Of a stretch of 64,000 nucleotides of DNA, positions 1-64,000 are shown one piece after another. The stretch comes from Candidatus Latescibacterota bacterium (lineage in GTDB: Bacteria > Latescibacterota > UBA2968 > UBA8231): assembly GCA_965204725.1 (NCBI GenBank), contig OZ242005.1, positions 1,344,001 through 1,408,000 on the forward strand, given 5' to 3'. The stretch's first letter is position 1; each line of letters starts with the position of its first letter. The position numbers and the translations under genes are program-made. The notes beneath the pieces are model-generated. The model had not been told where the DNA came from and searched no databases. It saw only the letters and a program-made list of their open reading frames with translations.

Positions 1-1
1 G

Positions 2-2017
2 CTCGGCCTGAACGGAAGCGTGGTCGTCGGCGATTTCGCCACGCTGGGTGGACGGTATATGACGACCTTTCACCAAAACTCGGCCCTTTCCCTCGACGAA
101 AACTCTCTGCGCGGCGTCCTCGGCGGCCGCCTGAATGCGGGAAACGTCCAGCGGCTGATCGTGCGGCTATCCGACGACTCGCCGGAGGATGGCGTGGGCG
201 GTGCCTTGCTGCTCCGCGAGCAGATCTTCATCGACGGCGTCGAGCATCCCGAGATTGACCCGATCATCGAAGGGGGCGTCGCGCGCGAGGGCCTGCTAGA
301 GGCCAGCGGTTCCAACACGGTCACCCTGACTTATAACATTGAGACCGATTTCCGGCCGGGTCCCGATGAGGAGATCACCGATTTCCGGGAGATCGAGCGC
401 ATTGAGGTGGGGTTGGTCGTGGCCAACGACTACCTCGTAGAGGTCGCGTCGAACCTGCAAACCAACGCGACGCTCGAACCCGCCTTTCTGCCCGTCGCCC
501 AAGCGCAGGGCAACGTCACCGATGCTTCCAACCAGCGCTTCATCCGCTTTCAGTACGGGATCCCTTCGAGCAACGAGCTGCGGGGGGTGAGTCTGGCGAT
601 CAGCGATGTGGGGGGCTTCAACCTCCGCTCCGAGTACGTGAGCAATCGACGCAACCGGCGGTTCCCCAACCAGACCATCCGCAGCAATCAGGCCCTCGCG
701 CACGACGAGTCCGAGGCGTACTACGCCACGGCGTCGCAGATCACGTACCCCTTCTTTGGGTACGGGGAAGTTTTCAGCGTCGAGCCGGGGTACTCGACGT
801 CGATGTTCATCCCCGACTCGCAGGGCTTCGTCGATTACGAGAACGAGGAGAACTATCTCTACGAGCTCGTCGATGACAACGACGACCAAGATCGCTTCCC
901 GGACTGGGTTCGCCGGAGCGCGAATCTGAGTGCCCTGTTTCCAAACCAGAATCAGTTCCCCGATCGGGAGGTGTTTCCAGGGCTCGACGAAAACCAAGAC
1001 TTCATCTCCGACTTCAATCAGAACCAGAATAACCAGCCCGATTACAGCGAGCCGTTCTTCCGCTACCACGTCGATCCGCCCGAATTCCTGTTTGGCACGG
1101 ACATGAACAACAATACCGTCATCGACCGGTTTGAAAACGACACGGAACCCGATTACCCGTACAAGCGGGACAGCAAGGGATACAACTTCTATGTCGGGGT
1201 CGAACTGATGCCGAACAGCCGCCTCATGGTAGGGCGCTTGCGGATGGACCAGCACTCCAGCAATCGCCGGGCGGCCTCTACTTACGGTCTGCTGACGCTG
1301 AAGAAGGAATATCCGCAACGCAGTCTGTCGATCCAGCTCATGGAGTTTGCCCGCGCCGTCCAAGACGACATCCCCGACCATCTCATCCAGTGGGAGCAGC
1401 CGCCGTTCTCCACCGGGACGCTGCGGGACTTTAGCGATCCGTTGATCGCGCAGGATACCTTCATTAACACCCTCTACCTACAGGTAGATTGGGAACCGTT
1501 CGTCACGACGCAGACCAAGCTCAAGTACGACGCGTACAATCAGCGGGGGGATGCGGCGCAGGGAACGCGGGATGAGCGGTTCTTGGGCCTAATCAACAAG
1601 GCCGATCGCCAATTTTGGGCCATGCCGACGGTGATGGTGTGGCCGCAGTGGAAGCAGCGGTTTTCTGCTCGCACGCCGACCAACCCACGCGAGCGCAGCA
1701 CGCGCGACTTGGCGGAACTGTTCTTCTTGCTCGTCAACTATCGCATCTCCCCTAGGCTAACCCTCGGTTTTGGCACCGAGTACGAGCTTTTTAATAACCT
1801 CAAGAGCCGTCCAGAGGGGGGTGCGGTTGACTACCAAGACGACTTCAGCCGCTTGACGTTGGCATCGCAGTTTTCCAATCAGGCGGCTTATCTGGGCTAC
1901 GAGCTCACCGCGAATATCGGCATCCGGTGGACTCAACGCAGCGTGCGCGACCAAGCTGCCGACACGAACACCATGATCTTCGTCGATGTGTTTGCGGGGC
2001 TGGGAACCGGCCAGTGA
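2..2017 (+). CDS. Large exported/outer-membrane protein, 5'-truncated by the window; acidic Ca-binding-like loops and a probable C-terminal beta-barrel
   Basis: Frame is open from base 2. Dx[DN]-rich motifs DDNDDQDRFPD, GLDENQDFISD, DMNNNTVID. C-terminal part shows alternating hydrophobic strands ending ...IFVDVFAGLGTGQ. Confidence 0.7.
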   Translation, partial: LGLNGSVVVGDFATLGGRYMTTFHQNSALSLDENSLRGVLGGRLNAGNVQRLIVRLSDDSPEDGVGGALLLREQIFIDGVEHPEIDPIIEGGVAREGLLEASGSNTVTLTYNIETDFRPGPDEEITDFREIERIEVGLVVANDYLVEVASNLQTNATLEPAFLPVAQAQGNVTDASNQRFIRFQYGIPSSNELRGVSLAISDVGGFNLRSEYVSNRRNRRFPNQTIRSNQALAHDESEAYYATASQITYPFFGYGEVFSVEPGYSTSMFIPDSQGFVDYENEENYLYELVDDNDDQDRFPDWVRRSANLSALFPNQNQFPDREVFPGLDENQDFISDFNQNQNNQPDYSEPFFRYHVDPPEFLFGTDMNNNTVIDRFENDTEPDYPYKRDSKGYNFYVGVELMPNSRLMVGRLRMDQHSSNRRAASTYGLLTLKKEYPQRSLSIQLMEFARAVQDDIPDHLIQWEQPPFSTGTLRDFSDPLIAQDTFINTLYLQVDWEPFVTTQTKLKYDAYNQRGDAAQGTRDERFLGLINKADRQFWAMPTVMVWPQWKQRFSARTPTNPRERSTRDLAELFFLLVNYRISPRLTLGFGTEYELFNNLKSRPEGGAVDYQDDFSRLTLASQFSNQAAYLGYELTANIGIRWTQRSVRDQAADTNTMIFVDVFAGLGTGQ

Positions 2018-3612
2018 TGCGGATTTTGCCGCCGGCCGTTCTCTCGCTGACAGCGGGACTGCTGGCCTGTCAACCACCCGAACCACCCGAGCCAAAGCCC
2101 CGCGTCGTCGCCGTCGTTGACCGCGATACGATCGACGTCGAGTCCTACCGCGCGATGGCGGCCAAGCTGCTGGCTTCTTCCCATCGCGGCCAAGATCCCG
2201 CCCGCCTCGACACGAGGCGTCGGTTGCTCGATGCGATGATCGACCGACAGCTTCTGGTGATGGAGGGGCGACGCCGGAAGCTAAGCGCGTCGCCGCGAAT
2301 CGCCGCGGCCCTTGAAACGCTCCAGAACAAACTCCTCTGGCGCGCCCTGTTCAACGCGGTTGCCATTGACGCTGGGCGCGATACGACCGGCATCTATGCC
2401 TTTGCCCGCGAAAAAGGATTCACCGAAGAGGTGCTGCTCCAGCACGTGATGCTGGCCAATGAGGCCGATGCGTGGAGCGTCCTCAAAGCACTCGATGCGG
2501 GAGAGCCGCTTGATGTGCTCGCCGTCGAGCGTTCGGTCCACCACGAGACCGGGGGCTTGGGGGGCTACTTTAGCTACATGTCCGTATCCCAAGTGCTCCC
2601 TGAGGTCCGCGAGCAAATTCTGTCTCTGGAGCCGGGTCAAACCTACCCGGAACCGCTGACCTCCCGCTACGGGGTTCACGTGTTTCGCCTCGTCGATCGC
2701 CGCCCGGCCGACCTTGCGAGCCGGTGGGATGTGGTGCTCGAGGAGTTTCGCGCCCGCGAGAGAACGCGCGTCTTCGAGGCTTTTGCCGACAGCTTGGCGG
2801 ATGCGCGTGGGCTAGTCTGCGCGAGCGAGCGGCCGGCGTCGGACCCGCTTTGTACTTGGACGACCGGCCGGTTGTTGTCATCCGATGTCGATTGGGCCGC
2901 TGCCGAGGCCGATCTTCAGGGTTGGTTGCGCGTCAAGGCCCGGGATCGGCTGGTCCTTGAAGAGGCCCAGCGTCGCGGTATGGACCGTCAACCCGGAATC
3001 CGCGAGCCGATCGCGGCGCGTAGGGAAGAGATGATGATCGACAGCCTCCGTCGTCAGGTAGTCGGGCGCATTGAGGTGCCGGATGGGGAAAAGCGTTTGT
3101 ACTACGAGGAACACCCCGATCTGTATGGCCCACGTCCGACGGTTCGCGTGGATGAAGTGCTCGTTGCGGATCGTACGCTGGCGCAACGGCTCCGCGGCCA
3201 AGCAGAGGCGGGCGTACCCATCGACTCCTTGGCGCGGGCACACAGCATTCGCGAGGTGACGAAAAAGAGCGGTGGGTCGATGTGGCTCGTCACGAGGGAC
3301 AACCCGCTGTTGGGGCCTCTCGCGCCCCTCGCGCTCGACGCGGAAGTGGGGACGCTCTTAGGCCCCCTCGAAGTACCGGGCGGGTATTCGGTTCTGCGGA
3401 TCGCCGAAAAGGGTGAGACCCCGGCCCGCCCCTATGAGGCGGTGGAACGGAACATTGAAGTGATCCTCCGGCTGCGTGCCGAGCATCAGCGGATGGACTC
3501 GTTGCTCGCCCAACTCCGCGTGGACTTCGCCGCCGCGATCGCGATCCATGAAGACGCGCTGGCCTCTGTACTGGCCGATTGGGGGGATCGCACAGACGAT
3601 GCCCGGAATTGA
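2017..3612 (+). CDS. Parvulin-type peptidyl-prolyl isomerase lipoprotein (SurA/PrsA-like, two PPIase domains)
   Basis: ATG at 2017 overlaps the upstream TGA. Lipobox LLAC. SurA-like LLDAMIDRQLL. Two rotamase-like segments (..LAVERS..GG..YGVHVFRL; ..LARAHS..GG..GGYSVLRI). Confidence 0.8.
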   Translation: MRILPPAVLSLTAGLLACQPPEPPEPKPRVVAVVDRDTIDVESYRAMAAKLLASSHRGQDPARLDTRRRLLDAMIDRQLLVMEGRRRKLSASPRIAAALETLQNKLLWRALFNAVAIDAGRDTTGIYAFAREKGFTEEVLLQHVMLANEADAWSVLKALDAGEPLDVLAVERSVHHETGGLGGYFSYMSVSQVLPEVREQILSLEPGQTYPEPLTSRYGVHVFRLVDRRPADLASRWDVVLEEFRARERTRVFEAFADSLADARGLVCASERPASDPLCTWTTGRLLSSDVDWAAAEADLQGWLRVKARDRLVLEEAQRRGMDRQPGIREPIAARREEMMIDSLRRQVVGRIEVPDGEKRLYYEEHPDLYGPRPTVRVDEVLVADRTLAQRLRGQAEAGVPIDSLARAHSIREVTKKSGGSMWLVTRDNPLLGPLAPLALDAEVGTLLGPLEVPGGYSVLRIAEKGETPARPYEAVERNIEVILRLRAEHQRMDSLLAQLRVDFAAAIAIHEDALASVLADWGDRTDDARN

Positions 3613-3636
3613 AGAGTACTGGGAGCTGCGCGGGTC

Positions 3637-4839
3637 ATGCCGGCCGTTTTCGTCTTCTTCCTACTGAGTGCCTGCGAGGGGGCTGCGCCCGAGCAAGAAG
3701 TCGCCCGAGCCATCCTCGACAGCGCGCTAGCGCACTCGGCGCGCGGTGAATCCGTCGCCGCGATCCGGCTGCTGCGCCGGGCGGCGCAGCTCGATCCACA
3801 GGATCCGGTCATCCCCTACAATCTCGGCAACAACTTGGCGCGGCAGGGCCGTCTCGACCAAGCTGTTGCGTCGTACCAACGAGCGCTATTCCTCGAACCT
3901 AAGTACGCGGCTGCCCATTACAACCTAGCGTCCGTGCGCTCTGCGGCCGGGCGGCACGAAGAAGCGGAAGCGGGCATGGCGCGCGCGATTGAGGCCGACA
4001 GTGGCTATCAGCCCGCCCACAAGGCGTTGGCGCAGTTGCGGGAACGGCGCGGCGACTACGATGGTGCCATCGAATCGCTGGAGATTGCGGTGGGGATCCG
4101 TCCCGACGATGTGGAGGCGCGCAATCAGCTCGGCTACCTGCTGGGGAAGCAGGGACGCCCGACCGCGGCCAAAGCGGTTTTGCGGAGGACGCTGCAAATC
4201 GACTCGACCCACGCGGACACTTGGGCACACTTAGGGGCGCTCCAACTCGCCGCCAAGGACTTTGCGAGCGCTCGCCAGTACTTAGAAAGGGCCGTCCAAC
4301 TCAACGCATACCACACGAAGGCGCACTTCGACTTGGCCAACTGTCTGATGCGGCTGGGCGAGAAGCAGAGTGGACGAGAGATGCTGCGGCGGTTTGAGAT
4401 GCTGCGATCGCTGGACGAGGACATCGCCAAGTACCGAGAGGCGATCCGCCACGACCCCACCGATCCGGCCCTCTACCAAGCACTCGCTCGCCTGTATGCA
4501 AGACGGGGTGAGGCAGACAAAGCGATTCAACGCTATCGACAGGCCATCGCCCGCGATGCCGAATTGGCCGCTGCCCACAACAACTTGGGCAACCTCCTGC
4601 TGCAACAGAAGCGACCCGAAGAGGCGGCCCGGGCCTATCGAGCCGCGTTGCTCGCCGACTCCACCTACGCCCTCGCCCACAATGGAATCGGTACCGTCAG
4701 ACTCCTTGCGGGGAATAGGGTCGGGGCCATGGCGGCCTTTGCCCGCGCCGTCGAATTGGATTCCGCAAACCGCACATTCGCCGACAACCTCAGAGCTGTC
4801 CAGATGCTCCTACGACAAGAAGAGGAATCGCGTGATTGA
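3637..4839 (+). CDS. TPR-repeat lipoprotein
   Basis: Lipobox LSAC. Repeated TPR consensus (YNLGNNL..QGRLDQA..YQRAL; AHNNLGNLL; AHNGIG). Confidence 0.88.
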   Translation: MPAVFVFFLLSACEGAAPEQEVARAILDSALAHSARGESVAAIRLLRRAAQLDPQDPVIPYNLGNNLARQGRLDQAVASYQRALFLEPKYAAAHYNLASVRSAAGRHEEAEAGMARAIEADSGYQPAHKALAQLRERRGDYDGAIESLEIAVGIRPDDVEARNQLGYLLGKQGRPTAAKAVLRRTLQIDSTHADTWAHLGALQLAAKDFASARQYLERAVQLNAYHTKAHFDLANCLMRLGEKQSGREMLRRFEMLRSLDEDIAKYREAIRHDPTDPALYQALARLYARRGEADKAIQRYRQAIARDAELAAAHNNLGNLLLQQKRPEEAARAYRAALLADSTYALAHNGIGTVRLLAGNRVGAMAAFARAVELDSANRTFADNLRAVQMLLRQEEESRD

Positions 4840-4931
4840 CCGCTTGGCGAGTTCTGAAATATATTGCGAGCCTAAGGCCGCTTCTCAGCGTTAAACCTGT
4901 ATAATCGCTAGACAACGACAAGGAGTGCGAT

Positions 4932-6083
4932 ATGGACAAGGTGCGAATTGGCATTATTGGCCTCGGCGGCATGGGCAGCAGCCACGCCACTTATCTTTCC
5001 CAAGGCCAAATTGTCGGTGCGGAACTCGCGGCCGTAGCCGACACCGATCCGGCCCGGTTGGCGGGCGTGCAGGACCAATACGGCGCGGGCGTACAAGCGT
5101 TTGCCGGGGCCGACGCCCTGTTTGCGGCCCAATGCGTAGATGCCGTGATCGTAGCCACCCCTCACTACTTCCACCCGCCGCTGGTAATCGCCGCGCTGGA
5201 AAACGGCCTACACGCGATGAGCGAAAAGCCGGCCGGGGTCTATACGCGCCAAGTCCGTGCGATGAACGAGGCCGCGGCCCAAAGCGACCGGGTTTTTGGC
5301 GTGATGTTCAACCAGCGGACGCGCGGCGAGCACCAAAAGCTGAAGTCGCTCGTCGAATCCGGCGAATTGGGGCCGATTCGGCGCACGATTTACATCATCA
5401 ACAACTGGTTCCGCGCCCAAAGCTACTACGATTCGGGCGGCTGGCGAGCGACTTGGGCTGGCGAGGGCGGCGGCGTGTTGGCCAACCAGTGCCCGCACAA
5501 CCTCGACCTGTGGCAGTGGATATGCGGGATGCCGCAGCGGGTGCGGGCCTTTTGTCGCTTTGGGCAATACCACGACATTGAGGTCGAAGACGACGTGACG
5601 GCTTACGTCGAGTACGAGACCGGAGCTACGGGCGTCTTTATCACTTCTACGGGCGAGGCCCCGGGGACCAATCGGCTGGAGATTTCAGCGGACCGCGGCA
5701 AGGTAGTGTTGGAAAGCGGCAAAATCACCTTTTGGCGCACGACAGAGCCGGCGAGCAAATTCCTCGCGGAGTGGCCGCATGGGTTTGGCAGTCCAGAGGT
5801 CTGGAGGTGCGAGATACCAAGCGGCGGCGGCGCAGAGCACCAAGGGATTACCCAAAACTGGGTGCAGGCCATCCGCACGGGGTCGCCGTTATTGGCCGCT
5901 GGGACCGAGGGGATCAACGGCGTGGAGCTGGCCAATGCGATGTTGCTTTCGACGTGGACGGACGATTGGGTCGCTATCCCGGTGGACGAGGATTTGTACT
6001 ACGAAGAGCTGCAAAAGCGGGTGGTTACCTCCAAGACAAAGGAGGAGAGCGGACAGGTGATGGACGTGCAGGGGACGTTTTAG
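4932..6083 (+). CDS. Gfo/Idh/MocA family oxidoreductase
   Basis: IGIIGLGGMG Rossmann motif, ATPHYFH, EKP, GGGVLANQCPHNLD. AAGGAG RBS. Confidence 0.92.
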   Translation: MDKVRIGIIGLGGMGSSHATYLSQGQIVGAELAAVADTDPARLAGVQDQYGAGVQAFAGADALFAAQCVDAVIVATPHYFHPPLVIAALENGLHAMSEKPAGVYTRQVRAMNEAAAQSDRVFGVMFNQRTRGEHQKLKSLVESGELGPIRRTIYIINNWFRAQSYYDSGGWRATWAGEGGGVLANQCPHNLDLWQWICGMPQRVRAFCRFGQYHDIEVEDDVTAYVEYETGATGVFITSTGEAPGTNRLEISADRGKVVLESGKITFWRTTEPASKFLAEWPHGFGSPEVWRCEIPSGGGAEHQGITQNWVQAIRTGSPLLAAGTEGINGVELANAMLLSTWTDDWVAIPVDEDLYYEELQKRVVTSKTKEESGQVMDVQGTF

Positions 6084-6148
6084 GTAGCAGGAGGCTTACC
6101 CGTCGCTGACTCAAATTTCGGGCGGCGGCCCACGATGAGGAGCGAACC

Positions 6149-6934
6149 GTGAAACTTGCGTTGATGACCGGAGATATGCTGCCGCCGGCAGCCCTGCGCC
6201 CCGAGGGGTTTGAGGCGGTGCAGATGTTTTTCGGCTGGGGAGCGGGCGAAGATGTGCAGGATCCGTCGGCGGCCGAGGTCGATAGCGTGCTACAAGCGGC
6301 CGATGTCGCGCTGGCGGCCATGACCTTGCACGTCGATCTGGTCGGGCCTAAAGGCGCGGTCCAAGACGATGTGGCCAGGCTGGTGCGTTGCGTGGAGAAG
6401 ACCGCCGCGCTCGACGGGCGTTTCGGCGACAACGCGCGGCCGGTGCTGGTGTGGCATCCGTCGGGGTATCCGGCAGAGGGCGTGGACGATCGGGCGGTGT
6501 TTGCGGGGTTGTGCGCCGGGCTGGCGACCGCGTGCGCCGCGGCCGAGAAAGCCGGCGTTGTCATTGCGGTGGAAATGACGCGGGCGGGGAGTATCGACGG
6601 GGCAGAGCGCTTTTTGCGGGTGCAAGATCGGGTGGGGTCCGCGGCCCTCAAAGTCTGCATGGACGCGGCAAACTTCGCGCCCGACCGCACCCCGCTGGTA
6701 CGCGCCGTGCGGATGCTCGGCCCCGACATCGCAATCGCCCACGGCAAGGACGTGCGCTTTGCCGAGAATGGCGAGGTGGCCGACTACGGGCCGACCGGGT
6801 CGGGATGCTTGGACTATCCGGCCTATATCGGCGCGTTGCAGGAGTGGACGCAGGTGCCCTATTTCGTCTTGGAGTACTACAAAAATCGCGCTGACCTGCT
6901 AAAGGCCCGCGATATTGTGCGAGCTTGTTTGTAG
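6149..6934 (+). CDS. Sugar phosphate isomerase/epimerase (xylose-isomerase-like TIM barrel)
   Basis: IAVEM, CMDAANF, AHGKD, G.G.LDY, VLEY metal-ligand pattern. GAGGAG RBS, GTG start. Confidence 0.8.
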   Translation: MKLALMTGDMLPPAALRPEGFEAVQMFFGWGAGEDVQDPSAAEVDSVLQAADVALAAMTLHVDLVGPKGAVQDDVARLVRCVEKTAALDGRFGDNARPVLVWHPSGYPAEGVDDRAVFAGLCAGLATACAAAEKAGVVIAVEMTRAGSIDGAERFLRVQDRVGSAALKVCMDAANFAPDRTPLVRAVRMLGPDIAIAHGKDVRFAENGEVADYGPTGSGCLDYPAYIGALQEWTQVPYFVLEYYKNRADLLKARDIVRACL

Positions 6935-7015
6935 ATATGCCAAGCGGAACGTCCGGCAGGAATGGTGCTCTATTTCGAGCGTTACTAATCGGGTAAAACC
7001 GGCTGAGAGGGCAAC

Positions 7016-7765
7016 ATGAACAACTTTTTGCGACTCAATTTGCGTTCCCAAAGCCTTACGCAGGACGAGGGCGGGCACGCTATCTGGCAGGTGCAAACCA
7101 GTCCCCAAGAATGGGCGGCGGACCAAACCGCGCTCTTGCTCTGCGATGTGTGGAACGGCCACTGGTGCCGCGGCGCGGTCGAGCGCCTCGATGCCATGAT
7201 CGAGCGGATGGACGCTGTGGTTAGGGCGGTGCGCGCGGCCGGCGGCCTGATCGTCCACGCGCCTTCGGATACCATGGATTTTTACGCCGATGCGCCGGCG
7301 CGTCAGCGCGTCCTTGCGGCCCCCCCCGTTGCGCCGCCGCCCGACGCTGACCGCTCGGATCCTCCCCTGCCGGTGGATGCCTCTGATCACGGAGCGGACA
7401 CGGGCGAGACCGAGACCTACAAGGCTTGGAATCGGCAGCATCCGGGGATTGAAATCGACCAAGAGCGGGATATTATTTCGGATCAGGGGGCGGAGGTGTA
7501 TAGCTACTTGCAGCACCAAGGGATCGCGCATCTGCTGATTATGGGCGTCCACACCAATATGTGCGTTTTGCACCGGACTTTTGCCATCAAGCAGATGGTG
7601 CGCTGGGGAGTGGAGGTGGTGTTGATCCGCGACTTGACCGACGCGATGTACAATCCGGCCATGCCGCCCTACGTCAGCCACGACGCGGGCACGGGCTTGG
7701 TGGTGGAGTTCATCGAAAAATTCTGGTGTCCGAGCGTGGAGAGCAAGGATGTAATCGGGGCGTAA
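7016..7765 (+). CDS. Isochorismatase/nicotinamidase-like cysteine hydrolase
   Basis: TALLLCDVW, HAPS, MGVHTNMCVL, RDLTDAMY. Confidence 0.8.
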   Translation: MNNFLRLNLRSQSLTQDEGGHAIWQVQTSPQEWAADQTALLLCDVWNGHWCRGAVERLDAMIERMDAVVRAVRAAGGLIVHAPSDTMDFYADAPARQRVLAAPPVAPPPDADRSDPPLPVDASDHGADTGETETYKAWNRQHPGIEIDQERDIISDQGAEVYSYLQHQGIAHLLIMGVHTNMCVLHRTFAIKQMVRWGVEVVLIRDLTDAMYNPAMPPYVSHDAGTGLVVEFIEKFWCPSVESKDVIGA

Positions 7766-7774
7766 AATCGCGCC

Positions 7775-10111
7775 ATGTACAGGCGACTCGCACCTGACAG
7801 CCATTTTAGGATTCTTTTGCAAACAACACTTAATAAGGCCATCGGCTGGACGGTCGTTGGGCTGGGGCTGTTTTGCGGCTCGGCGACAGCGCAAGGGGCG
7901 GCGCGCGTTGAAGTGCCCATCTTTGAGGGCGGCGCGGGCTTGGACTTTTTCTTTTTTGCCGCCCGCGAATACGAAAAAGTCCGTCCCGAGGTGCAGGTCG
8001 ATCTCTACGGCGACCCGCGCATTGCCGACAAGGTGCGGGTGCGGATTCTCGAAGGAACCTTCCCAACAGTCAGCAACGCCGGTCTCAACTACTGGGCGCT
8101 GATCCGCAACGGCGAAATCCTGCCCCTCGACGCCTATCTGGACGGGCCGAGCTGGGACGGGGACCGGACTTGGCGCGCGTCCTTCCTGCCCGGCAGCCTC
8201 GACCGCTATGAGTACGAGGGCAAGACCTACGGCATCCCCTTGCTCTATTCGGTTTACGTCGTCTGGTACAACAAAAACATGTTTGCGGAGCACGGCTGGG
8301 CACCGCCGCGCACTTGGGACGAGTTTTTCGCCCTCTGCGAGCAAATCCGCGCCGCCGGGGTTTGGCCGCTGGCCTTTCAGGGGCGTTATCCGGGCTATAT
8401 CGGCGGCGTGACCGACAACGCGTATTATCACCTCGCGGGCCGCGCCCGGTTCTACGAGCAGAAGGAGCTGGTGCCGGGCAGTTTCGCCAACCCCGAATAC
8501 GCGACCGCGCTCAGGCTCATTCAGCGCACGGCGCAGGAGTACTTCCAGCCCGGGGCCCTCGGCATGAGCCACACCGAGGCGCAGCTCGAATTTTTCTTGG
8601 GCCACACTGCGATGGTTTTTTGCGGCTCTTGGCTCAAAAGCGAGATGATGGGCAAAATCCCCGACGGCTTCCGCTTGGGAGCGTTTAATTTGCCCGTGGC
8701 CGAGGGGGGAGCCGGCGATCCCGGGGCCATCTACACAAGTGCTGGGTATTACTTTGTCTTCAAAAACAGCGCCCACACCGAGCTGGGCGTGGACTTTTTG
8801 CGCTTTATGACCTCGCAGGAGATGGCCGGCACCTTTGCCGAGATGCGCGATGTTTTGGTGGCCATTGATGGGGCGATGGAGGGACGCACCAGCGAAGATT
8901 TGCAGGACCTGGTGAACTTGGCGCAACGAGCGACGACGACCTATGGCACGGCCCCGGGCGAAGGCTTCCCGGAGATGGACCAATTCCTCAACGATGTGCG
9001 CTTCAAGATCGTCAATGGGCAGCTAACGCCGGAGGAGGGCACCCAGCAACTGGAGGAGGCCGCCGAGGCTGTACGCAACCGCAGCGAGCGTCCCGATCAA
9101 GTTACCGCCCGCCACCTGTGGAAACCCGCGCTGCTGTTGGGGCTTTTGGTGCTGGCGATGGGCTATTGGTTATCTACGACGGCGCGGCAGTGGCGCGAAA
9201 GACGAAGCGGCCAAGCCCCCCGACCTACCAGCACCGTGCGCTTGGGTTGGGCTGGGGTGGTGGTGTTCGTCGGGCCGGCCGCGGCGTTCTACACGCTCTT
9301 TGTGGTCGTGCCCAGCATCAAGTCCTTCGTCTGGAGCGCGATGCGCTGGGACGGGTTGACGGAAATGGTTTTCGTCGGGCTGTTGCACTTCCAGCGGCTG
9401 CTCTTTGAGAGCGACGAGTTTTGGATCGCGCTGTCGAACAATCTCTTCATCATGTTTATCATCCCGCTCTGCGTGTTGCCGCTGTCGCTCTTTTTGGCGG
9501 TGTGCATCAGCCGCGAGGTCGTCGGTGCCAAGCTCTTTCGCATCGTCTTCTTCTTTCCCAACATTCTCGGCGGAGTCGCGGCGACGCTGCTGTGGATGCA
9601 CCTGTACAATCCACAGGGCGGGCCGATCAACACGGTGTTGGTGGCCTTGGGATTGGAGGGGTTTGCCGGCTTTGCTTGGCTGGCGCAGGACAACCTCTAC
9701 TGGGCGCTAATACCCATGTCGATCTGGGGCGCGGCCGGGTTCAACATGGTGCTGTTTTTGGCGGCCATGGAGAGCATCCCGCAGAGCATGTACGAGGCGG
9801 CTGACATCGACGGGGCTTCGGCTTGGCGGCAGTTTTGGTCGATTACCGTGCCGCTGATTTGGGAGGTCTTGTCGATAGCGATTGTGTTTATGATCATCGG
9901 CGGGATGAAGGCGTTTGAGGTGATTTGGCTGCTGACCAATCAGCGGCCGACGACCGACAACCACGTGATCGGTACGCGGATGGTGCAGGCCATGTTTACC
10001 GAGTTCAAGGTGGGAGAGGCCACGGCGATTGCCGTGCTGCTCTTTTTGATCGTGTTCTTTGGCACCACCGCAACCTTGCGGGCCATGAAGCGCGAAGCCG
10101 TGGAGTTTTGA
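7775..10111 (+). CDS. Carbohydrate ABC transporter: solute-binding protein fused to permease
   Basis: N-terminal CUT1 SBP (YNKNMF..G..PPRTWDEF). C-terminal permease with EAA motif SIPQSMYEAADIDGASAWRQF. Exact start uncertain. Confidence 0.88.
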   Translation: MYRRLAPDSHFRILLQTTLNKAIGWTVVGLGLFCGSATAQGAARVEVPIFEGGAGLDFFFFAAREYEKVRPEVQVDLYGDPRIADKVRVRILEGTFPTVSNAGLNYWALIRNGEILPLDAYLDGPSWDGDRTWRASFLPGSLDRYEYEGKTYGIPLLYSVYVVWYNKNMFAEHGWAPPRTWDEFFALCEQIRAAGVWPLAFQGRYPGYIGGVTDNAYYHLAGRARFYEQKELVPGSFANPEYATALRLIQRTAQEYFQPGALGMSHTEAQLEFFLGHTAMVFCGSWLKSEMMGKIPDGFRLGAFNLPVAEGGAGDPGAIYTSAGYYFVFKNSAHTELGVDFLRFMTSQEMAGTFAEMRDVLVAIDGAMEGRTSEDLQDLVNLAQRATTTYGTAPGEGFPEMDQFLNDVRFKIVNGQLTPEEGTQQLEEAAEAVRNRSERPDQVTARHLWKPALLLGLLVLAMGYWLSTTARQWRERRSGQAPRPTSTVRLGWAGVVVFVGPAAAFYTLFVVVPSIKSFVWSAMRWDGLTEMVFVGLLHFQRLLFESDEFWIALSNNLFIMFIIPLCVLPLSLFLAVCISREVVGAKLFRIVFFFPNILGGVAATLLWMHLYNPQGGPINTVLVALGLEGFAGFAWLAQDNLYWALIPMSIWGAAGFNMVLFLAAMESIPQSMYEAADIDGASAWRQFWSITVPLIWEVLSIAIVFMIIGGMKAFEVIWLLTNQRPTTDNHVIGTRMVQAMFTEFKVGEATAIAVLLFLIVFFGTTATLRAMKREAVEF

Positions 10112-10113
10112 AT

Positions 10114-10971
10114 ATGGCCGAGCCGGGCAAGTTTTCCGTCGTCAAACCTTTGGTCTATCTGGTGCTGTGCGGCTATCTGACGATTGTGGTCTATCCGATG
10201 CTGTGGCTTTTGTACACCTCCCTGAAGACGGACCGCGAGATTTTCCTCAACCCCTTCAGCTTGCCCGAGCTCGATGCCTTGCAGTGGATCAACTTTGCCA
10301 ACGCTTGGACTAAGGGGCACTTCGGCGACTATTTCTTCAACAGCGTCTTTCTAACAGTCGCGACCGTGGCGGTCTCCATGCTGCTGGCGGCGATGGCGGC
10401 CTACGCACTGGCGCGCTTTAGCTTCTTGGGCGTGCGGCCGATGTTTTTCTACTTCTTGGCTGGGCTGATGATCCCGTTGCAACTGTCGATTGTGCCGCTC
10501 TTTTTTCAGATGAAGGACTTTGGCTTGCTCAACTCGCGGCTGGGCATGCTGATGGTCTATGTGGCCTTTGGGATGCCGTTTGCCATCTTTATCCTCACCG
10601 GGTTTTTCAAGTCTTTGCCCGCTGGGTTGCACGAGTCGGCGCTAATAGATGGGGCCGGGGAGTTTCGGGCGTTTTGGTCGATTATGCTGCCGTTGGCGCG
10701 GCCCGGGCTTATTACGGTGGGCATCTTCGCCTTCTTGGGGACTTGGAACGAGTTTTTTATGGCCTTTATGTTCCTGTCTGGGGAGGGGTCGCAGGCGTTG
10801 CGCACCCTGCCGCTGGGATTGGCTAACATCACCATCGTCAGCCAGTATCGCAGCGATTGGGGCATGGCCTTTGCCGGATTGGTGCTGATCATGGCTCCGA
10901 CGATGCTGGTGTACGCTTTCTTGCAGCAATACCTGACGAAGGGGATTACTGTTGGGGCGCTCAAGGGGTAG
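10114..10971 (+). CDS. Carbohydrate ABC transporter permease (MalG-like)
   Basis: ATG at 10114. ESALIDGAGEF EAA motif, WNEF, ends ..GITVGALKG. Confidence 0.92.
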   Translation: MAEPGKFSVVKPLVYLVLCGYLTIVVYPMLWLLYTSLKTDREIFLNPFSLPELDALQWINFANAWTKGHFGDYFFNSVFLTVATVAVSMLLAAMAAYALARFSFLGVRPMFFYFLAGLMIPLQLSIVPLFFQMKDFGLLNSRLGMLMVYVAFGMPFAIFILTGFFKSLPAGLHESALIDGAGEFRAFWSIMLPLARPGLITVGIFAFLGTWNEFFMAFMFLSGEGSQALRTLPLGLANITIVSQYRSDWGMAFAGLVLIMAPTMLVYAFLQQYLTKGITVGALKG

Positions 10972-11031
10972 AGAGGGGGAGGCGGTAGGTGATGACGAAA
11001 ACGACGGCGCGACTAACGACGGTAAGCCCGT

Positions 11032-13107
11032 CTAGCGGCTGTAGCGCAGGCCAAAGAAAAAGCCCGGCCACGCGAAAAGCCCATCCTTCCATTCCCTCTC
11101 GTAGCGGCTACCCGACTCGATCAGCCGGAGATGGCTATCGGTCCACAACTGGTTCAAGGAGACGCCGCCAAACAGCGACAGATGGCGGTGCAAAAAGACC
11201 CCCGTCCCGAGTTTAATTCTGGCCAGATAGTTGTCCCTGTTCAAGCGGTCCAAGCCCAAATCCACCTTGAGCGGCCAAAGGTCAACACCTGCTTTGTAAT
11301 CATCGTTGAGGTCGCGGCTGATCCGGTAGATATGGGTATCGAGGCCGAGGAAAAACCGCTGGCCGCGCTTCTGCATCCCGCCCCCCAAGCCCAACGCCCA
11401 GCGCCGCTGCCCGCCCTCGTCGGCAAAGCCCGTGGTAAAAGAGGTGTAAAACGAGCGGCCGCCCGAGGCGAGGGTGAACATGGTAAAGCCGACTTCGTCG
11501 CGCCAAGTGCTGAAGTTGAAAAGCCCGCTGCGCGAGTAGTTGAGCAGCCCGATGGGCAGGCCGCCCTCGATATGGCCAGAAAGGTTGATCACGCCCACCT
11601 GCAAGCCCTTGACCTCGCTCGCCACGTTCAATACCCCGACCTGAACGCCCTTGACCTCGCCGGCAAAATTGGTCACGGCCACTTGCAAACCGCGGATTTT
11701 GCCGGCGATGTTGAGCAACCCTACTTGTCCACCTTGTAAAGGCCCTAGCCCCCAGCCGCGCACTTGAGAGGCAATGTTGAGAAATCCTACTTGCCCACCT
11801 TGTAAAGGCCCCAGCGCCCAGTTGACGCCCGTGACGGTCGCCTGCCAGCCGTTGACCTCTTTGAGCGCCAAGTTGCCCACCCCACTCATTTGGGTGCCCG
11901 TCCGCGCCCGCGCTTGGTTGACCAGCAAGGCGAGCTGGACGCCGCGGAACGCCGCGTCTTGGGTATTGGTCAGCAGCCCCAGCGACAGCGTGTAGCGCTC
12001 GCCGGCAACCTCGATTCGGCGGCCTAAGGTGATCCGCCGCCGTGAGCCGCCCCGTAGCCTAGCGTCCTCTGGGGACAGGACGCGAAAATCGCCGCCCCGC
12101 ACCTCGGCGAACTCGTCCTTAGTCAGGTCCAACTCAGCCACTTGCCAGCCCGCATCCCACGTTTGCAAAAACAGGGTATAGGCCCCCGGCACCAATCCCA
12201 ACTCGACCGCCCGCCCCGGGGATTTGTTCAGTTCGGCGACTAGACGCCGCTGGGCATTGCGGATGGCGATCTGGCCGGCGAGGCCCTCGTCTAGCAACAG
12301 GCCCGCTGCGTTGCGGCGCACCTCGGTCATCACCACGCCGCCGGTGCCGCGCATCTGGCCCTCGTAAGCTGGATGCTGAGTGCCTCCGGCCGTGCCAATA
12401 GTCCGCGCCCGCGTCTCGTCAAAGGCGAACTGGTAGGCCTCGTGGAGGGTCACTCGGCCATCGCCGGTAACGTCGGCCGCGCCGCGCATCCCGGAAATTA
12501 GATAGTGCGTAAAAAAGGACGCTTCGATCTGGTCCGATTCCTGCGCGGCCTCGTCGGCCGAGCTCGAAGTGAGGAAGGCGTACCCCCGCATGTCAAAGGA
12601 CTCGTCAACCAAAAAGGGCGGCTGGGGCTTGCCCCCTTTGATGCGGGTTATGGAGCCGGAGTTACAGGCATCGAGGACGGCGATGCGGACGGCGGCCTCG
12701 GTCGTCTTGAGCGAGTCGAGCAACTGCTGGTAGCCGAGGTGATCGCCCGCCAAAAGCAGGCCCTCTTCGTCGGCGTGTCCCGAGTAGTAAAGCAGTACCT
12801 CTAAGCGGCCTCCCCACCGACGGGCCGCCTGCACCCGCCGGCCTAGATCGGCCAGCCCCTGCTCAAAAGCGGCCAAGTCTGGGTCGCGCAACAGCACCAC
12901 ATCGGCCGGGTCCAAGCCCCCCATCTCCTGCAAGACCTCGACGAAGTGTTCCGCGTCCGAGACCGCGTAGCGCAACAACTCGCGATCCACCCCGCCGTTG
13001 TTGGCCCCGGCCGCCAGCACCAACCGGCGCATCTCGGCGGCGGCCGGCTGCAAAGACAGGCCCGCCACAACGACGAGCGCGATTAGCACACTCAGCCGCG
13101 ATAGCAT
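11032..13107 (-). CDS. Exported caspase-family (peptidase C14) protein with G-x-Q-x-G-x-x-N repeats and a probable outer-membrane C-terminal domain
   Basis: Signal peptide ending AAA. LRYAVSDA. Catalytic His in YYSGHA and Cys in LDACNSG. S.FTHYL..G.RGAAD. Repeats GVQLALLVN/GLQVGVIN. Ends FFGLRYSR. Confidence 0.88.
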   Translation of the reverse strand: MLSRLSVLIALVVVAGLSLQPAAAEMRRLVLAAGANNGGVDRELLRYAVSDAEHFVEVLQEMGGLDPADVVLLRDPDLAAFEQGLADLGRRVQAARRWGGRLEVLLYYSGHADEEGLLLAGDHLGYQQLLDSLKTTEAAVRIAVLDACNSGSITRIKGGKPQPPFLVDESFDMRGYAFLTSSSADEAAQESDQIEASFFTHYLISGMRGAADVTGDGRVTLHEAYQFAFDETRARTIGTAGGTQHPAYEGQMRGTGGVVMTEVRRNAAGLLLDEGLAGQIAIRNAQRRLVAELNKSPGRAVELGLVPGAYTLFLQTWDAGWQVAELDLTKDEFAEVRGGDFRVLSPEDARLRGGSRRRITLGRRIEVAGERYTLSLGLLTNTQDAAFRGVQLALLVNQARARTGTQMSGVGNLALKEVNGWQATVTGVNWALGPLQGGQVGFLNIASQVRGWGLGPLQGGQVGLLNIAGKIRGLQVAVTNFAGEVKGVQVGVLNVASEVKGLQVGVINLSGHIEGGLPIGLLNYSRSGLFNFSTWRDEVGFTMFTLASGGRSFYTSFTTGFADEGGQRRWALGLGGGMQKRGQRFFLGLDTHIYRISRDLNDDYKAGVDLWPLKVDLGLDRLNRDNYLARIKLGTGVFLHRHLSLFGGVSLNQLWTDSHLRLIESGSRYEREWKDGLFAWPGFFFGLRYSR
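11705..11821. repeat. Near-identical ~51-nt direct repeat (period 66 nt) inside the caspase repeat region
   Basis: gcgatgttgagcaaccctacttgtccaccttgtaaaggccctagcccccag (11705-11755) vs gcaatgttgagaaatcctacttgcccaccttgtaaaggccccagcgcccag (11771-11821). Confidence 0.85.
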
Positions 13108-13118
13108 GGATTGTAACT

Positions 13119-13691
13119 CTACCAGATGTCGCTGAGATTCAGTACAAATCCCGGCAAGGTGGGATCGGCCGATAGGGCCTTGAGGTTTTTTAGCACTTCA
13201 ACCGGGAGGTGCGGGCGGTAGATCGCTACGGTTTTTTGCTCTGGGACAATGAGCCAGCCCAGTTGAGTGCCGTTTTCAATGTATGCTGCCATTTTTGCTC
13301 GCAACGATAGCAGATCATCCGAGGGCGACTTGAGTTCGATGACAAACTCTGGACAAAGCGGCAAAAAGCGGTCCTTTTGCGCCTCGGTCAGGGCATCGTA
13401 CCGCCGCCGCGCAACCCACGCGCCATCCGGCGAGCGGACAGAGCGGTCGGGTAGCACAAATCCGCTCGAGGAATCAAAGGCCACGCCGGTGCCATCTCGT
13501 TTGGCCCACAAGCCCAACTGCACGGTAATTTCTGCATTCCGGGCACCCGTTGCTCCTCCCGTTGGGGGCATAATCAGTACTTCTCCCTTTGCATTGCGCT
13601 CAATGCGCATGTCGCGATTGAGCTGACAAAAGTCAAAAAACTGCTCTTCGGTTAGATCGATAACGGGCTGAAAGTTCAGTACGGCTTCCAT
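13119..13691 (-). CDS. Uma2 family (DUF820) putative endonuclease
   Basis: ATG at 13691 after GAGG. RIERNAKGE, FDSSSGF.LP, RSPDGAW, CPEFVIELKSPSD, GWLI.P, LPGFVL. Confidence 0.92.
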   Translation of the reverse strand: MEAVLNFQPVIDLTEEQFFDFCQLNRDMRIERNAKGEVLIMPPTGGATGARNAEITVQLGLWAKRDGTGVAFDSSSGFVLPDRSVRSPDGAWVARRRYDALTEAQKDRFLPLCPEFVIELKSPSDDLLSLRAKMAAYIENGTQLGWLIVPEQKTVAIYRPHLPVEVLKNLKALSADPTLPGFVLNLSDIW

Positions 13692-13714
13692 AGAGATACC
13701 TCGCCGGGTGTGCG

Positions 13715-14479
13715 CTAAGGGGCCTCTGGTTTGCGTAGGGTGAAGGCAAAAAGGTGGAGGTCGTCGGCCAACGCCACCTCGCCGGCGACCAGCTTGGCTC
13801 GGATCGGGGATAGACCAAAGGGGCGGTCGGCCGCCACCAAGTAAAACCGCTCCCACAGGGGCGCGTCGTCGAGTTCATAGGCCACGTCGAGGGTATCTTG
13901 CGCGGCCAACGGCACGGCTTGGGTCCCGGCTGCCGGCAGGTGCCACGTTGCAGCACCGCGCCCGTCAACGGACAGGATCGCCCCGTACTGCAAGCCACCG
14001 GAGCGGTAAGCGAGCTGCACCCAATCCCCGCGTTGGGCCAAGGCCCCGTCCGGCAAACGCTCCGCACCGCTGGCCAGCTTGCGAAAGACCATCAAGCGCG
14101 GCGTCCGCTCACCGCCCTTAACCCGCAGTGCGGGGGCTTGCGGGGGGTCTTGGTCAAAGAGAGTGGGCACCGCCACTACCGCCAGGATCAGGGCCACGGC
14201 CGGAACGGCCCAAAGGCGATACCCACTCCACGTCCGTTGGGCGCGCCGGCCCTGCGCCCGCTTGCGTTTTAGCTCGATCTGGCCGCGCATCCATTCGGGT
14301 GGGTAGCGCCTAAGCACTTCCTCGTTGGAACGCTCTAGGGCGGCTAGACGCTCCGCGAGCGCGGGGTCGGTCGCCAACTGGCGGTCCAAAGCCGCCAACT
14401 CGGCCTCCGTGCCCTCGCGCAGCAGGTAGCGCTCTAGCTGGTAGTCGCTTATGGGGCGCTGCTCTTCTTGCTGGTTCAT
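13715..14479 (-). CDS. Membrane-anchored putative anti-sigma factor with periplasmic domain
   Basis: N-terminal LERYLL.E..anti-sigma-like helices without the HxxxCxxC zinc motif. One TM helix (LWAVPAVALILAVVAVPTLF). Start overlaps the sigma stop (ATGA). Confidence 0.75.
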   Translation of the reverse strand: MNQQEEQRPISDYQLERYLLREGTEAELAALDRQLATDPALAERLAALERSNEEVLRRYPPEWMRGQIELKRKRAQGRRAQRTWSGYRLWAVPAVALILAVVAVPTLFDQDPPQAPALRVKGGERTPRLMVFRKLASGAERLPDGALAQRGDWVQLAYRSGGLQYGAILSVDGRGAATWHLPAAGTQAVPLAAQDTLDVAYELDDAPLWERFYLVAADRPFGLSPIRAKLVAGEVALADDLHLFAFTLRKPEAP

Positions 14480-14949
14480 GCTTGCTCCATCTCTTGCAGC
14501 GACGCTCTCAGGCCGAGCAATCGCTTGCGCACACCCGACACGGACAGCCCCACTTGCTTGGCTACCTCTTCTAAAGTCATGCCGTCCACGTAGTACAAGA
14601 CGGCCATCGTCCGCGTTGACTCGCGCTGCTGGCCAAAGAGCTTGGCGAGCACGGTGCGCGCCTCTATCCGGCCCTCGGCGTCCTCTGAGCAGGCTATCTG
14701 CTCCAGCAGCGTCGAGTCGGCCGTGGTCTTTCGCCGCTGGGTGTCGCGGATGCGATTGAGGCAGAGGTTGGTCGCTATGCGGTAGAGCAGGCTGGAGGGC
14801 GCGTCGGCCCGCAGGCGGTCGCGCCGCGTCAACAGCCGCACAAACACGTCCTGAGTGACGTCGAGTGCCTGATCTTCGTCGCGCAAAAGCTGCCGACAGC
14901 GACGCAAGACCATCGGTCCGTAGCGACGGTACAGGGTATCTACGTCCAT
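14476..14949 (-). CDS. ECF RNA polymerase sigma factor
   Basis: Region 2: LYRRYG..V.RRC, DVTQDVF, LYRIATNLCLN. Region 4: GMTLEEVA..VGLSVSGVRKRL. Confidence 0.93.
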   Translation of the reverse strand: MDVDTLYRRYGPMVLRRCRQLLRDEDQALDVTQDVFVRLLTRRDRLRADAPSSLLYRIATNLCLNRIRDTQRRKTTADSTLLEQIACSEDAEGRIEARTVLAKLFGQQRESTRTMAVLYYVDGMTLEEVAKQVGLSVSGVRKRLLGLRASLQEMEQA

Positions 14950-14971
14950 GTATTTCCTGGCGGTGTACTAC

Positions 14972-15008
14972 TTAAACACCAACGGCGGCGCAGGGTGTTA
15001 CTTTTTTT
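14972..15008 (-). promoter_or_regulatory. Putative autoregulatory ECF promoter
   Basis: Minus strand AAAAAAA-GTAAC-17 nt-GTGTTTA, about 25 nt upstream of the sigma ATG. Fits the ECF AAC..(C/T)GT pattern. Confidence 0.5.
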
Positions 15009-15061
15009 GCCGGGGCGTCCGTTCTGGCGATACTGCGCATAAAAATTCCCCAAGCCGCGCC

Positions 15062-16069
15062 CTATTTTTCCTCAAGGGCGGCGAGGAGCTCGGCGGCCTG
15101 CTGGCGCTTGGCGGGATCGTCATTGCGGGCGACGATGCGCTGGAGGGCCGAGACGGCGAGCGGATCGCCTTGCTCGCCCAGCGCCAAGGCTTGGCGGTCG
15201 CGTTCCTCGTGGTAGCTATCGTCGTAGTCAACCACGTCGAGTTCGCACTGACGCCAGTAGTACTGCAAGCGGTCGTCGGGCCACTCGGCGTAGATGGCCT
15301 CCCAAGTGTTGGGCTGGCTGTGGGGCAGCAGGCTGCCCGGGGCGATGGGGTCGGCAACGCGCTGGTAGCGGGCGTCGATGGACAGGCGCAGTCGTTCCCC
15401 GGTGTTGGGGACGCCGCGATGGGGCGTCATGCTGTGGAAGAAGAGCACATCCCCTTGCGCGAAGGGGCCGCCGGTCCAAGTCCCTGCAAACGTGTCGGTA
15501 ATCGCCAAGCCTCCAGCCCCTAGGGCCGGTTGGAACTTATAAACGCCCCCGCGATGCGCCCGAGCGGCCACCTCCAACCCTCCCATAGCCGGCGGCAGGT
15601 CGTGGAGTGGGAACCAAGCGGTATAGGTTTCGGCCGTGCCCTGAATGGGAATGAAGTCTTGATGCGGCGGCGTGGTAAAGGACTCGCGCTTGGGAAAGAT
15701 GACGCGGGCGATGAGGCGCGGATGGGGCAGCACCGGGCCGTCGAGCAGTTTTTCGAGGAGGCCGACGAGCGCGGGGTGGTGCTGCAAGGCGTGGAATTGC
15801 GGCAGCGCGTACAGCCGGCGATAGACCTCCATATACTCGGGCGTCGGCTCGACGCAGAAGCCGTCTTGGTCGGCGATGGCATCCGCAAGCGGCGCGGCGG
15901 CCTCAACCCAGCCGGCCGCGTGGACAATGGCTAAAAAGCGCAGCCTGAGTGCTTCGAGTTCGTCGGCGGGCAGCAGGCTGCGGACCAAAAGATAGCCGTC
16001 GCGCTCCATGCGGGCGCGGAGCGCGGACGGGTCGTCGATGAGAGGGGTTGAGTCGAGAAAGGTCGGCAT
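15062..16069 (-). CDS. Phytanoyl-CoA dioxygenase (PhyH) family Fe/2OG oxygenase
   Basis: DGYL, TPPHQD (HxD), TAWFPL, GDVLFFH..TPHRG, RLSID.RY. Confidence 0.88.
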   Translation of the reverse strand: MPTFLDSTPLIDDPSALRARMERDGYLLVRSLLPADELEALRLRFLAIVHAAGWVEAAAPLADAIADQDGFCVEPTPEYMEVYRRLYALPQFHALQHHPALVGLLEKLLDGPVLPHPRLIARVIFPKRESFTTPPHQDFIPIQGTAETYTAWFPLHDLPPAMGGLEVAARAHRGGVYKFQPALGAGGLAITDTFAGTWTGGPFAQGDVLFFHSMTPHRGVPNTGERLRLSIDARYQRVADPIAPGSLLPHSQPNTWEAIYAEWPDDRLQYYWRQCELDVVDYDDSYHEERDRQALALGEQGDPLAVSALQRIVARNDDPAKRQQAAELLAALEEK

Positions 16070-16102
16070 AAACAGGCTCCTAAGAGAGAAAAACAGGCCA
16101 CA

Positions 16103-17833
16103 CTAGGCGGTAAAAAACGCCACGACGGTCCAGCACAAAGCCGCCAAGCCCGCCGCAATCGACGCCTGCGGGATTTGCGTCTTGACGTGGTCCATCAGGT
16201 CGCAGCCTGTACACATGGAACTAAGCACGGTGGTATCCGAAATCGGCGAGCACTGGTCGCCGTACACGCTGCCGTCCATGACCGCGGCAAAACACAGCGT
16301 CATAAAAAGCTCTGGATGCGCTAGGCCATTGGAACCGGCCACCGCCCAAGCAAGCGGCATGGCCAATGGGAACGCCACCGCATAGGTGCCCCAACTCGTG
16401 CCCGTAGAAAAGGCGATGACCATGGTGAGAAGCTGAAGCAAGACCGGCAGGAGGAAATACGGAATGGCCTCGCCGAGCTGTTCGACTAAAAAGATGCTGC
16501 CGCCCGCCTCCTTGCTGATGCCGCCGATGGTGATGGCCAGCAGCAAAATAACCGAGCCGAGCACCACCCCCTTAATGCCGTCGTGAAAGCCGGCGATGAG
16601 GTCTTTCAGGGCCATGCCCTTGCCCAAGGCCATGCCCGCGGCCAACAAAAGCGCGATGCCAAAGGCCCACTGCACATTGGGCGATCCGCTCGTGATAAAG
16701 GTGCCGACCGCAATGGCGATGAGCGTCCCGAGCGGCAAGAAAAACTCGAGGACGTGCGGGGTGTAGCCTTCGGGCACGTTGCTCCCTTGCAGCTCCTTGG
16801 CGCTGAGGGGGTCGGCGTTGGGCGAGTCGAGCTGGCCGGTCGTGCGGGCGCGCTGAATCGCCGCCTTGAGTTGCGAACCCAAAAAGAGCGGTCTTTCAAT
16901 GCTGAGGAGGAACGTGCCCAAGACCGCAAAAATGGCGTAAAAACAAAAGGGCACGCTTTGAAAAAAGAAGGCAATGCGATCCGCTTCCGTGGCCAAGAAG
17001 CCGACGCCGGAGACGAAGATAAACGCCTGCACGTAGCCGGGCCAAGCGTTGAACGCGAGCTGAGAGGCAATCGGCGAGGCGGTCGAATCGACGACGTAGG
17101 CCAGCTCCTCGTGGCTGATTCTCTCGTTGTCGGCAATGGGTTTGACCGTGGTGCCGACCAGCACCGTGCTGACCGTCCCGCCCTGAAAGAAGACGACCCC
17201 GAGCATCCACGCGACCAACTTGGCGCTTCTGGGGCCGCGCACAAAGCGCTCGGTCATAAACTCGGCAAAGGCTTGGGCCGCGCCCGTGCGCGACCATATC
17301 CCCATCAGCCCGCCCAACAGCCACAAGTAGAGCAGCAGCACTCCGGCCGCGTTTTTAGTCGCCAAGGAGGGAATGAGCACCTCGCCGGTGAAGTCGTAGC
17401 GGGCCAAAAGGAGCGCACCGGAGATGATGCCGCCCAACAGGGAGGTGACCGGTTCTTTGGTCAGCCAACACAGCATCACGGCCACCACGGCCGGCAGCAG
17501 CGACCAATAGCTCCAGTGGTGCTTGGCCATCAGTTTGTAGTAGCGGTCCGTCATCGCCTGAGTGTCAAACTGTTTGACAAACTCTTCGCGGACCGACGGC
17601 TCAGTACTCGACCCGTGTATTTTGGCCGGGTTGAGCTCGGCTTGCTCTATGGGGACGGCCTCGAAATAGACGGGTTTTTCGCGGTAGATGTAGTACAGCT
17701 TGCCGTCGCTGTCCGCTTTCACGTCTAACTCGGCCTTCTCGACCGTCCAAGTGGGTGCCACGTTGGCCCCGACGATCCAAGACACGAGCATGGCGACGAC
17801 AAAAATGGCGAAGTTGCGAATGCCTTTGGGCAT
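16103..17833 (-). CDS. Na+/H+ antiporter NhaC-family transporter
   Basis: EELAYVVDSTASP, FSTGTSWGT, GDQCSPISDTTVLSS, DHVKTQ. Many TM helices. Confidence 0.85.
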   Translation of the reverse strand: MPKGIRNFAIFVVAMLVSWIVGANVAPTWTVEKAELDVKADSDGKLYYIYREKPVYFEAVPIEQAELNPAKIHGSSTEPSVREEFVKQFDTQAMTDRYYKLMAKHHWSYWSLLPAVVAVMLCWLTKEPVTSLLGGIISGALLLARYDFTGEVLIPSLATKNAAGVLLLYLWLLGGLMGIWSRTGAAQAFAEFMTERFVRGPRSAKLVAWMLGVVFFQGGTVSTVLVGTTVKPIADNERISHEELAYVVDSTASPIASQLAFNAWPGYVQAFIFVSGVGFLATEADRIAFFFQSVPFCFYAIFAVLGTFLLSIERPLFLGSQLKAAIQRARTTGQLDSPNADPLSAKELQGSNVPEGYTPHVLEFFLPLGTLIAIAVGTFITSGSPNVQWAFGIALLLAAGMALGKGMALKDLIAGFHDGIKGVVLGSVILLLAITIGGISKEAGGSIFLVEQLGEAIPYFLLPVLLQLLTMVIAFSTGTSWGTYAVAFPLAMPLAWAVAGSNGLAHPELFMTLCFAAVMDGSVYGDQCSPISDTTVLSSMCTGCDLMDHVKTQIPQASIAAGLAALCWTVVAFFTA

Positions 17834-17873
17834 GAGAGTCCTTTCGATTGGATGGAGTGAGGGGGTTATCGGC

Positions 17874-19457
17874 TCATAGTCCCGACGGTTCGCTCGGCCC
17901 TAGATCGGCGTCTTGGCCGCGGTGGAAATTGCGCCCCATCAGGTATTTTACATCCAGTTCCACGTCGCGCACAAAAATCTCCGGCAGCGCTTGGGCGTCT
18001 CGCCGCACCAGTTCGACTGCGAGCGCGTTGTTGCCCTTTTTCGGCCAGTGTTTGGCGTCCAGCCTAAACGCGTACCAATACCCCGATCCCGTGCGATAGC
18101 GCGGTGCCGACATGCGGTACAATTCGTTGATCTTGCGCAACAGGTGGGCGGGCAATTCCCGGCCGTTGAGATAGAATTTTAGCCGGTCGCGCTCGGTGTG
18201 GCCCATCACCCGCACCCGCAGCAACACTTCGTGGACTCGGCCAACCTTTGCCCAACGCCGCAAATCGTCGCTGACCGACAAGGTGACGGAAGCCGGGCGG
18301 CCCTTTTGCAAATAGGCCGGTAGCTGCATAGTCGTCCCCGGCTCGGTGGTGGGATTGGGGAAGCGGCCGGTTGTGGTCGGTACGTAGTAAATTTTGTCGC
18401 GGGCGGCCATGACCTCGGGATAGGGCAATTCCCGCAGCTTCTCGTAGAAGGAGGCTTGGTACGGCCAATTCCCGAACCAGTGCGCCAAGTATAGGCCATC
18501 GACGCCTTGCGCCCAAAAGTTGCAGGCGGCCCCGCGCACCATCTCAATGGTCGCCTCCCCCAAGCGATCGGAATCTACGTGACTTTGCAAGGCCGCCAAC
18601 ACCCGGCAGCCCGTGCCTTCGGCCGCCGCAACCAAGGGCCGGAAATCAATGGTCGAATCGAGCAGTTCGGGGCCGGAAAACGCCTGGCCGATTAGCACCT
18701 CGACCAGCCCTTGGCGCAACCACGCGGCGACATCCATGCCGACCGCATAGCACCCCTCCATGCTGTGGGGAATGCGGATGGCCAGTTCGCGTTGCTTCCC
18801 GCTCCGCTTGACAGCGCGATGCACCTCGGCCACCCACTCGGTCATGATCTCGCGGCCCGCGGCGACTTCGTCTGGGTGGAAGTAGTAGGGCTGGTAGTTC
18901 ATCTGGAGCTCAAAGCCATCGACCGGATACTTTTCTAGGGTCTCGGCAATCAGGGCCAAGCGCTCGTCGCGGACTGCTCGGTGCTTGAAGTCGAGACAAG
19001 TGCGGCCGGGAAAGTTGTCGGGCACGCCGTCTTGCGCGCCGATTTCGAGCTGGGCGTTGTCAAAGCGGAAGTCCGAGCAGCGCACGTCCTCTTCCCGCGG
19101 CCCCCGGCCCTGCTGCACCAACAGCGTCGGATAGACCTGCTTGCCGTACTGGTGGGCGCGATCGCAAATCAGGCGCAGGGGATCGTGCCCCTTGCGGATT
19201 AGGTCGCGGGCGTTTTGGTGGGCGCGGCGAAAAATCAAATGGGGCCACCGCTTCACATTGTGGCCCCACAACTCCCCGACCTCGCTGTCGTGCAGCACGG
19301 TGCGACCGTCGCCGAGGCAAAACATGATGGCCTCGACCGGCGTACCCAACAGCTCATCGACTCCCTGCTCGTATTCTTCTTTTTGCATCGGCGGCTCGTA
19401 CATGTAAATCAGCGGGTGCCGGCCGTCGTGGTAAAACATGATTTTGGGCTTGGGCAT
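17874..19457 (-). CDS. GHL10/DUF187-like TIM-barrel protein (putative glycoside hydrolase)
   Basis: G.DPL, LDFKHRAVRD..L, YPVDGFEL, GMDV..W, GVDGLY. Paralogous to 22710-24260. Confidence 0.65.
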   Translation of the reverse strand: MPKPKIMFYHDGRHPLIYMYEPPMQKEEYEQGVDELLGTPVEAIMFCLGDGRTVLHDSEVGELWGHNVKRWPHLIFRRAHQNARDLIRKGHDPLRLICDRAHQYGKQVYPTLLVQQGRGPREEDVRCSDFRFDNAQLEIGAQDGVPDNFPGRTCLDFKHRAVRDERLALIAETLEKYPVDGFELQMNYQPYYFHPDEVAAGREIMTEWVAEVHRAVKRSGKQRELAIRIPHSMEGCYAVGMDVAAWLRQGLVEVLIGQAFSGPELLDSTIDFRPLVAAAEGTGCRVLAALQSHVDSDRLGEATIEMVRGAACNFWAQGVDGLYLAHWFGNWPYQASFYEKLRELPYPEVMAARDKIYYVPTTTGRFPNPTTEPGTTMQLPAYLQKGRPASVTLSVSDDLRRWAKVGRVHEVLLRVRVMGHTERDRLKFYLNGRELPAHLLRKINELYRMSAPRYRTGSGYWYAFRLDAKHWPKKGNNALAVELVRRDAQALPEIFVRDVELDVKYLMGRNFHRGQDADLGPSEPSGL

Positions 19458-19469
19458 GGTCTGGCTCCT

Positions 19470-20573
19470 TTAGGTCCAGTGGCGCGAATTGGGCACGACC
19501 ACCCAGGCCGATCCTTGGGTGATCGACTGTTGGCTGACGAGGCCGGGCAAGGTCATGTCCATCGCCAAGTCGATGTCAATGGCCGGTGCCTTTTCTCCGC
19601 GGATGGCCGCGACAAAGTCCTGTACCTCCCAATAGTCGCCGCCGCCGTGCCCGGCGGCGAGGGCTTCTGCCGGCGGATGCTGCCAGTGATCCGGCAAAAA
19701 TTCCGCCAAGGCTTCCAAAGGCTCCCAGCGCGGCTGGGCGCTGCGGCTACGCAGCCAGATTTTGGCCGCGGCCGCAAAGCCGTCGCCCGACTCGTACGCG
19801 CCATCCGTCCCCTGCAACGCATAATGCGTCATCTGGTGCGGCCGGTCCGAGAGCATATCGACCCGGATGTGCGCCAGCCCGCCGCCCGAGAGCCGGCATA
19901 TCATGGTCACCGAATCCTCCATTTCGTATAAAGCACCGCGCGGGTCGCGGTAGTGGTGCCCGGTGCCCATGGCGCAGACCGCGACCACCCGCTGCCCGGC
20001 AAACCACGTCAGCACCGGCCCTAAGCTGTGCGTGGCATAGGTGCAGCCATTGACGCCCGTCTGCCAGCGCCGCCGCCAAGGCGTGGTCTCGTTGAGTTGT
20101 TTCAGTTCATGGATATAGGCTCCTTCGGCGTAGTACAGGTCGCCGAAAAAGCCGCGCTCGACCAGCGCACTTATTAGCGCGTTGGACTGGGTGTACACGT
20201 AGTTCTCGGCCATCATATAGACGGCTCGGCTGCGCCGCGCGGTGCGCGTCAAATCGCGGCACTCCGCCACCGACACCCCGGCCGTCACCTCGCTGAGCAC
20301 GTGGATGTCGCGCTCTAAGGCCGCGATGGCCTGAGGCGTGTGCCACGGCATGGGCGTACCCACGACAACCGCATCTACCCCCCCGGCGTCCAGCATTTCG
20401 TCGGCATCCGTGAAAATTTGTTCGACGCCCAACTCGGCCGCGTGGCGCTCAACCGCTTCCGCACGGATGTCGCACAGCGCGGTGATCTCTGTGGCTGGAT
20501 GGGCCAGCAGGGTGGGGATAAAACCGCTGCCGCGGCCGGCGGCCCCTACGATGCCAAAGCGTATTTTGTCCAT
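19470..20573 (-). CDS. Gfo/Idh/MocA family oxidoreductase
   Basis: IRFGIVGAAGRG, GTPMPWH, LSEV, YMMAENY, YATHSLGP, GHGGGD. Confidence 0.9.
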   Translation of the reverse strand: MDKIRFGIVGAAGRGSGFIPTLLAHPATEITALCDIRAEAVERHAAELGVEQIFTDADEMLDAGGVDAVVVGTPMPWHTPQAIAALERDIHVLSEVTAGVSVAECRDLTRTARRSRAVYMMAENYVYTQSNALISALVERGFFGDLYYAEGAYIHELKQLNETTPWRRRWQTGVNGCTYATHSLGPVLTWFAGQRVVAVCAMGTGHHYRDPRGALYEMEDSVTMICRLSGGGLAHIRVDMLSDRPHQMTHYALQGTDGAYESGDGFAAAAKIWLRSRSAQPRWEPLEALAEFLPDHWQHPPAEALAAGHGGGDYWEVQDFVAAIRGEKAPAIDIDLAMDMTLPGLVSQQSITQGSAWVVVPNSRHWT

Positions 20574-20656
20574 TGCCTCAATCGTTTGACAACCGGCCTG
20601 AGCGGCCGTACTGTTGTAAGCCCTTTATCCAACCCATTCCCCACAGGAGGAACATC

Positions 20657-21091
20657 ATGGCCATCATACCTAACATTAGTTCGGACGTCGCCGGGCCGCT
20701 CGGTGCAATTCACCTGCCTCGCCTGTGGTCCAAGCTGCGCCTGAGCGCGGCCGGCGAACTGCCGGCCGACTACCCGGAATGCGGCGCGGGCTTCGACCAG
20801 ATGGTTCTCGACGGTCTCGGCATCGACCGCGACGCGGCCGTGCGCTATGTCAAGGACAACAAGGCCAGCTACACCGAATTTGAAAACTGGGTCAAGGCCC
20901 AGCGCGGCGGCTCCGTTCCCCAGAGCGAAATCGACGCTTCCAACGCCGCCATCCGCGGCTACAACCACGACGACGAGACCCGCGGCAGCATCCTCAACGC
21001 CGCTGGCCTCAGCGACGACGGCAGCATCCTCGACGCCGTCAACCTCAACAACCTCGACGACTGGACTGAACTGCACAACGCCCTGAGCTAA
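20657..21091 (+). CDS. DUF5069-like small protein
   Basis: AGGAGG RBS. GPLGAIHLPRLW.K, G.LP.DY..CG.GFD..VL..LGID. Strong codon bias. Confidence 0.75.
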   Translation: MAIIPNISSDVAGPLGAIHLPRLWSKLRLSAAGELPADYPECGAGFDQMVLDGLGIDRDAAVRYVKDNKASYTEFENWVKAQRGGSVPQSEIDASNAAIRGYNHDDETRGSILNAAGLSDDGSILDAVNLNNLDDWTELHNALS

Positions 21092-21116
21092 CAGGACGGG
21101 TCCCACTCGCCTGCCG

Positions 21117-21150
21117 GCCCGCTTCCTCTCTTTGGAGGCGGGCTGTCTTG
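21117..21150 (+). terminator. Probable intrinsic terminator
   Basis: GCCCGCTTCC-loop-GGAGGCGGGC hairpin followed by a pyrimidine-rich tract, about 25 nt after the stop. Confidence 0.5.
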
Positions 21151-21273
21151 TCTCTTCTCGCTCGCCTATTCATATCGCCTTTTGGCCGGGCTGTCAACGC
21201 CCTTGATAGCCCTCTACTAAATTTGTACCTTGTGCCACCCACTCCTCGGCCCCTCGGTGAAAGCGAGTCTGAG

Positions 21274-22404
21274 ATGAAATTCGACGTCGTCGCACTGACC
21301 AAGGCAATAGTCGCCTATCCCTCGGAAAGCCAAACCAGCAACGTCGAAGTCACCCAGCACATCGCCGGGGTCTTAAGCCAGCTTGGGTTCCAGCTAGAAG
21401 AGGTGCCCTACACGGATGCGGCGGGCGTGGCCAAGCTCTCCATCGTCGGCAAGCTGGGCACTGGCGAGGGGGGGCTGGCCCTGATGAGCCACGACGACGT
21501 CGTCCCTGCTAATCCCGCCGATGGCTGGCACCGCGATCCCTACGATTCCTACGAGGCCAACGGCAGGCTCTACGGCCGCGGTGCCTGCGACATGAAAGGC
21601 CCCTTGGCCGCTTCGATTTGCGCGGCCGCCCGCTTCAAGGCCGCCGATCTCACCGCCCCGCTCTACATCGTCGTCACGGCGGACGAGGAAGTCCACGCTG
21701 TCGGCGCCCAAAAAGTCACGGCTCACTCCAAGCTCTTTGCCGAGGCCAGCCTCGGCTGCGGCATTATCTGCGAGCCGACCAGCCTCCGCGTCGTTCACGC
21801 CCACAAAGGCTCGCTCGCCATCCAAGTCACCGCCAAAGGACGCCCCGCGCACACCAGCACCTTGAAGGGCATCAACGCCAACCTCAAAATGATTCCCTTT
21901 CTCGCGGAGATGAAGCAATTCAACGAGGAGGTGCTCAGCGCACACCGCTACCGCAACGAGGAGTTCGCGCCGCCGCATTCCGAGTGGTGCATCGGCATCA
22001 ACGACCACAACCGCGCCACCAACATCTCCCCCGCCCAGAGCATCTGCACCCTCAACTACCGCCCCATGCCCGGCATCGACGTCGAGGATTTGATCGACAA
22101 AACCCGCAAAAGCGCACAAAAGCACGGCCTCGACTTCGAGCTCAAGCACCGCGGCGAGCCGCTCTATACTGCGGTGGACGCCCCGCTGGTCCGCACGGCG
22201 CTAGAGCTAACGGGCCACCCCGAACCCACCACGGTAGCCTATGGCACCGACGGCATGGCTTTTGTCGAGAAGATGAAACAAATGATCGTCCTCGGCCCGG
22301 GCGACATTGCCCAAGCCCACACCGCCAACGAATGGATCTCTCTCGACCAACTACACGCCAGCGTTGATCTCTACGCCCGCTTCATCGAGCATATATGCGC
22401 TTAG
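21274..22404 (+). CDS. M20 metallopeptidase, acetylornithine deacetylase (ArgE)-like
   Basis: SHDDVVP, GRGACDMKG, ADEEV, CEPT, HKG, GPGDI.QAHT.NEW. Confidence 0.85.
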   Translation: MKFDVVALTKAIVAYPSESQTSNVEVTQHIAGVLSQLGFQLEEVPYTDAAGVAKLSIVGKLGTGEGGLALMSHDDVVPANPADGWHRDPYDSYEANGRLYGRGACDMKGPLAASICAAARFKAADLTAPLYIVVTADEEVHAVGAQKVTAHSKLFAEASLGCGIICEPTSLRVVHAHKGSLAIQVTAKGRPAHTSTLKGINANLKMIPFLAEMKQFNEEVLSAHRYRNEEFAPPHSEWCIGINDHNRATNISPAQSICTLNYRPMPGIDVEDLIDKTRKSAQKHGLDFELKHRGEPLYTAVDAPLVRTALELTGHPEPTTVAYGTDGMAFVEKMKQMIVLGPGDIAQAHTANEWISLDQLHASVDLYARFIEHICA

Positions 22405-22555
22405 GGGATGGAGATTCGCAAAACCGCGGCCCCCACGTGCAAGCCGGCAAAGAGCGTCAGCGGGCCGGTGCAGTCCTGCATACTGACCGGGACGTACTGG
22501 ATGGCCGCTTGATCAAAGGGCCAGACCTTTAACCCGCTATAGCTCAGCGCGACCA

Positions 22556-22684
22556 ACTGTCGCTGGGGGGCGCGAGATGACGCTAGACCACCTTGAAAAC
22601 AAAATCATCCGCCCGACCTACCAAGAGCCGCGCATTCACTTTGCGGTCAACTGCGCGGCCCTTAGCTGCCCACAACTCCGCAAG
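22556..22684 (+). pseudogene. Internal fragment of a DUF547-family gene
   Basis: Manual translation [42 protein letters not shown] matches the DUF547 core (LD.IE..ILR....PRIHFA.NCA..SCP.L). No N- or C-terminal remainder. Confidence 0.72.
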
Positions 22685-22709
22685 GCTCGAAGGCGTGTAC
22701 GATCACCTG

Positions 22710-24260
22710 TCAAGCCTCATAGCGGATGACCAACTCGATGTCGGTCAGTAGCAAGTCGCAGGCAAGTTGGGGGTGGCGTTGCAAGAGGACGACATCTAAG
22801 CGATGGAGGCCGCGGGCGGCTTGGTCGGCCGTGAGTGCAAAGCAGTGCCAAGCGGCGGCGCTGACATCGGCGATGGGTTGAGGATTGCCGTCGTGGCAAT
22901 AGCTGATATCCGGGTCGGCCAATACCGCGCCGTCCCAGCAGCAGCGAAGCTGGTCGCCGACAACCCAATCCTGTAGCCGCAGACGTAGCGTAAGGGTCGT
23001 CGGCGGGTCTGTGCTCAGGTCGTCGGCGAGGTCGAAGTCGAAGTGGGGGCCGGTCTCGTGCAAAGTCGGGTAGAGAGGAACGGGTAGGGTGCCGCGCAGG
23101 CGGTCGTGCTGGTACGCGCCGCGCCAAGGGCCGGTCTTTTGCCGGAAGCGGTGAGTCGCGCTATAGAGCTTGCTCTGGCGGCGCAGGGTCTGAACCGCGC
23201 CCACTTGGGTTAGCAACTCGCGCTTTGAGTCGCGGTCGGCGTGCCAGTTGAAGGCGTATATACCGGTCGCACCTTGGCGGTGATACTGCATGGCCGTGGC
23301 TTTGGTGCGCATGGGGTGGCGGCGCGATTCGCCTTCGGGACCGGCCGCCGGGCCGGGGACGCCGCTGTCAAAACCCGGATAGACCGCGATGTCCCCGTCG
23401 GCGCAGAGCGCGCGAAAGGCACGGACCTCAATGGCCGGATCAGTGCCGGCCGCACCGGCCGGGATCAGAATATCGACGAGATTTTCCTTGGCCCAAGTCT
23501 CCACGTCGTAGCCAATGCGGTGACAGCCCTCAATGGAGCCGGCGACGCGGGCCGCTAGGTAGAAGGGACGGCCGCGCTGTTGGGCTAGTTCGGTGGTTAG
23601 TTGCCGCGCCGCCCGCATGAAGTCGGTGAGGACGTAGCGCAGGCGATAGCCATGGTCGGCGGGGAAGTGGAAGGGGTGGCGTTGCCAGTCGAGTTCGACG
23701 CCGTCCCAAGGGTAGTTTTGGCAGACTTCGCGCAAGTGCTGGAAGCGATTTTCGCGCACTTGGGGGATGGCCATATTCCACGACAGGGCAAACCACTCCT
23801 CGGTATCCTCGCCGAGGAGCCATTCGGGGTGGTCTTGGCGCAGTTGGGTCAGTTCGGTGTGGTGCAGGGTCTGAAGGTCGCTTAGCTGCGCGCCGTTGAA
23901 GTGATTGTCGTTCATGCGCAGCGAGGCATACACGTGCAGGCCGAGTTGGTGGCCGCGGTCAATGAGTGCCTCGTGGGGATCTTCGCCGCGCTCCAACATG
24001 CGGCGAATGTTTTCGGTGTGCGTGTACGTGGCGGCGTTCTCATAGCGGCGCTGGTGCATGTCGCCGAGCAGTTCGAGCGCGTCGCTTGGCCAGCGGGTGG
24101 CGTGTTCGCCCACGCACCAAAACAAGGCGCCGACTTGGGTATCTTCGAGGGGGGCGTACACCTTGTCGAGAAAGGCGTCCATGGACTGGGGAACGGGCGA
24201 GTACCCGTGCGGTGCGCTGTCCCAGTTGTAGATGATGCCGTAGTCTGCGGGGTCGGCCAT
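22710..24260 (-). CDS. GHL10/DUF187-like TIM-barrel protein (putative glycoside hydrolase)
   Basis: [41 protein letters not shown]. Confidence 0.7.
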
Positions 24261-24330
24261 GTCTGCTCTGCTCCTTTGCGGGTTTGGCCCAAAGTACGGA
24301 GATTGTCAGGGGCGAGCAATGGAGGCTATT

Positions 24331-24546
24331 ATGGCGACAAAGTGGGTGCTCTGCATGGCGTTGGTCGGTTGCGGCGTGAGCGATCCCCAAGGGCCGACCG
24401 ATCTGCCCAAGGATCCATGGAAGCGCACCGAGCAACAGCGGCTGGAAGCGATTGAGGAACAATGCAGCGGCCCGCTTTGGGAGCGCGGGCTGCTTTGTCC
24501 GCGTGGCGTGGCCGATGCCGATACGACGAAGACGCAAGGTGGGTAA
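24331..24546 (+). CDS. Small hypothetical lipoprotein (71 aa)
   Basis: GGAGG RBS, hydrophobic leader with lipobox LVGC. Ends just before the RBS of the next gene. Confidence 0.6.
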   Translation: MATKWVLCMALVGCGVSDPQGPTDLPKDPWKRTEQQRLEAIEEQCSGPLWERGLLCPRGVADADTTKTQGG

Positions 24547-24559
24547 AGGAGTGTTCGGC

Positions 24560-25714
24560 ATGCAAGACAACGTACTACAGTTCGTTGATGAGCAGCGCCT
24601 GATTGATACGGCCCAAGCGCTGATTGCAGTGCCCAGCCCGACGCTGGACGCCGGCGTAGCGGCGGATGCGTTGGCGTCCATACTGGCGGTTGAGGGGTTT
24701 GCCGTAGAGCGGCCCCCAGCCGATTGGCCGCAAGCACCGGCCGTGGTCGCTCGCCTCGACAGCGGGCACCCCGGGCGGGTATTGCAGTTCGACGGGCACT
24801 TGGACACGGTGCATCTGCCTTTTGTGCCGCCCAAAGTGGAGGATGGCCAGCTCTATGGGTCGGGGGCGTCCGATATGAAGGGAGGAATCGCCGCCTTCGT
24901 CGAGGCACTGCGGGCACTGCGGGATGCGGGCGGACCGACTAAGGGGGCGATCTTGATTACGGCCCATGACCACCACGAAGCGCCTTGGGGCGACCGCCGC
25001 CAGCTTTTGGCCTTGATTCGTGCCGGCTGGGTCGGCGACGGGGTCCTACTGCCGGAGTACTTGGGCGATACCTTGCCGGTCGCCGGGCGCGGCTTGGCCG
25101 TGTTTAGCGTGGCGATCGAGCGCGACGGCTCGCCCGTCCACGAGGTGCTACGGCCCGCCGGGCTGCCGGACGTAGTAGCGGCCGGCGCGGAGGTCGTTTT
25201 GCGGCTGAATGCGCTGAACGAGCCGCTGCGCGAGCAAACCGCGCCCTATGTTGGCAGCGACACGCTGTTTATCGGCCGGATCGAAGGCGGCCAGCTCTAC
25301 AATCAGGTGCCGGTCCAATGCCGCGTCGAAGGGACTCGCCGCTGGGTGACGGCTGGAGCGGCCCCGACCGCACGCCGTGCGATCGAAGCCCTGCTCGCCG
25401 ACATAGCCGCGGCCAGCGGCACTCGCATCCGGCTCGCCGACTGGAACGTGCCCGGCGACGCCTTTGCGCTCGCTCCGAACAGCCCGTTGGTGAGCGCGTT
25501 CCAATCCGCGCACGAGCAGGTGACGGGAAAGCCGCTGCCCTTGGGCGGCAAGCCCTTTATCGACGACGGCAATGTCTTTATGGCGGCCGGGATTGAGGCC
25601 CTAACTCATGGCCCTTGCGCCGTGGGGGCGCACACGACCGACGAGCAGGTGGCGGTGGCCGAATTGGTGCGGGTGGCCAAGGTGTATGCGCTGACGGCGC
25701 AGGCGTTTTGCTAA
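24560..25714 (+). CDS. M20/M25/M40 family metallo-hydrolase
   Basis: AAGGAG RBS. DGHLDTV, GSGASDMKGG, GAHT.DE. The usual DEE motif reads DHHE. Confidence 0.82.
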   Translation: MQDNVLQFVDEQRLIDTAQALIAVPSPTLDAGVAADALASILAVEGFAVERPPADWPQAPAVVARLDSGHPGRVLQFDGHLDTVHLPFVPPKVEDGQLYGSGASDMKGGIAAFVEALRALRDAGGPTKGAILITAHDHHEAPWGDRRQLLALIRAGWVGDGVLLPEYLGDTLPVAGRGLAVFSVAIERDGSPVHEVLRPAGLPDVVAAGAEVVLRLNALNEPLREQTAPYVGSDTLFIGRIEGGQLYNQVPVQCRVEGTRRWVTAGAAPTARRAIEALLADIAAASGTRIRLADWNVPGDAFALAPNSPLVSAFQSAHEQVTGKPLPLGGKPFIDDGNVFMAAGIEALTHGPCAVGAHTTDEQVAVAELVRVAKVYALTAQAFC

Positions 25715-26991
25715 GGGGCTTCAAGGGCGCGCGCCGCGGCCGTGCCTCGCTCCTCATCGACGAATAAGAGGCAGGCCCCGCCGGCGACGAAGAGGACGAC
25801 GATCGACAAAATGCCCACCCGCGGGCTGCCGGTCAGCACCCCAATCCAGCCTATGAGCACTGGGCCGATGACGGCGGCGAACTTGCCCAACATGTTGTAA
25901 AAGCCGAAAAACTCGGCCGCTCGGTCGCGGGGAATGAGCCTTGAATAGAGCGAGCGGCTCAGGGCTTGGACCCCGCCTTGGACGAGGCCGATGGCAATGG
26001 CCAAGGCGTAAAATTCCCACACCGCATCTAAAAAGTAGCCCCACACCGTCGCGGCGATATAGACGGCTAGGCCGATGAAAATCCCCTTGCGAGTGCCCAC
26101 TCGCCCGCCGAGCCAGCCAAAGGCAATGGCCGCGGGGAAGCCCACGAACTGGGTAATGCCCAAGGCGAGGAGCAAGTCGTCGGTGGCCAGGCCCAGCGAC
26201 AGGCCGTAGTCGATGGCCATGCGGATGATGGTATCGACGCCGTCGATGTACAGCCAATAGCCGATGAGAAAGATAAAGGTCGTGCGTAGCTGCCGAATGT
26301 CGCGGCCGGTCGAGATGAGCTGCCGGTAGCCCGCCAAGACCGCGCTCCAGCCGCGGCGACCGCGCTTGGGCGGGGATTCCTCGACCCACAAAAAGAGCGG
26401 CAGCGAAAAGCCAGCCCACCAGACGGCGACCAGCAAAAAGCTCACGCGCACGGCCGCGCTGGCATCGGCCAACCCAAAGGTCGTGGGGTGGAGGACCATC
26501 ACTACGTTGACCGCAAACAGCAAGCCGCCGCCCAGATAGCCGAGGCTGTATCCGAGCGCCGAGACCGAGTCCGATTTGTCGCGGCCGGCCACCTCCACGA
26601 GGAGCGCGTCGTAAAAGGTGTTGCCGCCGGAGAAGCCGATGGCGGCCAAGACATAGACCACCACCGCCAATTCCCACGCGCCTTCGGCGACCCAGTAGAG
26701 GCACCCCGTGGCGAGGACGCCCAAGAAGGCAAAGGCAAAGAGGAACTTGCGCCGGGTGCCGCCTTGGTCGGCAATAGCCCCCAAGAGGGGCGCCAGCAGC
26801 ACGACGATCAGACTGCTGAGCGAGTTGGCCAGCCCCAGTTGGAAGGTGCTCTCGGTGACGTCGCGGCCGGCGCTCCAGTAGGACTTAAAAAACACCGGGA
26901 AGAAGGCGGCTAGGACCGTGGTGGCAAAGGCCGAATTGGCCCAGTCGTACAAGGCCCAAGCGAGGATTGGTTTTTTGGCGTGGGTAGGCAT
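25711..26991 (-). CDS. MFS transporter, UMF1/Atg22-like
   Basis: WALYDWANSAF, GYSLGYLGG, QALSRSLYSRLIP, EFFGFY..GK. Confidence 0.9.
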   Translation of the reverse strand: MPTHAKKPILAWALYDWANSAFATTVLAAFFPVFFKSYWSAGRDVTESTFQLGLANSLSSLIVVLLAPLLGAIADQGGTRRKFLFAFAFLGVLATGCLYWVAEGAWELAVVVYVLAAIGFSGGNTFYDALLVEVAGRDKSDSVSALGYSLGYLGGGLLFAVNVVMVLHPTTFGLADASAAVRVSFLLVAVWWAGFSLPLFLWVEESPPKRGRRGWSAVLAGYRQLISTGRDIRQLRTTFIFLIGYWLYIDGVDTIIRMAIDYGLSLGLATDDLLLALGITQFVGFPAAIAFGWLGGRVGTRKGIFIGLAVYIAATVWGYFLDAVWEFYALAIAIGLVQGGVQALSRSLYSRLIPRDRAAEFFGFYNMLGKFAAVIGPVLIGWIGVLTGSPRVGILSIVVLFVAGGACLLFVDEERGTAAARALEAP

Positions 26992-27118
26992 GGAGTGTTC
27001 GGGGTAAGGGATGATATTAAGATAGTATAAGGCAAAAGGGAGCGGGTTGCCGCTGGGGTGCGCTTGCGATAGTCTCTGACCTGTTCGGCGACCCAATACA
27101 ACAAAGGACGATTTAGCT

Positions 27119-28138
27119 ATGAACGACAAATGGCTGCGTTTTGACGCGGCGACCAACCCTTATGGGCCGTCGCCCAAGGTCCGGGAGGCGCTGGCGGCCT
27201 TTGCTCGCACCGGCGACTTTAGCCGCTACGACGACGAAGAGCGCGCCGAGTCCTTGCGCCGGGATTTGGCCGCGCATTGGGGGCTGTCGCCCGACCATTT
27301 CATAGTGTACAACGGCTCTGGGGAGGCCGTAGTCTGGCTTTTTTTGGCGCGGTTGCTGCTCGAGCAGCAGCGTCTGCTCGTCCCGGCCCCGTCGTACGAG
27401 CGCTTTGTGGCGTTGGGGCAGCGGTGCGCGACCGAAGTGATCCCGGTGCCGCTGGACGAGGCGGACTTTGCGTTGGTCCCCGAGCGCGTTATCGAGGCGG
27501 GTCGGCGGTCGGGTGCGCGGGTGTTGCTGTTGAGCAGCCCCAACAACCCCACGGGCAACCTCCTGTGCGGCAACCGAGAGATGGCGCAGTTGCTCGCGGC
27601 GTTGCCCGACTGTCTGTGCATCGTCGATGAAGCCTATGCAGACTATGCCGGGCACAGCTATGTGCCCTGGGTGCGCGAGCGCGCAAACTTGGTGGTGCTG
27701 CGGACCTTTTCCAAAGCATACGGCTTGGCCGGTTTGCGTATTGGCTATGCCATTGGGCCTAAGCCCGTTATCGCCGCCTTGGGTCAGATGCAGGTTCCTT
27801 GGGCCGTCAATGCGCTGTCGCTGGCTGCGGCGCGGGCCGCGCTGGCCGACCAGTGCTATTTGCATGAGGTCGTCGCCCAGATCCGCCGCGATGGTCAGGT
27901 GTTCTACGAGGGGCTGAACGAGCGGCCGTGGTTGCGAGCCTATCCGAGCGCGGCGAACTTCTTTTGGGTGCGCTGCGAGGGGCTTGGCCCGGCGCGGCTG
28001 CAGGCGGGTTTGGAAAAGCGGCGGATCCGCGCTCGCTGGCGTCAGGACGCGCCCGGCTTCGTGCGGCTCACGTCGCTGCGCCCCCCAGACAACGACTATT
28101 TGCTGGCCGCGCTCGACGAGATCGGGCGGGCAGACTAA
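27119..28138 (+). CDS. PLP-dependent class I/II aminotransferase, histidinol-phosphate aminotransferase-like
   Basis: NPYGPSP, NGSGE, SPNNPTG, VDEAY, RTFSKAYGLAGLRIG, PSAANF. Confidence 0.82.
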   Translation: MNDKWLRFDAATNPYGPSPKVREALAAFARTGDFSRYDDEERAESLRRDLAAHWGLSPDHFIVYNGSGEAVVWLFLARLLLEQQRLLVPAPSYERFVALGQRCATEVIPVPLDEADFALVPERVIEAGRRSGARVLLLSSPNNPTGNLLCGNREMAQLLAALPDCLCIVDEAYADYAGHSYVPWVRERANLVVLRTFSKAYGLAGLRIGYAIGPKPVIAALGQMQVPWAVNALSLAAARAALADQCYLHEVVAQIRRDGQVFYEGLNERPWLRAYPSAANFFWVRCEGLGPARLQAGLEKRRIRARWRQDAPGFVRLTSLRPPDNDYLLAALDEIGRAD

Positions 28139-28153
28139 CACGAGAGGAGCGTT

Positions 28154-29134
28154 ATGGAATACCGCAATTTAGGCAAGGCTGGCGTCAAGGTGTCCAAGGT
28201 GTGCTTGGGCACGGCGTTTCGCGGCGAGGAGGACGAGGCTACCTGCATCGAGGTGGTGCAGCGGGCCTTGGACTTGGGCTGCAATTTCATCGATACGGCC
28301 CTGTATGGGGCGGGACGATCCGAAGAGGTGGTCGGCAAGGCCATCAAGGGACGGCGCGAGGAAGTGGTGCTGACGACCAAGATTTTTGGCACCTTGGGCC
28401 AAAGCCCCAATCACGTGGGGCTGTCGCGGGTCAATCTGCTGCGGGGCATTGAGGCGTCGTTGCAGCGGCTCCAGACCGATTACGTCGATCTGTACTTGCT
28501 GCACTCCTTTGATCCAGTAACGCCGCTGGAGGAGACCTTGGGTGCGCTCGACGACATTGTGCGGCAGGGCAAGGCGCGCTACGTGGGGTGTTCTAACTTC
28601 CCGCCGTGGAAGATCGTCGAGGCCCTGTGGATTTCTCAGCGCGAGCGTTTGGCCTCCTTTGCCTGCATCCAGAATCAGTACAACTTGCTCAACCGCTCGG
28701 AGATGGAGCCTGAGCTGATGCCTATCTGCCGTCAGTTCGGTTTGGGCATTATGACCTACAGCCCGCTGGCCATTGGCCTGCTGTCCGGCCGCTTCCGCCG
28801 CGGGCAAACGCCGCCGCCGGGTACGCCGTGGAGTGCGGAAAAGCTGTGCGGCCTGAGCCCGGGCAAATACAACTTTGCCGCGGCCATGACCGAGCGGGTC
28901 GATACCATCGTCCAGACGCTGATCGATATCGGGGCGCGACACGGCAAGACCCCAGCGCAGGTGGCCATTGCTTGGATTTTGGACCACGACGAGATCAGTG
29001 CGCCCATTTTGGGGGCCGACGAACCGGCGCACGTGGAGGAGGTTTTCGCGGGCTTGGACTGGTCTTTGGCGCCGGAAGAGCGGGCTTTGTTGGACGAGGT
29101 CTCAGCGGTAAAAAGCCCGCAGAAGTACGCCTGA
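28154..29134 (+). CDS. Aldo/keto reductase
   Basis: LG..GVKVS..CLGT, FIDTA.YG, SL.RLQTDYVDLY, GKARYVGCSN, YSPLA.GLL. Confidence 0.93.
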   Translation: MEYRNLGKAGVKVSKVCLGTAFRGEEDEATCIEVVQRALDLGCNFIDTALYGAGRSEEVVGKAIKGRREEVVLTTKIFGTLGQSPNHVGLSRVNLLRGIEASLQRLQTDYVDLYLLHSFDPVTPLEETLGALDDIVRQGKARYVGCSNFPPWKIVEALWISQRERLASFACIQNQYNLLNRSEMEPELMPICRQFGLGIMTYSPLAIGLLSGRFRRGQTPPPGTPWSAEKLCGLSPGKYNFAAAMTERVDTIVQTLIDIGARHGKTPAQVAIAWILDHDEISAPILGADEPAHVEEVFAGLDWSLAPEERALLDEVSAVKSPQKYA

Positions 29135-29149
29135 CCTGAAGGAGGGGCC

Positions 29150-30697
29150 ATGCCCAAACGCAGATTGCCAATCGGCATTCAGACCTTCCGCAAAATTTGG
29201 CAAGAGAACTGCTACTACGTCGATAAGACCGCGTACATCCGGCGGCTGCTCGACGAGGGGACTCACTACTTTCTATCGCGCCCCCGCCGCTTTGGCAAGA
29301 GCCTGTTCCTCGACACGCTCAAGGAGTTGTTCGAGGGCAACGAGCCGCTGTTTGCGGGGCTGTACATCCGCGATCGCTGGGATTGGTCGGCGCGCCATCC
29401 GGTCGTGCGTCTCAGCTTTGGCAGCGGCAATTTCAAGGAGCCCGGCTACGTGGAGACGAACCTGATGGCGCAACTGGACGCGGTCGCGCGCCGGGCTGGT
29501 ATCGCGTCGGATTACGCCACCGGGCCGGAGCGATTTGCCCACCTGCTGGAGACGCTGCACACCCGAACCGGGCAGGCAGTAGTCGTGCTGATCGACGAAT
29601 ACGACAAGCCGATTTTGGACGCGCTGGAGGTGCCGGAGATAGCCCGCGCCAATCGCGACTTTCTGCGCGGCCTGTACGCGGTCATCAAGGACTGCGACGC
29701 GCACGTCCGTTTCGCGTTCATCACCGGAGTGAGCAAGTTTTCCAAGGTCAGCCTGTTTTCCGGCCTCAACAACCTCACCGACATTACCCTTGAACCCGAG
29801 TACTCGGCCCTCTGCGGCTACACCGACGCCGATCTGGACGCGGTGTTCGCACCGGAACTTCCCGGCCTAGACCGGGATCAGATCCGCGACTGGTACAACG
29901 GCTACGCTTGGCTCGGTGCCGAGCGGGTGTACAACCCCTTCGACATCCTGCTGCTCTTTCGTCGCCGCCGCTTCGACGCCTACTGGTTTGAGACCGGTAC
30001 TCCCACGTTCTTGATCGAAACGCTGTTCAAACGCCGCGTCAGTTCCCTCGCGCTGAATCGGATGGAGGGCAGCAGCGAGTTGCTATCGACTTTTGACGTG
30101 GACGACATGGCGACCGAGGCCCTGCTGTTTCAGACGGGCTACCTCACGATAACGGCCGAAGAAAACCTCGGCGGCGAGCGGCTCTACCAGTTGGGCTATC
30201 CCAACCGGGAGGTGCGCCAGAGCCTAAACCGCAGCCTGCTGCGCTACTTGGTGAAGGACCCATCGCGGCAGATGGCCAACAGCGTCCGGCTCTACCGACT
30301 GCTGGAGGCCAACGACTTCGCCGGGCTGGAGACGCTCTTCCACGCCTTCTTCGCCAGCATTCCCTACGAGTGGTATAACAACAACGACATCGCCCAGTAC
30401 GAGGGCTATTACGCCAGCGTGTTCTACTCCTATTTCGCCGGGCTGGGGCTGGACATTGCCGTGGAGGACAGCAGCAGCCATGGCCGGCTGGATATGGCGG
30501 TTTTGTTTAACGGCTGCGTCTATTTGTTCGAGTTCAAGGTCGTTGAGTTGGCGTCTGCGGGCGCGGCCATGGCGCAGTTGCAGCAGCGGCGGTACGCAGA
30601 CAAGTATCGCGCCTTGGGCCAGCCGATGTACCTGATCGCTGTCGAGTTCAGCAAGGACGCCCGCAACCTCGCGGCGTTTGACGTGGAGCGCGCCTGA
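29150..30697 (+). CDS. AAA-ATPase-like protein with C-terminal PD-(D/E)XK nuclease
   Basis: LPIGIQTF, YYVDKT, RPRRFGKSL (Walker A), LIDEYDKP, EGYYAS, GRLD..FEFK. Confidence 0.92.
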   Translation: MPKRRLPIGIQTFRKIWQENCYYVDKTAYIRRLLDEGTHYFLSRPRRFGKSLFLDTLKELFEGNEPLFAGLYIRDRWDWSARHPVVRLSFGSGNFKEPGYVETNLMAQLDAVARRAGIASDYATGPERFAHLLETLHTRTGQAVVVLIDEYDKPILDALEVPEIARANRDFLRGLYAVIKDCDAHVRFAFITGVSKFSKVSLFSGLNNLTDITLEPEYSALCGYTDADLDAVFAPELPGLDRDQIRDWYNGYAWLGAERVYNPFDILLLFRRRRFDAYWFETGTPTFLIETLFKRRVSSLALNRMEGSSELLSTFDVDDMATEALLFQTGYLTITAEENLGGERLYQLGYPNREVRQSLNRSLLRYLVKDPSRQMANSVRLYRLLEANDFAGLETLFHAFFASIPYEWYNNNDIAQYEGYYASVFYSYFAGLGLDIAVEDSSSHGRLDMAVLFNGCVYLFEFKVVELASAGAAMAQLQQRRYADKYRALGQPMYLIAVEFSKDARNLAAFDVERA

Positions 30698-30698
30698 T

Positions 30699-30800
30699 AT
30701 GCTGGACGAACTCCGCAAAATTCGCTATGCCCGCTTCCGCTTGGAGATGACGGCGGTTGATAGGTTGCGGTTGCCTCCCTTTAGGGCTGGGACGCTACGA
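30699..30800 (+). pseudogene. cas6: 5' stub (34 codons) of a Cas6-like crRNA-processing endoribonuclease
   Basis: MLDELRKIRYARFRLEMTAVDRLRLPPFRAGTLR resembles the Cas6 N-terminus (R(Y/F)R.....L.LP.(Y/F).G.(T)LRG). Resemblance stops abruptly at 30800 and the frame ends at 30869. Confidence 0.6.
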
Positions 30801-31306
30801 GATTTTGCGATACAGTCCGTTAAAACTGTGTCGGCGAAATCGAAATCGTGCTCTACTCGACCGCTGTGAGACCAAACGCCAGACTCTGCTGGCTACGCTC
30901 GTCCTTTTTGAAGCAGAGTCGGTACGCAATGGGAATTTGCTCTCTGCTGTTAGAATCGGCTTCCGAAAGCTGAGCGAGCAGTTGTTGGGTTTGCCGCATT
31001 TTACTTTTGTGCCCCAAGTCTTTCTGTGTGACGCAAGGATAGCACACAAAATCGTAAAGGCGGAGTGCGATGCAATACGGGTAGAACAGTTGCAGAAGAT
31101 GCCCTTAGAGCTGGATTGCACGTTGCCGAGGCCGATGCGGCTTCCGATATTGGGGCGGCCCTAGTAGACATCGACAAAATTTCAGAATCGCCTCTACTTG
31201 AGCGAACACCCATTCTATGACCTATGGATAAATTTTGTGAACGCTGTTTGGTACGAGCCTGAAGCGGCACTGGAGCGCGGCTCATTCGTCTAGAGTGAAC
31301 GCTTTG

Positions 31307-31343
31307 ATTTGAAGTGTTGACCCGCTTTGTAGGGGACTGAAAC
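31307..31343 (+). CRISPR. Solitary CRISPR-like repeat (37 nt), preceded by leader-like DNA
   Basis: ATTTGAAGTGTTGACCCGCTTTGTAGGGGACTGAAAC: 37 nt, CCC/GGG stem, 3' GAAAC. Lies 500 bp downstream of the cas6 stub. No intact second copy. Confidence 0.58.
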
Positions 31344-31402
31344 CTCGGTTGTTTCCATCGGCTGATGAGAAACGCACTACTTCACAAGTAAAGGAGAATA
31401 TT

Positions 31403-31723
31403 ATGTTGATTTTGACGACGCCCTCAATTGAAGGGGCAACGATCACCGACTATCACGGCATTGTGAGTGGGGAAGCCATTTTGGGTGCCAACATCTTCAA
31501 AGATCTCTTTGCGAGTGTGCGCGACATCGTGGGGGGACGGTCGGCTGCTTATGAGGAAGAACTCCGCAAAGCCAAAGACCTCGCCATTGAAGAGATGACC
31601 ACACAGGCGCGTCACATGGGCGCAAATGCCGTCGTTGGCGTGGACCTCGACTACGAAACCATTGGCGGGGGCAATATGCTCATGGTCAGTGCCAGCGGCA
31701 CGGCTGTCACTTATGCGGCTTGA
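31403..31723 (+). CDS. YbjQ/UPF0145 family protein
   Basis: [54 protein letters not shown]. Confidence 0.93.
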
Positions 31724-31766
31724 GCTTTACCGGATATTCGCGTCCGGTCTGTGAAAAGGAACGCCC

Positions 31767-32492
31767 ATGCGCCTCTGCGACTTTCCAATCCTGACCTTTG
31801 ACACCTACGGAACCCTAATCGACTGGGAGACGGGTATCTGGGACGCACTGCAACCGCTCTGCGTGCGTCTGGCTGCTCCGCCGACTCGCGAGGCGGCCCT
31901 CGCCGCATTCGCCGAGGCGGAATCGGCCTGTCAAGCGGCCACCCCCGACCTGCTCTACGCCGACCTCTTGGCGGCCACCCACCACACGCTGGCCCGGAAC
32001 TGGGGCTGCGAACCCAACGATGCCGAAAGCATCCGCTTCGGCCAATCGGTCGGGGATTGGCCGGCCTTTGCCGACGCGGCCGAATCGCTCGCCTATCTGC
32101 AACGCCACCACCGGCTGGTCACCCTGACCAACTGCGACCGCGCGAGCTACCGGGGCAGTGCCGCCCGCCTCGGCGACCCGTGGGACGCAGTCCTTACGGC
32201 CGAGGAGATCGGCTCGTACAAACCGTCGCGGGCCAACTTTGAGTACCTACTCGCCCGGGTGGCCGCCGACTTAGGCGGCGCGCCCGAACACATCCTGCAC
32301 GTCGCGCAGAGCCTTTTCCACGACCACGTCCCGGCCAAGGCCCTCGGACTGACGACCGCATGGATCGACCGGCGCGCTGGCCGCTCCGGCGGCGCAACGT
32401 CCCGGCCACAGGAGGCGGTGAAGCCCGACTTCCGGTTCAAAAGCATGGCCGAACTCGTGGCCCAGCACCGCGCCGAACAGGGCGCGGCGTAA
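31767..32492 (+). CDS. Haloacid dehalogenase type II-like HAD hydrolase
   Basis: LTFDTYGTLIDWE, LTNCD, GSYKPS, LHVAQSLFHDHVPA. Confidence 0.9.
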   Translation: MRLCDFPILTFDTYGTLIDWETGIWDALQPLCVRLAAPPTREAALAAFAEAESACQAATPDLLYADLLAATHHTLARNWGCEPNDAESIRFGQSVGDWPAFADAAESLAYLQRHHRLVTLTNCDRASYRGSAARLGDPWDAVLTAEEIGSYKPSRANFEYLLARVAADLGGAPEHILHVAQSLFHDHVPAKALGLTTAWIDRRAGRSGGATSRPQEAVKPDFRFKSMAELVAQHRAEQGAA

Positions 32493-32529
32493 GGCTGCGC
32501 TGCTAATTTCTGGCAAGGAGAGCAAACCC

Positions 32530-33291
32530 ATGAGCACATCCCTCCACGGCCGCATCGCCTTAGTAACCGGCGCGGCCGGCGGCCTTGGCCAAGCTATAAG
32601 TCGCGCTTTGGCGGCCAAAGGCGCGGTGGTCGCATTGCATTACCGCACTCAGCAGGAGGTCGCACACGCCCTCGCCGCCGAGCTAGGCGGGGCCGCTTTT
32701 GAGGCCGATATAACCAAGGCGGAGGCCGCGCAGTCGCTGGTTGAGCGCGTGGCCGGAGAATTGGGCGGGCTGGATATTTTGGTCAACAACGCCGGAATCA
32801 CCATCGGCGGGCAATACGTGGCCGAGATGTCGCTGGCGGACTGGCACCGAGTGCTCGATGTCAACCTCAACAGCGTCCTCTATATGTGTAAGGCCGCCCT
32901 GCCGCTGATGCGCACACGGGGCGGTGGCGCGGTCGTCAATATCGCCTCGAATGTGGTCAATACCCTGCCCGGCGGGGCCGCGGCGTATGCGACCTCTAAG
33001 GCCGGCGTCGTGGCCTTGACAAAGGTGCTGTCAAAAGAGGAAGCCGAGCACGGCATTCGGGTCAACGCGGTCTCGCCGGGGATCATTGACGCGGGGATGG
33101 GGCGCGGGGCGCTGGCGCGGCGGACGCCGGAGGTGCGGGCGCAGTTTCTCCGCAGCATTCCCATGCGCCGGGCCGGCGGGCCGGAAGAGGTGGCCGCGGC
33201 CGTGGTCTTTTTGGTCTCGCCGGCGGCCAGCTACGTGACGGGCCAGCACGTGAACGTCAACGGCGGTGACCGCACCGAGTCCTACCAGTAG
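32530..33291 (+). CDS. SDR family oxidoreductase (FabG-like)
   Basis: TGAAGGLG, LVNNAG, YATSK, VNAVSPG. Confidence 0.92.
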   Translation: MSTSLHGRIALVTGAAGGLGQAISRALAAKGAVVALHYRTQQEVAHALAAELGGAAFEADITKAEAAQSLVERVAGELGGLDILVNNAGITIGGQYVAEMSLADWHRVLDVNLNSVLYMCKAALPLMRTRGGGAVVNIASNVVNTLPGGAAAYATSKAGVVALTKVLSKEEAEHGIRVNAVSPGIIDAGMGRGALARRTPEVRAQFLRSIPMRRAGGPEEVAAAVVFLVSPAASYVTGQHVNVNGGDRTESYQ

Positions 33292-33293
33292 GA

Positions 33294-33497
33294 GGATCGA
33301 GGGCATCTTGCCCTCGTCGAGGGCGGGACGCCCTCGATCCCGGACGCAGCGGCACACTAGAAAAGGCGTAAGACTGGATTCCCGCCCCGTGTCGGGGCAC
33401 GGGGTGATGTTCTTTCGCGGGTGACGCCTCATCCGAATCCCGGACGCAGCGGCAACATCAGAAAAGGTGTGCTCAATGTAGGTGTCGCGTACTTGGG
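33294..33497. repeat. Composite REP/MITE-like element, copy 1
   Basis: Paired hairpins GGATCGAGGGC-ATCTT-GCCCTCG-T-CGAGGGC-GGGAC-GCCCTCGATCC (33294-33340). Nested palindrome at 33374-33426. Direct repeat ATCCCGGACGCAGCGGCA at 33337 and 33437. Confidence 0.8.
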
Positions 33498-33523
33498 AGG
33501 CGACCTGCCGCCTCAATTTGTGA

Positions 33524-33552
33524 TAGACACCTGTACGAACAGTAACTATATT
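33524..33552 (+). promoter_or_regulatory. Putative sigma70 promoter for murG-mraY
   Basis: TAGACA-17 nt-TATATT in an AT-rich stretch, about 85 nt upstream of the ATG. Confidence 0.55.
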
Positions 33553-33635
33553 AGATTACTAACATTTATGAACCTCTGACGCCTGCTGCGGTCTCGCCGG
33601 AGGAGGCGTCTAATCGTCGAAAAGATCGCATTGAA

Positions 33636-35651
33636 ATGAAGTACTTGCTCACGGGCGGTGGCACGGGCGGCCATCTGTATCCGGCCTTGGCTATTGCCAA
33701 CGAAATTCGGCGGACGCGGGCCGACGCCCAATTCCTCTACGTGGGTCACCGCGACAAGCTCGATGCTTGGGTCGTGCCCGAGCAGGGCTACCCCATCCGC
33801 TTTGTTCGCGCCCGCCCCTTCCCGCGCTCTCGTTCCTTGGTGGCCCTGTTGCGATTTGCCTGTGCGCTGGCGGTCGGGGTCCTTCAGGGGGCGTTCATAC
33901 TCGTGCGCTACCGGCCGCAAATCATCATCAGCACGGGCGGCTTCGTCAGCGCGCCGATCCTCTTCGCGCACGGGGTGCTGGCCAAAATCGGCCTTTCGCG
34001 CGCCCGCATCTTTCTGTACGAGCCGAATGCCCATCCCGGGCTCTTAAACCAACTTACCGGGCGGTTGGCCCAGCGAATCGGCGTGGCGTTTGAGCAGGCG
34101 AGTCGCTGGTTCGACGCGGAGCGGGTGGCTGTGGTCGGCTATCCGGTGCGCCGCTCTTTTTTCCAGCTCGATCGGGCGGCCGCGCGGGAAAAGTTGGGCA
34201 TTGACCCAAGCCGCAAGGTCGTGCTCGCCTTTGGCGGGTCGGGCGGCGCCAAGGCCATCAACGAGGCCGTGCTCAAAGCCTTGTTCCGCTGGCGCGCAGC
34301 CGGGCTGGTGGTCATCCACGTCACCGGCCGCTACAAGGGGCCGGATTACGACGCCGTGGCCGAGACCGAGGCCGCGTTGGCCGCGATGGGGCTAGCGGGC
34401 GAGTGCGACTGGTATCGACGCCTTGATTACGCGGATCAGATCGCCGATCTGGTCGGAGCGGCCGATCTGGTCATTTGCCGCTCGGGCGCAGGGACCCTGA
34501 CCGAGATGGCCGTCAGCGGGACGCCCGCGCTGATTGTGCCGCTGCCGACCGCGGCCGAAGACCACCAAGCCCTGAATGCGCGGGAGATGGAGCGGATAGG
34601 GGCGGCCTCGGTGCTCTACCAAGAGGCGTTTTGGGATAACGCCTGTGTCTATAGCAAGTTGGACGAGGAGAAATTGGCGCGGCAGGTGCTCGCGTTGTGC
34701 GCCGATGAGGAGCGCTTGCAGGCCATGAGCGCGGCCGCCAAGACCATGCCCAAGGCCAACAGCCTCGAACTCATCACGACCGAGTTGGACAACCTCGACG
34801 CCGGGCAGCACTCGCCGCCGTTGCGCTTGGAGTTGCCCTCGGCGCAAAAAGGCGGCTTGCCGACCGCCCCCAACGCCTTGCTGCGCTGGGTACAAGCGCG
34901 AGTCGAAGAGGTCGGGGGGGTGGAGGCGATGCACCGCGGCGAACTGGCTTATCTGCGCTATCAAGCCGATCGCCTGCTCGCGTCTGAGGGGTGGTGCGAA
35001 ATCCCGCTGGGGCGGCGCAACGTGGGCATTAAGCTCGTCGCGCTCTTGAACTACCAAGAGCGGCTGCCCCTCCTGCTGCACATCCTCACCGACCGCACCC
35101 CGACCAGCCGAGCGCGCCGGTTTTGCGGCGGCGATTTCCGCCACGGGGGCATTATACGCCGCAATGTCGTCGAATACGGCCTGCGCGGCTTGGGGGCGAC
35201 CGACGCGCACACCCGGGCCGCGCTGCTCAATGCGCTCGCCGCCGATCCCTACTTTGAGGTGCGGGCGTGGGCGGCGCAGGCGATCGGCGAGCTTTTTGCC
35301 GCCGATGACGCGCTCGAAAACGCGCTCTGTGCGGCCCTCGACGACCGCGCCCCGGAAGTGGTCGTTCAAGCCCTGAGTGCCCTCGGCAAGATAAGCCACA
35401 ATCCCGGCCTGCTAGCCCGGCTGCGCCGCTTCTACCTACACCCGAACTGGCAATTCCGCGAGCAGGTCGTGCTGGTGCTGATCGAATTTCTGCAACGCGG
35501 CGTCTTGGAGCCGGCCCAGTTGGAGCGCGATCTCGACCAAGTCTTGATCTCCATGCCTTATTTTAAGCCGGAGTTTCCCCTCGGCGCACACCTGCGCGAA
35601 TTGGCCGATCTCGTGCGCGCCGACCGACCTTGGGCGGCCTCGCAGCAATGA
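33636..35651 (+). CDS. murG: MurG-like GT28 glycosyltransferase fused to a C-terminal HEAT/PBS-repeat domain
   Basis: TGGGTGGHLYPALA, STGGFVS, EPNAHPG..N, GYPVR, FGGSGGA, RSGAGT..E, DHQ..NA. Then about 290 aa with DPYFEVRAWAAQAIG and DD.APEVVVQAL.ALG. Confidence 0.85.
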   Translation: MKYLLTGGGTGGHLYPALAIANEIRRTRADAQFLYVGHRDKLDAWVVPEQGYPIRFVRARPFPRSRSLVALLRFACALAVGVLQGAFILVRYRPQIIISTGGFVSAPILFAHGVLAKIGLSRARIFLYEPNAHPGLLNQLTGRLAQRIGVAFEQASRWFDAERVAVVGYPVRRSFFQLDRAAAREKLGIDPSRKVVLAFGGSGGAKAINEAVLKALFRWRAAGLVVIHVTGRYKGPDYDAVAETEAALAAMGLAGECDWYRRLDYADQIADLVGAADLVICRSGAGTLTEMAVSGTPALIVPLPTAAEDHQALNAREMERIGAASVLYQEAFWDNACVYSKLDEEKLARQVLALCADEERLQAMSAAAKTMPKANSLELITTELDNLDAGQHSPPLRLELPSAQKGGLPTAPNALLRWVQARVEEVGGVEAMHRGELAYLRYQADRLLASEGWCEIPLGRRNVGIKLVALLNYQERLPLLLHILTDRTPTSRARRFCGGDFRHGGIIRRNVVEYGLRGLGATDAHTRAALLNALAADPYFEVRAWAAQAIGELFAADDALENALCAALDDRAPEVVVQALSALGKISHNPGLLARLRRFYLHPNWQFREQVVLVLIEFLQRGVLEPAQLERDLDQVLISMPYFKPEFPLGAHLRELADLVRADRPWAASQQ

Positions 35652-36754
35652 TCTACTACCTCGGGATTTACCTGCACGATGCGGTTGAGGCCCTGTCGTT
35701 TTTGCGCTTGGTCGATTCGATCAGCTTTCGCGCCATCTTCGGGGCGATCACGTCGTTGGTTCTCACCATCCTCTGCGGCGGGCGGGTCATTCTCTACTTC
35801 TACAGCCGCGGGCACCGCGACATGCCGCGCGACTATCTCAACTCTGAGGCCGTCAGCAATCAAGCCAAAACCTACGGCGGTGGCCTAGTCGTCGCCGCGA
35901 TCTTGATCAGCATCGTCCTGTGGTGCAAGCTGCTCAGCCTCTTCGTCATATTCTGCGTGGGGGCGATTGTCTGGTTCGGTGCGCTCGGCTCGATTGACGA
36001 CCACCTCAAGGTGCGCTATCGCTCTAGTGATCGCGGCTTGTCCGAGCGGGCCAAGTTGGCGCTGCAAGTCTCCTTTGGCCTGGGGTTTGGGGCCGCGTAC
36101 ATCACCCAAGCCCTCCCGGCCGAGTCGGCTGGTTTGGCGACCCAGCTCTATTTGCCCTTTTTCAAAAATCCGCTCCTCGACCTTTCGTGGGGCTATGTGC
36201 CTTTTATCGCCTTTACGGTGACGGCCATTTCCAACTCGGTCAATCTCGCCGATGGGATCGACGGCTTGGCCATTGTGCCGACTTCTTTTGTCGTGGCGGT
36301 CTTCGGGGTGTTCGCCTACGTGTCCAGCCATGCGGCGATCTCGGAGTTCCTCATCTTTCCCTTTATGCCGGGCGTGGGGGAAGTCACCGTGATCTGCTCC
36401 ATCGTCTTTGGGGCCTGCCTCGGGTTTTTGTGGTTCAACTCCTATCCGGCCAACGTCATCATGGGCGACACCGGGTCCATGGCCTTGGGCGGCTTGTTGG
36501 GCACGGTGGCCGTCTTGGTCAAACAGGAGTTCCTGTTCCTAATCGTCGGGGGGATCTTCGTCGGCGAAACGCTGTCGGTGGTAATCCAAGAAAAGATCGG
36601 CATCCGGTGGCTGGGGCGGCGCTTTTTTACCCGCTCGCCGATTCACCACCACTTCCAACAGCGTGGCTTGGCCGACACCAAGATCGTCATTCGGTTCTGG
36701 ATCGTGGCCGGCATTTTGGCGCTGTGCGGCTTGGCGACGCTCAAGATTCGCTAG
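35648..36754 (+). CDS. mraY: Phospho-N-acetylmuramoyl-pentapeptide transferase-like protein (divergent)
   Basis: ATGA overlap with murG. GSIDDHLK, NSVNLADGIDGLA, FNSYPA..MGDTGS.ALG, PIHHHF. The K-G-TPTMGG motif reads NQAKTYGGG. Confidence 0.85.
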   Translation: MIYYLGIYLHDAVEALSFLRLVDSISFRAIFGAITSLVLTILCGGRVILYFYSRGHRDMPRDYLNSEAVSNQAKTYGGGLVVAAILISIVLWCKLLSLFVIFCVGAIVWFGALGSIDDHLKVRYRSSDRGLSERAKLALQVSFGLGFGAAYITQALPAESAGLATQLYLPFFKNPLLDLSWGYVPFIAFTVTAISNSVNLADGIDGLAIVPTSFVVAVFGVFAYVSSHAAISEFLIFPFMPGVGEVTVICSIVFGACLGFLWFNSYPANVIMGDTGSMALGGLLGTVAVLVKQEFLFLIVGGIFVGETLSVVIQEKIGIRWLGRRFFTRSPIHHHFQQRGLADTKIVIRFWIVAGILALCGLATLKIR

Positions 36755-37224
36755 CTTGCCCAGAGGCCATAGGCGCAGAGGAGGACGATGGCCGCGCCGA
36801 GCAGGAAGGCCGCAGAGATAGGGAGCGGCGCGGGGTGGCGGCTGACGGCGCGCTGGTAGTGGCCGTACTCAGCCGCCAAGAGGCTGTAGCCGGAGACGAG
36901 GGCGGCGATGAGGGCGGCGATGAAGCAGGTAAAGACTACTGAGTCGGCTGAAAACGCCCGGGCGATGCTCGCGACGTAAGTGCCGATGTTGATCAGCAGG
37001 CCGTGCCGCTTGGTCTGGACGCCGTAGAGTACGAGGCCCGCGCAAAACGAGGCGACGACCGCCGAGGCCAAGGCCGACAGCCAATCGCACGCGGCCGAGA
37101 GCAGCAAAAGGCCCGTGCCAACGGGCAGGTGGAGCCACATCCCGACATAAGCGTAGAAAAAGGGCGTGCGATTAAACGGCGAGTGCCCCATTAGATAGTG
37201 GGCAAAGGTAGCGAATTTGGGCAT
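36751..37224 (-). CDS. Hypothetical integral membrane protein
   Basis: 157 aa with about 5 hydrophobic segments. Fills the gap between mraY and recG. Confidence 0.65.
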   Translation of the reverse strand: MPKFATFAHYLMGHSPFNRTPFFYAYVGMWLHLPVGTGLLLLSAACDWLSALASAVVASFCAGLVLYGVQTKRHGLLINIGTYVASIARAFSADSVVFTCFIAALIAALVSGYSLLAAEYGHYQRAVSRHPAPLPISAAFLLGAAIVLLCAYGLWAS

Positions 37225-37278
37225 GGCAATGGGGCCAAAGATAGGCTGCCGCTAAGAGGCGTCAACGCATGACCAATC

Positions 37279-39282
37279 ATGGAAATTCTGTCCACTCCCA
37301 TTGAAAAAATCAAAGGCGTAGGGGCCAAACGCGCGTCCGCGCTCAAAGATGTGGAGATTCGGACGCTGGGCGATTTGTTGTACTATCTGCCGCGCCGCTA
37401 CCTCGACCGCACGCAGGTTTTGCCCATGGCCCGGGCGCCCATCGGCCAAGAGGTCACGCTCATCGGCCAAGTGCGCCAGACGCGCTTCGTGCCCGGGCCG
37501 CGGCCCCGCTTCGTGATGGTCGTGGCCGATGAGACCGACGACATTACCTGCGTCTTTTTTCAGGGGGGGCGCTACTTGCAGCGCAACTTTGCCGTTGGCA
37601 ACGAACTGGCCCTAAGCGGCAAGGTCGATCTCTTTCAGGGGCGGCGGCAGATGGTCCATCCCGAATACGAATTCATCCACGGAGAGGAGCGGCTCCACAC
37701 GAGCACGGTCGTGCCGCTCTATACGACCAGTGCCGATCTGAAGGAGCGCGGCCTGCGCAGCCGGGGGTTCCGCCGCTTGGTACGCGAGGCGTTGGACGCC
37801 TTTGCCGAGCGCATTGAAGACGACTTGCCGGCCGCCTTGCGGCAGCGCTTGGGCTATGCGGAGCGGGGCGCGAGTCTGCGCCAAGTGCATTTTCCCACCA
37901 GCCTTGCCGAAGCAGACCGCGCGCGGCAGCGCTTGGCTTTTGGCGAGCTTTTTGCCTTCCAGTTGCGCTTGGCGCGGCGGCGCAAGAAAAACCGCGAGCA
38001 GGCCGACGGCCTAGCCTTCGCGCCCAGTGAAAAACTGGTGCCGGCCTTGTGGGATTCCCTGCCGTTTGCCCCAACGCGCGCCCAGCGCCGGGTCGTCGCT
38101 GAAATCGCCGCGCAGATGCAGCGTCCCCAAGTTATGAACTGCCTCGTCCAAGGCGACGTCGGCTCGGGCAAGACCTTGGTGGGGCTGTGCGCGATGCTGG
38201 GGGCCGTGGAGAACGGCTACCAAGCGGCCATGATGGCCCCGACCGAGATCCTCGCCGAGCAGCACTTTTTTACCATCGAGGCCCTCGTCGCTCCCCTCGG
38301 GCTGACAGCGATCTTCCTCAAAGGCGGCCAGCGCAGGGCACTGCGGGAGGAGCGGTTGACAGCCATTGCCAGCGGCGCGGCCCACATTGCGGTGGGCACG
38401 CACGCGCTGATTCAGGAGCAGGTACAATTTGCTCGCTTGGGGCTGGCGGTCATCGACGAGCAGCACCGCTTTGGGGTGGTGCAGCGCGGCGCGCTCTACC
38501 AGAAAGGCGCGAAGCCCGATTTGCTCGTAATGACGGCCACGCCCATCCCGCGCACCTTGGCCCTGACCCTGTACGGCGAGTTGGATGTGTCGGTCATCGA
38601 CGAGTTGCCTCCTGGGCGCAAGCCGGTTCGCACGGCCGTCCGCGGCCGCGAGCGCCGGGCGGCGATCTTTGAGTTTGCCGGCGATCAGGTGCGGCAAGGG
38701 CGGCAAGTGTACGTGGTATATCCCCTGATTGAGGAGTCGGAAAAGGCGGATTACAAATCTGCGGTCGAAGCCTACGACGAGCTGCGCTCCGGCCCGTTGG
38801 CCGAATTTTCAGTGGCCTTGTTGCACGGGCGGATGGCGGCCGAAGAAAAGGCCGCGGTCATGGAAGATTTTAAGCAAAACCGGGTCCAAGTCTTGGTCTG
38901 TACCACGGTCGTTGAGGTCGGGGTGGATGTGCCCAATGCCACGGTGATGATCATCGAACACGCCGAGCGCTTCGGCTTGGCGCAACTACACCAGTTGCGC
39001 GGTCGCGTGGGGCGCGGCGGCGAGCAGTCGTTTTGCATTCTCATTAGCTACGCCCGCGCCGGCGGCGAGCTGGCGGATGTGGGCGAGCGGCTCCAGACCA
39101 TGGAGCGCACCCAAGACGGATTTGCGATTGCGGAAAAGGATTTGCAACTGCGCGGCCCGGGCGAGTTTTTCGGCGTGCGCCAAGCCGGGATGCCGGCGTT
39201 TAAGGCCGCGAATTTGGTCACCGACGGGGCCTTGTTGCAAAGCGCGCGCGAAGAAGCCACGCGGATTGTAGCCAGCCAATAG
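37279..39282 (+). CDS. recG: ATP-dependent DNA helicase RecG
   Basis: PRRYLDR, HPEYE, QGDVGSGKT, DEQHRFG, MTATPIPR, QLHQLRGRVGRG, DL.LRGPGE..G.RQ.G. Confidence 0.97.
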   Translation: MEILSTPIEKIKGVGAKRASALKDVEIRTLGDLLYYLPRRYLDRTQVLPMARAPIGQEVTLIGQVRQTRFVPGPRPRFVMVVADETDDITCVFFQGGRYLQRNFAVGNELALSGKVDLFQGRRQMVHPEYEFIHGEERLHTSTVVPLYTTSADLKERGLRSRGFRRLVREALDAFAERIEDDLPAALRQRLGYAERGASLRQVHFPTSLAEADRARQRLAFGELFAFQLRLARRRKKNREQADGLAFAPSEKLVPALWDSLPFAPTRAQRRVVAEIAAQMQRPQVMNCLVQGDVGSGKTLVGLCAMLGAVENGYQAAMMAPTEILAEQHFFTIEALVAPLGLTAIFLKGGQRRALREERLTAIASGAAHIAVGTHALIQEQVQFARLGLAVIDEQHRFGVVQRGALYQKGAKPDLLVMTATPIPRTLALTLYGELDVSVIDELPPGRKPVRTAVRGRERRAAIFEFAGDQVRQGRQVYVVYPLIEESEKADYKSAVEAYDELRSGPLAEFSVALLHGRMAAEEKAAVMEDFKQNRVQVLVCTTVVEVGVDVPNATVMIIEHAERFGLAQLHQLRGRVGRGGEQSFCILISYARAGGELADVGERLQTMERTQDGFAIAEKDLQLRGPGEFFGVRQAGMPAFKAANLVTDGALLQSAREEATRIVASQ

Positions 39283-39290
39283 GACATGCC

Positions 39291-40421
39291 ATGAAAAACG
39301 AAAGCCTCATTGCCCCCACAGATTTCGCGGGGCTCGACGCGGTGACTCATCTCTGTACCGGGGGCGAAGCGCCGTGGCTAAAAGGGCAGAGCGCGGTGTA
39401 CGCGGAATTTGTGCAACACAAAAGCCGGGGCGACCGCGGTCGGCGCGCCCTGTACGCCCGCGGCGACCGCTGCCGCCAGCGCATGGGGCAGTTGTGGGGC
39501 GTCCCGGCCGAGCGCATCGCCTTTATGCCCTCGGCCGCTGAGGGCATGGCGTGGTTGGCGCGGGGCTTGGACTGGCGTCCGGGCGACAATGTGGTCTCCA
39601 CCAATTTGGAATTTCCCTCGGTGGCGTACAATTGGCGCAACATGCGCCGGCAAGGGGTCGAGCTGCGGCTGGTGCCGCACCGCGACTGGCTGGTGCGGGA
39701 GGACGATCTGTTGGCCGCGGTCGATGAGCGCACTCGGGTCTTGGCCGTGAGCCAAGTCAGCTTCTACACGGGGCAAAACCTCGATATTGAGCGGCTGGCG
39801 GCCGGGCTTGCCGGTCGCGACGCGCTCTTGGCGGTCGATGCGACCCATGCCGCGGGGGCGATCGCCGTGCCGGCCGCGTGTGCCGACTTGTGCGTCAGTT
39901 CGTGCTACAAGTGGCTGTTGGCGACCCACGGGGTCGCGCCGTGTTATCTGAGCACACGGGCCGAGGCGCGGGTGCGCTCCACGGCCTTTGGTTGGCGCAA
40001 CTTGGCGGTGTGGCCGGCCCAAGGGGCGGAACGCGCCCCGGACGCCGACGAAAAGCCAATGCCCGATAAAATGGAGCCGGGCAATCCGGCCATGGTCGTG
40101 GTGCTCTACCTCGACTACGCCTTGGGGCGGCTGTTGGACATAGGGATCGACCGGATAGCCGAGCACAACCGCGACTTATCCGAACAAATCAGCGCCGGAC
40201 TGGCGCGTCTCGGGCGGCGGGTCATTTCCCCGAGTGCCCGGCCGCAGCGCTCGGGCAACACCTGCTTTGCGGACGACGACGCGCACCGGCTGAGCGAAGC
40301 GCTCGCCGATCGGGAGGTGTTGGTGTGGGGGGAATACGGGCGGGTGCGGGTCTCGGGGCATTTATACAACAACAGCGACGATGTGGAGCGGTTTTTGGCG
40401 GTCTTGGGCGAATTGGTGTAG
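39291..40421 (+). CDS. Class V PLP-dependent aminotransferase / cysteine desulfurase-like enzyme
   Basis: LEFPSV, VDATHAAG, SSCYKWLL, RVS.HLYN...DVERF. Confidence 0.85.
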   Translation: MKNESLIAPTDFAGLDAVTHLCTGGEAPWLKGQSAVYAEFVQHKSRGDRGRRALYARGDRCRQRMGQLWGVPAERIAFMPSAAEGMAWLARGLDWRPGDNVVSTNLEFPSVAYNWRNMRRQGVELRLVPHRDWLVREDDLLAAVDERTRVLAVSQVSFYTGQNLDIERLAAGLAGRDALLAVDATHAAGAIAVPAACADLCVSSCYKWLLATHGVAPCYLSTRAEARVRSTAFGWRNLAVWPAQGAERAPDADEKPMPDKMEPGNPAMVVVLYLDYALGRLLDIGIDRIAEHNRDLSEQISAGLARLGRRVISPSARPQRSGNTCFADDDAHRLSEALADREVLVWGEYGRVRVSGHLYNNSDDVERFLAVLGELV

Positions 40422-40486
40422 GGAGGCGAGGACGGCAGAAACCGCGGCGGCATAGGTATAAAAGCAAGGTAGAGGAGTAAAACGAG

Positions 40487-41905
40487 ATGGATGGAGTAAG
40501 TATTTCGCTGATCATTGTCGCCTTCTTGGCGATAATCGCGTTGTTGATCGCCGTTAGTACGTTGAGATCAAATGCGACAGCTAATCGCGAAAAGGCCGAA
40601 CTTGCCACAGCCAACGCTCGGCTGGAGAGCGACCTGAAGAACTTAGAGGTACAAGCCGAAGCCGCCCGGCAAGAAGCTAACGAGGTTGACGAACTGCGAA
40701 TCACTAACGCGCAGTTATCCCAGCGTCTGGAGACCGAGTCGGAATTGCTGACGCAGGTGACGCAGGCCAAAGAAACCGTTGATCAGCAGCTAACGGAATT
40801 GCAGGATCAGTTCCAATCGTTGAATGCTGAAAAGGCTCGGCTGGAGAGCGACCTGAAGAATGCGCTCGCGAAGGTGGCAGAACAAGTCGAGTGGGTGAAA
40901 CACTCAACGGCCGAATTTAAGGCCATGTCGTCGGAGGTCTTGGCGGAGCAGCGGAAGTCGTTTATGGACACGGCGAAGGCGACGCTTGAAGAGCGTGAAA
41001 GGGCTGTGGAGCAGATGGTAAAGCCGTTGGCGGAGCAGATCAACGCTCTGGACAAGTCGCGAGTGGAAAGTTCAGCTTCTCTGAAGGAGCAGATCGAGTT
41101 GCTGGTACGGTCCAACGACCAAGTGGCGAACGAGGCACGTAGTCTATCCTCGGCACTATCGAAGCCACAGGTGCGTGGGGCATGGGGAGAAATGCAGGTC
41201 GAGCGCGTACTTGAACTCGCTGGGCTACAGAAAGGCATCCACTACACGACGCAGGACAGCGACCAAAAAGGGGGTCGTACGGACTTCATCGTACATCTGC
41301 CGCACGACCGAGACATCATCCTCGACTCAAAGGTCGTGCTGGCGGCACTGCAAAAAGCAGGTGATGCGAAAACGGACGATGTACGTGAGGCGAGACTGAA
41401 GCGTCACGCCGTGCAGATGCGGTCGTATGCGGAGAATCTGGGATCCAAGGAGTATTGGAGCACATTGCCGGAGACGGCCGACTTCGTGGTGATGGTCGTA
41501 CCGGAGTTCGCATTGGCACCCGCCGTTGAGCGCGAGCCCGCACTCATTGAACGAGCCCTTGAGAATAAGGTCGTGATAGCGACGTACTCGACCTTGGTGG
41601 CGTTGCTAAAGTGCGTGGCGATGGGTTGGCAGGAGCGGAATATCACGGATGAGGCGCATGAGATCGGACGGCTGGGTAGAGACCTACACAATCGTCTGGC
41701 GATATTTGCCGAGCATCTAGCAGGGGTTGGACAGGCACTGGACACAGCGGCGTCGCATTACAATCGCAGCGTAGGTTCGTTTGATGGGCGGCTGTTGCCG
41801 CAGGCGCGTCGGTTCTCGGAACTCGGCGTCGGCACGACACGTGAGATTCCCACCTTGAATCAGATAGACCAGAACTCGCGGCGTTTGCAACGTGCCGAAA
41901 CTTGA
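40487..41905 (+). CDS. rmuC: DNA recombination protein RmuC family
   Basis: N-terminal TM helix, long coiled coil, RGAWGEMQ.ERVLE.AGL, D..V.LP....I.DSK, KEYW, DFVVM.VP. Confidence 0.9.
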   Translation: MDGVSISLIIVAFLAIIALLIAVSTLRSNATANREKAELATANARLESDLKNLEVQAEAARQEANEVDELRITNAQLSQRLETESELLTQVTQAKETVDQQLTELQDQFQSLNAEKARLESDLKNALAKVAEQVEWVKHSTAEFKAMSSEVLAEQRKSFMDTAKATLEERERAVEQMVKPLAEQINALDKSRVESSASLKEQIELLVRSNDQVANEARSLSSALSKPQVRGAWGEMQVERVLELAGLQKGIHYTTQDSDQKGGRTDFIVHLPHDRDIILDSKVVLAALQKAGDAKTDDVREARLKRHAVQMRSYAENLGSKEYWSTLPETADFVVMVVPEFALAPAVEREPALIERALENKVVIATYSTLVALLKCVAMGWQERNITDEAHEIGRLGRDLHNRLAIFAEHLAGVGQALDTAASHYNRSVGSFDGRLLPQARRFSELGVGTTREIPTLNQIDQNSRRLQRAET

Positions 41906-42046
41906 TAAACGGAAGCTGGCTATGGCCATCATCCATCAAAAGCGCGTAAGTAGTGATGTAGGATATGTTCGGTCAGGGGCTTAGGTTCTTCATCCGGTAG
42001 GCGGCAGGGCCAGGCTTCACCGAAGACAACTACAGGAGGTTTATTT

Positions 42047-44749
42047 ATGAGTACATATTGGAATTGGCCCGGTTCCCGCTGGTGGCGCGTTGACTTCCAT
42101 ACGCATTCTCCGGCCTCGCATGATTTCGGGAGCCAATCGGAGCGAGATGCTCAGGACTGGGAGTGCTGGATTAAAGCCGTACGCGATGCTGAAATCCAAG
42201 CGGTCGCGATTACGGATCACAATACTGCCGAGGGTATCTCCAAGCTACAGCAGGCCGCTGCCAGCGTGGAAGACGCCCCGGTGCTCTTCCCCGGAGTAGA
42301 GATTACTGCCAGCGACGGGGTCCACCTGCTCTTGCTGATGGACCCGGATTGTAAGCAGCAACACATCGACGCTCTTCTCTCCAGAGTAAAAATTCCCGTA
42401 GATAAACGGGGTGCCGAGACTGCCCGTTCTACACTAAGCGTTGAGGAGATTTTAGGAGAGTGTGGGGGAGACACTCTGATCATCGGTGCTCATGTCAACA
42501 CAGATGCGGGACTGCTCCAAGAACACGATGGCCAGCAGCGGACCACAGTGCTGCGACATCAGAATTTGGCCGCGGTTGAGGTTCACCCGAACAAGGAGAT
42601 CGACGAAAGCTGGCTCGATGGAAGCCGTTCCGAGGTTAAGCGGCGGCTTCCGCAGGTGTGGGCCTCCGACGGTCACGACTTCAACGAGTTGGGCCGGCGT
42701 TTCACTTGGGTAAAAATGACGCGCCCGAACTTGGAAGGGCTACGCTTGGCGCTGCTGGATGGTGCCCCTTCTTCCCTCAAGACCGAGCTAGACGACCCGA
42801 ATGTCCACGCCGACTTGGCCATTGAAAGCATTACCGTTGATAAAGGCAAATTCATTGGTCGAAGTGAGCCGATTACGGTCGAGTTCAATCCGTGGCTGAA
42901 TGCGATCATCGGCGGACGCGGCACCGGCAAATCCACGCTCATTGACTTCTGTCGCAAGACGCTCCGCCGGGAAGCGGAACTCGACCGTAGCGACAGCAGT
43001 GAGGAAGGCTCACTGCGAAGTTTGTTTGAGCTCCGCATGCGCGTTTCCCCATCGCGCCGGGAGGAGGGCCTGCTGACGGATGGAACGCGTGTCGAGGTTG
43101 TGTATCGGAAGAACAGCGAGCGCTTCTTCCTCTCTTGGGACCAGAAAGGATCGGTGCGCCCCATCGCTCGCTTGGATGGAGACGAACGAATTCCCGAAGA
43201 GGGCGATATCCGCGAGCGCTTTCCGGTGCGTATCTACAGCCAGAAACAGCTATTCGCCCTCGCCCAGGATCCGAACGCTCTGCTCGCGGTCATTGACGAC
43301 AGTGAAATCGTCGGTGGGGCGGGCCTGAAACGACAGATCACACAGAGGGAGACCCGCTATCTGTCTCTATGCGCCGAAGCTCGTGCGGCGTATAAGCAAG
43401 CGGACGGTCTGCCGACACTCCGAGCGTCGCACGCGGAAGTGCGACGCAAGCTGGATATTCTCGAGGGAGGAGGACAAGCGCAGGCTCTGAACGAGTACCG
43501 AAAGCGACGCCAGCAGAATGAAACTTGGCGAGCGATTCTCGAGGCGGCTTCGCAAGCGGTGGAATCCGTGGGAGACAGCGCGGCTGAGCTTTCGGTCGCC
43601 GATCTCAATATCGGAGCCGATGCCGAGGACGATCCAGCACAGGCGAGTCTTATGCGTATGCACAAAACGCTGAGACAGGCCGTCGCACACCTTGAGAGCA
43701 GGGTACGCGAGAGTGTAGAGCAAACTCGGCGAGAGATCGATAAAATTGACAAGGGCGCGGATGCTGACCAGTGGCGGGCGGCAGTGAAAACCAGCGAAAA
43801 CGAATTCCAGAGAGTATCTTCCCAGCTTGCCGAAGAAGGCATTTCCGCTCCGAACGAGTACGGAGACCTGCTGGAACAGGCGGCTGAGCTCAAGCGAGAA
43901 ATTGAATCTTTGGAGAAAGAGCAGAAGCGGGCGGAGGAACTGGAGAGTAAGGCCGCTAAGACTCTTGACGAATACCGCAGGCTACGCTGTGAGTTGAGCT
44001 ATAAACGCCGGAACTTCGCGCGCGAGATGTCTGGCGAGAGAATCCGCGTTGAAATAGATGAATACGCAAACCGCAAGAATCTTGCGGAAGAGTTGAGCGA
44101 GATTCTTGGCATTGAGCACTTTGCAGATGACCGTCGGGAGCTCGCCCGGAGAATTCAGCCCAAACAGGGTCAATCATGGGAGTGGGAGAAGCTGGATGGT
44201 GTAGTTACAGCGATGCGTCAGCTTCTTTCGGGAGATCGAGGTTTCTTGACGATGAAAGACGCACGTTTTGGGACCGCCCTAAAAAGGGTTCCACCCGAGA
44301 GGATTGATCGCCTCGGTCTGTATCTTCCAGAAGATGCTGTTAAGGTCAGTTTCAAAGAGCGTGGGAACTGGAGGCATCTCACCCAAGGATCGCCAGGGCA
44401 GCAAACGGCTGCGCTCTTGTCCTTTGTTCTGGGCTATGGTTCCGAGCCGATCATCCTAGATCAGCCTGAAGACGACTTGGATAACACCCTAATTTACGAA
44501 CTGCTGGTCCGTCGGCTGAGAGAAACAAAGACCAATCGTCAGGTGATCGTCGTCACCCACAATCCCAATATCGTCGTCCACGGCGACGCCGAACTCGTGC
44601 TCTCACTTGAGGCCAGAGATGGCCAGAGTCACATTGCCTGTGCAGGAGGCCTTCAGGAAAGGCGGGTTCGAGAAGAAATTTGTCGCGTGATGGAGGGGGG
44701 GCGGGAGGCTTTCAAACGTCGCTACCAGCGGATTATGCCCCCGCAATGA
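42047..44749 (+). CDS. PHP phosphoesterase fused to an SMC-like ABC ATPase (Ppl/TrlF-like putative anti-phage protein)
   Basis: PHP: DFHTHSPAS, ITDHN, GVEI..VHLL, SDGH. ATPase: GGRGTGKS, SPGQQ, IILDQPEDDLDN, VTHN. AGGAGG RBS. Confidence 0.88.
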   Translation: MSTYWNWPGSRWWRVDFHTHSPASHDFGSQSERDAQDWECWIKAVRDAEIQAVAITDHNTAEGISKLQQAAASVEDAPVLFPGVEITASDGVHLLLLMDPDCKQQHIDALLSRVKIPVDKRGAETARSTLSVEEILGECGGDTLIIGAHVNTDAGLLQEHDGQQRTTVLRHQNLAAVEVHPNKEIDESWLDGSRSEVKRRLPQVWASDGHDFNELGRRFTWVKMTRPNLEGLRLALLDGAPSSLKTELDDPNVHADLAIESITVDKGKFIGRSEPITVEFNPWLNAIIGGRGTGKSTLIDFCRKTLRREAELDRSDSSEEGSLRSLFELRMRVSPSRREEGLLTDGTRVEVVYRKNSERFFLSWDQKGSVRPIARLDGDERIPEEGDIRERFPVRIYSQKQLFALAQDPNALLAVIDDSEIVGGAGLKRQITQRETRYLSLCAEARAAYKQADGLPTLRASHAEVRRKLDILEGGGQAQALNEYRKRRQQNETWRAILEAASQAVESVGDSAAELSVADLNIGADAEDDPAQASLMRMHKTLRQAVAHLESRVRESVEQTRREIDKIDKGADADQWRAAVKTSENEFQRVSSQLAEEGISAPNEYGDLLEQAAELKREIESLEKEQKRAEELESKAAKTLDEYRRLRCELSYKRRNFAREMSGERIRVEIDEYANRKNLAEELSEILGIEHFADDRRELARRIQPKQGQSWEWEKLDGVVTAMRQLLSGDRGFLTMKDARFGTALKRVPPERIDRLGLYLPEDAVKVSFKERGNWRHLTQGSPGQQTAALLSFVLGYGSEPIILDQPEDDLDNTLIYELLVRRLRETKTNRQVIVVTHNPNIVVHGDAELVLSLEARDGQSHIACAGGLQERRVREEICRVMEGGREAFKRRYQRIMPPQ

Positions 44750-45972
44750 TGGAACGAGATGAGTTAGTGCGGCGCATCCGCCTCGGTGAGGACTCGACGT
44801 TGGAACTCAAGCAGGTACTGCTGGCTGGTTCCAAGGTCGCAGCACCTAGGCGCGACGAATTTGCCGATGAGTTGGCCAGCATGGCGAATGGTCGGGGAGG
44901 GACCATTTTGCTGGGGGTCGAAGACAAAAGCCGCGAAATTTTGGGCATCCCAGTGGATCGATTGGACGCGGTCGAAGGGTGGGTGCGAGAAATCTGCAAC
45001 GATTCCGTGGATCCCCCACTTGACGCGGAGATCCAAAAGGTTGAACTCCCTAGTGCCGACGGCCGTCTCGTTGCCGTAATTTGCGTCGAAATCGTCCGCA
45101 GTCTGTTTGTCCACAAAAGTCCAAGCGGCTATTTCCGCAGGATCGGCAGTTCAAAGCGCGAGATGTCTCCTGAGTTGCTCGCCCGGCTGTTCCAAGAGCG
45201 CAGCCAGAGCCGCGTAATTCGGTTTGACGAGTCGCCGGTGCCTAGGACCGCACCGGAAAATCTGGATGATGGATTGACTCGCCGATTCTTACGGGAGGAT
45301 GGGGTTTTGACCGAGGACGATCTGCGTAAACTTCGGATCGTCGCCAACGACGAAGACGACATCGCACGGATCACAGTCGCCGGTATGCTGTTATGCACTC
45401 GCGATCCGGGACAGTGGATGCCGCATGCACAAATTCAGGCGGTGAGCTATGTGGGCGAGCGACAAGACATTAATTACCAAAGCGATGCGCGCGACTTTGG
45501 TGGGCCGCTTGATGATCAGATTATTGAGGCGTTGCACTTCGTGCGCAGGAATATGCGGGTTTCAGCCATGAAAACGATGGCTCGGGTGGAGACCCCTCAA
45601 TTCAGCGAGCGCGCGGTTTTCGAGGCCCTCGTCAACGCGGTTGCCCACAGAGATTACTCAATGGTGGGTGCGAGGGTGCGGCTGCATCTGTTCGGGAACC
45701 GTCTCGAACTCTATGTACCAGGAGCACTGGCGAATACGCTCACGCCAGACAGTATGGATTTGCGGCAATACAGCCGAAACGAGTTGATCGTTTCGCTGCT
45801 GGCGCGTTGTCCTGTTTGGGAGGGCGAGGCACTGGGGCGGACGCATATAATGGATCGAAGAGGGGATGGAGTGCCGGTCATTCTAAATGAGAGCCGCAAA
45901 CTCTCGGGCCGTCGCCCCGAGTACCGCTTGATTGACGACAGCGAATTGCAGTTGGTGATTTGGGCGGCGTAG
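44746..45972 (+). CDS. Schlafen/AlbA_2 domain + HATPase_c_4 protein
   Basis: ATGA overlap. GEDSTLELK, A.MAN..GG.ILLGVED. EALVNAVAHRDYS, PGAL, RN..I, DRRGDG. Confidence 0.88.
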   Translation: MMERDELVRRIRLGEDSTLELKQVLLAGSKVAAPRRDEFADELASMANGRGGTILLGVEDKSREILGIPVDRLDAVEGWVREICNDSVDPPLDAEIQKVELPSADGRLVAVICVEIVRSLFVHKSPSGYFRRIGSSKREMSPELLARLFQERSQSRVIRFDESPVPRTAPENLDDGLTRRFLREDGVLTEDDLRKLRIVANDEDDIARITVAGMLLCTRDPGQWMPHAQIQAVSYVGERQDINYQSDARDFGGPLDDQIIEALHFVRRNMRVSAMKTMARVETPQFSERAVFEALVNAVAHRDYSMVGARVRLHLFGNRLELYVPGALANTLTPDSMDLRQYSRNELIVSLLARCPVWEGEALGRTHIMDRRGDGVPVILNESRKLSGRRPEYRLIDDSELQLVIWAA

Positions 45973-45982
45973 CCCATCCAAC

Positions 45983-47335
45983 TTAATCGCCAAAAAACTC
46001 TCGGTAGAGCGCGCGCACGGCTGCGGGAATGTCGGCGGCCGCAATGCCGAACATCATGCTGACTTCGCTCGACCCCTGATTGATCATTTCTATGTTGACC
46101 GCAGCGCGTGCAAAGGCCGTGCAGGCCCGGGCGGCCAAGCCAATGGTGTGGTGCATGCCCTCGCCGACGATCATCACCAAGGCGAGGCCGCGGGCGACCG
46201 ACAGCTCATCGACTGCGAGCTCGGTGCGGATCCGGCGCAACACGCGCTCTGCGGTCGCGGGGTTGAAATGCGATTCGCGCACAATCACCGACATGTTGTC
46301 AATGCCCGAAGGGGTGTGTTCAAAGGGGATTCCCTCGTCCTCAAAAATGGCCAGCAAGCGGCGGCCAAAGCCCACTTCGCGATTCATTAGGTACTTGCTG
46401 ATGTACACGCTGCAAAACCCGTCGGTCGCGGCGATGCCAACGACCGGGCGGTCGCCGATGGGGCGCTGGGGGACGATGCGGGTGCCGGGTGCCTGCGGGT
46501 TGTTGGTGTTTTTGACGACGACCGGAATTCCGGCGTGGAACACGGGTTCGAGGGCCTCGTCGTGAAATACGGAAAACCCCGCGTAGGACAGCTCGCGCAT
46601 CTCGCGGTAGGTAATCTCGGCGACGGCGACCGGGTCGGCCACGAGCGCGGGATTGGCCGTAAAGACCGAGTCCACGTCCGTGAAGTTTTCGTACAGGGTC
46701 GCATTGACGGCCGCGGCGAGGATCGCGCCGGTTATGTCCGAGCCGCCGCGCGAGAAGGTGACGACGCGGCCGGTGGGCGAATAGCCAAAAAAACCCGGGA
46801 AAATGGTGATGCCCGAGCGGTCCTTGAGCTGGCGCAGCTTGCCGTAAGACGCCTGCAAGACGCGGGCGTTGCCCGGCTCTTCTGAGAGCATTAAGCCGCC
46901 GGCGCCCGGGTCGAGGTAGTAGGCTTCGGCTCCGCTATAGCGCAGGTATTCGGCCACTAGGCGGGCGCAGTTGTCCTCGCCGCCAGCCTTCATGGCGTCC
47001 GCGTAGAGCGCCTTGTCGTGCGGGTTTAGGGCCAGTCGCCGCTCAAAGTCGGCGACAATGGGCGCGAGCGCTGCATCCGGCAAGCCGAGGTCGCCGACGA
47101 TGGCGGCATAGCGGTCGATGACGTGCGCCAGCGCGGTGCGGCCGTCTTGGTTGGTTAGCTGGGCGCGGACTACTTCGATGAGGAGGTCGGTTACTTTGGC
47201 GTCTTCCCGGTCGCGCTTGCCCGGGGCCGAAACCACGACGAGCCGGCGCGCTGGGTCGGCGGTGATAATGGCGCAGATTTTCTTTATTTGCTCGGCTGAG
47301 GCAAGGGAAGTGCCGCCGAATTTGGCTACTTTCAT
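45983..47335 (-). CDS. lysC: Aspartate kinase (monofunctional, two ACT domains)
   Basis: KVAKFGGTSLA, VVVSAPGK, FSRGGSDITG, YENFTDV, EMRELSYAG, INQGSSEVS. Confidence 0.93.
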   Translation of the reverse strand: MKVAKFGGTSLASAEQIKKICAIITADPARRLVVVSAPGKRDREDAKVTDLLIEVVRAQLTNQDGRTALAHVIDRYAAIVGDLGLPDAALAPIVADFERRLALNPHDKALYADAMKAGGEDNCARLVAEYLRYSGAEAYYLDPGAGGLMLSEEPGNARVLQASYGKLRQLKDRSGITIFPGFFGYSPTGRVVTFSRGGSDITGAILAAAVNATLYENFTDVDSVFTANPALVADPVAVAEITYREMRELSYAGFSVFHDEALEPVFHAGIPVVVKNTNNPQAPGTRIVPQRPIGDRPVVGIAATDGFCSVYISKYLMNREVGFGRRLLAIFEDEGIPFEHTPSGIDNMSVIVRESHFNPATAERVLRRIRTELAVDELSVARGLALVMIVGEGMHHTIGLAARACTAFARAAVNIEMINQGSSEVSMMFGIAAADIPAAVRALYREFFGD

Positions 47336-47475
47336 CGGGTCTCTTTGTGTATGATGGTTTGCCTCCTAAAAAATGCACGAATCGCCATTTTTACAAATTT
47401 GTCTTTTGTGATTATCTTAAATCGCTTATCTAAGATGCCGCTGCGCCAGCGGCCCCTATCATACAAAGGTTCACG

Positions 47476-48444
47476 ATGAAAGCAGTGCGTTTCCACCAGT
47501 GCGGAGGCCCTGAGGTCCTCACCTATGAGGACGTGCCCGCGCCCACCCCGAAGCCGGGCGAGGCCGTCGTCGAAATCAAAGCTATCGGCTTGAATTATAT
47601 CGACACCTATCACCGCGAAGGGCTGTACCCAGTTGAACTGCCCTGCATCCCCGGCATGGAAGCCGCTGGGGTCGTCGCTCGGGTGGGCGAAGGCGTGCAG
47701 GGCGTGCAGGTGGGGGATCGCGTGGGGTATGCCGGGGTGATGGGGGCGTATGCGGCCGAAGCCGTCGTGCCCGCAGACCGCTTGGTTCCGCTGCCGGCCG
47801 CCGCGTCCTATCAGGTGGGGGCCGCCGCTTTGCTACAAGGCATGACGGCGCATTACCTCGCCTATCGGTCCTACCGGCTGGGCCGCGCAGACACGGCTCT
47901 AATCCACGCCGGGGCCGGCGGTGTGGGCCTGCTCCTAATTCAGATGGCCAAGCGGTGCGGGGCGCGGGTGTTTTGCACGGTCTCGACCGCGGAGAAGGAG
48001 CAGCTAGCACGGAATGCGGGGGCGGATGAGGTCATCCGCTACACCGAGCGCGACTTTGAACAGGACGTCATGGCACTCACCGAGGGGCGCGGCGTAGATG
48101 TGGTGTACGATTCTGTGGGCCAAGCGACCTTTGACAAGAGCTTGAATGTGCTCAGGCCCTTGGGCTACTTGGTGTTGTTCGGTCAGTCGAGCGGCCCGGT
48201 CCCGCCCTTTGACCCCGGCATCCTCAGCGCGAAGGGGTCGCTCTTCTTGACTCGGCCTACCATGATGCACTACACCCAGACCCGTGCGGACCTATTGGAA
48301 CGCGCCAACGCGGTGTTAGAATGGGTCGCGGCCGGCGAGTTGGTGCTGCGCATCAGCACTGAGTTTGGCTTGGCGGACGCGGCTGAAGCCCACCGCGCCT
48401 TGCAGGGGCGCAAGACGACCGGCAAGGTCGTCCTCATACCGTGA
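47476..48444 (+). CDS. qor: NADPH:quinone oxidoreductase (zeta-crystallin family)
   Basis: GGPEVL, GLNYIDTY.R.G.Y, HAGAGGVG, VYDSVG, GSLFLTRP, TTGKVVL. Confidence 0.92.
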   Translation: MKAVRFHQCGGPEVLTYEDVPAPTPKPGEAVVEIKAIGLNYIDTYHREGLYPVELPCIPGMEAAGVVARVGEGVQGVQVGDRVGYAGVMGAYAAEAVVPADRLVPLPAAASYQVGAAALLQGMTAHYLAYRSYRLGRADTALIHAGAGGVGLLLIQMAKRCGARVFCTVSTAEKEQLARNAGADEVIRYTERDFEQDVMALTEGRGVDVVYDSVGQATFDKSLNVLRPLGYLVLFGQSSGPVPPFDPGILSAKGSLFLTRPTMMHYTQTRADLLERANAVLEWVAAGELVLRISTEFGLADAAEAHRALQGRKTTGKVVLIP

Positions 48445-48465
48445 AGGACCCTCAGGAGACAGGCG

Positions 48466-49680
48466 ATGACAGAGGAACGAACCCCGGCCCAAGACGCGGA
48501 CTTTGCCCAGATGCTCGACGCCGAAGGGGTGCCCCCGGCCCCGGCCATCCATTCGGTCGCAATCGGCGACGAGGTCAGCGGCGTGATCGTCAAGGTCGAG
48601 GACGAGCATAGCTTTGTGGAATACGGCAGTCGGAACGAAGCCGTCATGCGCACCAGCGAGCTCAAAGGCCCGGATGGGGCAATGGCCTATAAGGTCGGCG
48701 ACCCGATCGCGGCGTTTGTCGTGGCCGTCGGTGACCAAGTCCAGATCAGCCGGGGGCTGAGCCGCCAAGACACCCAGGCGGACCTGCTCTATCAAGCGTA
48801 CAAGGCCGGGCTGCCGGTCGAAGGCCGGGTTGACGCGGTCAATAAGGGGGGATTGGGCGTGACCATCGAGGGCGATGTGCGCGGTTTTTGCCCGATCTCG
48901 CACGTCAATACCCAGTACGTGAAAAACGCCGAGGAGTACCGCGGCCAGACCTTGTCCTTCAAAATTATCGAGTTCCGGCACCAAGGCCGCAATATCGTCC
49001 TGTCGCGCCGTGCCCTACTCGAAGCCGAGCAGGACAAGGCCGCCGGCTTGGTGCGCAGCCAGCTAAAGAAGGGTGCCCAACTGGCGGGCAAGGTGACGCG
49101 GCTGGAGTCTTTTGGGGCGTTCGTGGATTTGGGTTCGGGAGTCGAGGGCTTGGTCCACGTCTCGGAAATCAGCCATCGCCGCGTCGGCCATCCCCAAGAA
49201 GCCCTCGCGGTGGGGCAGCCGGTCCAAGTTGAGGTCTTGCGCACCAAGGACTTGGGCAAGCGGCGCAAGGAGCGGATATCGCTTTCGATCAAGGCGCTGG
49301 AAAAGGACCCTTGGGAAGCGATCAAGGAGCAGTTCGCAGTCGGCACGGTCGTCACGGGCAAGGTGGATGGGCTGGAGGATTTTGGCGCGTTTGTCGAGCT
49401 GGCCGAAGGGGTGCGCGGGCTGGTGCATGTCTCAGAGGTCGCCGACCGCCGCATCGGCCACCCGCGTGAGGTCCTCTCGCTCGGGGACGAGGTCAAGGTG
49501 GTGGTGCTCGAAGTGGATGTCCGCCAACAGCGCTTGCGCCTGTCGATCAGCCAAGTCGATGCCCTCGAATCCAAGGCTCATCTCGCCGAGTTCCGCCAGC
49601 GGCAGCAGCAGGAGCAGGAAGCGACGCAGGGTAGCAGCGCCATGCTCGACGCGCTCCGGCGCGCCAATCTGACGGACTGA
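48466..49680 (+). CDS. Ribosomal protein S1-like protein with four S1 domains
   Basis: S1 repeats: VNKGG..RGFCP.S, FGAFVDLG.GVEGLVHVSEIS, FGAFVEL..GV.GLVHVSE. Confidence 0.85.
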   Translation: MTEERTPAQDADFAQMLDAEGVPPAPAIHSVAIGDEVSGVIVKVEDEHSFVEYGSRNEAVMRTSELKGPDGAMAYKVGDPIAAFVVAVGDQVQISRGLSRQDTQADLLYQAYKAGLPVEGRVDAVNKGGLGVTIEGDVRGFCPISHVNTQYVKNAEEYRGQTLSFKIIEFRHQGRNIVLSRRALLEAEQDKAAGLVRSQLKKGAQLAGKVTRLESFGAFVDLGSGVEGLVHVSEISHRRVGHPQEALAVGQPVQVEVLRTKDLGKRRKERISLSIKALEKDPWEAIKEQFAVGTVVTGKVDGLEDFGAFVELAEGVRGLVHVSEVADRRIGHPREVLSLGDEVKVVVLEVDVRQQRLRLSISQVDALESKAHLAEFRQRQQQEQEATQGSSAMLDALRRANLTD

Positions 49681-49681
49681 G

Positions 49682-50932
49682 ATGGGGCTGACCGACGCTA
49701 TTTTTAACCACCCGCGCCCTGGGTACTACGGGGAGTACGGTGGGGCCTTTATCCCCGAAATTCTACGCACGACTCTCGACGAATTGATCCAAGTTTTTGA
49801 GGACGCACGCCGCGCCCCTTCCTTTTGGGCGGAGTTTGAGCAGGTGATGCGGACCTATTCCTGTCGGCCCACCCCGATTACCTCGCTCGAAAACCTCTCC
49901 CGCGCAGTGGGCGGGGCGCGCATTTTTCTCAAGCGCGAGGACCTCAACCACACGGGCGCCCACAAGGTCAACAACGTCATGGGCCAAGGATTGTTGGTGC
50001 GCCGCATGGGCAAGAGCCGGGTCATCGCCGAGACGGGGGCCGGTCAGCACGGCGTGGCCACGGCGACGATGGCCGCCCGCTTGGGGCTGAAATGCACCAT
50101 CTACATGGGGGCTGTCGATGTGGAACGCCAGCGGCCCAATGTGTTTTGGATGGAGCAACTGGGGGCCGAGGTGGTTGCTGTGACCGATGGCTCGGCCACG
50201 CTCAAGGACGCGATCAACGAGAGCCTCCGCGATTGGGCCTATTCCATGGCCGACACGCACTATGTGCTCGGCACGGCTTGTGGCCCGCATCCCTTCCCGC
50301 AAATCGTCGCCTATTTCCAGCGGATCATCGGCGCGGAGAGCCGCCAGCAGATGCTAGACTCGGTGGGGCACCTGCCCGATAGGGTGTACGCCTGCGTCGG
50401 CGGCGGCTCCAACGCTACGGGCCTATTCTTGGGATTTCTCGACGACGCGGCCGTCGAATTGGTCGGGGTCGAAGCGGGAGGCCGGGGGCTGGAAACCGGG
50501 GCGCATGCCGCGCGCTTGGCCGGCCTCGTCGGCACCCCCGGAATAGCCCAAGGCTACAAGACGTTCTTTTTCCAAGACGCCGAAGGCCAGATGCGGCACA
50601 CGCACTCGGTGGCGGCCGGGCTAGACTACATCGGCGTCAGTCCGATCCTCGCCCACTTAGCCGAGGTGGGCCGGGTGCGCATTGAGGCCGCGACCGACCG
50701 AGAAGTGCTCGAGGCGCTCAAGCTGATGATGCGCCGCGAGGGGATCATCGGGGCGCTCGAAAGCACCCACGCCTTGGCCGGTGCCCTGCGCGAAGTCGGC
50801 GCGATGACGCCCGATCAAATTGTGCTGATTGGCCTGTCGGGCCGCGGCGACAAGGACATTTTCACGATCGCCAACGCGCTAGAGGACGAAAACTGGCAGC
50901 GCTTCCTCGCCGACAAGGCCGCCCGGTCGTGA
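49682..50932 (+). CDS. trpB: Tryptophan synthase beta chain
   Basis: LKREDLNHTGAHKVNN, AETGAGQHG, GPHPFP, ACVGGGSN, LSGRGDKD. Confidence 0.96.
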   Translation: MGLTDAIFNHPRPGYYGEYGGAFIPEILRTTLDELIQVFEDARRAPSFWAEFEQVMRTYSCRPTPITSLENLSRAVGGARIFLKREDLNHTGAHKVNNVMGQGLLVRRMGKSRVIAETGAGQHGVATATMAARLGLKCTIYMGAVDVERQRPNVFWMEQLGAEVVAVTDGSATLKDAINESLRDWAYSMADTHYVLGTACGPHPFPQIVAYFQRIIGAESRQQMLDSVGHLPDRVYACVGGGSNATGLFLGFLDDAAVELVGVEAGGRGLETGAHAARLAGLVGTPGIAQGYKTFFFQDAEGQMRHTHSVAAGLDYIGVSPILAHLAEVGRVRIEAATDREVLEALKLMMRREGIIGALESTHALAGALREVGAMTPDQIVLIGLSGRGDKDIFTIANALEDENWQRFLADKAARS

Positions 50933-51705
50933 ACCTGCAAGCCTATATCGAAGGGCGGCTCGCCGAGCGCAAGGTGCTGCTGATGACGCATCTGATCGCT
51001 GGTTTCCCCTCACTGGAGGCCAACTGGCGGATGCTGGAGATCATGGCCGAGGTCGAGGTTGACTTGGTCGAATTGCAGATGCCCTTTAGCGAGCCCATCG
51101 CCGACGGGCCGACCTTTGCCAAAGCCAATCAACAGGCCCTCGAAAGCGGCCTTACCCTCGACCAGTACTTCGACCTAATGCAGCGGGCGACCGCGGCTTT
51201 CCCCTTTCCGCATTTGATGATGGGCTACTACAACACGGCGTTCCGCTTGGGGCACGGCCCGTTCTGCCGCCGCTTGGCAGCCAGCGGGGCCTGCGGCTTT
51301 ATCCTGCCGGACTTGCCGGTCGAAGAGTACGGCGACCTGTGGGCGGCCGGCGCGGAGTGCGAGCAAACGCCGATTTTGCTGATGACCCCGACCAACACCG
51401 AGCAGCGGTTGCACCAGATCGGCGCCCGCGCCCAAGGGTTTGTCTATGCGGTGGCACGCAAGGGCGTGACCGGCCGCCAGACGGACTTAGACGATGGACT
51501 CTATCGGTTTATCGCCCGCTGCCGTGCGGCGACCGATCGGCCGCTGGGAATCGGCTTTGGGCTCCGCAGCGGGGAAGATTTGCGCCAGCTACAGGGCCGG
51601 GCCGCCATCGGCATCGTCGGCTCGGTGCTCTTGGAGGTCTGGCAACGGGAAGGGGAAGCGGGCTACGCCGCTCTATTGCGCGCCTTGGCGGCTGGGCGCG
51701 ATTGA
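50929..51705 (+). CDS. trpA: Tryptophan synthase alpha chain
   Basis: GTGA overlap with trpB. ELQMPFSEPIADGP, MGYYN, PDLP.EE, GVTG, GFG, IVGS. Confidence 0.93.
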   Translation: MNLQAYIEGRLAERKVLLMTHLIAGFPSLEANWRMLEIMAEVEVDLVELQMPFSEPIADGPTFAKANQQALESGLTLDQYFDLMQRATAAFPFPHLMMGYYNTAFRLGHGPFCRRLAASGACGFILPDLPVEEYGDLWAAGAECEQTPILLMTPTNTEQRLHQIGARAQGFVYAVARKGVTGRQTDLDDGLYRFIARCRAATDRPLGIGFGLRSGEDLRQLQGRAAIGIVGSVLLEVWQREGEAGYAALLRALAAGRD

Positions 51706-51729
51706 AGTAGGTCCTTGACTGAGCCACCC

Positions 51730-52458
51730 TCAGTCCATGTACAACCCCCCATTCACATCGATGGTCTCGCCGGTGATGTGCCGTGCGTCGTCCGAAGCCA
51801 GAAAGAGGGCGCAGTGAGCTATGTCTTCGGGCTGGCCGGCGCCGCCGAGGGGGATAGAAGCCTTGAGTTGGTCGTGTTCCGGGGCGGCGGTCATGGCGGT
51901 ATCGATCACCCCGGGGGCGATGGCGTTGACGCGAATCAGATAGGGGGCTAAGGCCCGCGCTAGGCCAATGGTTAAGGTGAGGACGCCGGCTTTGGCCGCT
52001 GCGTAGGGAGGGCCGGCCGCTAGGCCGCCGGTCTTGGCCGCTAGGGAAGTCATGTTGACGATGACCCCTTGGCGGCGGGCCTTCATGGAGGGGATGACCG
52101 CTTGGGCGCAGAGGAAGGGGCCTTTCATATTGACATCGACCATGCGGTCCCAGTCCGCTTCGCTGCACGATTCAAAAGTGGTATAGATCAAATACCCAGC
52201 GTTGTTGACGAGGATGTCGATCGAGCCGAACCCGTCGAGGACGCGGTGGGTGCCGGCGCAGACTGAGGCTTTGGACGACACGTCCATTTCCAATCCCAAC
52301 GCGCCGATCGCAGCGGCCGTGGCGCGGGCGGCGTCGGGGTCCATATCGGCGATGGCCACGCGCGCTCCCTCGCGGACAAAGCACTCGGCGATGGCCCGCC
52401 CAATGCCTCGGCCGGCGCCGGTGATCAATGCGGTCTTGTGCTGTAATTTTCCCGGCAT
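51730..52458 (-). CDS. SDR family oxidoreductase
   Basis: TGAGRGIG, LVNNAG, YAAAK, VNAIAPG, DVNGG. Confidence 0.92.
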   Translation of the reverse strand: MPGKLQHKTALITGAGRGIGRAIAECFVREGARVAIADMDPDAARATAAAIGALGLEMDVSSKASVCAGTHRVLDGFGSIDILVNNAGYLIYTTFESCSEADWDRMVDVNMKGPFLCAQAVIPSMKARRQGVIVNMTSLAAKTGGLAAGPPYAAAKAGVLTLTIGLARALAPYLIRVNAIAPGVIDTAMTAAPEHDQLKASIPLGGAGQPEDIAHCALFLASDDARHITGETIDVNGGLYMD

Positions 52459-52608
52459 GACAAGTTCCCGAAGTTAGACCAGAAGATATGCCATTTTGCG
52501 CGGCGGCCCAATGCGCGTGGGCGACGGCTTGCTAGATGCTGGGGAAAGGTCTATAAATAAGGCCGCTTAGCGGGACCTGACTAAAACATCAATGTGGAGG
52601 ATGCTCGG

Positions 52609-53709
52609 ATGGAAGACAGTCGAACCTCGACCGAATTGGAATTGGAGCCGATAACGTCCGAAGACGAAGATCGCGAAAGCGTTCCGGCAGGCTACGAGGT
52701 CGCAACGTATCCAGCGGATTACACGTTGGAAGTGCTGCATCAAAAAAGGAAGGCGGACGAGATCGAGATTCCCAAATTCCAGCGGCAATTTGTCTGGACA
52801 CAGAGCCAAGCTAGCCGGCTGATAGAATCCTTTCTGGTGGGGCTACCGGTCCCCGCCGTATTCCTCTACAGCGAACTCGAAAGCCAGAAGTATCTCGTAA
52901 TAGACGGGCAGCAACGCTTGAAGAGCGTATTCTATTACTTTGAAGGGTATTTCGGCTCTGAAGAACGGGGTAAGCGCAAGGTATTCAGTTTGCAAGGTCT
53001 CCATCAGGAAAGCCCATTTTATGAAAAGAAATTTGAAGACCTGCGGGCAGAAGACCAACGGCGGCTGAAGAACGCCGTGTTACGCGCTTTTATCGTCCGG
53101 CAACTGGCCCCCGCTGACGATACAAGCATGTACTATATCTTTGAAAGGCTCAATACCGGGGGCACTTTACTGGCGAGTCAGGAAATTCGCAACTGTATCT
53201 ATCGCGGTCCCTTTATCGAATTTCTCGAAGAGATCAACAAATTGTCATGCTGGAGAAAAATACTCGGTAAAACAGAACCCGACAGCCGGCAAAGAGACAT
53301 CGAGCTATTGGTGCGCTTTTTTGCAATGCGAGATAGATCTGCCTACAAGAAGCCAATGAAGGACTTCTTGTCGAGGTTCACGCGAAAGAACAGGAATGCC
53401 TCTGAAGAGGTACTCCAAAGCAGCCAGCAGGTGTTCGAGCAAACCTGCGATGCCGTCATTAACTCGCTCGGGGATAAACCGTTTCACATTCGCTCGGGGC
53501 TGAATGCCGCCGTATTTGATGCGGTTATGGTTGCCTTTTCCGAGCACTTAGATGAAATCCCGACCAATATCTCTGTCCGGTATAAGAATTGGGTTAGGAG
53601 CGAAAATTGCCTCCTAAATACCACGCAGAGAACGACAGATGTCGAAAAGGTACGCGAGCGTTTCCGCCAAGCTGAACAGGAGCTTTTCGGCCAGTGCGCT
53701 GACCGCTGA
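52609..53709 (+). CDS. DUF262 (ParB/Srx-fold, GmrSD N-terminal-like) protein
   Basis: GGAGG RBS before ATG 52609. IPKFQRQFVW, LIES...G.PVP, IDGQQRL, IFERLNTGG..L..QEIRN. Confidence 0.9.
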   Translation: MEDSRTSTELELEPITSEDEDRESVPAGYEVATYPADYTLEVLHQKRKADEIEIPKFQRQFVWTQSQASRLIESFLVGLPVPAVFLYSELESQKYLVIDGQQRLKSVFYYFEGYFGSEERGKRKVFSLQGLHQESPFYEKKFEDLRAEDQRRLKNAVLRAFIVRQLAPADDTSMYYIFERLNTGGTLLASQEIRNCIYRGPFIEFLEEINKLSCWRKILGKTEPDSRQRDIELLVRFFAMRDRSAYKKPMKDFLSRFTRKNRNASEEVLQSSQQVFEQTCDAVINSLGDKPFHIRSGLNAAVFDAVMVAFSEHLDEIPTNISVRYKNWVRSENCLLNTTQRTTDVEKVRERFRQAEQELFGQCADR

Positions 53710-53710
53710 T

Positions 53711-54196
53711 ATGCGTATCCTGCGGATTGACCAAGCCTTGGAAAAATGCGAAGCGCATTTGTCTTTGGAAGAAGCCGTTGAAGCGGAAGTACAGAGCTTG
53801 CTCGCCCAGTCATTGGTGATTCTCATTTATGCGGAGTTTGAGCAAAAAGTTCGCGAATTGATTCGCGATCGATGCCGAAGCGCAACGGCAACGGATGACT
53901 CGGTAAGAGAATTTCTCGATTCTTGCGCGGAAAGCGCGTTTCGTGGTCTGAAAATTAGTGAAATTGCAGGGCTGCTCAGGCGATTTGGTGAGTCTCACAA
54001 GGAAGCATTTAACCAGCGCCTCGATCAAAATCAAAGAGCTAAGAACATGTACGACAGCATCTGGATCAATCGACATGAAATCGCGCACGGCGAAGGGAGT
54101 GCCGTCACCGTCGGCGATGTAAAACAGTACTACGAACACGGGCATTGCGTACTGGACTACTTACGCGATGCGCTGTTTCAAGACGAGTCGAGATAG
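53711..54196 (+). CDS. HEPN-domain putative RNase (RiboL-PSP-HEPN/MAE_28990-like)
   Basis: ATG one base after the DUF262 stop. YAEFE helix and Rx4H motif NRHEIAHG. Confidence 0.8.
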   Translation: MRILRIDQALEKCEAHLSLEEAVEAEVQSLLAQSLVILIYAEFEQKVRELIRDRCRSATATDDSVREFLDSCAESAFRGLKISEIAGLLRRFGESHKEAFNQRLDQNQRAKNMYDSIWINRHEIAHGEGSAVTVGDVKQYYEHGHCVLDYLRDALFQDESR

Positions 54197-54205
54197 GGGA
54201 TTTCT

Positions 54206-55462
54206 ATGAGAAACGTCATTGGAGTCATCCTCGGGGGTGGGCAGGGTACGCGGCTTTTTCCGCTGACTCAGCTTCGCTCTAAGCCGGCCGTGCCGATTGG
54301 CGGCAAGTATCGCTTGATCGACATTCCCATCAGCAATTGTCTGCATTCTGGGGTCAACCGCATTTTCGCCCTGACCCAATTCAATTCCGCTTCGCTCCAC
54401 CGCCACATCAGCACGACGTACCGCTTTGATTCCTTTTCCGATGGGTTCGTCGAAATTTTGGCGGCCGAGCAGACCCAAGACAGCGTCGCTTGGTACCAAG
54501 GCACGGCCGATGCGGTGCGCCAACAACTCAGGCACTTGCTGTCGCGCCGGGCCGACCAAGTCCTAATCCTGTCGGGCGACCACCTCTATCGCATGGATTA
54601 CCGCGCCTTTGTCGAAGAGCATCGAGCGCGGGGCGCGGATGTGTCGATTGCGGTCAAGCCAGTGCCGCAGCAGGCCGCGCCCTCGTTGGGCATTGTGCAG
54701 GTAGATGCGCAGGGGCGGATCGTGGATTTTCGCGAAAAGCCGCAAGATGCGGCCGAGCTAGAGGCCCTGCGGCTGCCGGCGGCCGATTCGGAGGCGTGCT
54801 ATCTGGCTTCCATGGGCATCTACGTGTTTGAGCCTCAGGTTTTGGTCAGCCTGCTGATGAGCAGCGACCAAGACGACTTTGGCAAGCACATCATCCCCAG
54901 CGCGATCCACAAGGTCGGAGTTTTTGCCCATACCTTTGAAGGCTATTGGGAAGACATTGGGACCATTCGCTCTTTTTACGAGGCCAACCTAGCGCTGACC
55001 GATCGGCCGCCGCCTTTTGACTTTTACCGGGCCGACGCACCGATCTACACGCACGCGCGCTTCCTCGCTGGTACGCGGCTCGAGAGTTGCCACATTGAGC
55101 GAGGGATCATCTGCGAGGGCTCGTACATTCAGTCGGCTCAAATCGAGCGCTCGGTAATCGGGATCCGGTCGGTGATTGGCGCGAACTGCCAGATTGCCCA
55201 TACCATCGTCATGGGGGCTGATTCGGAAGAGTCGCCGGCCGATCGCGCGCGCAATGCGGCTCAGGGCATTCCGAATATGGGGATTGGTGCCAACACCCAA
55301 ATTACCGGCGCGATCATCGACAAAAACGCCCGCATCGGCGAGGGCGTGCGCATCACCAGCAAGGACCGAGGCGTCGAGGCCGGCGAGACTAATTACTACA
55401 TCCGCGACGGGATCGTGGTCGTGCCTAAGGACGCGGTGATTCCATCGGGCACTGTGATATAA
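54206..55462 (+). CDS. glgC: Glucose-1-phosphate adenylyltransferase
   Basis: ILGGGQGTRLFPLT..RSKPAVP.GGKYRLID, WYQGTADAV, LSGDHLYRMDY, ASMGIY, YWEDIGT. Confidence 0.97.
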   Translation: MRNVIGVILGGGQGTRLFPLTQLRSKPAVPIGGKYRLIDIPISNCLHSGVNRIFALTQFNSASLHRHISTTYRFDSFSDGFVEILAAEQTQDSVAWYQGTADAVRQQLRHLLSRRADQVLILSGDHLYRMDYRAFVEEHRARGADVSIAVKPVPQQAAPSLGIVQVDAQGRIVDFREKPQDAAELEALRLPAADSEACYLASMGIYVFEPQVLVSLLMSSDQDDFGKHIIPSAIHKVGVFAHTFEGYWEDIGTIRSFYEANLALTDRPPPFDFYRADAPIYTHARFLAGTRLESCHIERGIICEGSYIQSAQIERSVIGIRSVIGANCQIAHTIVMGADSEESPADRARNAAQGIPNMGIGANTQITGAIIDKNARIGEGVRITSKDRGVEAGETNYYIRDGIVVVPKDAVIPSGTVI

Positions 55463-55478
55463 AGAAGCGAGCGGGGGT

Positions 55479-55522
55479 ACAGAAAAGGGGGGACGGGTGC
55501 ATAATCCGTCCCCCTTTTCTGT
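55479..55522. terminator. Bidirectional intrinsic terminator
   Basis: ACAGAAAAGGGGGGACGG-loop-CCGTCCCCCTTTTCTGT between convergent genes. Confidence 0.82.
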
Positions 55523-55536
55523 CCTGTGAAACAGTC

Positions 55537-57180
55537 CTATTTGAGCAAGGTCATTTTGCGGTGTAGGACTTGGTCGCCAGCGCGGAGGCGATAGAAGTAC
55601 GTACCGGCGCTGAGGTCCGACGCATCAACGGCGAGCGAGTAGGTGCCAGCCACGCGCCACCCTTCGGCCAGCGTTGCCACCTGTTGGCCGAGGGCGTTGA
55701 AGAGGGCCAACTCGACGTGCCCAGCCGCCGGCATGGCGAAGGCAATGGTCGTGCTGGGGTTGAAGGGATTGGGGTAGTTTTGGTTGAGGGTATAAGCATT
55801 GGGTATGGCGGCCGACACGGCCGACTCTTCGGCGATGACGGTCGTTGGCATCTCGTTGGGCATGATGCCGACCGCAGCGAGGAAGGTCCAGCCCGAGGTC
55901 CAGAGCTCGTTGCCAAAGGCACCGGCATAGTCAACTTGGGTGTAGAAGCCGTCGTCGGGAATGGTGCCGCCGCTCCAAGCCGGGCTATCGTCTTGGAGCC
56001 TAGGGTCGAGTCCGCTGTCCGCAGTGCGGGAAATGCCCTTGAGCAATGGATCCTCGAGGCGGTTGTTGTGGGCTGCGAGGTGAGCGAGAGCAAACCCGGG
56101 GACGAGCGAAGCAACGTCGTCGCCGGTGCCAAAGCCCCACCAAATGTTGTCGGCCAAGACGAGGTCGCCGGCCTCCAAGCGAGCGCGGCTGTCCTCCCCA
56201 GACTCTAAGTCCTCGATATCGACGCCCTCCCCGGCAAAGTCGGTGAAGATGCTGTTGTGGTATTGGCCCCCGGCGTTGTCTCGGATTTTGAGCACCACAT
56301 CGTTGTCGCCGTTGGCGGAAAAGGCCCCGGAGCCGATATAGGTGGCATTGTAGATGACCGGAGTGGCATAGGGCGTACCGTCCTCGGGCGTGGTGCCGCC
56401 GTCGTGCTCCCCGGCGCGGTTGCCGCTGTTTTCGCCTTGGATGGAGAACCAGAACTGGCCCTTGCCGCGGAAGCCTTCGTCGTAGTCAAAGGCGTCGTCG
56501 CCGTTGAAGGCCGAAACCAGATACTTGGTGTTGGCCGTGCCGCCGAACCACTCAAAGCCATCGTCTTGGTTGTTGTACACCTCGACGTATTCGATGACCG
56601 TACCGCGGCCGACGCCGCCCAAGGTCAGGCCGTTGATCTCGTTGCCCGCGCCGATGTCGGTGCCGCCGTGGCGGATGGACACGTAGCGGAAGACGCCGGA
56701 GTTGTCGTCGTCGTCGTCGCCGCCGTAGAGGCCGCGCGGCTCGGTGGTGGGAATCCCCTCAATGGGGGTTTCGCCCGGCTCGGAGTTGAGGCTCGCCCGA
56801 CCGAGGATAATGACGCCGCCCCACAGGCCGCGGGCGTCGAGCGGCAGGTCGTTGGGATCGCTGACGTCGTCGGCTTCGGCCGTGAAAATGATCGGTTTAG
56901 CTAGGGTGCCCTCGGCGAAAATTTTGCCGCCGCGGGCGACGACGAGTGCGCTGGCGTTTTCGCCTTGTCCCGGCTTGCCCTTGATGACTGTGCTCGCCTG
57001 AATCGTCAGGGAGGAACCCTCACCGACAAAAACTAAGCCGTTGAGCACGTACTCGTTATCTGCGGTCCATTCGACGTGGGTGCCGACCGGAATATCGGCG
57101 TCTGTGACGTCGATGAGGGCCGCTGAAGCAATGGTCGGCAACAGGGCGGTGCCGACCGCGAGCATTATCTTGCGAAGCAT
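55537..57180 (-). CDS. Secreted beta-helix-like protein with T9SS/Por C-terminal sorting domain (TBDR partner)
   Basis: AGGAGG RBS and signal peptide. PIIFTA, WGGVIILG, DNSG..RYVSIRHGG, EINGLTLGGVG.GT, DDGFEWFGG. CTD NYPNPFNP..GTYFYRL..RKMTLLK. Confidence 0.85.
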   Translation of the reverse strand: MLRKIMLAVGTALLPTIASAALIDVTDADIPVGTHVEWTADNEYVLNGLVFVGEGSSLTIQASTVIKGKPGQGENASALVVARGGKIFAEGTLAKPIIFTAEADDVSDPNDLPLDARGLWGGVIILGRASLNSEPGETPIEGIPTTEPRGLYGGDDDDDNSGVFRYVSIRHGGTDIGAGNEINGLTLGGVGRGTVIEYVEVYNNQDDGFEWFGGTANTKYLVSAFNGDDAFDYDEGFRGKGQFWFSIQGENSGNRAGEHDGGTTPEDGTPYATPVIYNATYIGSGAFSANGDNDVVLKIRDNAGGQYHNSIFTDFAGEGVDIEDLESGEDSRARLEAGDLVLADNIWWGFGTGDDVASLVPGFALAHLAAHNNRLEDPLLKGISRTADSGLDPRLQDDSPAWSGGTIPDDGFYTQVDYAGAFGNELWTSGWTFLAAVGIMPNEMPTTVIAEESAVSAAIPNAYTLNQNYPNPFNPSTTIAFAMPAAGHVELALFNALGQQVATLAEGWRVAGTYSLAVDASDLSAGTYFYRLRAGDQVLHRKMTLLK

Positions 57181-57281
57181 AGTATCCTCCTGATACTGGA
57201 TAAAAGGAATGGACGCCAGCGTCCCGAACCGCTGGCGTCCATTAAGAAAGCACGAGCCTGTACCAGTAGTATGGCGGTAGT

Positions 57282-57299
57282 GTGAACAGTTTGTTACAA
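57282..57299 (-). promoter_or_regulatory. Putative Pho box (2 half-sites)
   Basis: Minus strand TTGTAAC-AAAC-TGTTCAC, 11-nt period, upstream of the CDS starting at 57180. Confidence 0.45.
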
Positions 57300-57314
57300 C
57301 CCCCAGCGCATGGG

Positions 57315-60203
57315 TCAGCGATTGTAACCAATCGAAATCGAGAACGAGCGGCCTTGGTAGTACTGGCTGGCGATGTAATCGGCGCCTTGGTAGCGATACG
57401 CCTTGGCAAAGGAGGAATCGAGGAGGTTTTTGGCGCTCAGCTTGATCTTGTACTCGTGCCACTGCTGAGAGAAGGTGCAGTCGAAGGTGCCGCGCTCCTC
57501 CTCGAACACGTCCGGGGTCCCGCCGAGGCTGACTTCGGCCAAGCGCCGGCCGAACATGTTGTAGTAGATACCGGCGGCCGTGCCGGTGGCGAAGTTGTCG
57601 TAGCTGAGATTGAGGTTCAGGAGGAAGGGCGATTGTCCTTGCAGCGAGCGCTCGCGAGCCGCTTGCGGGTTGAGGGCTTGGCGCAGCGTTAGCTCGGTGG
57701 AGTCGATCGCGACCTTGGAGCGGAGCAGCGACAGGTTGCCGCCGGCGTGGAAGTGCTCGGGTAGGAGGAATCCGAGGCTGTGCCGCCCCTCGAACTCAAC
57801 CCCGGACACTTGGGCGGTTTCGACGTTTTGGAACTGAACCTCGCCGTTGACCGTGAGAATGACGCGCTCAATGGGGTTTTTGAAGTCCTTGTAAAACACG
57901 CTGGCCGCGTACAGCTCGCCGGGGCGGCCAAAGTGCTCCCAGCGCAAGTCGTAGTTGTCGATCCGGGTCCGCTCTAGCTCGGCGTTGCCGATAAAGGTAA
58001 AGCCGCCGACGAAACTGAACGAGGCAAACGGGGCCAACTCGCGGAAGGTCGGCCGGGCGAGGGTGCGGCCGTAGGAAGCGCGCACATTCATGCCGGGGCG
58101 GATTTCCCAGACGGCGTTGAGCGAGGGTAGTAGGTCGTTTTCGGCGAGTCGGCCGGCGGTCTTGGTCGGGTCTTGGCTGGCTACGTCGATGCGCGTGGCT
58201 TCAAGCCGGGTCCCCCCCACGAGGCGCAACTTGGTATTGATGGGCAATTCGAGCATTGCGTAGCCGGCGTAGATTTGCTGGTCGCCGTCGAAATTGCTCG
58301 AAAGTTGGGTGGCGTCTTGGACGTAGGAGCCGAAGCGGTACTGCCGCCCATTGCGGCTGGTCAGCCCCACCTTTTCGGCCTCAAAAAAGGTGTTGGGCTG
58401 GCCGTCGTAGTCGATGTCGTCTTGGTCAAATTCGTAGCGCCGCTCGCGAAAGGCGCGCTGTTTGTCCAGAGCCAAGAAGCCGGTTTTAAGGTAGCTGTTG
58501 ATGCCCTGCCATTGCTTGAAGGGATAGGTCAGGTTGAGCTGGAATTCGCGGTTGCTCTCGTCGAGATCGCGGAAGTAGCGAGTGGGCAATGGGTAAATCG
58601 AGGGCGAGATCGAGTAATCCGTGACCGGACCGCGGATGACTTTGTCGTTTTCGTCGCGCAGTACCTCGCCGTTTTCGCCGCGCAACGGGCGGTTTTTGGT
58701 GACGTAGTTGTTGGTAAAAAATCGCAGGTCCGGCTCTGCTTGGGTTGAAGCAGAAGCGGACGCCGACCATTCGGCCCGCAGGTCGCGCAAGCCGCCAAAG
58801 TAGTGTTTGCCAGCCAGTTGCAGCGATTGGATTTGGCGCTCGGTAAACTGCAAAACGCGCGTCTCGTACAGGGCGTCCTCTTCGAGATCGCGGGGGAACG
58901 CGCCGGCTAGGTAGCGGGCGACGTCTTCGCTGTTGCGGTTGTACAGGTTGGTCGCGGACAATTCGTGCGTGGGCGATGGCTTGATGGACAAGGTGACGAG
59001 GCTGCCCCAGGCGATTTCCCGTGCCCCCCGGGTGTCGGCGAGGTTAAAGTTATTGGTCAGGGTCTTGGCTTCCTTACTGGTGAGTTGCCAACGGGCTGAG
59101 GTGCCGTTGTCGTAAAAGGATGCGCTGTTGCTGTAGCTGAGAGTGCCGAGGAAGCCAACGGGCCGGTCCAAGAGCGAAACTTGGTTGCCCAAGGCGACCG
59201 AATAGCTCTGGTTGAGCGGTGCGGTCGCGGTGGTGGGGGCCATGACCGAGGAGAACGACTTGGAATACTCGTCGAGCCGCAGGGCCTTTTCCTCGTCGTT
59301 GTACGCCGCGCCCACATCGGGAATTTCTGCATCGCTGGTGGCCAGCGCAGTGGGAATTTCTCGCGTCCCGTCGTCGATGCCGATCCAATCGAGGTCGCCG
59401 CCCTCGTAGGTGAGGAACTGGTCGTTAAACGAGCTTTGGGTATTGAATTTGGTCGAGGCCGACACGGAAAGGGTGAAGTGATCGGGAAACGCCTTGGTGC
59501 CAATGTTGACCGAACCGCCGGTAAAGTCGCCGGGCTTGTCCGGGGTAAAGCTCTTGGTGGTGACGATGTTGTCTAAGAGCGAAGTGGGGAAGAGATCCAT
59601 GGGGACAGCCCGCTTGTCGGGGTCGGCGTTGGGAAGCGAAGAGCCGTTGAGCTGGACCGAGCTATAGCGGTCGCCTAGCCCGCGGATATAGACGTATTTG
59701 CCCCCCACGACCGAGGCACCCGGTACGTGCGCCATGGCCTCGGCCGCGTCGCCGCTGCCAGCCCGTGCGATTTCCTCGGCGCTAATGGCATCGCTGACTG
59801 CGGGGGCCTTTTGGCGTTCCTTGAGCAGGGCCGCACCGGTATTGCGCAGGGCCTTGGCCTCAACGATGACCTCGTCGTCGATTTCTAAGGCTTCGGGCAT
59901 GAGGGTGATGACCAGTTTGGCGCCCTCGCCGTCTTGTACCTCAACGCCGATAATCGACGCATCTTGATAGCCGATCATCGAGCTGGCCAGCACATAGGTC
60001 CCGCTCGGGACCTCGAAAAGCTGAAACCGCCCCTCGACATCGCAGGTCATGCCGATCTGAGTGCCTTCTAGGAAGACCAGTGCGCCCACGAGCGGGTCGC
60101 CGGTCTGGCGGTCGAGAACCACGCCGGAGAGGGTGCCTTGGGCCGAGGCCGGCCGGGCAAGAGCTAACAGGGCGAGGCCGACGATGGACAAGCAGCACTT
60201 CAT
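57315..60203 (-). CDS. TonB-dependent receptor with N-terminal carboxypeptidase-regulatory-like domain
   Basis: GGAGG RBS before ATG 60203. G.V.D..TG.PL.GA. Plug motif YVYIRGLGDRY..V.LNG, DLFP, KSFTPD. Ends NLLD..GRSFSISIGYNR. Confidence 0.93.
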   Translation of the reverse strand: MKCCLSIVGLALLALARPASAQGTLSGVVLDRQTGDPLVGALVFLEGTQIGMTCDVEGRFQLFEVPSGTYVLASSMIGYQDASIIGVEVQDGEGAKLVITLMPEALEIDDEVIVEAKALRNTGAALLKERQKAPAVSDAISAEEIARAGSGDAAEAMAHVPGASVVGGKYVYIRGLGDRYSSVQLNGSSLPNADPDKRAVPMDLFPTSLLDNIVTTKSFTPDKPGDFTGGSVNIGTKAFPDHFTLSVSASTKFNTQSSFNDQFLTYEGGDLDWIGIDDGTREIPTALATSDAEIPDVGAAYNDEEKALRLDEYSKSFSSVMAPTTATAPLNQSYSVALGNQVSLLDRPVGFLGTLSYSNSASFYDNGTSARWQLTSKEAKTLTNNFNLADTRGAREIAWGSLVTLSIKPSPTHELSATNLYNRNSEDVARYLAGAFPRDLEEDALYETRVLQFTERQIQSLQLAGKHYFGGLRDLRAEWSASASASTQAEPDLRFFTNNYVTKNRPLRGENGEVLRDENDKVIRGPVTDYSISPSIYPLPTRYFRDLDESNREFQLNLTYPFKQWQGINSYLKTGFLALDKQRAFRERRYEFDQDDIDYDGQPNTFFEAEKVGLTSRNGRQYRFGSYVQDATQLSSNFDGDQQIYAGYAMLELPINTKLRLVGGTRLEATRIDVASQDPTKTAGRLAENDLLPSLNAVWEIRPGMNVRASYGRTLARPTFRELAPFASFSFVGGFTFIGNAELERTRIDNYDLRWEHFGRPGELYAASVFYKDFKNPIERVILTVNGEVQFQNVETAQVSGVEFEGRHSLGFLLPEHFHAGGNLSLLRSKVAIDSTELTLRQALNPQAARERSLQGQSPFLLNLNLSYDNFATGTAAGIYYNMFGRRLAEVSLGGTPDVFEEERGTFDCTFSQQWHEYKIKLSAKNLLDSSFAKAYRYQGADYIASQYYQGRSFSISIGYNR

Positions 60204-60270
60204 AAACTGAAAACCTCCCTTGGGGACTAGATAGAAGTCAAAAATGATAGAGAGGCTGTGTTGAGAAGAG

Positions 60271-60299
60271 GTTACTGCAAAATTACAATCCGGTGACAA
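60271..60299 (-). promoter_or_regulatory. Putative Pho boxes for the TBDR
   Basis: Minus strand TTGTCAC-n4-TTGTAAT-n4-CAGTAAC, 11-nt period. Confidence 0.65.
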
Positions 60300-60342
60300 A
60301 GGGCCTTGGCGGAAGGATGTCCAACGCGAGGCGAGCGAAAAA

Positions 60343-60382
60343 TCGTCACCATTTCGTAACAGTGTTGTAACGATGGCGTCAT
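60343..60382 (+). promoter_or_regulatory. Putative Pho boxes for the porin-pst operon
   Basis: TCGTCAC-n4-TCGTAAC-n4-TTGTAAC-n4-GCGTCAT. Four half-sites at 11-nt period resembling CTGT(C/A)A(T/C). Confidence 0.72.
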
Positions 60383-60458
60383 ATTGCGAGCGGATTTTGT
60401 AGGTGGAAAAAGAAATGGGGCCTAATTTCGCACCGGACGAAGGAGCGTTGTAACACAA

Positions 60459-61415
60459 ATGCAAAAAACGATACGACTCATCGCCGGGTTGCTTTGCTGC
60501 TCGGCCACCGCAGTTCAAGCCGAGGCGGGTACAATCCAAGGCGTTATGTTCAGCGACTACTACTATGTATTGGCCGCCGAGCAGGTTGCCAAGCGCAATG
60601 CTTTCCGGTTCCGCCGGCTGTACTTCACGTACCAAAAGGATGTCGCTACCGACTTTGCGATTCGCTTCCGCCTCGAAGCCAAGGACGCGGGGTTTGCCCA
60701 AGGCGAGAAGATGCGGCCTTTCGTCAAGCACTCCTACTTGCGGTGGAAGAGGGCACTCGGCGATGCGGATCTATACTTGGGGCTTTCGGGGACGCCGACT
60801 TGGGCGGTCGCCGAAAAGGTCTGGGGCTACCGCTCGATAGCCAAGACCGTGCTCGACTACAATAAAATCGGCTCTTCGGCCGACTTGGGCGTGGCGCTCA
60901 AAGGCAAGGCCGCCCGGCTGCGCTATCACCTAATGGTCGGCAACGGTCCCGGACAGGGGCCAGAGGACGACCACGGCAAGAAGTTCTATGGGTCGTTGAG
61001 TTTTAAGGCGGCGGACCGCTGGGTGTTGGAAGGCTATGCAGACTTCAATGCAAAGCCGGTTGGTCGCAACGAGCGGACCTTCAAGGGTTTCGTCGGCTGG
61101 CAGGGCGCGCAGGGCGCGGCCGGGCTGGAGGTTTTCTCGCGCACCAACGCACGGGCCGGCGATGGCGGTGAAGACCAAGTTCTCTCCGGGGTCTCGGGCT
61201 TCGGCTCGCTGTCGCTCGGTGCTGCGCTCAAGGGCTTTGGCCGGTTCGATGCGGTGGCCGACGACGCGGAGGATGCCACCGATTGGCTCTTCATCGCCGG
61301 GCTCGACTACGCCGCCGCGACCGCCGTCCACCTGATGCCCAATGTGTTCGTCGCGCTGCCCGAAGGCCGCGATGCCAACGTCGAGGGGCGGTTGACCTTT
61401 TTCTGTAAATTCTAA
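60459..61415 (+). CDS. Putative phosphate-selective porin (outer-membrane beta-barrel)
   Basis: Signal peptide, F.FRRLYFTY, RFRLE, SSADLG, NG.G, terminal Phe. Lies directly upstream of pstS. Confidence 0.72.
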   Translation: MQKTIRLIAGLLCCSATAVQAEAGTIQGVMFSDYYYVLAAEQVAKRNAFRFRRLYFTYQKDVATDFAIRFRLEAKDAGFAQGEKMRPFVKHSYLRWKRALGDADLYLGLSGTPTWAVAEKVWGYRSIAKTVLDYNKIGSSADLGVALKGKAARLRYHLMVGNGPGQGPEDDHGKKFYGSLSFKAADRWVLEGYADFNAKPVGRNERTFKGFVGWQGAQGAAGLEVFSRTNARAGDGGEDQVLSGVSGFGSLSLGAALKGFGRFDAVADDAEDATDWLFIAGLDYAAATAVHLMPNVFVALPEGRDANVEGRLTFFCKF

Positions 61416-61430
61416 TGGGCGTTCTTCCAA

Positions 61431-61515
61431 GGATCGAGGGCGGGACGCCCTCGATCCCGGATTCAGCGGAAGCACCAGAAAATGCGGACGTAAAGCAGGT
61501 GTCGCGTACTTAGGG
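61431..61515. repeat. REP/MITE-like element, copy 2
   Basis: Perfect hairpin GGATCGAGGGC-GGGAC-GCCCTCGATCC, then CGGATTCAGCGGAAGCACCAGAAAA..AGGTGTCGCGTACTTAGGG, homologous to 33317-33366 and 33437-33497. Confidence 0.82.
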
Positions 61516-61517
61516 CG

Positions 61518-61557
61518 TTGTAACTCAAGTTTCATCCGCGAGACACGCGGGTGTAAC
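61518..61557 (+). promoter_or_regulatory. Putative Pho boxes upstream of pstS
   Basis: TTGTAAC, GTTTCAT, GAGACAC, GTGTAAC at 11-nt period. The middle two are degenerate. Confidence 0.5.
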
Positions 61558-61612
61558 ACAAATTCTGCAAACTGTACAAAACGGCCATACTGAAATGGCA
61601 TGGGGAAGCAAA

Positions 61613-62581
61613 ATGAAAAAGAAATGGCTCGGGATGGCGCTGATTGGGGTGTTCGCCGCCGGCGTCCACGCGCAGACCATCGACATAGATGAGCGAATCG
61701 CACCCTACGAGAAGGTGCGCGGGCTGTCCGGCAACGCCAGCAGCATTGGCTCGGACACCATGAACAACATGATGGCCCTGTGGTTGGAGGCTTTTCGCAA
61801 ATACTATCCCAACGTCAAGATCCAAATCGAAGGCAAAGGGTCGAGTACCGCGCCGCCGGCCTTGATTGAGGGCACGGCCCAGTTCGGGCCGATGTCGCGG
61901 CCCATGAAGTCGAGCGAGGAGGACAAATTCGACCGCGCCTTTGGCTACAAGCCAACGCCCTTGCGGGCCGCGCTCGACGCGCTCGCGGTCTTTGTCAACA
62001 AGGACAACCCCATCGCGGGCCTGACCCTGCCGCAAGTCGATGCGATTTTTTCCAAGACCCGCCGCAGCGAGTTCCCCCGCGATATTACCCTTTGGGGCCA
62101 CTTGGGGCTGAGCGGCGATTGGGCCAAGGCCCAGATCAGCCTCTACGGCCGCAACTCGGCCTCGGGCACCTATGGCTTTTTTAAGAAGCAGGCCCTGTTC
62201 AAAGGCGACTATAAGGACGAAGTCAAGGAACAGCCCGGGTCGGCGTCCGTCGTGCAGGGGATTACTGAGGACCGCTTTGCCATCGGCTACAGCGGCATTG
62301 GCTATCGGACCTCGGGCGTGCGCGTCGTGCCGTTGGCCAAGGCCGAGGGAGAGGAGTTTAGGCAAGGCTCCATGGAAAACGTGCTGAACGGCTCCTATCC
62401 CTTGGGCCGCTTCCTATACATTTATATTAACAAGGCCCCCGGCCAAGCCATGGACCCGCTCGTGCGGGAGTTCTGCACGTTCATTTTCTCCAAAGAGGGT
62501 CAAGAAATTGTGGTCAAAGACGGCTATATGCCCGTGCCGTTTGCAGTGGCCCAAGCCGAATTGGCCAAACTGGCCAACTAA
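61613..62581 (+). CDS. pstS: Phosphate ABC transporter substrate-binding protein
   Basis: GSDTMNN, EGKGSSTAPPAL, MSR.MK, YGRNSASGTYGFFK, IGYSGIGY, YPL.RFLYIY. Confidence 0.95.
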   Translation: MKKKWLGMALIGVFAAGVHAQTIDIDERIAPYEKVRGLSGNASSIGSDTMNNMMALWLEAFRKYYPNVKIQIEGKGSSTAPPALIEGTAQFGPMSRPMKSSEEDKFDRAFGYKPTPLRAALDALAVFVNKDNPIAGLTLPQVDAIFSKTRRSEFPRDITLWGHLGLSGDWAKAQISLYGRNSASGTYGFFKKQALFKGDYKDEVKEQPGSASVVQGITEDRFAIGYSGIGYRTSGVRVVPLAKAEGEEFRQGSMENVLNGSYPLGRFLYIYINKAPGQAMDPLVREFCTFIFSKEGQEIVVKDGYMPVPFAVAQAELAKLAN

Positions 62582-62593
62582 GAGCGCGGCCCC

Positions 62594-64000
62594 GTGACCC
62601 CCAAGCCCCATAAGCGCGGGATCACGCCGCGCGCACGAGCGATTGACTGGCTGGGTCGGCACTTTATCTCCTTTGGTGGCATCGGCATTGTGGCCGCTGT
62701 CTTGGGGATATTCGTCTTCGTCCTCGCCGAGGCTTGGCCCCTGTTCCGCGCCCCGAACCTACAAGCAGAAAAAGCGCACCGCGTGGTCGGCCCATTTGCC
62801 ATTGGGCTCGACCCCTATTATCAGACCGCGTATGCGGTCGGCCCCCAAGGGGTGGATTTGTTGCGGCTGGACGATGGGCAAGTCATCCGCCGGGTGCGGC
62901 CGGCCGAGCTCACGGGCCGTGCGGTAACGGCCGCCCAGCGAAACGACGTTTTGGCGCTGGGCACGAGCGATGGTCGCCTGCTTTTGGCGCAGGTCCGCTT
63001 TCCGCTCGACTACAGCAGTGGCCAGCGGCAGGTGGTGCCGCAATTTGCGGCTGAGCGTCTCGTCGCGGTCGATCCGGCGGGCGAGCCGCTGGTGCGGGTG
63101 ACCTTTCGGCAAGGGGACGATGGCCGTTCGGGCGCGGCGGCGATTACGGCGAGCGGCCGCTTGGTGCTGATGATGGCCGAGCAGCAGCAGGGCCTGTTGG
63201 GGCCGGGCGAGCGCAAAGCAATGCACTACGAGCTAACGGCCGCCCTCGACGGCAAGGCCACGCAGGTGCTGCTCGATGGCCGCATTCGCCAGATGCTGGT
63301 GGGGACGGATCAAGGGCAGGTGTGCGAGTGGCGGCTGGGCGCAGTGGAGCAAGCGCCGGCGTTTGTAGGATGCTTGGCCGTCTCGGAGGTTGCGGTTTCG
63401 GCGCTAGGGTACGCGCTGGGCGAGATTTCGCTGGTCGTCGGCGACGCAACCGGCCACGTCAGCGCGTGGTTTAAGATCGAGGAGGTCGGGCAGCGGTCGT
63501 ATCGCAAAATCCACGCCTTTGCCGCTCATGCGGCGGCTGTCACCCACATTGCCGCCTCGCCGCGCGACAAGCAGTTTCTCACGGCCGACGCCGAGGGGGC
63601 GATAGCCCTGCACCACCTGACCTCCGAGCAGACGACCTTCCAACAGCCGGGCGACTCTCCGGTGACCGCGTTGGTTTTCGCGCCCAAGGCCGACGGATTT
63701 TTGGCCCTCGGCCAAGACGGGTGGCTGCGGCGCTTTGCCCTGGACCATCCCCATCCCGAAATCAGCGCGGCCGTGCTATTGGCTCCTATCTGGTACGAGG
63801 GGTACAAGGGCCGCGAATACGTGTGGCAGTCCACCGGCGGCACGGACGAGTTCGAGCCGAAGCTCAGCTTGGTGCCGCTGATTTGGGGCACGGCCAAGGG
63901 GACGTTCTACGCCCTGCTCTTCGCCCTGCCCTTGGCGGTTTTAGCAGCGATTTACACGGCTGAATTTGCCTCGCCGCGCGTCCAAGGGTTGGTCAAGCCG
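62594..64000 (+). CDS. pstC: Phosphate ABC transporter permease PstC with periplasmic beta-propeller (runs off the window; absent from the ORF track)
   Basis: GTG at 62594: ..IDWLGRHFISFGGIGIVAAVLGIFVFVLAEAWPLF. WD40-like repeats. Near the window end: YVWQSTGGTDEFEPKLSLVPLIWGT.KGTFYA. Confidence 0.88.
   Translation, partial: MTPKPHKRGITPRARAIDWLGRHFISFGGIGIVAAVLGIFVFVLAEAWPLFRAPNLQAEKAHRVVGPFAIGLDPYYQTAYAVGPQGVDLLRLDDGQVIRRVRPAELTGRAVTAAQRNDVLALGTSDGRLLLAQVRFPLDYSSGQRQVVPQFAAERLVAVDPAGEPLVRVTFRQGDDGRSGAAAITASGRLVLMMAEQQQGLLGPGERKAMHYELTAALDGKATQVLLDGRIRQMLVGTDQGQVCEWRLGAVEQAPAFVGCLAVSEVAVSALGYALGEISLVVGDATGHVSAWFKIEEVGQRSYRKIHAFAAHAAAVTHIAASPRDKQFLTADAEGAIALHHLTSEQTTFQQPGDSPVTALVFAPKADGFLALGQDGWLRRFALDHPHPEISAAVLLAPIWYEGYKGREYVWQSTGGTDEFEPKLSLVPLIWGTAKGTFYALLFALPLAVLAAIYTAEFASPRVQGLVKP

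Follow-up and report, generated by a model that had tools for sequence, protein, structure and literature searches.

Gene content and predicted architecture of the locus

The window, i.e. the whole 64,000-nucleotide stretch analysed here, was found to contain a minus-strand run of genes encoding an ECF sigma factor, an anti-sigma-like protein, a Uma2-family protein and an exported C14 caspase (Table 1), with coordinates that agree with the gene positions of a first-pass annotation. The immediate neighbours of the module are genes for a PhyH dioxygenase, an antiporter and an ABC transporter, with no cas genes among them, which fits the earlier proposal that the system operates independently of CRISPR. 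Direct results were obtained for gene content, topology features, predicted folds, linkage, motif conservation and promoter-motif conservation.

Table 1. Features of the sigma/anti-sigma/caspase locus (positions within the window)
Feature	Position	Strand	Basis or remark
Promoter-like motif GTAACAC-N14-GGTGTTTA	14973..15001	-	Conserved upstream of sigma gene
ECF (group IV) sigma-70 factor, 157 aa	14476..14949	-	Pfam, TIGR02937
Single-pass anti-sigma-like protein, 254 aa	13715..14479	-	4-nt overlap with sigma, topology, AF2 model
R119-V-K121-G122, candidate site-1 cleavage motif in anti-sigma juxtamembrane linker	14114..14125	-	Conservation
Uma2-family gene, 190 aa	13119..13691	-	Pfam Uma2 (E 8e-40); between anti-sigma and caspase
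Exported C14 caspase-fold protease, 691 aa	11032..13107	-	Peptidase_C14, AF2 model
Catalytic dyad His111 (12775-12777) and Cys148 (12664-12666)	12664..12777	-	Alignment of homologues
T154-R-I-K-G-G159 of caspase	12631..12648	-	6-11 residues past catalytic Cys

The sigma gene product was matched by Pfam Sigma70_r2 (E 7e-16), Sigma70_r4_2 and Sigma70_ECF, and scored 87.9 bits with TIGR02937 (cut-off 42.9). Its stop codon is overlapped by the anti-sigma-like gene on the same strand, in agreement with the coupling previously suggested for this pair. The anti-sigma-like protein possesses a single hydrophobic span (~residues 89-107), with a stretch rich in Lys/Arg ahead of it. Its AF2 model (pLDDT 86.6) comprises a cytoplasmic four-helix N-terminal domain (residues 12-84), this transmembrane span, a disordered linker (105-121) and, in the periplasm, an Ig-like domain resembling DUF4384 (123-254). 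DUF4384 was matched weakly by 8 of 30 homologues (best E 0.0011) but not by the protein of the window itself. The latter could not be assigned to any Pfam or NCBIfam family, and the HxxxCxxC zinc motif was present in 0/150 of the best family representatives; the label 'anti-sigma' is therefore provisional, the presumed function being read from gene position, topology and a conserved N-terminal motif (PDxxLERYxLGELP). Within the family, the majority-residue share of the periplasmic Ig-like domain (0.54) exceeds that of the sigma-binding part (0.46), which would suit a constant protein partner.

The caspase scored 34 bits against Peptidase_C14 (cut-off 21.4), with further matches to the LA_2272 repeat (above cut-off) and the VC2662 family (below cut-off). 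Its N-terminus, MLSRLSVLIALVVVAGLSLQPAAA|E, reads as a Sec signal peptide (residues 1-24), followed by the caspase domain (26 to ~266), a beta-sandwich (267-345), beta-helix repeats (365-525) and a C-terminal beta-barrel (526-691). The repeat region and outer-membrane-barrel-like tail described earlier were thus recovered in the AF2 model, and structural comparison using VIA-align matched residues 528-691 to the N-terminal barrel of OprF (Z 14.8, rmsd 2.2, 117 aligned) and to NspA (Z 13.7). A C-terminal barrel of this eight-strand type would place the protease domain in the periplasm. The earlier claim that the caspase senses a surface cue found no support in this respect, as the barrel implies a periplasmic protease domain and a surface-exposed part was not identified.

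The His/Cys dyad, reported previously as retained, showed no variation at either residue (in SGHA and DACNSG, respectively) in 15 and then in 40 homologues; as many surrounding residues are also invariant in these 40 proteins, catalysis is arguably under selection. On sequence and model comparison, the closest solved relatives of the caspase are Arg/Lys-specific metacaspases, as indicated by its alignment with Yca1 (VIA-align Z 15.2, rmsd 2.4, 122 aligned, 24% identity) and a profile match to metacaspase structure 7qp0 (E 0.029). The LRYAVSDA stretch of the family aligns with LRGCINDA of metacaspases, the Asp of which we take to line the basic-P1 pocket. Metacaspases and orthocaspases are described as cutting after Arg/Lys (PMC6426788). 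Residues 149-266 of the caspase, encompassing TRIKGG and the p10-like half, were modelled with a pLDDT of ~30.

Conservation of the three-gene unit and its promoter-like motif

The sigma factor, the membrane inhibitor and the outer-membrane-anchored caspase-like protease constitute a real, widely conserved three-gene unit. Of the 80 loci retrieved with the caspase, 74 carry all three genes as a cluster, an arrangement far beyond chance, and the order sigma, anti-sigma, caspase was observed in 73 loci, many of which display 4-nt overlaps; three further loci end at a contig edge, where the anti-sigma gene adjoins that of the caspase. Conversely, the anti-sigma-like protein retrieved 30 loci, 28 of which have the caspase as the next gene downstream; in the other two, a TnpB-like gene or a repeat-protein gene has been inserted. 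Conservation of the caspase beside the sigma/anti-sigma pair, as the earlier proposal requires, was therefore observed from both sides of the gene-neighbourhood survey. Records of these loci are labelled Latescibacterota, Gemmatimonadota, Acidobacteriota, Fibrobacterota and Eisenbacteria.

Across 168 genomes of the phylum, the anti-sigma-like gene was identified in 71 and a match to the caspase model in 67, with both present in 62. The mismatches represent fragmented genes and pseudogenes, matches that are weak or cover only part of the protein, ends of contigs and one insertion, and two of these genomes match only the C-terminal part of the caspase model. In some lineages the module is followed by genes for another caspase paralogue and an Omp85/DUF4252 protein. 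No other protease gene was conserved in the module across the surveyed loci.

The Uma2 gene is a lineage-specific insertion outside the conserved module. Its open reading frame extends over 13119-13856, with the ATG at 13691 as the likely start, and among the 80 loci a Uma2 gene occupies the anti-sigma/caspase junction only in the window, L018, L019 and L024 (and additionally in L115). Since it separates the anti-sigma and caspase genes in the window's lineage, tight coupling of these two genes is not essential.

The region previously put forward as a promoter (14972-15008) was found to hold the cross-phylum motif listed in Table 1, with a -35-like GTAACAC (15001-14995) and a -10-like GGTGTT (14980-14975), ending 23 nt upstream of the sigma ATG. 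Most examined loci, Fibrobacter and Acidobacteriota among them, carry the pattern GTRACAC-N14-GGTGTT ahead of the sigma gene; this pattern, kept across phyla, presumably represents the promoter read by the operon's sigma factor. Even with one mismatch allowed, only three such sites occur in the 5.43-Mb genome, and in three of five other genomes the operon's own upstream site is the sole strict match.

A shared R-x-K-G motif and the possible role of the caspase

The R-V-K-G segment of the anti-sigma linker was modelled with a pLDDT below 50. Its K-G is invariant and its R nearly invariant in 30 homologues, and among the best 150 family representatives R.KG was present in 137 and x-K-G in 149. 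The spacing between the transmembrane span and the motif varies from 9 to 42 aa. The majority-residue share of the motif was 0.86, compared with 0.26 for the linker, the least conserved part of the protein. In the caspase, TRxK(G/S)G is kept in 39 of 40 homologues and is located at the start of a low-confidence stretch (149-215) of the AF2 model, where it may serve as an autoprocessing or pseudo-substrate site. Each protein contains R.KG exactly once, its chance occurrence in shuffled sequences being 14.5% (caspase) and 4.4% (anti-sigma). The motif comprises three fixed residues only, and in the caspase it may be a mere active-site loop. The presence of R-x-K-G in the anti-sigma linker and of TRxKGG in the caspase suggests candidate cleavage sites. 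Together with the kinship of the caspase to Arg/Lys-specific metacaspases, these motifs lend indirect support to the cleavage idea.

The caspase-like protease probably switches the sigma factor on through cutting of the membrane inhibitor, and we tentatively favour a three-component switch across the cell envelope, with the caspase as the trigger of sigma release. The single-pass anti-sigma would use its four-helix cytoplasmic domain to retain the ECF sigma factor at the inner membrane. The exported caspase would be anchored in the outer membrane by its small C-terminal barrel, leaving its protease domain on the periplasmic side; in the window's lineage, a beta-helix spacer lies between barrel and protease domain. 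Some envelope cue would activate the protease, possibly via self-cutting at TRIK|GG, upon which it would cleave the anti-sigma after Lys121 (R-V-K|G) in the flexible linker, resulting in loss of the Ig-like domain. The remaining stub would be processed by an RseP-type site-2 protease, thereby freeing the sigma factor; two Peptidase_M50 matches above cut-off were detected in the genome. Free sigma would then read GTRACAC-N14-GGTGTT promoters at its own operon (feedback) and at a few lineage-specific targets. Binding of the sigma factor, the periplasmic location of the protease and its preference for Lys/Arg, the two cuts, processing by RseP and the envelope cue are what we infer here, and the overall interpretation of the first-pass annotation is partly supported.

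The evidence accommodates the caspase as an output of the operon about as well, a possible, if somewhat less likely, reading in which the cue is perceived by the DUF4384-like domain of the anti-sigma, and another protease (DegS-, Prc- or CtpB-like) takes this domain off. Freed sigma would then raise expression of the co-transcribed outer-membrane-anchored caspase, whose targets would be other proteins of the periplasm, with possible roles such as quality control, foreign-protein removal, remodelling or cell death. Effector genes are common within ECF operons, and the restriction of strict-pattern sites to the own operon in three of five genomes, with the caspase as the only conserved cargo, would be expected of a caspase that serves mainly as output and not as trigger; the extra caspase paralogue and Omp85/DUF4252 protein of some lineages likewise resemble an expanding effector set. 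However, the conserved R-x-K-G island of the anti-sigma linker and its caspase counterpart are left unexplained by this reading, as is the uniformity of the periplasmic anti-sigma domain across phyla, and the module lacks any other conserved protease gene.

It is improbable that the caspase-fold protein is a co-sensor or binding partner comparable to RseB for RseA or FecA for FecR, with its periplasmic domains docking on the Ig-like domain and relaying the outer-membrane state via conformational change or dissociation, and with proteolysis being self-directed or dispensable. An outer-membrane tether facing an inner-membrane anti-sigma, the tight co-inheritance of these proteins and the well-conserved periplasmic domain are all compatible with such a role, but the invariance of the dyad and of many residues around it in 40 homologues argues against it. 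That the three genes are mere neighbours without shared function is hardly credible, as only the tolerated Uma2 insertion was found in its favour and it is contradicted by adjacency in 74/80 and 28/30 loci, by record titles from five phylum-level groups and by the genes being kept, lost or fragmented in largely identical genomes.

Relationship to known protease-gated sigma systems

In the E. coli sigma-E system, porin C-termini activate the site-1 protease DegS, a serine protease of the inner membrane. The switch favoured here would resemble this system in its input, the outer-membrane state, and in the series of periplasmic site-1 cut, M50 site-2 cut and sigma release (PMC11506125). In contrast, the candidate site-1 protease of the window is an outer-membrane-anchored cysteine protease encoded within the operon.

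By analogy, the nearest proposed mechanism is that of DdvA of Myxococcus xanthus, whose fused periplasmic CHAT domain has been proposed as its own site-1 protease (PMC11506125). DdvS/DdvA similarly combine a single-pass anti-sigma holding an ECF sigma factor with a periplasmic caspase-superfamily His-Cys module beside a flexible juxtamembrane linker, and the site-1 cut by this module, followed by RseP, is a proposal there too. However, the TPR-CHAT module of DdvA belongs to the anti-sigma polypeptide itself and works in trans within a dimer, and a zinc-bound ASD forms the cytoplasmic part (PMC11506125), whereas HxxxCxxC is lacking in the window's family. The window instead encodes a separate C14 (metacaspase-like) protein, predicted at the outer membrane, and an anti-sigma with a small Ig-like domain.

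The type III-E CRISPR craspase comprises Csx29 (TPR-CHAT), Csx30, Csx31 and RpoE (PMC10028731). Csx30, some members of which carry DUF4384 as C-terminal domain, binds RpoE and is a substrate of the CHAT protease Csx29, and the system thus shares with the proposed switch a caspase-superfamily protease, an anti-sigma-like substrate cut in a flexible linker and a freed ECF-type sigma factor (bioRxiv 10.1101/2022.08.17.504292). It differs in being cytoplasmic, RNA-guided and CRISPR-linked, with a CHAT protease, whereas the window's caspase is exported. ECF25 (Casas-Pastor et al. 2021) is comparable in its anti-sigma features and taxa, with a single-pass anti-sigma at +1 that may carry DUF4384 and subgroups in Fibrobacteres, Gemmatimonadetes and Acidobacteria; no caspase is named among its conserved neighbours in the available part of the supplement (PMC7826278).

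The similar myxobacterial trios alluded to earlier have been published as a bare operon observation: Asplund-Samuelsson et al. (2012) reported sigma-70 factors common to four M. xanthus metacaspase operons, and such operons also in Anaeromyxobacter, Haliangium, Sorangium, Ralstonia and Fibrobacter (PMC3501461). These are probably the same operon type as the window's trio, Fibrobacter loci being present in both sets; the available part of that paper describes co-occurrence only, with no mention of an anti-sigma, motif, promoter, topology or mechanism (PMC3501461). If the proposed switch is correct, the trio would represent a variant of protease-gated ECF signalling.

Gene arrangement and conservation of the sigma, anti-sigma and caspase trio

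The first-pass annotation had described four co-oriented genes at 11032-14949 on the minus strand, encoding an ECF sigma factor, a single-pass anti-sigma-like protein, a Uma2-family protein and an exported C14 caspase, and all elements of this description were borne out by the present analysis (see table). The sigma factor is identified by its sequence as an ECF (group IV) sigma-70 protein, as it comprises sigma-2 and sigma-4 regions only and matches the ECF models (TIGR02937: 87.9 bits, cut-off 42.9). Based on the ORF list, the four-gene unit is bounded by convergent ABC transporter genes downstream of the caspase gene and by PhyH-type dioxygenase and antiporter genes upstream of the sigma gene, while a scan for terminators was uninformative (6 sites versus 4.6 expected).

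Coordinates of the module, its surroundings, the motif sites and the modelled protein segments (nucleotide positions refer to the window unless a locus or contig is named)
Feature	Position	Strand	Description
C14 caspase gene	11032-13107	-	691 aa; begins 11 nt past the Uma2 stop
Uma2-family gene	13119-13691	-	190 aa from likely start ATG 13691; Uma2 E 8e-40
Anti-sigma-like gene	13715-14479	-	254 aa; 4-nt overlap with the sigma gene
ECF sigma gene	14476-14949	-	157 aa; Sigma70_r2 E 7e-16; Sigma70_r4_2 26.8 bits (cut-off 25.7)
Conserved motif upstream of sigma	14973-15001		Ends 23 nt before the ATG
Transporter fusion ORF	7775-10111	+	778 aa; SBP_bac_1 fused with a BPD_transp_1 permease domain; second permease gene next
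ORF upstream of the antiporter gene	17874-19457	-	527 aa; no Pfam match at E up to 0.01
TnpB-like gene, locus L118	L118 2422-3654	+	Closed genome; IS200/IS605 OrfB-type (by eye); directly after anti-sigma, caspase absent
Motif site 2, locus L085	G000:C1:2089586-2089614		Outside the window; a 1070-aa SF1 helicase gene begins 73 nt downstream
Motif site 3, locus L086	G000:C1:3546010-3546038		Outside the window; 267 nt upstream of a family-less 591-aa protein
Anti-sigma helical N-domain	residues 12-84		Four cytoplasmic helices, pLDDT >90 (AlphaFold2)
Anti-sigma linker	residues 105-121		After the membrane helix, pLDDT <50 (AlphaFold2)
Anti-sigma beta-sandwich	residues 128-249		Confident, Ig-like (AlphaFold2)
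Caspase fold, first half	residues 26-148		Confident (AlphaFold2)
Caspase domain, second half	residues 149-266 (12310-12663)	-	Poor, pLDDT ~30 (AlphaFold2)
Caspase beta-sandwich	residues 268-344		Confident (AlphaFold2)
Caspase beta-helix	residues 365-525		G-x-Q-x-G-x-x-N repeats; confident (AlphaFold2)
Caspase closed beta-barrel	residues ~526-691		Confident (AlphaFold2)

Linkage of the caspase to the sigma/anti-sigma pair, on which the first-pass annotation had made its proposal depend, was examined from both the caspase and the anti-sigma side and was found to hold. For the caspase-led survey, one genome per species was scanned, and the ORFs of the best 80 of 578 relatives' loci were searched with the four proteins of the window. 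Sigma, anti-sigma and caspase genes occurred together in 74 of these best 80 loci, in this order in 73 of the 74 and with very frequent 4-nt overlaps; in locus L060 the caspase gene lies upstream of the sigma/anti-sigma pair. Three further loci (L006, L013 and L036) are cut by contig ends and have the anti-sigma gene adjoining the caspase gene, L066 has an anti-sigma gene and no sigma match, and L062 and L078 have less than 1.3 kb of upstream sequence, with no match there. The record titles of the 80 loci name Latescibacterota, Gemmatimonadota, Acidobacteriota (many of them Vicinamibacterales), Fibrobacterota and Eisenbacteria, and clustering of all ORFs of the loci revealed nothing beyond the trio that is conserved across these groups.

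The anti-sigma-led survey covered 168 genomes of the window's phylum, 71 of which were found to contain the anti-sigma gene. Among the 30 loci returned, the caspase gene is located directly downstream of the anti-sigma gene in 28, the two exceptions carrying an inserted TnpB-like transposase gene (L118) or an inserted gene for an unrelated repeat protein (L124). The caspase profile was positive in 67 of the 168 genomes, with both genes present in 62. The nine genomes with the anti-sigma only represent contig ends (G075 and G080), the insertion sequence case (G089), a weak partial match (G067) or partial or stop-containing remnants (G076, G093, G070, G163 and G120), and the five that matched the caspase model only contain remnants (G141, G101 and G088) or the C-terminal repeat/barrel part alone (G020 and G038). 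Anti-sigma and caspase genes are present, absent or decayed in largely identical sets of genomes; as related genomes are not independent, no statistic is given for their co-presence in the 168 genomes. The association of the three genes is real, and its interpretation as a caspase that cuts the anti-sigma is plausible.

In a tree of the caspase N-domain (81 rows; quick method, SH-aLRT only), Fibrobacterota formed one group (support 94) and Acidobacteriota nearly so (3 changes), while Latescibacterota and Gemmatimonadota labels were mixed, which may reflect the bin labelling of submitters. The module looks old and mainly vertically inherited. A Uma2 gene at this position was observed only in the window and in loci L018, L019, L024 and L115, indicative of an insertion in a small sub-lineage. 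This gene, which encodes a putative restriction endonuclease-like protein and is co-oriented with its neighbours, sits exactly in the anti-sigma/caspase gap and is confined to the closest relatives of the window; the gap in loci lacking Uma2 is ~115-130 nt or a 4-nt overlap. In one Latescibacterota sub-group (L029, L032, L035, L037, L038 and L043), the trio is extended by two further genes ~1.5-5 kb past the first caspase gene; one encodes an Omp85-superfamily/DUF4252 protein and the other a second caspase paralogue, which also contains TRLKGG.

Predicted architecture of the anti-sigma and caspase proteins

The window anti-sigma gene product exhibits the layout of a single-pass anti-sigma, with a Lys/Arg-rich stretch followed by one hydrophobic span (~89-107) and ~145 residues beyond, and is a putative sigma-binding protein; no Pfam or NCBIfam family was matched even at E up to 10. 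Its AlphaFold2 model (30 homologues used, mean pLDDT 86.6) represents a helical domain, a membrane helix, a disordered linker and a beta-sandwich. The N-terminus contains a conserved PDxxLERYxLGELP motif, and the zinc motif HxxxCxxC was found in the first 80 residues of none of the best 150 family representatives, showing that the family is not of the ZAS type. Weak matches to Pfam DUF4384 (PF14326) were obtained for 8 of 30 anti-sigma homologues (best E 0.0011), with no such match in the window's own anti-sigma at E up to 10. VIA-align returned generic Ig-like matches only (Z <=8.6) and barely covered the helical N-domain, the best structural match of the sandwich being a noise-level alignment with an alpha-2-macroglobulin MG domain (2p9r; Z 8.6, rmsd 2.1, 86 aligned). 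A PDB sequence-profile search with the anti-sigma family produced no meaningful match, and Foldseek searches with the whole anti-sigma and whole caspase models gave zero matches at E up to 0.001. The anti-sigma family is large: of 1.84 billion cluster representatives (50% identity), its profile matched 7557 at E <=0.001, 4587 at 1e-10 and 2243 at 1e-30.

The caspase matches Peptidase_C14 (PF00656) at 34 bits (cut-off 21.4) as well as the NCBIfam LA_2272 surface repeat, with the VC2662 family below cut-off, and its N-terminus reads as a Sec-type signal peptide. The catalytic residues His111 and Cys148 are invariant across 40 homologues, the same number as used for the AlphaFold2 model (mean pLDDT 74.5). 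VIA-align, run on Foldseek's candidates for the caspase domains, matched the model to yeast metacaspase Yca1 (Z 15.2, rmsd 2.4, 122 aligned, 24% identity), caspase-2 (Z 14.3, rmsd 2.3, 119 aligned) and Arabidopsis metacaspase 4 (Z 13.9). The window protein is a Peptidase C14 member with a caspase/haemoglobinase fold and a His-Cys dyad. At the sequence level, a PDB profile search with the caspase family gave zero matches at E up to 0.01 and marginal ones only at E up to 10, the best being metacaspases 7qp0 (E 0.029) and 6w8s (E 0.54); in profile alignment, LRYAVSDA of the family lies opposite LRGCINDA of metacaspases, with D51 opposite the Asp of the GC(I/V)ND motif. PADLOC detected only a weak 'caspase' match (E 3e-4) among the three module proteins.

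Within the caspase domain, the second half (residues 149-266) is the most conserved segment of the family (majority share 0.79) yet the worst modelled, which may be due to a shallow alignment or to a segment that becomes ordered only once the protein is processed or bound in a complex. The middle beta-sandwich of the caspase (255-352) was also considered as kin to the anti-sigma periplasmic domain, and this was rejected (hhalign probability 0.5%, E 0.11).

The C-terminus of the caspase is predicted from the model to form a small outer-membrane barrel of the OmpA/OmpX/NspA type with ~8 strands, on a protein with a signal peptide at its opposite end. Model residues 528-691 aligned with the N-terminal barrel of OprF (Z 14.8, rmsd 2.2, 117 aligned), the model also aligned with the NspA barrel (Z 13.7, rmsd 3.2, 133 aligned), and short caspase homologues displayed weak, sub-cut-off matches to OMP_b-brl (E 1e-5 and 2e-3). 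Both termini of small outer-membrane barrels are on the periplasmic side, which would place the protease domain in the periplasm, toward the outer part of the anti-sigma. The earlier suggestion that the caspase senses a surface cue finds no backing here, as nothing in the present results supports a surface-exposed sensor.

Promoter-like motif and putative regulon

When the 110-nt regions preceding the sigma genes were aligned by eye, the motif GTRACAC-N14-GGTGTT, often followed by TAA or similar, emerged in most loci, including those of Fibrobacter and Acidobacteriota. In the window, this conserved motif falls inside the promoter that had been proposed at 14972-15008. GTRACA and GTGTT are 16 nt apart and the upstream element contains AAC, both of which agree with ECF promoters.

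The window's 5.43-Mb genome contains three motif sites, a count that is unchanged when one mismatch is allowed. The helicase downstream of site 2 (AAA_11/AAA_12; PADLOC MkoA of the Mokosh system, E 5.6e-74) heads a run that continues with two genes of unknown function and one encoding a PP2C phosphatase. This run is divergent from a gene pair encoding an XPB-like helicase and DUF790. An MkoA-like helicase was found in 3 of the 31 genus genomes searched (the window's own included), and the motif preceding it is kept in one relative (82% identity) and absent in the other (92%). At site 3, a beta-CASP metallo-beta-lactamase gene comes next after the gene for the 591-aa protein, and a 54%-identical orthologue of the 591-aa protein in another genome (L092) is preceded by the motif at a similar distance; a protein atlas search with the 591-aa protein gave no usable lead (best score 0.89).

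With a stricter pattern applied to five other genomes, the only site was located at the module operon in three. One genome contained four further sites, three of which precede genes for exported proteins, and the fifth had a single strict match away from the module, the module's own upstream motif departing from the strict pattern. This distribution suggests that the sigma factor, by which the motif is presumably recognized, most likely autoregulates and has a further regulon that is small and lineage-variable.

Candidate cleavage motif, possible mechanisms and known systems

The anti-sigma linker joining the membrane helix to the sandwich is variable in length (9-42 residues) and sequence (majority share 0.26), and ends in R-x-K-G (majority share 0.86; R119-V-K121-G122 in the window), which lies within the disordered segment of the model. 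All 30 anti-sigma homologues have K-G, and 29 of them have the R as well; among the best 150 family representatives, R.KG was found in 137 and x-K-G in 149, and 120 of 143 occurrences have I, V or L as the middle residue. In 39 of 40 caspase homologues, a related sequence, TRxK(G/S)G, is located 6-11 residues past the catalytic Cys; in caspases, the loop at which the large subunit is split from the small one lies in this region. The window caspase and the window anti-sigma each contain R.KG exactly once, and shuffled sequences contain it in 14.5% of cases for the caspase and 4.4% for the anti-sigma. The shared R-x-K-G is suggestive of a cleavage site, but the motif is short and in the caspase may represent an active-site loop. 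Cleavage after Arg or Lys is described as the specificity of metacaspases and orthocaspases in PMC6426788, and Lys121 is a plausible P1 residue as the nearest solved relatives of the caspase are metacaspases.

Our favoured, if tentative, reading, to which we assign slightly less than an even chance, is that the outer-membrane-tethered caspase acts as the site-1 protease. Cleavage after Lys121 would remove the Ig-like domain of the anti-sigma, an M50 site-2 protease would complete its processing (the window's genome has two Peptidase_M50 matches above cut-off), and the released sigma factor would transcribe its own operon and a few local targets.

Alternatively, the caspase may be cargo that is switched on by the sigma factor, with another protease removing the anti-sigma. 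This somewhat unlikely reading is in line with the restriction of the strict motif to the operon in three of the five other genomes, but is disfavoured by the R-x-K-G island in the anti-sigma and by the uniformity of the anti-sigma outer domain, whose majority-residue share is 0.54 versus 0.46 for the sigma-binding part. It is improbable that the caspase-fold protein serves as a docking partner in the manner of RseB or FecA, since the invariant His/Cys dyad speaks against a non-catalytic role. Still more doubtful is an extension of the site-1 reading in which a tethered caspase zymogen would give early warning from the periplasm, reporting envelope damage or entry by a cut between Lys and Gly of R-x-K-G, with the sigma factor switching on the operons of the MkoA-like helicase and of the unknown protein and beta-CASP nuclease, both of which carry the rare promoter motif in the window's genome; the module would then be a CRISPR-independent counterpart of DdvS/DdvA defence across several phyla. 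That the three genes are merely chance neighbours is scarcely credible, being excluded by the survey of loci.

The closest proposed mechanism is that of DdvA of M. xanthus, in which the TPR-CHAT domain lies in the periplasm opposite the linker of the other protomer and has been proposed to be its own site-1 protease before RseP (PMC11506125). In contrast to DdvA, the protease of the module is encoded by a separate C14 gene and predicted to be tethered to the outer membrane. Its anti-sigma is a small, zinc-free protein (254 aa) with one Ig-like domain and no fused TPR-CHAT, and is thus not of the DdvA type. Type III-E craspases cut Csx30, thereby freeing an RpoE-type sigma factor, and DUF4384 forms the C-terminal domain of some Csx30 proteins, as reported in bioRxiv 10.1101/2022.08.17.504292. 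However, craspases are cytoplasmic and CRISPR-bound, whereas the module caspase possesses a signal peptide and a barrel, so that the module is not a type III-E module; the protease of type III-E systems is a TPR-CHAT protein linked to Cas7-11 and a CRISPR array, and the immediate neighbours of the module are PhyH, antiporter and ABC transporter genes.

Anti-sigmas of ECF25 may carry DUF4384, according to part of the supplement of the ECF re-classification paper PMC7826278; the main text of that paper contains none of the terms 'caspase', 'Peptidase_C14' or 'CHAT', and the portion of the supplement covered here does not mention 'caspase'. A 2012 study noted operons combining sigma-70 and metacaspase genes in M. 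xanthus, other myxobacteria, Ralstonia and Fibrobacter, with no mechanism given in the part of PMC3501461 considered; going by that part, the operon type is already in print as a bare observation, and the family is large and wholly uncharacterized. A full-text literature search, whose scope excluded most subscription journals, returned no paper on the mechanism of the module.

To our knowledge, bacterial caspase homologues are numerous and few have a known substrate, and many ECF sigma/anti-sigma pairs are without a known trigger. The module offers a large family, a specific candidate substrate, a candidate site between Lys and Gly of R-x-K-G and a reporter promoter, and whether the caspase is the site-1 protease or an output is answerable by ordinary genetics and biochemistry. 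If the caspase is an output, the module would provide a periplasmic caspase under regulation, with targets to find. If it is the site-1 protease, the module would represent a third wiring of a caspase-fold protease to an ECF sigma factor, after DdvA with its fused CHAT domain and after the CRISPR craspases, and the first with an outer-membrane-anchored protease.
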